Shown here: positions 1 to 20,000 of the stretch, in pieces
Layout of the letters: every line of letters begins with the position of its first letter
How positions within the stretch are numbered: position 1 is the first letter of the stretch
Assembly: GCF_004010195.1 (NCBI RefSeq)
Contig: NC_057718.1
Coordinates: forward strand, 45,103,717 to 45,123,716
Direction of reading: 5' to 3'
Source: Chiloscyllium plagiosum
Taxonomy: Eukaryota
DNA: 20,000 nucleotides
Position numbers and translations under genes: made by a program
The notes under the pieces: model-generated
Seen by the model: only the letters and a program-made list of their open reading frames with translations
Database searches by the model: none
Told to the model about the DNA's origin: nothing

Positions 1-302
1 GTATAGCACCAGAAGGCATGATCTCAGAATAAGGGGTCACTAATTTAAGACCAAGATAAGGAGGAATTTGTTCTCTCATGGGGAAATGAATTCTGTAGAA
101 TACTTTATTGCAGAGGGCTGTAGAGGCTGTGTTATTAAGTAAATTCAAGGCTGAGTTAGATTTTTAATCAGTAAGGAAATCAAGCATTCGGGGAAAACAC
201 AGGAAAGTGGAGTTGAGGATTGTCAGAGCAGCAATGATCTCATTGAATGGTGAAGCAGACCTGATTGACTGCATGGTCTACGACTATTCCTATGTCTTAT
301 GA
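1..302 (+). mobile_element. CR1-type LINE, decayed 3' end (ORF2 C-terminus and 3' UTR); runs off the window start
   Basis: Degenerate match to the CR1 ORF2 end (GH.L.IRG..FKT..RRN.FS; FKAELD) followed by a typical 3' UTR (gatctcattgaatggtgaagcagac...tattcctatgtcttatg). It is similar to the reverse complement of the CR1 3' end at 17770-18110. Confidence 0.8.
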
Positions 303-463
303 TTTAAATTCACAGAATAGTCTGAAAAATAACTACATAGATTTGCAAAACTAAGTTGGCAGTGTCCTTTCCCCAAATTAATGGAATATTGTATTTTGAT
401 CATGCAATCATGCTATATTAAATAATAGTAAATCTAATTAAACATTTCTTTACCTCTCTATAG

Positions 464-608
464 GACAAGTTGAAAAATATCCTACAAAACCTGAGACATG
501 AGCTGCAAACAGATCTAACTGTTAGCTTCTCTGAATACAGGACAGAAGCAGAGAAAATTCTACTTCTCAGTAAAACATCTGACAGAGCACACAGAGCTGC
601 AGGAAAAC
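464..608 (+). CDS. Candidate exon of an unidentified gene, convergent with CENPF (DKLKNILQNLRHELQTDLTVSFSEYRTEAEKILLLSKTSDRAHRAAGK)
   Basis: Branch-like CTAAT at 434-438, polypyrimidine tract and TAG acceptor (AG 462-463), only one of three frames open, and a GTGAGT donor at 609. If unspliced, an in-frame TGA follows at 614-616. No homologue recognised. Confidence 0.4.
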
Positions 609-1607
609 GTGAGTGAAGCACACTGAAAGAGAACTCAGACCTGACTGACAATGAGAACATATATCCAAGAAAATGGCAAAAACAGAATGAGTTTGAAAAC
701 TTGAGGAAAAAACTCGCTATACAACTTTCTATAACAGATCAAGATTTCAAGTAACATGTTCACTCTGAAGATAAGTAGCAAGGATGTATAATATATCACC
801 TATCAAGATCACTGCGTTCATAATAGATACCCTAGATGACCAGTTCTTTTACCAGTTTCAGGAGATACCGAAGTAAAGCTTACTAAGGTCATTGAGACCT
901 ATCATTATCACTTTTCTGCCCTTTAGGTTTCAAATTTACTTGTAATTTATCAATTTCCAGTAATGAGTAGATGGTGAAACTTCCTGCTCCACTCATATAA
1001 CTCTGAAAAGATTATCTGAATGTTCTATTGAGCAATAAAAATGATTTATCTTCCAGCTACATTTCTTCCTTTTATTTGTGGAAGCAAAATTGTGAATTTG
1101 TTATAACTGAGGGACAACTTTAGCTTTATTATCTTAATACGCACTACATAATGACGCTTGCAAAAAGGATCCTAAGAAGTCTTCAATTCTTTTGATTTGT
1201 GAAGATTGTTTATTGGAGGATAGGGCTGCAAGGATGTTTTAGATTGTTGATGGCTGATATTTGCACACCAGCTTTCCCAGACCAGACAAACAAATAAATG
1301 GCTAACTTAAGCTTTGAGTAGAAACCATCTGTACCACAAGGAAGAAAGCATTTTCTCACTGCAAGACCGGTTCAAGTTGCCCATTACCTTACTAGCTGAA
1401 AGAACCTGGAAATAAACTGCTCCCTAATGAAATATGAACATACCAGCAAAGTGCCCCAAATTATGCGCACATTCATGGCAATTCATGTCCCTCACCTAGC
1501 CTCCATGATTGAGTTAAGCTTCATGTGGAGAAAGCAGAGTCTAATGATGACACAATGGGAGCAATTTTTACCTCCAACAATGTAATGTTGATTACTTGTA
1601 AATATAT

Positions 1608-1837
1608 AACATATGAACATAGGAGCAAGAATAATTTATTCAGCTCCTCTATAGAACCATGGAATCATCAAAAAGTTACAGCGCAGTAAGAATCCATTCA
1701 ACTCATCATGTCTGTGCTGGCTAAAAAATAACTTGTAAGGATGTCAACCCCTCCAATACTTGTTCTTGAATTCTGCTTATTGTACCTATTCTCACAGTCC
1801 TACTCCAACTAGAACACCTGTGTCGTCCCTTTACTTT
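1608..1837 (-). mobile_element. Old CR1 fragments (3' ends and ORF2 remnant), left flank of the large Penelope-like insertion
   Basis: acatatgaacataggagcaaga and catggaatca...ccattcaactcatcatgtctgtgctggct resemble reverse-complemented CR1 3' tails. The sequence appears to continue at 4412 after the target-site duplication. Confidence 0.5.
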
Positions 1838-1935
1838 AGGAGAACGTGAGGCCTTCAGATGCTGGAAATCAGAGTTGAGAGTGTGGTGCTGGAAAAGCAC
1901 AGCAGGTGAGGCAGAATCCAAGGAGCAGGAGAATC

Positions 1936-1963
1936 AACGTTTCAGGCATAAGCCCTTCATCAG
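1936..1963 (-). ncRNA. Minimal hammerhead-ribozyme-like motif in the PLE 3' terminal region
   Basis: Minus strand reads CTGATGA-A-GGGC-TTAT-GCCT-GAAA-C-GTT: core CUGANGA, stem II, GAAA and an NUH triplet. Helix I is weak; activity is untested. Confidence 0.6.
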
Positions 1964-2183
1964 GAGTAAGGCTTGTGAGCCAAGGCGGGGGGGGGGAGAG
2001 ATAAATNNNNNNGGGGGGGTGAAGCTTGGGGAAGGCAGCTGAGAATGCGATAAGTAGATGAAGGTGGGGGAAAAGGTGATCGGTTGGACAGGAGGGTGGA
2101 GCGGATAAATGGGAAAGACGATGGACAGGTCAAGAGGGCCGTGCCAGGTTGGAGGTGTGGAACTGGGATAAGATGGGGGGGAG

Positions 2184-3243
2184 CAGAAATGAGGAAACTG
2201 GCAAAATCCACATTAATCCCATGTAGTTGTAGGTTCCCAAGGCAGAAGATGAGGCGTTCTTCCTCCAGGCGTAGGGCGGTGAGGGTTTGGCAATGGAGGT
2301 CCAGGACCCGCATGTCCTTGGTAGAGTGGGAGGGGGAGTTGAAGTGTTCAGCCATGGAGCAGTGGGGTTGGTTGGTGTGGGTGTCCCAGGGATGTTCTCT
2401 GATACAATCTGCAATTTGGCGTCCTGTCTCCCCAATGTAGAGGAGACCACATCGGGTGCAATGGATAAGCAGTGGAGGTACAGGTAAATTTTTGTCAGTT
2501 GTGGGAGGATCTTTTGGGGCCTTGGATGGAGGTGAGGGGGGAAGTTTGGGTACAAGTTTTGCATTTCCTGCAGTGGCAGGGGAAAATGCCAGGAGTGGGG
2601 TGAGGCCTGGTAGAGGGCATGGATCTGACAAATGAGCCGCGGAGGGAATGGTCTCTCCAAAATGCTGATAGAGGTGGGGAGGGAAATATATCCCCAGAGA
2701 TGGTGATGGAGAGCTCCATGAAGGGGAGGGAGGTGTCTGAGATGATCCAGGTGAATTTGAGGTTGGGGTGAAAGGTGTTAGTGAAGTTGATGAACTGTTC
2801 AACCTCCTTGGAGCACGAAGTAGCACAATACAGTTATCAATGTAGTGGAGGAAAAGTTGCGGGATGGTGCCGGTGTAGCTGCGGAACATAGACTGTTCCA
2901 CGTACCCAACAAAGAGGCAGGCGTAGCTGGGGCCCATGCAGCCAGGCAGATATAGGGTAGGGTACTTGTTGGGATAGTGTGACAGGAAGAAAAGGAGGGT
3001 TTGGAGGCCTTCATCATGGCGGATAGATGTGTACAGGGACTGGATATCCAGGGTGAAGATAAGGCGTAGGGGGCCGGGGAAACAAACATCTTGGAGGAAG
3101 TGAAGGACATGAATGGTGTCCCAAATGTAGGTGGCGAGTTCCTGGACTAAGGGGGAGAGGATGGCATCAAGGTATGCAGAAGTGAGTTCAGTGGAACAGG
3201 AGAAGGCCGAGACAATGGGTCAATCGGGAAAGTCGGGTTTGTG
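2184..3243 (-). pseudogene. Disrupted PLE reverse transcriptase + GIY-YIG endonuclease ORF
   Basis: Motifs in shifting frames: HKPDFPD*PIVSAFSCSTELTSAYLDAILSPLVQ, RLIFTLDIQSLYTSIRHDEG, MGPSYACLFVGYVEQ...FLHYIDNCI (decayed YIDD), PGIFPCHCRKCKTC, CTRCGLLYIGETGRQIADCIREH, EEERLIFCLG. There are stops, frameshifts and internal deletions near 2940 and 2693. Confidence 0.92.
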
Positions 3244-3249
3244 GGCCCA

Positions 3250-4080
3250 CCTCCCACCCTATCTTCTGTAAAAACGCCATCCCCTATTCCCAATTCCTCC
3301 ACCTCTGCTGCATCTGTTCCCAGGATGGCCAATTCCACCAGAGAAAATCCCAGATGGCCGCCTTCTTCAAAGATCGCAATTTCCTCTCCCAAGTGGTCAA
3401 TGATGCCCTCCAGCGCATCTTCTCCACTTTCTGCACCTCCGCCCTTGAACCTCATCCCTCCCAATGCAACAAGGAGAGAATCCCCTAGTCCTCACCTTCC
3501 ACCCCACCAACCACTTATACATCGCATTATCCTATGCCACTTCCACCACCTACAAACAGACCCCACTGCTAGGGATTTATTTCCATCCTCACCCTTATCA
3601 GTGTTTTGGACAGTCCATTCCTTCCGCGACTCACTTGTCAGATCCACGTTCCCACACAAGCCCTCAACCCACTCCCGGTACCTTTCCCTGCCACTGCAGA
3701 AAGTGCAAAACCTGCACCCACACTTCCCCCCTCATCTCCGTCCAAGGCCCCAACGGATTCTTCCATATCCAACAGAAATTTACCTGTACCTCCACTAATG
3801 TCATCTACTGGATTTGTTGCACCCGATGTGGTTTCCTCTACTTCGGGGAAACAGGACGCCAACTTGCAGATTGTTTCAGAGAACATCTCTGGGACTCCTG
3901 CACTAACCAACCCTATTGGCTGAACACTTAAACTCCCCCTCCTACCCCACCAAGGACATGCAGGTCCTGGGTCTCCTCCATTGCCAAATGACGCATGGAG
4001 GAAGAATGCTTCATCTTCCGCCTTGGGATCCTACAACCACACGGGATTAATTAGGATTTCATCAGTTTCCTCATTTCCGC
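3250..4080 (+). pseudogene. Disrupted PLE RT thumb, Cys-rich linker and GIY-YIG endonuclease
   Basis: SHPIFCKNAIPYSQFLHLCCICSQD, PLVLTFHP, PGTFPCHCRKCKTC, FTCTSTNVIYWICCTRCGFLYFGETGRQLADCFREH; multiple frameshifts. Confidence 0.92.
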
Positions 4081-4411
4081 TCCCCCAACCTTATCTCAGT
4101 CCCAAACCTCCAACTCTGCACTGCCCTCTTAACCTGTCATTGTCTTTCCCAAACATCAGCTCCACCCACCTCTCCAACCTATCACCTTCTCCCCCACCTT
4201 CATCTACCTATCGCATTCTCAGCTACCTTCCCCCAAGCCCCATCCCCTCCCATTTATCTCTCAGCCACGCCACTACCTCCTCCCCAACAGCCCACAAGCT
4301 TCATGCCTGATGAAGGGCTTACGCTCAAAATATCAATTCTCCTGTTCCTCGGATGCTGCTTGACCTGCTGTACTTTTCCAGCACCACACTCTCAACTCAT
4401 CCCTTTCCTTT

Positions 4412-5120
4412 CCAAAAGAGATAAAGCATTCATTAAGAATTGCGACCACATCTTCTTCATCCATGCAGAAATTACGTATTCAGTACATCTTTGATCAGCC
4501 CAATCTTTCCTTAGTCATCCCCTTGCTCTTAATACACTGAAAAAGCATCTTGATGTTTTCCTTGATTTTACCTGCCTATGTTTTCCATATCCTCTCTCTG
4601 CTTTCCTAATTTCCTGTACTTTCTATACTCCTAAAGGCTTTTAACAGTATTAAGCTTTCTGCTCATTCATTTTCAGCTTTATCTTACCTGTTATTTTTGT
4701 GTATGTTTAACCAGAAGGATCTAGATTTGGAGGTACCTTTTTTTTCTTTCTGGAGAAATATTTGTGCTGTATCTGTAGAATCACACTTTTGAATGTCTGC
4801 CACTAATTTGTCACTGCTTTTCCTTCAATCAGCTGTATCCAGTCCATCTCAGCTTCATAAGGTTTGTCTTACCCAATGCAGAATGTTGTCTTACCCAATG
4901 TTGTATCTTTGCACTTTTCCACAATGATGCTAAATCTGTCTGTCTGATGGTTACTCTATCCAAAATGGTCACCCACTGCAACTTCATTCCCTAAGACTAA
5001 ATCCAGAATTGTGCACCCTCTCATTGGGCTTGTTATGGCCGAGCTAAAAAAAATTCTCTTTAATACTGTTCAAGAATCTCATGTCCTGTGTGCCTTTCAC
5101 ACTGATCATGTCCTAGTTGA
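4412..5120 (-). mobile_element. Old CR1 ORF2 remnant (APE endonuclease C-terminal part and linker)
   Basis: Minus strand at ~5035-4915 translates to SPMRGCTILDLVLGNEVAVGDHFG*SNH (LDL and SDH-type motifs of the LINE endonuclease). 4412-4640 resembles the CR1 region at 19450-19700. Confidence 0.7.
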
Positions 5121-5273
5121 TCTTCAGTGATCTTATATATAAAGTGCCAATGTGGCATTTGTAACACAAATGATGCCATGTATTTTTTTCAGCTTTTTCT
5201 ATACATTTTATCTTCATACTCCCTTGAACAAGCATTGTTTTGCTTTGTATTTGCATGTAATCATTTTGTTTAT

Positions 5274-5378
5274 ATTACCACAGTGACTATATTTAAATAC
5301 TCAATAGCATTATGACAGTGACTAAATTTAAATACTCAATAGCATTACGACAGTGACTATATTTAAATGCTCAATAGC
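5274..5378 (+). repeat. 35-bp tandem repeat x3, within a probable decayed L2/DeuSINE-type 3' tail (~5265-5425)
   Basis: cagtgacta(t/a)atttaaat(a/g)ctcaatagc recurs at 5281, 5316 and 5351 (period 35, no unique spacers). It is followed by ataaagtgctttgagac...gtgct, resembling a recalled L2-like tail. Confidence 0.85.
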
Positions 5379-5844
5379 CATAAAGTGCTTTGAGACTTCT
5401 AGTGGTCATATAAAGTAAGTGCTGTGAGTGTAATGTAATTGATGAGCAGTTAAGCAGGCTTGAAGTGGTCTATTCTGATTTTCTCCATTCAAATTGGCAG
5501 AAATTGCTCTCCACAACTGAAGTACTGTGATCAGGTTAATTGTCAAGTGCTATGTTATTGGTATGAAAGAATAGAAAATGCAGATTTTAGTATTTGAGAC
5601 TATAGAAGAATTAAAATTCTCTTTCCTGACGCAAATGTTGAGGTGGGGAAATAATTAATTGGACTGGAGAGTGTATTCTATAGGACTATGCAGCCTTTCT
5701 GACTCTAAGTCCAGTGCAAAAAAGTATGGATAGACTTCATACTCTAATGTCAACTGAGCCCCTTAAGAAAGCAATTAATACCTCCAGCTATTTGAAATAA
5801 TATTTAGAGGTAATTGTTTCAGCATTTCTTTACAGGATAAAAGC

Positions 5845-6180
5845 AGCATTTAATGTAGGTATTTATTGCTAATTCCTAACTACCCTTGACAAGATAGTAG
5901 TAGTGAGCTACATACTTGATCAACTTAAGTCTATGAGATGATGGCATTCCCATAGTATTATTAGGTAAGGCGTATCAAGATTTTGACCCAGCAATGATAA
6001 AGGAAAGCTGACAAAGTACCAATTATGTGTAAGTCCAAAGAGAAGCTCCCACACACCTACAGCCCTGGTACTTTTAGATGGTAGAAGTTGAGGATTTCAA
6101 AGTTACTGTGAAAGAAAACTTGGTGAGTTGCTGCAGTGCAAGTTTAAGTTGATTGATGGCGTACCAATCAAGTTATAAAA
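5845..6180 (-). mobile_element. Decayed LINE (CR1/L2 group) 3' end
   Basis: Reverse complement resembles the repeat at 10850-11182 (e.g. tcaagattttgacccagca vs ttggtcaaaatcctggaa; ggtgagttgctgcagtgca vs tgcactgcagaaattcacc) and the tail at 9575-9605. Confidence 0.7.
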
Positions 6181-6183
6181 TAG

Positions 6184-6790
6184 GTGATGATGCTGCTCCT
6201 TTAACAAGGTTGTCTTTTCTTTTCCCCCAAGAGGGATCATAAAGGCAGAGGTGCAGATATGTCTGAACTGGCTACTTTAATAATGACTAACAGATACTGC
6301 GAAAATCAACAATCAGAGGAGACCTTTAGGGTTTGTTTTTAAAACACATACAATGAAAGGGGAGTAGCCAGTTCTGGATTTGTTTAGTTTTAGCTGGGGA
6401 CCCAGAGAAGCTGCTGGGGCAAAAATAAAGGTTCTATGTTTCAGTCAATGATTTCTCTCTGGAATCTCTCTCTCTTCTAACAACTTGTGTTTGAATTAAC
6501 CTTTTTGCCAAGGGGTATGTTTATGCAGGAAATGGGAAGTTTTTTTGTTAAGTTAGATCATGTTGGTCGGGTTTTCATATAGTTGTTTTTTTTTTAAATT
6601 CTGTTTTCTTTTGCTTGTGTTTCATTTGGTAGTCTGTAAATAAATTTTGGTTTTTTTTAAAAAAGGAGTGATTTAACCAGCTGCACCATTCCTGGAATAT
6701 CCACACTGCACCTGCTTAAAACAACTAGAAAATTTAAGGTCTGGACTAAATACTTGAAATGTTTCGAGGGGGTTTGGCCTGGTCCATATT
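6184..6790 (+). mobile_element. Probable decayed solo LTR interrupting the LINE
   Basis: About 600 bp of non-coding insert between collinear LINE pieces. It has an AATAAA near 6639 and degenerate ends (gtgatgatg.../...ggtccatatt). No clean TG..CA termini or TSD were seen. Confidence 0.4.
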
Positions 6791-6812
6791 GTAAACACAG
6801 AGGATCTGAAAT

Positions 6813-6973
6813 AAAGTGCTGGAAAATCTCAGCAGGTTTGGCTGCATCTGTGGAGAAAAATACAGAGCTAATCTTTCAAATCCAATAACTCACCTTAAAA
6901 GCATTGGACTTGAAACACTCCACAAATGCTGCCACACCTGCTAGATTTTCCAACATTTTCTGTGTTTTTTTTT
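6813..6973. mobile_element. Old palindromic repeat related to PLE termini (distinct subfamily)
   Basis: aaagtgctggaaaatctcagcaggtttggctgcatctgtggag is inversely repeated as ctccacaaatgctgccacacctgctagattttccaacatttt. It shares the gctggaaaa..cagcaggt..ggcagcatc motif with the younger PLE palindromes. Confidence 0.7.
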
Positions 6974-6999
6974 CCAATCAAGCAATTTACTTTGTTGTG

Positions 7000-7320
7000 A
7001 ATAGCGCTGTTGGGAGTTATATTATCTGAGCAAAAGGTATTCCTTTTGGTATTCCAAAAGATACACCTCAAATCTGTATCCTGCAGATAGTGGGAAATCT
7101 GGGAAGAGTCAGGAGGTGAGTTATTTATTGCAGAACATCCAGCCTCTAACCTGCTATTGCAGTAACAATGATTTTGAACCTGATGCAATTAAGTTCCTGG
7201 TCATGGTCACCATCCATCACCAAGGATGTTGATACCATTGAGTGTCAAGGGTGTGATTAGACGGTTTTGTTGGAAATGGTCATTGCTTAATAGCTTTGTA
7301 GTAAGCACATTACCTGTTTA
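7000..7320 (-). mobile_element. Continuation of the decayed LINE ORF2 interrupted at ~6180
   Basis: gagtcaggaggtgagtta...cagcctctaacctgct...ggatgttgat...ccattgagtgtcaaggg...tgttggaaatggtcattgc matches recalled antisense RT C-terminal sequence of the same shark LINE family. Confidence 0.6.
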
Positions 7321-7722
7321 TGACATGGACTCTGCAGAGTTAACTGAGCTGGATGTGCCTTTGTGTCTGCTACCTTTATTGATGCAAGGTGGTCCACCTA
7401 GTTTCATGATATTTTATAGCAGCAATTTGATACAACTGAATATCTCAGTAGGACCAATGCCCAAAGTCGTCTTCCAGATTTTTGGATTAATAATCCAGTA
7501 ATATAATTTATTTGCTATCACATGGTTGGTATTACTATTATGAAAAATTGAAACTAAAGCTTATTTAAAATCAGTCACAAATATAATTGAAATTTAATTA
7601 ATTTTAATTAATTTCTGTACAATTGTATACAAAATACTGGAAAAGACATAACAAGCACATAGGTATTACATTCCTATTCTGTAATGAGTAAAATATTACA
7701 ATTTTTTTTTAAAAAGCACAAG

Positions 7723-7728
7723 TTTATT
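7723..7728 (-). terminator. Candidate CENPF polyadenylation signal (AATAAA); another at 7507-7512
   Basis: tttatt on the + strand, ~600 nt downstream of the stop, at the end of an AT-rich stretch with no recognisable repeats. Confidence 0.4.
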
Positions 7729-8328
7729 TGTCTTTTACAAATAAAACCAATCATAGTACATTAATATTTTCTCATGTACTGAATAAAGGCTGTTACTGGT
7801 TATGAAACCTTACCCTACAAACACAGACTGGAAGCTCAGAACACAAAATTAGGCCTATGAAAAAACTGACTTGTTACAAAATCACAGCACATTTAAAGAT
7901 TTTTCTGAATTATTCAAATTAGTGGCTTCTGGGATGACCGAATAAGGTCCCCAACTCAAAAAAGTAACTTACGAGACACTAGGGAGCTGCCAATATTTTA
8001 CAGAAAATTGAAGTCAGGATTAATAGAATAGTTTAGAAAAGAAATAATGTACAAAAGTGTCAGTTTCCTGCAAACAGTAATCTTAATTATTTTGTAATAT
8101 TACTAAGCTGCATCTTTACAGAGGAAATTTTACTGCTTTAAATCTGTTTTATATGAGATAGTTGGCATTATTACTGGAAACATACAATCATTTACTCTCT
8201 GTAAATCACTGTACTTTGTGCACTTTAATCAGCTTTGGTATTTCCATTTTGTACCTCCAGAACAACTGCAGAAGATTTTATAACAGAGTTCACCTGCTAG
8301 TACTGTCCTATTTCTACTATGTTTTTGT

Positions 8329-8559
8329 TCACTGTACTTTGCAATTTTCATTTTCTTCACTCAGAGTAATCTGTTTGGTGGAATGTTTCTTTTGTTCCAT
8401 AAATTTCTGTGTATTCATTGGGCACCTACTTTTTTCTGATCGCTTCCCATCATTAGTAATAAAGCCCATTTTCTTTGCACTGTTTGTTAATGATGATAGA
8501 GGTGGCTCTGCCATAACTGGTACTGAATCCAGATGCAATGCTGGAAATTCAGCTGATTG
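8329..8559 (-). CDS. CENPF: Centromere protein F, last coding exon (QSAEFPALHLDS...EENENCKVQ*)
   Basis: Acceptor gtgttttttag, phase 0, 231 nt including TGA. It ends in ENCKVQ, the CENP-F farnesylation CAAX box. Confidence 0.93.
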   Translation of the reverse strand, partial: QSAEFPALHLDSVPVMAEPPLSSLTNSAKKMGFITNDGKRSEKSRCPMNTQKFMEQKKHSTKQITLSEENENCKVQ

Positions 8560-8857
8560 CTAAAAAACACAATAAAGATAGATGTCAAAACACAAAATTA
8601 TATCATATGATATGAGCAAATATCATCAATCATTTTCTATTTATTATGAGGGAATGCAATCAAACAGGTGAAATATGAATAGGAAACTGCAGTCCAACAG
8701 ACAGGAGAAAATTCCATATCAACATTTGCTTTTGTGGCTGTGCTATACACTAAAGGAGCTAATTATCTGGAAGTATACTTTTAAGAAAAGCTTTTGACAT
8801 GATTTTTTTTGTAAACACTCTGCAACAAGGCTCTCATATTCTAGTCATGTCACTAGT

Positions 8858-8990
8858 CTGGAAAAACACAGCAGGTCAGGCAGCATCCGAGGAACATGAT
8901 GTTGCAGCACAGCTCCTCGGATGCTGACTTACCTGCTGTGCTTTTCCAGCACTACACTCTTGACTCTGATCTCTCGTCCTGACTTTCTCC
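8858..8990. mobile_element. Short palindromic PLE-terminus insertion, tail on the right
   Basis: Arm 8858-8893 is inversely repeated at 8914-8949 around a 20-nt unrelated spacer. The right side continues into a partly deleted tail (ctctgatctc...gtcctgactttctcc). It is too truncated to include the hammerhead core. Confidence 0.8.
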
Positions 8991-9046
8991 TTCACATTAC
9001 AAGAACAACATAACCATACAGCTAGCAGACACAGGGACCTGACAAA

Positions 9047-9348
9047 GACGCAGCACAGTGGCTCAGTGGTTTGCACTGCAGCCTCACAGCACCAGGATTC
9101 CAGGTTCGATTCCAGCCTTGGGTGACTGTGTGTGGAGTTTGCACATTCTCCCCGTGTCTGCATGGGTTTCCTCCGGGTGCTTAGATTTCCTCCCACAGTT
9201 CAAAAATGTGCAAGTCAGGTGAATTGGCCATGCTAAATTGCCCGTAGTGTTAGTCAGAGGGAAATGGGTCTGGGTGGTTACTCTTCGGAGGGTCGGTGTG
9301 GACTGGTTGGGCCGAAGGGCCTGTATCCACACTGTAGGGGATCTAATC
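9047..9348 (+). mobile_element. HE1-like V-SINE (tRNA-derived)
   Basis: A box TGGCTCAGTGG 9059-9069, B box GGTTCGATTCC 9103-9113, V domain tgtggagtttgcacattctccccgtgtctgc.tgggtttcctccggg, and a CR1-type tail gggccgaagggcctgt.tccacactgta. Confidence 0.92.
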
Positions 9349-9633
9349 GCGTCGCTAGTCTGGTAATTTAAAATTAATGTGTTGGGGACATGGATTTGAA
9401 TACCACTAAGGCATATGCTAAAATCTAATCTGGAATTAGAATATAGATGACCATATAGCCACAGTACATTGTTGTAAATATCCAACTGTTCCTGGTCTGG
9501 TGTCTTTGGGACTCCAGACCAGAGCAATATATTTGACTCTTAACTGCCCTCTCCAATAGTCTAACAAGTTCAAGGGTAATAAGGGATGGGCAATAAATGC
9601 TGGCAATGCCCATTTCACATGAATGAATAAAAA
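9349..9633 (+). mobile_element. Older SINE with a LINE-derived 3' tail; head truncated or interrupted by HE1
   Basis: B-box-like ggatttgaatacc near 9392. Its tail gggatgggcaataaatgctggc...gaatgaataaaaa is shared with the LINE family at 5845-5890 (reverse). Confidence 0.65.
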
Positions 9634-10423
9634 TGCTTTGTAAGAGTTCGAGAAGAATTAGTCCACAAAAGGAAGAATAGAGAAAATTCAAGATAAAATA
9701 TAATTTAAAACTTAATGAACTAAACACTAAGCCTAAACTGAAGTGAAACACAATGAAATAATAAAAACAAAACAAATACTTCATTAATTTTTATATAGAC
9801 AAAGGAATGAAGATTAGTGACTAAAACTAGTTGAGATAGGATTTAGTCAGAAATTAAAATTTAAAATTCTCAATTCCATCTCAACATGCCAGATTCAGTG
9901 GATGTGGACAAGAAATGAAAAGCAAACGCCAGGTGCTGAGTTGGTAATTTAAATATTTAAACAAAGCTGGCAGCCTCTGACTTAACCTGCTTTGAGATTT
10001 TATAGTAGCCACTTAGGAAACCTAGCACCTGAAGCACTTCAAGGAGAGCTTTGGGGAAGAAGCAAGTAACTTTATGACATTGAGCAAGGCAATGAAAAAG
10101 CCTTTTCTCCACTCCTCTAAGCTCCCCACTATCAGACCCCCATGCCACTCTTTGTGCCATACTACGACCCCAGAAGTAAAGACTAGACCTTTCTTCTAGG
10201 CCAAGGTAACTTATTAGCTTCACTCACCAGACAACTCTACATCTTGAAGACAGTGTAATATTTCTGAAGGATACAGCCTCAATAATTTTTTGCCATGTTT
10301 ATTTCTTCACATTCTACCAATGGGCCAACACTTCTATATCAGGACCAAAGGGTCTGTTTCATACTGTTTGCCTCTATCAATTATATAATCACAGGAAGTA
10401 ATGCACCTGCTGAATAAAATTAC

Positions 10424-10611
10424 CTGCTCGACAGGACTGCTTTCTGCTATTGTCTCCGACTTGTTGCAGATTTGCACAACTCCCTTATGTTGCATCTGCC
10501 TATAGGGAGATATTCTGCTCTGAACTGCAAGGCTGGAACTAGCTCTGTTGAGTAAGGTTGTCCTTCGCAGTATGTAAGGGCTGTGTGATACAGTGGGAAT
10601 GTCTGCAAAAC
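10424..10611 (-). CDS. CENPF: Centromere protein F, penultimate coding exon (GFADIPTVSHSPYILRRTT...SSPVEQ)
   Basis: Acceptor tttattcag, donor CAG|gtaatt, 188 nt, phase 1 to 0. FADIP..SPYILRRT is the conserved CENP-F C-terminal (Rb-binding domain) motif. Confidence 0.95.
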
Positions 10612-10849
10612 CTGAATAAAAAAAAGACGATTATACATAATCACTGCATAAGTTCCAGAATTGCACAAATATGTATTGCATCAACAGTTGTTCAACTTGC
10701 TCATGAAAGAAAAACCCTAAATCAATTAACTTTTGTAAATATGCTTCAACATTTTGCATTCAAATTCACCTTTTTCATTAAGACACTGACTTGCAGGACT
10801 ACTAGAACCCCTCAAGCAAAGGATTACAGACACTGCCAGAGGTTTCATT

Positions 10850-11182
10850 TGACATCATTCAGGACAAAGTAGCCAGCTTGATTGGCACCACATCTACAAG
10901 CATTCACACTCTCCATCAACAATCCTCAGGAGCAGAAGTGTGTACTATTTATGAGGTGCACTGCAGAAATTCACCAGAGATTTTTAGACAACACCTTCTA
11001 ACCCGCAACCATTTCCAGCAGAAGGTCAATGGCAGCAGATACATGGGAACATGCCACACACCAACCTGACTTGGAAATGTATCATTCTTGCTTGGTCAAA
11101 ATCCTGGAATTTCCTCCCTAATAGCATTGTGGGTTTACCCACTGCACTGGTTCAAGAAAATAGCTTATCACCACCTTCTCTG
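10850..11182 (+). mobile_element. Decayed LINE (CR1/L2 group) 3' portion
   Basis: DIIQDKVASLIGTTSTSIHTLHQ...CTIYEVHCRNSP resembles a LINE ORF2 C-terminus. It is similar to 5845-6180 in reverse. Confidence 0.75.
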
Positions 11183-11185
11183 GTT

Positions 11186-11246
11186 TAGAGAATGAGAGAG
11201 AAAGCAAAAAAAGAGAGAGACAGAGAGAGAGGGAAAGAGAGAGACA
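11186..11246 (+). repeat. Imperfect (GA)n microsatellite
   Basis: agagaatgagagagaaagcaaaaaaagagagagacagagagagagggaaagagagagacag. Confidence 0.85.
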
Positions 11247-11455
11247 GATGTTTTCACTTGGAATTAAGCTGCAAACTTGGCTGATTATTTGCAGTTCTTG
11301 ACCTTGGACATTAGTAAGGTGTACCATATGTGCAAACGTTAAGTCGGGAAATTATCTTCCAGGTTTCAGTGATTGATAAAACCACAGAAACAAGTTGGCA
11401 ATTATAATGATCTTGATCTTTTTCATTCCATAGGCATGTGATTGAATAAACTCAC

Positions 11456-12040
11456 CCTTTTTAACAATATGTGGAAGACCCTCTGGTTCTGATGGAGATT
11501 TATCTTTTGCAACAGGCCTTAAAATATTCTCATGCTCTTTATCACTTCTTGTCCTCTTTGCAGAATTCTGCAAAGCTTCTGATTTCAATTTATCTCGTTC
11601 CTCCTTAGATTCTGCTCCCCTTACTCTCTTTGCAGTAAGGTTTGATTGAGCATCTGGGCGCTTTTGGTGACTTTTGTTTCCAACTAATTCCAATGGAGCA
11701 TCCATGGTCTGATCTGCAATATTGCACACACTTGGAGACTTCAGATATTTTTGCTGACTCTTGGACTGACCAGGTGACTTCTTTTCACACTTGTGTACAA
11801 GTGATCTTGGTACAGCAACTTGTTCGGCAATACCATTCTCATCTTGAGCATTTGACTGTTGGAATTTATTGCTCAAGAAGACCACCCTGCTCTTTAACAT
11901 TTCATTTTCCTCCTGCAGTTTGTGGCTGCTTTTAATCAGGTTCCAATATTTCTCCATATTTTCGTCAGCTTCTTTTGTTTTTTCCTCTAGTGCCTCTTTT
12001 AGTTTCTCCACCTCAGTTGTTTGGTCATCTATCTGTGAAT
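11456..12040 (-). CDS. CENPF: Centromere protein F coding exon (DSQIDDQTTEVEKLKEALEEKTKEADE...EPEGLPHIVKKG)
   Basis: Acceptor tcttgtccag, donor AAGG|gtgagt, 585 nt, phase 1 to 1. LEEKTKEADE..KY and EPEGLP.(I/V)VKKG match vertebrate CENP-F. Confidence 0.95.
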
Positions 12041-12544
12041 CTGGACAAGACATTAAAATTATTAATCTATGAACACCTTACAAAGATTGAATAAAATCAG
12101 TGTTATGGCAAGCTAAGTGAATTTTATAACCATTGTTAAATTTGATTTGCCTAAACTTTATCATTCATAACACTCATCTATAAATAGGTCAGGTCCTGTT
12201 ATCATCTCATTTTAATCATTTGGCACAGTGCTGGTTAAAGAAAATATACTTGTGATGGTGAACAAATAAATATACTTCTATGTTAAAATTTAAGTTCAGA
12301 TAGAAAATAAAGAAGAAAATGTGTCTGTATGATGCAGTTGCCACTTATAAAACTTGAAATTCAAAATAAAAATTCAAATGATTATGAGGTATTAAAAATT
12401 GTTGTTGAGAATATACATAACAAGGGTTATGGTATAGATAAATTAATTTTTGAGCAGCAAGATGAAGGACTACAAAACAGATTCATTTTGCAATCTTCCT
12501 TACTAAGGATAGAAATACTAACATGATCGAAAAGATACCAAAGG

Positions 12545-12740
12545 AAAAGAATGCAGTGCAACTTTTAACAAGCTTTTTTTCAGAAAACATTTGAAGGAAT
12601 AGTATCCCTTTGTTCCTCAAATGCAATGTCAGTAATTTTTTCCAAAAGAATGCAGTGCAGTTTTTAAAGTTATTTTTAGAAAAGTGAGTGAAGGAATAAT
12701 ATGCAATAATATACCCTTTGTTCCTCGAATACAATGTCTG
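12545..12740 (+). repeat. Local imperfect tandem duplication, ~99-bp period
   Basis: aaaagaatgcagtgca...tgaaggaata...ccctttgttcctc.aat.caatgtc occurs twice (~12545-12631 and ~12644-12740). Confidence 0.85.
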
Positions 12741-13165
12741 AAAAGATTTCCAAATTGCAGCAGCGCAAATCTTTGCATCTCATAATCAGTCAAGAATGAT
12801 TGCTACTAGAATAGTCCATGTAATGTCAACATGTGACAAATTTTGGGTAATTTTCTGTTGTGAATGAATATAATATATAATATATAATTTAATTTTTAAG
12901 CTCAGAATTTCTTTGAAAGAATAGATGTCATTGTTTGCACAATTATGAAAAATATTGTTCAGTAAAGCAAATTACAAGTTATGATTAGGAAGGAGTCAGG
13001 CAGAAGTTAGCAGATGTTTTAATTAGTCCAAAATAAATTAACTAGTTCAAAGGATGAACTAAACCATCTGCATTACTTGCACATTTTGTTTGAACTGACA
13101 AACGTTAGTTGAATTTCGCTCATTTTCTTTAGTTCAAATGCTGGATTCATCTACTGTCTACTTAC

Positions 13166-13343
13166 CTAGTTTTGGGTTTTTTTGTAGTTGTGCAATTAGC
13201 TCCTCTTGTTGCTGAATGTGTTTCTTCAGTGACTCCTTTTCATGTTCAAGCTGCTTACAGCTTTTCATCCAGAGTAGTAGTTTATTTTGAGCACATTCTT
13301 TGTCTCCTTTTAGCTTAGCCATAGATTTTTGCAGTTCATCTGC
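13166..13343 (-). CDS. CENPF: Centromere protein F coding exon (ADELQKSMAKLKGDKECAQNKLLLWMKSCKQLEHEKESLKK...KNPKL)
   Basis: Acceptor ttttttag, donor G|gtaagt, 178 nt, phase 0 to 1. The KSCKQLE.EKE.L.K motif is as in CENP-F. It is absent from the ORF track. Confidence 0.93.
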
Positions 13344-14640
13344 CTAAAAAATCGTCATTGATAAAAAATTCTTCAATAATTGTTTAGGTACTTTTATTTT
13401 CCAAATAAATGTGTTCATTCAAGTTTGTAAACCATTTAATAACTTCTTAGATATTAAAAAAAAATTCTCTCCTTCCTAGGCTCAAGAAAATCACATGATG
13501 AAGAATAGAACTAGAATTAATCTCAAAACACTTTAAAAAGCATCTAGGTAGAGCTTTTTCCCAAGTAAACTTTATTCTTAAAATTTGTAAAAGTTATATA
13601 CAAACATTTTGACTTGAAAATTCAATGTCAAAATACAGCAGGTTCCATTTTTATGTGTCTCAATACAACTTTCGGCCCAATTATCTGTTTCTTTCAATCT
13701 ATTCCTATTCATAAAGAATAAATTAATCTCCAGTTAATGTATTACATTGCATACAACTGTATACAATTAATTACAATTAGTTCACAGCAGAGGTGGGTCA
13801 TGAAGTGCTGCAATTCAGCATTTATATACAGTACTTGATAAAAGTTTATAGAGGAAGTACTGAAATGACATTGGTTCAAATGCTAATAGATCACAGTCCA
13901 GCAGCAGGGAGAGGCGCCTTTTGGCCCAAACTGATCTGTGCCGACCAATATGTCCATCCACACTAACTCCATTTCCCTGCACTTGGCCCATATACTTCTA
14001 AACCTTTCCTGTCCAAGCATTTGTTCAAATGCCTTTTAAATATTGTTAATGGACCCACATCAACCACCCCTCTGCTGGCAGCTCATTCCATACACGTACC
14101 ACCCTCTATGTAAACAGGTTGCCCCTCAGGTTCCCATTTATTCTTTCCCCTCTTACCTTAAACTGATGCTCTCTAGTCCTCGAATCCCCAACCTTGGGAA
14201 AAAGACTGAGAGTATTCAAACTATCCATGCCTCTCATGATCTTATACAATTCTATTAGATCCCCTCTCAGTCTCCTATTCTCTAAAGAAAAAAGTCCTAA
14301 CTTGTCCAACCTCTCCCTCTAACTCAGTTCATGAAGTTCTGGCAACATCCCGGTAAATGTCTTCTGCATTCTTTCCAGTTTAATAACAACCTTCCTACAG
14401 CAAGGTGACCAAACGAACACAATACTCCCCCAGTGCAGCCTCACCAATGTCCTGTACAACTGCAACATAATTTCCCAACTTCTATACTCAAATCCCTGAA
14501 TGATTCAGGCCAGTATGCCAAAAGCCTTCTTCACTACCTTTGAGGAAAAAGTGAGGTCTGCAGATGCTGGAGATCAGAGATGGAAATGTGTTGCTGGAAA
14601 AGCGCAGCAGGTCAGGCAGCATCTAGGGAACAGGAGAATC

Positions 14641-14668
14641 GACGTTTCGGGCATTAGCCCTTCTTCAG
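14641..14668 (-). ncRNA. Minimal hammerhead-ribozyme-like motif (mirror copy, on the CENPF sense strand)
   Basis: Minus strand reads CTGAAGA-A-GGGC-TAAT-GCCC-GAAA-C-GTC. Confidence 0.6.
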
Positions 14669-14674
14669 CCATTC

Positions 14675-14702
14675 CTGAAGAAGGGCTAATGCCCGAAACG
14701 TC
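14675..14702 (+). ncRNA. Minimal hammerhead-ribozyme-like motif
   Basis: CTGAAGA-A-GGGC-TAAT-GCCC-GAAA-C-GTC: intact core, perfect 4-bp stem II, loopless palindromic ACGT helix III and a GUC triplet. Confidence 0.65.
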
Positions 14703-15706
14703 GATTCTCCTGTTCCCTAGATGCTGCCTGACCTGCTGCACTTTTCCAGCAACACATTTCCATCTTCTTCACTACCTTGTCTATCCGTGACTCCACTTTC
14801 AAAGAACCATGCACCTGAACGCCAAGGTCCTTCTGTTCCACTACATTCCCGAAGGACCTACCTCTCACCATGAAACTCCTACCTTGATTTGACTTTCCAA
14901 AATGCAACACCTTACACTTATATACATTAAACTCCATTTGCCATTTCTCAGCCCACTTCCCCAGCTGATCAAGGTTCTGCTGCAATTTCTAATAACCTTC
15001 CTCACTGTCCTCGATGCTGCCTGTGTTAGTGTCATTTGCAATGTGCTAAGCTTTTCAGTTCGTTGCCCAGAGATTGCAAACAATTAATTAGCCCGAGTGC
15101 TTGTTTGTAAACATGTCACATTCACTATATTAGAATATGCATGATCGTGGGCACTAGGAAGGATTATTTAGTATAAGCCTTTTCCAGTAATTGTGAACAG
15201 AGGAAAGCTAGAGAAAGAGACGGGCGGTCAGATTTTTATTTTTAAAAATCACTGCAAATGTGACCCTCTATAGGCTTCAAAACAGAATGGAACTGGGGAA
15301 AAATATTTTGATAAAGCAGGACAATTCTGTTATTTGTAGTAGGTAGCATTTTCACTCCTTTGTACTATTACATATCATTCTAATCATCTAGTAAATCTGA
15401 TAATACTTTCTGCTCTTTACAATTGCAAACATTAAAATTAAACTATTTTGCGTTTCTTTTCTGTTCCTGTTTACTGAACAGGTGCATACTTCCAATGAGA
15501 ATATCCAGGTCAAATCATACCCTTGAGTTAGACTATTGTACAATGTTTTTATTGGGCAGCATGCACATTAAACTAAAGGTATGCCTGTCAGATTTGTATA
15601 GCATTAAAACCCTGAACTATTTGAACACTTGTCTGTGGTCTGTTTACATCAATAGAAGTCTTAAGTGTAGAAATAAGCTGCTATCCAGACTTCACTTAAG
15701 TTTTAC

Positions 15707-15844
15707 CTTGCAGATGGCATCTTTTAAGGTAACATTTATTTCTTCTTTTGCAGCTTTTAGGTTGTTCATTTCTATTTCTTGTTCAGTTAGCTGTTTCTGC
15801 ATTCCAGCCAATCTTTTTTCATCCAGCTGCATTTGAACATCATG
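15707..15844 (-). CDS. CENPF: Centromere protein F coding exon (HDVQMQLDEKRLAGMQKQLTEQEIEMNNLKAAKEEINVTLKDAICK)
   Basis: Acceptor aatttgttag, donor AAG|gtaaaa, 138 nt, phase 0 to 0, coiled-coil. It resembles the recalled human LEIDLLKSSKEELNNSLK segment. Upstream exons are presumably beyond the window. Confidence 0.85.
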
Positions 15845-17766
15845 CTAACAAATTAAATGGAGTATTTATAATTAGTAAGGAAGTATTCGTCTTTGGGTTA
15901 AATACGAACAAAATTCTCTGAAATAAACACTGATAAAGTAAAAGCAAAAAAAAAGTTACTTATAACAAAATTTTCATGATTCTGTCCAATTTGGAACGGA
16001 TATTGGTGAGCTTTAAAAATGACAGTCAGGACCCATTTCATGGTCTCTGCCCACATCCACAATTTTTAGCCACACAGGGTAAGGGTACAGGAATAAAGCC
16101 TACACATAGCATTCCTGACCTCGGCAGCTCCATTGCAAATGTGGGCATTTCAAACCCTGAATTTTAATGAAAGTCAAGCCAGCTTTTTAAGATATAGTCA
16201 TGGCAGCTCAGAGAAGTTGTGAACTGTAAAGGATATTTGGTCTGGTACAGGGTATCTTTTAACAAGTAAGTTTCAACGCTATTACTAATTTCACATGTCA
16301 TAATTCTGTATGTTGAATCTGTTTAGAATGCAGCAATTGATGATGCTCTTAAAACTGACCATTAATCTGACCTTCGTGATGAGAGTAGAAAAATGTTCCA
16401 ATACTTTACATTACATTATCTAATATATAAAGTGCATTGGACAGTACTGTTATTCAGATGTGACTGTATCAATTGTTCCTTGTAATTTAAAGTTTCCGTT
16501 ACTTGACAGCTCTGACATCTCTGCTTCTGCTTTAAACTGTTAGCAGCTGACTGAGCTTTTTCATTGTCAGCTTAGTCATCTGTTTCACCTAGTTTATACT
16601 TTGACGACATGGTTCAACACTTTCATTGAATTTGAAAGCCTTAGTGTATTCAGCTCCATAGGTTTTGTTTATACAGATGGGCTATGCAATTCTATATGAG
16701 TGCTCGGATAGGTTCTAAATGTCAGAAATGGATTCAGCCGATGAGGGGTTGTTGTCACAGCTCTTAAGGGAAATGCAATTTTATTCAGCTTATAGGTTTA
16801 GGTCTACTTTGTAGGAATCTTTGTCTTGAAATGGTTGTTAGTTTTACCACCACAGATGACTGAATGATTTTGTTTTGAGAGTTTAAGAGCATCACAAAGA
16901 TTTTCCAATAGTACTGCAGGGCTCAAAGGTTATATATAATGGATGCAGAGGGAATGGCCATGAAAGTGATGGATATGGGTGAGAGGATGTGGTTGAGTGT
17001 TATGGAGAGGATGGCAGGGGAAGCAAGGTTGGTAGCTTGACACTCAGCTACCAAGTTGGACAGATGTTACAGGGGACTGAGGGAGGTCTTCTAACCTGAC
17101 AGCATTGGCATTTGTCCACCTCCATTTCTTCCTCAGGTTTGCTTTATGAGGCGGAGTTCCTGACTCCAGCCAACCTCCCCTGTGATGAAAATAATGTGGG
17201 TAGTATTGTCTGGCAGGATGCAGATTCTTTTTGTTGAGAAATGGCTTGACTCATGATTAATACCTCAAAGTTTTGAATTTGGGCACTAATCTTAATTGAG
17301 AATCCAATCCATTACAAACTTAATGTAATCAATGCAACAATTGTTATAGTGATTTAATTTTGATAATCAATCAACTGTGAACATTCTTGTTTAACAAACC
17401 CTTCAATGTGTTATTTAACAAAGATCCCTTTCTTTGGGCCATGACTTAAAAATGTTTTTTGTACCTTTCCACTCAATCTCATTAACATTCTGCTTAAGTC
17501 CTAAAAACATCAAAGACCCAAAATATACATCATCCATGTGGAAAAGCTTACTTTTCTATCAAAGAACAAGAAACATAGCTTCACTCTGGGAAACCATCAA
17601 AATTGCATGTCTATGTGCAGTTATTGCCAGGACCTGCCAACCAGAACAAGCAATATGCAAATTCAGATCTAGGTTAAAGGTTAATTACTTCCCACAATCA
17701 CACAGCAAGTGCCTGCAACACCAGTAAGATGCACAATTAGGTACTCAATTTTAGCAATATTGTAGA

Positions 17767-19775
17767 ACAGACAATAGACAATAGATGCAGGAGTAAGCCA
17801 TTCTGCCCTTCGAACCAGCACCACCATTCAGTATGATCATGGCTGATCATCCTCAATCAGTATCCTGTTCCTGATTTATCCCCATAGCCTTGATTCCACT
17901 ATCCTTAAGACCTCTATCCAACTCTTTCTTGAAAGTATCCAGAGACTTGGCCTCCACAGCCTTCTAAGCAGAGCATTCCATACACCCACCACTCTCTGGG
18001 TGAAGAAGTTTCTCCTCAACACTGTTCTAAGTGGCCTACCCCTTGTTTTTAAACTGTGTCCTTTGGTTCAGGACTCACCCATCAGCAGAAACATGTTTCC
18101 TGCATCCAGAGTGTCCATTCCTTTAATAATCTTATACGTCTCAATCAGATCCCCTCTCAGACTTCTAAACTCAAGCGTATACAAGCCCAGTCGCTCCCAA
18201 TCTTTCAGTGTAAGGTAGTCCTGCCATTCAGGGAATTGACCTCGTGAACCTACGCTGCACTCCCCCAGTAGCCAGAATGTCTTTCCTCAAATTTGGAGAC
18301 CAAAACTGCTCACAATATTCCAGGTGCGGTCTCACCAGGGTCTTATACAGCTGCAGAAGGACCTCTTTGCTTCTATACTCAATTTCTCTTGTTATGAAGG
18401 CCAGCATGCTATTAGCTTTCTTTACTGCCTGCTGTACCTGATGCTTGCTTTCATTGACTGATGTACAAGAACACCTAGGTCTCGTTGTATTACCCCTTTA
18501 CCTAACTTGACTCCATTTAGGTAGTAATCTGCCTTCCTGTTCTTTCCACCAAAGTGTATAACCATACATTTATCCACATTAAACTGCATCTGCCTTGCAT
18601 TTGTCCACTCACCTAGCCTGTCCAGGTCACCCTGTAATCTCCTAACATCCTCCTCACATTTCACCCTGCCACCCAGCTTTGTATCATCAGCAAATTTGCT
18701 AATATTACTTTTAATACCTTCATCTATATCATTAATGTACATTGTAAAAGCTGCGGTCCCAGCACTGATCCCTGCGGCACACCACTGGTCACTGCCTGCC
18801 ATTCCGAAAGAGAACAGTTTATCACTACTCTTTGTTTCCTGTCAGCCAACCAATTTTCAATCCATGTCAGTATTTTGCGCCTAATACCATGTGCCCTAAT
18901 TTTGCTCACTAACCTCCTATGTGGGACTTTATCAAAGGCTTTCTGAAAGTCCAGGTATACTACATCCACTGGATCGCCCTTGTCCATCTTCAGAGTTACA
19001 TCCTCAAAAAATTCCAGAAGATTAGTCAAGCATGAGTTCCCCTTCATAAATTCATGCTGACTCTGACCTATCTTGTTACTGCTATCCAGATGTGTCGTAA
19101 TTTCATCCTTTATAATTGACTCCAGCATTTTTCCCACCACTGAGGTCAGACTAACTGGTCTATAATTCTGTTTTCTCTCTCCCTCCTTTCTTAAAACATA
19201 GGACAACATTATCCACTCTCCAATCCACAGGAACTGATCCTGAATCTATAGAACATTGGAAAATGATCACCAATGCATCCACGATTTCTAGAGCCACCTC
19301 CTTCAGTACCCTGGGATGCAGACCATCAGGTCCCGGGGACTTATCAGACTTCAGACCTAACAGTCTCTCCAACACCATTTCCTGCCTAATATAAATTCCC
19401 TTCAGTTCAGGTCCTTCAGCCACTATTACATCTGGGAGATTAGATCTGTCTTCACTGAGGAAGACACGAGCAAAGTACCAATTCAACTCTTCTGCCATTT
19501 CTTTGTTCCCTGTAATAAATTCACCCGTTTCGGTCTTCAAGGGCCCAATTTTAGTCTTAACCATTTTTTTCCTTTTCACATACCTAAAAAAGCCTTTACT
19601 ATCCTCCTTTATATTTTTGGCCAGTTTACCTTCGTACCTTATTTTTTCTTTGCGTATTACCTTTTTAGTTATCCTCTGATGTTCTTTAAAAGCTTCCCAG
19701 TCCTCCAATTTCCCACTCATCTTTGCTATGTTATACTTTTTCCCTTTTGTCTTTATATGGTCCTTAACTTCCCTT
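17767..19775 (-). mobile_element. CR1 LINE, relatively young, frameshifted ORF2 (RT domain), in a CENPF intron
   Basis: KSPGPDGLHPRVLKE, NYRPVSLTSVVGKMLE, VYLDFQKAFDKVPH, SGVPQGSVLGP, SKFADDTKLG across three frames. The 3' tail carries (TCTATTG)n-like repeats at ~17767-17785. Confidence 0.97.
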
Positions 19776-20000
19776 GGGGAGAAAGTGAGGGCTGCAGATG
19801 CTGGAGATCAGAGCTGAAAATGTGTTGCTGGAAAAGCGCAGCAGGTCAGGCAGCATCCAAGGAACAGGAGAATCGACGTTTCAGGCATAAGCCCTTCTTA
19901 CTTTCCTCATTCCTGAAGAAGGACTTATGCCCAAAACGTCGATTCTCCTGTTCCTTGGATGCTGCCTGACCTGCTGCGCTTTTCCAGCAACACATTTTCA
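19776..20000. mobile_element. Young palindromic PLE-terminus insertion in CR1; runs off the window end
   Basis: Tail ggggagaaagtgagggctgcagatgctggagatcag, then arms 19815-19899 / 19916-20000 (85 bp, 3 mismatches, two at one CpG), 16-nt spacer. The hammerhead core at 19913-19940 has GAAA>AAAA. Confidence 0.92.

Follow-up and report, generated by a model that had tools for sequence, protein, structure and literature searches.

The window analysed here, a stretch of 20,000 nt from the shark Chiloscyllium plagiosum, contains at positions 1838-4398 two 5'-truncated copies of a Penelope-like element (PLE), set head to head with their 3' ends outward and with a single target site duplication (TSD) around both. 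We regard the assignment of this region as an inverted PLE insertion as very probable. The insertion and its parts are the following:

1647..4700, minus strand: host of the insertion, a CR1-like LINE; the flanks 1647-1837 and 4412-4700 are collinear remnants, with a weak gapped alignment to the paralogue at 19245-19740
1823..1837, plus strand: left TSD copy, 15 bp, TCGTCCCTTTACTTT
1838..1871, minus strand: PLE tail of 34 nt, found at the left end and with no counterpart at the right end
1872..3245, minus strand: left arm, 1374 bp, a 5'-truncated PLE copy with the RT core from the HKPD motif onward, two internal deletions, GIY-YIG and the 3' region
1936..1963, minus strand: predicted minimal hammerhead core of the left arm (pattern scan: CTGATGA, a 4-bp helix II and GAAAC), with the cleavage triplet decayed to GTT
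2212..2695, minus strand: linker with CX4CxxC and GIY-YIG endonuclease of the left arm, frameshifted
2690..3243, minus strand: remnant of the RT fingers and palm of the left arm, with stops and a frameshift
3241..3250, no strand: head-to-head junction, a 10-bp palindrome GTGGGCCCAC centred on 3245/3246
3246..4398, plus strand: right arm, 1153 bp, with a deeper 5' truncation, consisting of thumb, linker and GIY-YIG (3249 to about 4051) and the 3' region, without the tail
4307..4334, plus strand: predicted minimal hammerhead core of the right arm, decayed (pattern scan)
4397..4411, plus strand: right TSD copy, TCATCCCTTTCCTTT, the first 2 nt of which are common to the end of the right arm

The two TSD copies are identical at 13 of 15 positions and form the top pair in the search box, with a score of 9 that none of 298 random flank pairs reached. 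The right arm stops at 4398, and its last 2 nt (TC) are the first two of the TSD. The initial annotation had described two outward-pointing, 5'-truncated RT/GIY-YIG copies within one such TSD; layout, truncation and TSD were recovered, but the right arm proved to have no RT core. The one-sided tail at 1838-1871 and the 2-nt overlap of the right end with the TSD, also reported there, were both borne out at base level.

In an inverted alignment (1872-2697 against 4398-3569), the arms share 855 columns and are 78.7% identical when gaps are counted; 129 mismatches in 799 ungapped columns correspond to 84% identity (K2P 0.185), with 12 gap events. The copy is dead and old, with about 9% change per arm. 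When a paralogous LINE was used as a proxy for the empty site, the alignment scored 105 with one TSD copy and 102.5 and 100.5 for the other arrangements, a difference that barely discriminates among them.

Coding content and classification

With the right-arm frame 3449-3928 as the query, 1,708 relatives were found. Pfam matched GIY-YIG in all 10 homologues analysed and RVT_1 in 8 of them, mostly under the Pfam cut-off, and matched none of 8 decayed frames of the large element in the window. Among the eight homologues looked up, those with names were from skate, gar and whale shark, which suits a shark host. By tblastn, the two arms are collinear with 11 long homologues, RT being followed by a C-terminal GIY-YIG endonuclease. 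The left arm begins at the RT HKPD motif (residue 309 of homologue P0002) and has two deletions, of about 33 codons near 2975 and of about 127-140 codons near 2695, the latter with GGGAT common to both breakpoints. The right arm begins at residue 548 of the same homologue, within the C-terminal thumb region, so that RT core sequence occurs only in the left arm. Both arms are frameshifted.

Judged by motifs and by homologues without names, the element is an EN+ PLE, every feature tested having been found: YWICCTRCGFLYFGET in the right arm and IHCTRCGLLYIGET in the left arm, then REH and EHFN/EHLN, together with 5' truncation, an inverted copy, a one-sided tail of 30-40 nt and a variable TSD. 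Both arms carry a CCHH motif and the CX4CxxC linker FPCHCRKCKTC. In the portion of Craig 2021 (PMC8557442) considered here, a CX2-5CxxC linker between RT and EN marks Neptune/Nematis and is missing in Penelope/Poseidon. Since both arms have such a linker, followed by a C-terminal EN, the sequence points to the Neptune/Nematis type and not to Penelope/Poseidon.

Related hairpins and hammerhead cores in the window

Four shorter palindromic elements related to the large one lie elsewhere in the window:

14526..14778, no strand: young hairpin insertion in a CR1-like LINE, with TSD 14526-14540, tail 14541-14577, left arm 14578-14668, right arm 14670-14765 and TSD 14764-14778
19776..20000, no strand: second young hairpin, cut by the window end, with the tail from about 19776, left arm 19811-19899 and right arm from 19900
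8858..8996 (approximate), no strand: older hairpin with shorter arms, no hammerhead core and the tail on the right
6786..6970 (approximate bounds), no strand: very old hairpin of a more distant family

The hairpin at 14541-14765 combines a TSD identical at 15 of 15 positions with a 37-nt tail and a 2-nt overlap, and its arms differ at 1 of 91 sites. When it was removed together with one TSD copy, the alignment to a paralogous LINE ran through the junction without a gap, and leaving one TSD copy scored 265.5, against 258 for two copies and 237 for none. Both young palindromes are near-perfect (arms identical at 90/91 and 82/85 sites), and their centres differ. The arms are not of equal reach: the tail-less arm at 14541 extends about 5 nt further upstream than the tailed one, and the right arm at 19776 runs about 16 nt further upstream than its left arm, an extension that matches the read consensus of the element. 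The hairpins at about 8858-8996 and 6786-6970 each have one tail-like extension, with no TSD scoring above chance (best scores 4 and 3). With no TSD found for these two old hairpins, and with the one at 19776 truncated by the end of the window, two of the four complete elements of the window show the full layout; all four have one tail. The shared architecture proposed in the initial annotation holds for 14541-14765 in tail, TSD and overlap.

The pattern scan predicted a minimal hammerhead core in both arms of the large element, in each about 65 nt from the tail-less end, and in both arms of the 14541 hairpin; the same scan gave 12 weaker matches elsewhere. Rfam returned no hammerhead match, only miRNA-type hairpin matches below the cut-off. 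Folding of the element terminus yielded no structure beyond that of shuffled sequences in seven of seven cases (z from -0.74 to 1.55), so no stem-loop is shown at the start sites discussed below. Minimal hammerheads in PLE terminal repeats, and solo motifs, were described by Cervera and De la Pena 2014 (PMC4209133, in the passages considered). The predicted cores resemble those in having a minimal type-I-like core and a short palindromic helix III per arm and in spreading far beyond full elements, whereas head-to-head hairpins and sharks do not appear in those passages.

Element ends and copy number in raw reads

Reads of four public runs were mapped on 13900-15300 at 85% identity. In run X19, position 14543 is the end point of 13,106 reads, whose flanks are unrelated (agreement 0.34); this position, which is in register with 1838, is the commonest element end in the raw reads, and the same end was found in contigs of organisms A, B and C. 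A further 8,616 reads of this run end at 14584, where the consensus keeps a few more element letters (agreement 0.40), which places the true end near 14577. Because the read ends cluster at these two places, the element has two ends about 34 nt apart genome-wide. By a crude estimate, tail depth is 0.47-0.62 of arm depth. Left-arm breakpoints range from 14566 to 14634 among the 15 joints listed, with 1,388 further joints unlisted, and 15,991 and 9,630 reads continue beyond the hammerhead and converge on a single upstream consensus (agreement 0.76 and 0.56). One arm position together with its mirror reaches a depth of 72,514 in 1,934 million letters, which corresponds to about 37 arm ends per Mb at an identity of at least 85%, or about one arm end per 27 kb.

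In 143 raw reads of LINE paralogues the alignment breaks off at 14491 and resumes at 14764, where the right TSD copy begins. The joints 14535-14778 and 14535-14787, which also stem from LINE paralogues, were left out of the evidence because they do not match one TSD copy base-exactly. Among the listed contigs of organisms A, B and C, none spans the 14541 hairpin and no orthologous empty site was found. An empty site of the large element is not expected in these organisms, because the insertion is too old (its arms are 84% alike, and the similarity of B and C to A is about 96%).

Near-perfect palindromes of similar size, very high in copy number, flanked by TSDs and with truncation points clustered near the hammerhead, would also suit MITEs, or a foldback DNA transposon family moving as a unit by a mechanism unrelated to that of the large element. 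This reading is largely refuted, however, and we consider it highly improbable: the ends are asymmetric, with a one-sided 37-nt tail and a 15-bp TSD; no fixed length or centre exists, the centres at 14541 and 19776 being different and the reads containing many different joints; a predicted hammerhead core is present; and in the large element the hairpin sequence continues into the RT/GIY-YIG ORF. The proposal of the initial annotation, by which the MITE-like hairpins are short products of the same process and not DNA transposons, is supported by their variable centres and arm lengths, hammerhead core and 15-bp TSD and by the discrete tail and tail-less ends.

Related loci from other genomes

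The comparison set consisted of 80 related PLE loci from metagenome contigs. An inverted repeat of at least 40 nt was present in 15 of them and the full layout in one, L019. This PLE, which is unrelated to the shark one, has an exact TSD of 16 bp (score 12; 0 of 40 random pairs scored above 9), a tail of 50-56 nt on one side and an overlap of 2 exact nt (6 of 8). The tail belongs to the element sequence, since locus L017 carries it. A short endonuclease-only arm bears the tail and a long RT arm does not. In L079, a member of the same family, the inverted arm stops within 4 nt of the corresponding arm of L019, while the partner arms differ (n = 2, same metagenome).

TSD-like matches in L002, L021 and L074 (scores 8-9) were rejected as chance-level, scores of at least 8 occurring in 4 of 40 random pairs, and the match in L037 proved to be part of a repeat. 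L012 has a 129-bp inverted end and no TSD. Exact scans for the terminal motif gave no loci in viral, genome and metagenome collections.

One insertion or two

The simplest reading of the large element, though not a proven one, is a single old event. Arms that are just 84% identical, with 12 gap events, in a family as dense as one arm end per 27 kb could instead suggest that the arms were inserted separately or derive from different source elements, at one site or next to it, or that an inversion later took place between neighbouring copies. We judge this quite improbable on several grounds. A single TSD encloses the two arms, with none at the junction, and TSD divergence (2/15) is in line with that of the arms. 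In the last 92 nt, both large arms share six sites that are absent from all four young arms. Arm differences fall on the three codon positions as 24, 16 and 22 over 143 codons (dN/dS 0.74, Fisher P 0.29), a pattern that fits decay after insertion, with no significant third-position excess; this test has little power, as a control with two LINE paralogues gave 46/103 third-position differences (P 0.014) and 29/69 (P 0.08) on a shorter, frame-checked stretch. Finally, the young hairpins and L019 have the same layout.

Mechanism of insertion

For a single event of this kind, we lean towards priming by both ends of the cut target as the best mechanism. A TSD flanked on its inner side by an element 3' end at both borders is the expected outcome when each 3' overhang of a staggered cut primes cDNA. 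The GIY-YIG endonuclease would nick the two strands with an offset of about 13-16 nt, and the resulting pair of 3' overhangs would give rise to the TSD. Each 3'-OH would prime its own cDNA on the element RNA, one at an outer start site and the other at an inner one 34-37 nt upstream, with pairing over about 2 nt as an aid; the one-sided tail would then be the stretch between the outer and inner sites. The cDNAs would stop at variable points and join head to head, and repair would fill in. Long cDNAs would yield the 2.56-kb element, and short ones stopping near the hammerhead would yield hairpins of 140-230 bp. The two cDNAs may be copied from two RNAs or from the two terminal repeats of one partial-tandem RNA. 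Both the simultaneity of priming and the mode of cDNA joining are what we infer.

Part of this scheme has a counterpart in vitro. For PAc, the Poseidon element of Anolis carolinensis and the one PLE studied in this way, cutting and extension occur on both target strands; RT initiates at two positions inside the template 3' end, the tail being the stretch that they bracket, and a dimer is predicted (Frangieh 2024, PMC11167929). By analogy with the Anolis element, the two discrete ends seen in reads of the shark family would correspond to RT start sites. The initial annotation had proposed that both 3'-OH ends prime and that the cDNAs are then joined, with one primer at the RNA 3' end. The first part agrees with the non-nested arms of 14541, 19776 and L019; the second is probably wrong, given the internal starts that bracket the tail in PAc. 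One finding counts against the scheme: start-site use in vitro showed no difference between strands (PMC11167929), so the strict pairing with one tail is not explained by that work.

A different origin of inverted copies has been published, in which there is a single target-primed cDNA whose 3' end, after folding back or switching template, is extended along the first strand; the endonuclease then resolves the intermediate and leaves the one-sided tail (PMC3846280 and, in the portion considered, PMC8557442, where the tail is attributed to EN-mediated resolution). The 10-bp palindrome lies exactly at the junction (3241-3250), as the self-priming model expects, and a palindrome of this length occurs at only 1 of 2,450 other positions in the arms; inverted junctions in PMC3846280 have palindromes as well. 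It may, however, consist of the two arm ends plus 3 filler nt, and neither the 14541 nor the 19776 centre has such a palindromic seed. The right arm of the large element could also have been copied from the left one, provided that the thumb deletion in the left arm came later; because the part now present only in the right arm may have been lost in this way, the large element alone cannot separate the models. A fold-back copy cannot hold what its template lacks, whereas in 14541, 19776 and L019 each arm holds sequence that the other does not, so that a second visit to the RNA is needed. The tail ends, moreover, match RT start sites used in vitro (PMC11167929). Taken together, we find fold-back unlikely, although less so than two separate insertions.

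Double priming could be taken further. We tentatively suggest, with somewhat less confidence than in double priming itself, that a dimeric RT-endonuclease as a rule may prime both overhangs at once, with fixed roles for an outer and an inner protomer and exactly one tail per insertion, the short arm often being a run-off copy of the 5' terminal repeat of the RNA. If this is true, PLE inverted repeats would no longer be explained by self-priming, and a very large class of hairpins that look like MITEs, at tens of arm ends per Mb of shark-like genomes, would consist of scars from single-step retrotransposition, each built anew.

Comparison with known systems

An inverted copy, a one-sided tail of 30-40 nt and a TSD are known from EN+ PLEs (Arkhipova 2013, PMC3846280; Craig 2021, PMC8557442, and PMC8969392, the latter two in the passages considered), and the part of PMC3681739 available describes long inverted Penelope copies. 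The insertions of PMC3846280 and, as far as its considered portion goes, PMC8557442 have a 5'-truncated inverted copy beside the main copy, a tail of 30-40 nt, one TSD and a junction palindrome, as here. They differ in their TSDs of 8-10 bp, against 15 bp here (16 in L019), and in the present case both arms are truncated and no direct pLTR exists, the hairpins being the extreme with arms of about 50-100 nt.

The shark element resembles PAc in its two presumed start positions, which lie 30-40 nt from each other and delimit the tail, and in a hammerhead upstream of the starts and AT-rich targets (PMC11167929). PAc belongs to the Penelope/Poseidon clade and the shark element, by its linker, appears not to; for PAc no homology is reported between the cut DNA and the start site, whereas 2-nt overlaps occur here. 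Inverted insertions are not derived from double priming in that work, and its later steps are left open; both PMC11167929 and the considered portion of PMC8557442 say that the later steps of PLE insertion need work.

The hairpins depart from MITEs in having no fixed length or centre, unequal ends, a 15-bp TSD and continuity with an RT/GIY-YIG ORF. Twin priming of L1 works in a similar way without being the same process: its second primer sits internally, at a position that varies, and there is no overlap between the two parts. Here, by contrast, both arms repeat the same 3' region, starting at two fixed sites. The likeness lies in the priming of cDNA by both ends of a staggered cut and in an inverted, truncated product within one TSD (PMC2837659, in the part considered). 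A 2026 retrozyme preprint deals, in its available part, with tandem arrays and not with hairpins. Our literature search found no account tying short shark hairpins to double priming, although figures S1-S2 of PMC11167929 may show such structures.

The layout and most of the mechanism are already in print, and the remaining interest lies in the nesting argument and in the prospect of a large-scale test of it. As a locus this is an ordinary, dead PLE insertion, of value as a test case for the origin of inverted copies and of tails on one side. The genome, with about 37 arm ends per Mb, offers enough of them for counting tails per insertion and arm nesting, which would decide between double priming and fold-back. 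For annotation, it matters that such hairpins score as miRNA-like in Rfam and resemble MITEs. The single tail in the four complete window elements and L019, and the inverted arms of L019 and L079 that stop within 4 nt of each other, hint at a dimer with fixed roles.

Target sites and arm ends of the Penelope-like insertions

Remnants of CR1-like LINEs host three of the Penelope-like element (PLE) inserts in the window, and two decayed copies are recognizable by their RVT_1 matches:

17847-19775, minus strand, decayed CR1-like LINE copy (RVT_1, E 2e-23)
14040-15083, minus strand, decayed CR1-like LINE copy (RVT_1, E 2e-5)

The target ends adjoining the tail, the one-sided PLE extension of about 34-37 nt found at one insertion end, terminate in TT in all three cases in the window (1837, 14540, and 19775). 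Just outside the tail, the consensus of raw reads mapped to 13900-15300 is AT-rich, with ACT as its final letters in each of the four public runs. Taken together, the TT ends and the AT-rich/ACT consensus beside the tail point to a possible target or priming preference.

Two related loci from metagenome contigs, L019 and L079, belong to the same PLE family and come from the same metagenome:

L019:2137-2780, PLE insertion with an inverted arm
L079:1-216, PLE insertion with an inverted arm

Their inverted arms stop at most 4 nt apart (n = 2 insertions, one PLE family), and their partner arms start at unlike positions. The near-common stop may reflect a source RNA that carries a terminal repeat of 600 nt and whose 5' end is fixed.

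The left arm of the large head-to-head element (1872-3245) carries two internal deletions, at 2695-2700 and at about 2975. The larger of these (2695-2700) has the 5-nt repeat GGGAT at its ends, fitting either a template jump of the reverse transcriptase or a later microhomology deletion. Six N within a G run of this arm (2007-2012) mark a small assembly gap.

Hairpins, exon-like frames, and other repeats

Segments of the short inverted PLE insertions (14642-14701, 19831-19985, and 8868-8940) match Rfam miRNA families from both plants and animals with low E-values and scores far under the gathering scores; these miRNA-like matches constitute an annotation trap.

Three frames were recorded:

11352-12077, minus strand, coiled-coil exon-like frame, matching the Rb-binding domain of CENP-F weakly (E 0.045, short of the cut-off)
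15560-15860, minus strand, coiled-coil exon-like frame
465-745, plus strand, coiled-coil-like frame preceded by an AG acceptor-like site, one in-frame stop

The first two probably belong to the 3' portion of CENPF, which would place the hairpin at 14541 in an intron; the third lies on the strand opposite to these CENPF-like exons.

The stretch at 9045-9300 resembles a tRNA-derived shark SINE; ARAGORN found no tRNA. Two further repeats are present:

5274-5378, tandem repeat, 3 x 35 bp
12545-12767, degenerate repeat, about 100 bp

What the first reader, a model, noticed from the sequence alone, without database searches (positions are those of the whole stretch)
14578..14765. 91-bp hairpin with back-to-back hammerhead cores inside a CENPF intron
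Seen: intact cores on both strands (14675-14702 + and 14641-14668 -), 6 nt apart, so transcription in either direction yields one ribozyme core plus its antisense. Helix III is a loopless ACGT palindrome and helix I is only ~2 bp. Inference: in CENPF pre-mRNA the long dsRNA stem should sequester the core, making the insertion self-neutralising. It would also be a substrate for ADAR or Dicer/Drosha and a possible source of small RNAs against the PLE family. Five such palindromes in 20 kb suggest a large genome-wide hairpin-RNA load.
Basis: partly seen in the sequence, partly recalled or inferred. Interest (0 to 1): 0.7.

Follow-up and report, generated by a model that had tools for sequence, protein, structure and literature searches.

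The report
Head-to-head Penelope stub in CENPF intron
This hairpin is a young 223-base mirror-image stub of a very common Penelope-type jumping gene inside a CENPF intron, likely a harmless by-product of two short DNA copies of the element's RNA start joined head to head rather than a designed ribozyme switch.

Summary
The hairpin is real: 91-bp arms, 99% complementary, in a spliced CENPF intron. The whole insertion is 14541-14763 with a 15-bp target duplication, inside an older CR1 fragment. It consists of two hammerhead-bearing ends of a Penelope-like element (PLE) joined head to head, one carrying the 36-nt 'tail'. That layout is in print. It is very common here: 5,372 exact back-to-back loci, about 160,000 short palindromes by sampling. 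Sister copies point to a mechanism: 61 of 63 have exactly one tail, 5' ends pile up 3-4 nt before the core with an excess extra G, and duplications peak at 15 bp. This fits both cut strands priming on uncut RNA and running off its capped start. Sequestration of the core is physically sound (about 45 kcal/mol) but probably moot: the core on the CENPF strand lacks helix I, and such minimal hammerheads barely cut alone. Only one of the five palindromes has two intact cores. Editing was inconclusive; small RNAs were untested. The scan noted the same element and mechanism before, on other DNA of this and other genomes.

The parts
14526..14540 (+). left copy of the 15-bp target-site duplication
   Evidence: exact repeat of 14764-14778
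14541..14577 (-). PLE 'tail' (about 36 nt), present on this arm only; 14541 is one extra base
   Evidence: left arm matches reference positions q1-127, right arm q1-91; same asymmetry in the 30 closest loci
14578..14668 (-). left arm: PLE end from core base C3 onward, same sense as CENPF pre-mRNA
   Evidence: inverted repeat I3
14641..14668 (-). minimal hammerhead core with helix II and loopless helix III; 5' strand of helix I missing
   Evidence: strict scan, upstream bases GAATGG
14669..14674 (+). 6-nt loop: 5 nt of the right arm's natural leader plus one junction base; the same junction recurs at unrelated loci
14675..14702 (+). minimal hammerhead core with 2-bp helix I, antisense to CENPF
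14675..14763 (+). right arm, tail-less; 14764-14765 fit both the element and the target
14764..14778 (+). right copy of the target-site duplication
13940..15010 (-). older CR1-type LINE fragment that received the insertion (family label recalled; related RT remnants at 18425-19245)
   Evidence: repeat depth and contigs that skip the insertion; RVT_1 hits; direct repeats D6, D8
13344..15706 (-). CENPF intron, 2363 nt; the insertion lies about 940 nt from the donor and 1200 nt from the acceptor
   Evidence: spliced contig, depth 214.6, run X15; boundaries; PF10490 in a downstream exon
1838..4388 (.). older long head-to-head insertion of the same kind with RT and GIY-YIG-like remnants; links the ends to a PLE open reading frame
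   Evidence: inverted repeats I1, I2, I4-I6, I14, I16; translations

Best explanation
The hairpin is a young head-to-head insertion of two short ends of an endonuclease-bearing Penelope-like retroelement, likely made when both strands of a 15-nt staggered cut primed reverse transcription on the element's uncut RNA and ran off its capped start, and it likely does nothing for CENPF. Shown: anatomy, target duplication, one-sided tail, abundance, pile-up of 5' ends, excess G. Inferred: the element's endonuclease nicks both strands about 15 nt apart. One nick primes at the far internal start (about q126, giving the tail) and the other at the near start (about q88). Both cDNAs reach the RNA 5' end 4-5 nt before the hammerhead core. 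Host end-joining trims and fuses them, often through short microhomology. Predicted: in CENPF pre-mRNA the stem zips as it is made, the core never folds, the intron is spliced and degraded, and the stem may be A-to-I edited.
For: In 152 blind 10-kb stretches (1.467 Mb without N): 312 arms; 67 of 68 adjacent arm pairs are head-to-head; 61 of 63 classifiable pairs carry exactly one tail (p 4e-16 against 50%); duplications of 13-17 nt in 31 of 67, mode 15. 3' ends are bimodal near q88-96 and q125-127. 5' ends: 90 of 312 at -1 to -6, with 31 at -3 and 23 at -4, then 5 and 4. Genome-wide exact counts fall from 40,338 (core) to 24,047 (-4), 14,192 (-6) and 10,780 (-9), while 29 of 30 copies that reach -9 go on to -36 or further. 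G before -4: 3,955 against T 747; 2,747 G remain after two partner-derived contexts are removed; the ratio is 3.7 against 1.5 expected from the partner strand and 0.7 from flanks. The tail-less arm reaches further 5' in 32 pairs and the tailed arm in 23, so neither is always the template. Junctions and right ends vary between loci. A same-strand end lies downstream of PLE RT in 11 of 19 RT loci. In vitro, an anole PLE cuts and extends both strands, starts at two internal sites, and uses uncleaved RNA (PMC11167929). CENPF is spliced across the intron.
Against: No intact tandem (pLTR-ORF-pLTR) source element was found: the long frames fetched were mostly N gaps, so an RNA starting at -4 is inferred, not seen. 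A at -5 was not counted genome-wide, other partner-derived contexts were not removed, and in the blind sample unpaired arms gave only 7 G against 2 A. The anole work saw no difference in start site between strands in vitro, unlike the strict one-tail rule here. That element is Poseidon-type while this one looks Neptune-type. The drop from -6 to -9 (24%) is more than a sharp single start predicts. 13 of 312 arms end at q28-31 near the ribozyme cut, a slight excess. Harmlessness to CENPF rests on one spliced contig of unknown genotype.
Confidence: 0.72

Rival explanations
1. One cDNA folds back on itself (self-priming) and is copied into the mirror arm; the tail is then set by endonuclease resolution.
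For: Both arms share subfamily variants: q14 in 30 of 30 loci (56% expected if independent) and q86 in 30 of 30 (77%). Self-priming was proposed for rotifer PLE palindromes (PMC3846280) and endonuclease resolution for the tail (PMC8557442).
Against: In 32 of 61 one-tail pairs the tail-less arm holds the extra 5' sequence, so it would be the first strand and could not supply the tail. Shared variants also follow from one RNA copied twice, one source locus, or subfamilies active at different times.
Confidence: 0.12
2. The 220-bp palindrome moves as a unit, a non-autonomous MITE-like or retrozyme-like element copied from a few master hairpins.
For: Nearly identical copies exist (L002 is 100% over 216 nt in the search) and the same loop junction recurs at several loci.
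Against: The same junction occurs on different subfamily backgrounds; right ends vary; junctions are diverse in the 50 unselected loci listed; arm lengths form a continuum up to kilobases; no direct-tandem neighbours among 68 adjacent pairs, so no retrozyme layout.
Confidence: 0.08
3. One reading: the mirror arm is retained or favoured because it silences an otherwise harmful intronic ribozyme and feeds ADAR or small-RNA defence against the family.
For: Sequestration is thermodynamically certain. All 6 A>G / T>C sites listed skew between read directions in the mirror pattern expected of editing. Lizard Penelope and palindromic frog repeats are heavily edited (PMC5625713); rotifer Penelopes give antisense small RNAs (PMC3846280).
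Against: The CENPF-strand core lacks helix I. 0 of 39 short palindromes in the first sample kept two strict cores. Arms diverge with age. 5 of 9 control substitutions skew as strongly, and 13 of 16 A positions show under 2% A>G. Minimal PLE hammerheads are inactive or protein-dependent alone.
Confidence: 0.08

Closest known systems
Insertion units of endonuclease-positive PLEs with inverted pLTR, one-sided 30-40-bp tail and TSD (Adineta Pen2a, PMC3846280; PMC8557442 Fig. 2; D. virilis Penelope, PMC2377424)
   Same: Head-to-head inverted ends, tail at one end only, target duplication, hammerhead in the end repeat.
   Different: Here nearly all ORF sequence is absent (223 bp), the duplication is about 15 bp rather than 8-10, copies number about 10^5, and 5' ends pile up at one site; I found no such statistics in the passages read.
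Minimal hammerheads (min-HHR) of metazoan PLEs (Cervera and De la Pena 2014, PMC4209133)
   Same: Core boxes, extra base between 9 and 10.1, G10.1-C11.1, palindromic loopless helix III; opposite-strand pairs 100-700 bp apart were already noted in Schistosoma.
   Different: Helix II is 4 bp and helix I 2 bp (like the D. virilis variant); the pair is 6 nt apart; activity not assayed.
Anole Poseidon PAc (Frangieh et al. 2024, PMC11167929)
   Same: Two internal RT start sites that delimit the tail, the far one about 120 nt after the hammerhead; both strands cut and extended; uncleaved RNA used.
   Different: The shark-type element shows a C-x-C-x-x-C-x-x-C linker before a VIY...YIG-like motif, which points to Neptune/Nematis; in the genome the two ends use different start sites almost without exception.
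Palindromic Harbinger repeats of Xenopus tropicalis as ADAR targets (Porath et al. 2017, PMC5625713)
   Same: About 200-bp self-folding repeats in high copy number.
   Different: Those are DNA-transposon derivatives with shown hyper-editing; editing is not shown here.
Conserved intronic hammerheads of amniotes (RECK and others; review PMC6155905)
   Same: Hammerhead motif in an intron of a protein-coding gene.
   Different: Those are canonical and conserved; this is a young, minimal copy buried in dsRNA.

Membership tests
EN+ Penelope-like element insertion | [quoted passage not shown] | tested here: met
   Same-strand end downstream of RT in 11 of 19 loci; DKG and RT motifs in L175/L178; RVT_1 E 7e-6, below its gathering score; GIY-YIG-like motif read by eye at 3449-3931, with no Pfam hit
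EN+ Penelope-like element insertion | Inverted 5'-truncated copy joined head to head | tested here: met
   67 of 68 adjacent pairs
EN+ Penelope-like element insertion | 30-40-bp tail at one end | tested here: met
   36 nt here; 61 of 63 pairs
EN+ Penelope-like element insertion | Target-site duplication | tested here: met
   15 bp; mode 15 in the sample
EN+ Penelope-like element insertion | Full-length partial tandem (pLTR-ORF-pLTR) source copy | tested here: inconclusive
   25 RT loci examined; long frames were N gaps and no 5' pLTR ran into an ORF
Neptune/Nematis clade | Zn-finger-like linker between RT and EN | tested here: inconclusive
   Cys-rich linker seen in an older copy; no tree built
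PLE minimal hammerhead | Core boxes, helix II, extra base after A9, palindromic helix III | tested here: met
   both strands
PLE minimal hammerhead | Helix I | tested here: inconclusive
   2 bp on the + strand; absent on the CENPF (-) strand
PLE minimal hammerhead | Self-cleavage as a dimer or with the element's protein | not testable with these tools
   needs an in vitro assay; only 13 of 312 arms end near the cut site
Non-LTR retrozyme | Direct tandem units, each with a hammerhead | tested here: not met
   0 of 68 adjacent pairs in direct orientation
MITE / TIR element | Fixed symmetric termini and a short fixed duplication | tested here: not met
   asymmetric ends, variable junctions, 13-17-bp duplications
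miRNA precursor | Rfam family match at gathering score or a processed small RNA | tested here: not met
   mir-4662 at 51 bits against 97; small RNA not tested

The most novel reading that the evidence does not exclude
These stubs are a genome-wide fossil record of the unsolved PLE integration step: an asymmetric enzyme dimer makes a 15-nt staggered break, assigns one RT start site to each strand, and copies a capped, uncut RNA leader to its end twice, like a strong-stop product. That would explain the inverted ends, the one-sided tail and the mass of 90-130-nt fragments at once, and it leaves some tens of thousands of near-perfect hairpins as a dsRNA load.
Probability: 0.55. Interest if true: 0.6.

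Novelty: new member of a known kind. Interest (0 to 1): 0.36.

Why it matters
The single CENPF copy matters little. The family matters because how PLEs make inverted ends and tails is called undefined in PMC8557442, and the strict one-tail rule, the 15-nt stagger and the pile-up of 5' ends give sharp predictions for the in vitro system that now exists (PMC11167929). If the stems are edited, these stubs could also be a main ADAR substrate in this lineage, as palindromic repeats are in frog.

Tried and rejected
Rfam: no hammerhead hit; miRNA hits are generic hairpin scores. RNA runs: no RNA holder listed for the CENPF exon. Run X20 gave 0 reads and X19 had no depth in exons or unique intron, so locus-specific expression or editing could not be tested. 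Family-level editing in one single-cell run was inconclusive: library direction was not calibrated, a few expressed loci dominate, and reads under 85% alike were excluded, which drops hyper-edited reads. Full-length source element: 19 RT loci plus 6 fetched stretches gave only broken or gapped frames. Helix II covariation in 121 sampled cores: almost none, mostly decay. Arm-to-arm homogenisation: arms were closer to each other than to the best other arm in only 4 of 48 pairs (that comparison favours the best-of-many side). A first regex for arm concordance failed and was redone by alignment. Lunse et al. on dimer cleavage was not held and is known only through review passages. Paper searches for PLE palindromes in sharks, solo pLTR or strong-stop products, and an extra G from the cap returned nothing that describes this family or the run-off model; the library lacks most subscription papers and Repbase/Dfam, and no supplements were read. 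The intronic versus intergenic distribution could not be tested without annotation.

Full report
Observation. The minus strand folds at -204 kcal/mol, z -23, and none of 200 shuffles folds as well. A strict scan finds a minimal hammerhead core at 14675 (+) and 14668 (-). The host gene is CENPF on the minus strand (PF10490, E 5.6e-10). A contig of run X15 joins the flanking exons across a 2363-nt GT..AG intron, 13344-15706. The organism is probably a shark; that rests on recalled repeat types and on earlier scan notes, not on a call.

True extent. The left arm runs on for another 36 nt to 14542. A 15-bp duplication flanks the unit at 14526-14540 and 14764-14778, so the insertion is 14541-14763. 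It interrupts an older CR1-type fragment (label recalled). The two arms differ at one base, and a copy on another chromosome matches over 216 nt, so the insertion is young.

What it is. The same end sequence closes a 2.5-kb head-to-head insertion at 1838-4388 that holds RT and GIY-YIG-like remnants. It lies downstream of PLE RT on the same strand in 11 of 19 RT loci; these RTs show the DKG motif and weak RVT_1 hits. Inverted 5'-truncated copies, a 30-40-bp tail at one end and target duplications are described for PLEs (passages of PMC3846280; PMC8557442; PMC2377424; PMC8969392). Minimal hammerheads in PLE ends, including close opposite-strand pairs, are in PMC4209133 (abstract, results and discussion read).

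Abundance. An exact 28-nt core occurs 39,625 times and exact back-to-back 12-nt arms within 11 nt at 5,372 loci; reversed-pattern controls gave 0. I took 152 10-kb stretches at round coordinates on the 44 largest contigs (1.467 Mb without N; the 8 stretches beside the window left out; unplaced scaffolds not sampled). They hold 312 arms and 67 short palindromes, which scales to about 160,000 (95% range 126,000-206,000). Most are worn: of 48 pairs with at least 40 aligned bases, 22 have at least 60 bp at 90% and 8 at least 80 bp at 95%. In the first 92 stretches 0 of 39 kept two strict cores and 4 kept one. Of the five palindromes in the window only this one has two intact cores.

How it is probably made. 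Of 68 adjacent arm pairs 67 are head-to-head. Of 63 classifiable pairs 61 have exactly one tail (2 have two; 4 more could not be classed). Duplications are 13-17 nt in 31 of 67 with a mode of 15. The 3' ends cluster at two sites about 36 nt apart, as for the two internal RT starts of the anole element, which also cuts and extends both strands and uses uncleaved RNA (PMC11167929 main text read). The 5' ends pile up just before the core: 90 of 312 at -1 to -6, with 31 at -3, 23 at -4, then 5 and 4. Exact genome counts fall from 40,338 to 24,047, 14,192 and 10,780 as the pattern is extended to -4, -6 and -9, yet 29 of 30 copies that reach -9 continue to -36 or beyond. The A at -4 sits in an initiator-like motif (consensus recalled). 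Where the natural base at -5 is C, G occurs 3,955 times and T 747 times; 2,747 G remain after two partner-derived contexts are removed. The ratio of 3.7 exceeds 1.5 (partner strand) and 0.7 (flanks). An extra G as the mark of a copied cap is recalled knowledge; my search for a source found none. Against this: A at -5 was not counted, the blind sample gave only 7 G against 2 A among unpaired arms, no intact source element was found, and the anole study saw no strand difference in start site.

Rivals. Fold-back of one cDNA fits the shared variants of the two arms (q14 30 of 30, q86 30 of 30 in the 30 closest loci). It does not fit the 32 of 61 pairs where the tail-less arm holds the extra 5' sequence, against 23 the other way and 6 ties. 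A mobile master hairpin fits the recurring loop but not its presence on different subfamily backgrounds or the diverse junctions in the 50 loci listed. Retrozymes need direct tandems (bioRxiv 10.64898/2026.07.22.740005, first part and passages); none were seen.

Sequestration holds physically: helix II has a pair probability near 5e-15 in the hairpin, and holding the core open costs 45 kcal/mol. The antisense arm is also made first in either direction. But the core that CENPF pre-mRNA carries starts at C3 and has no helix I. Minimal PLE hammerheads showed no monomer cleavage and low dimer cleavage, or needed the element's protein (review passages). There is probably nothing to neutralise, and 136 of 312 arms persist unpaired. 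For editing, I laid one single-cell run on 48 nt of an arm (1,291 reads from the whole family). All 3 A>G sites were higher in one read direction and all 3 T>C sites in the other, the mirror pattern of A-to-I editing. However, 5 of 9 control changes skewed at p under 0.001, 13 of 16 A positions stayed under 2%, three of the six sites are common genomic variants, and a few loci dominate the reads. This is inconclusive. The prior is fair, since lizard Penelope and palindromic frog repeats are heavily edited (passages of PMC5625713). Small RNAs were not testable.

Novelty and verdict. The insertion is a new member of a known kind. The statistics behind the two-ended, run-off model were not found in print in eight searches, within a library that lacks most subscription papers and repeat databases; no supplements were read. 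A sequence look-up in the scan's notes found nothing, but word and place look-ups showed that the scan had noted the same element and the same model on other DNA. My counts were made before I saw those notes, and they are not independent support. Interest 0.36: ordinary as a CENPF feature, useful as a testable record of PLE integration.

Noticed in passing
window 6815-6953: A degraded palindrome of a second, related end family with about 40-nt arms at 80% and no hammerhead core.
   Followed up: partly
window 1838-4388: 2.5-kb head-to-head PLE insertion with broken RT and endonuclease remnants; each arm has its own extent and deletions.
   Followed up: partly
window 19778-20000, L031:1-100: Another young palindrome with both cores mutated; its right end runs into an assembly gap. 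Many long PLE copies fetched are likewise filled with N, so this assembly probably under-represents long palindromes.
   Followed up: partly
window 5274-5378: Three 35-nt tandem copies at 91-100% identity.
   Followed up: no
window 9049-9348: tRNA-derived SINE-like sequence (resembles shark HE1, recalled) in the last CENPF intron.
   Followed up: no
window 17770-19775: CR1-type LINE fragment on the minus strand with RVT_1 hits; the palindrome at 19778 inserted at its edge.
   Followed up: partly
L004, L006, L007, L015, L017, L028 (centre of each locus): Loop junctions carry short templated copies of helix II sequence, like microhomology-mediated end-joining scars; the same scars recur at unrelated loci.
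   Followed up: partly
run X19 laid on window 14593-14640: A few highly expressed transcripts carrying this element dominate the reads (loose ends of 109 and 165 reads with 0.93 and 0.83 agreement); one shows 21% A>G at 14600 in one direction only.
   Followed up: no
window 418-738 (-): A 106-codon open stretch beyond the CENPF 3' end, unexplained.
   Followed up: no
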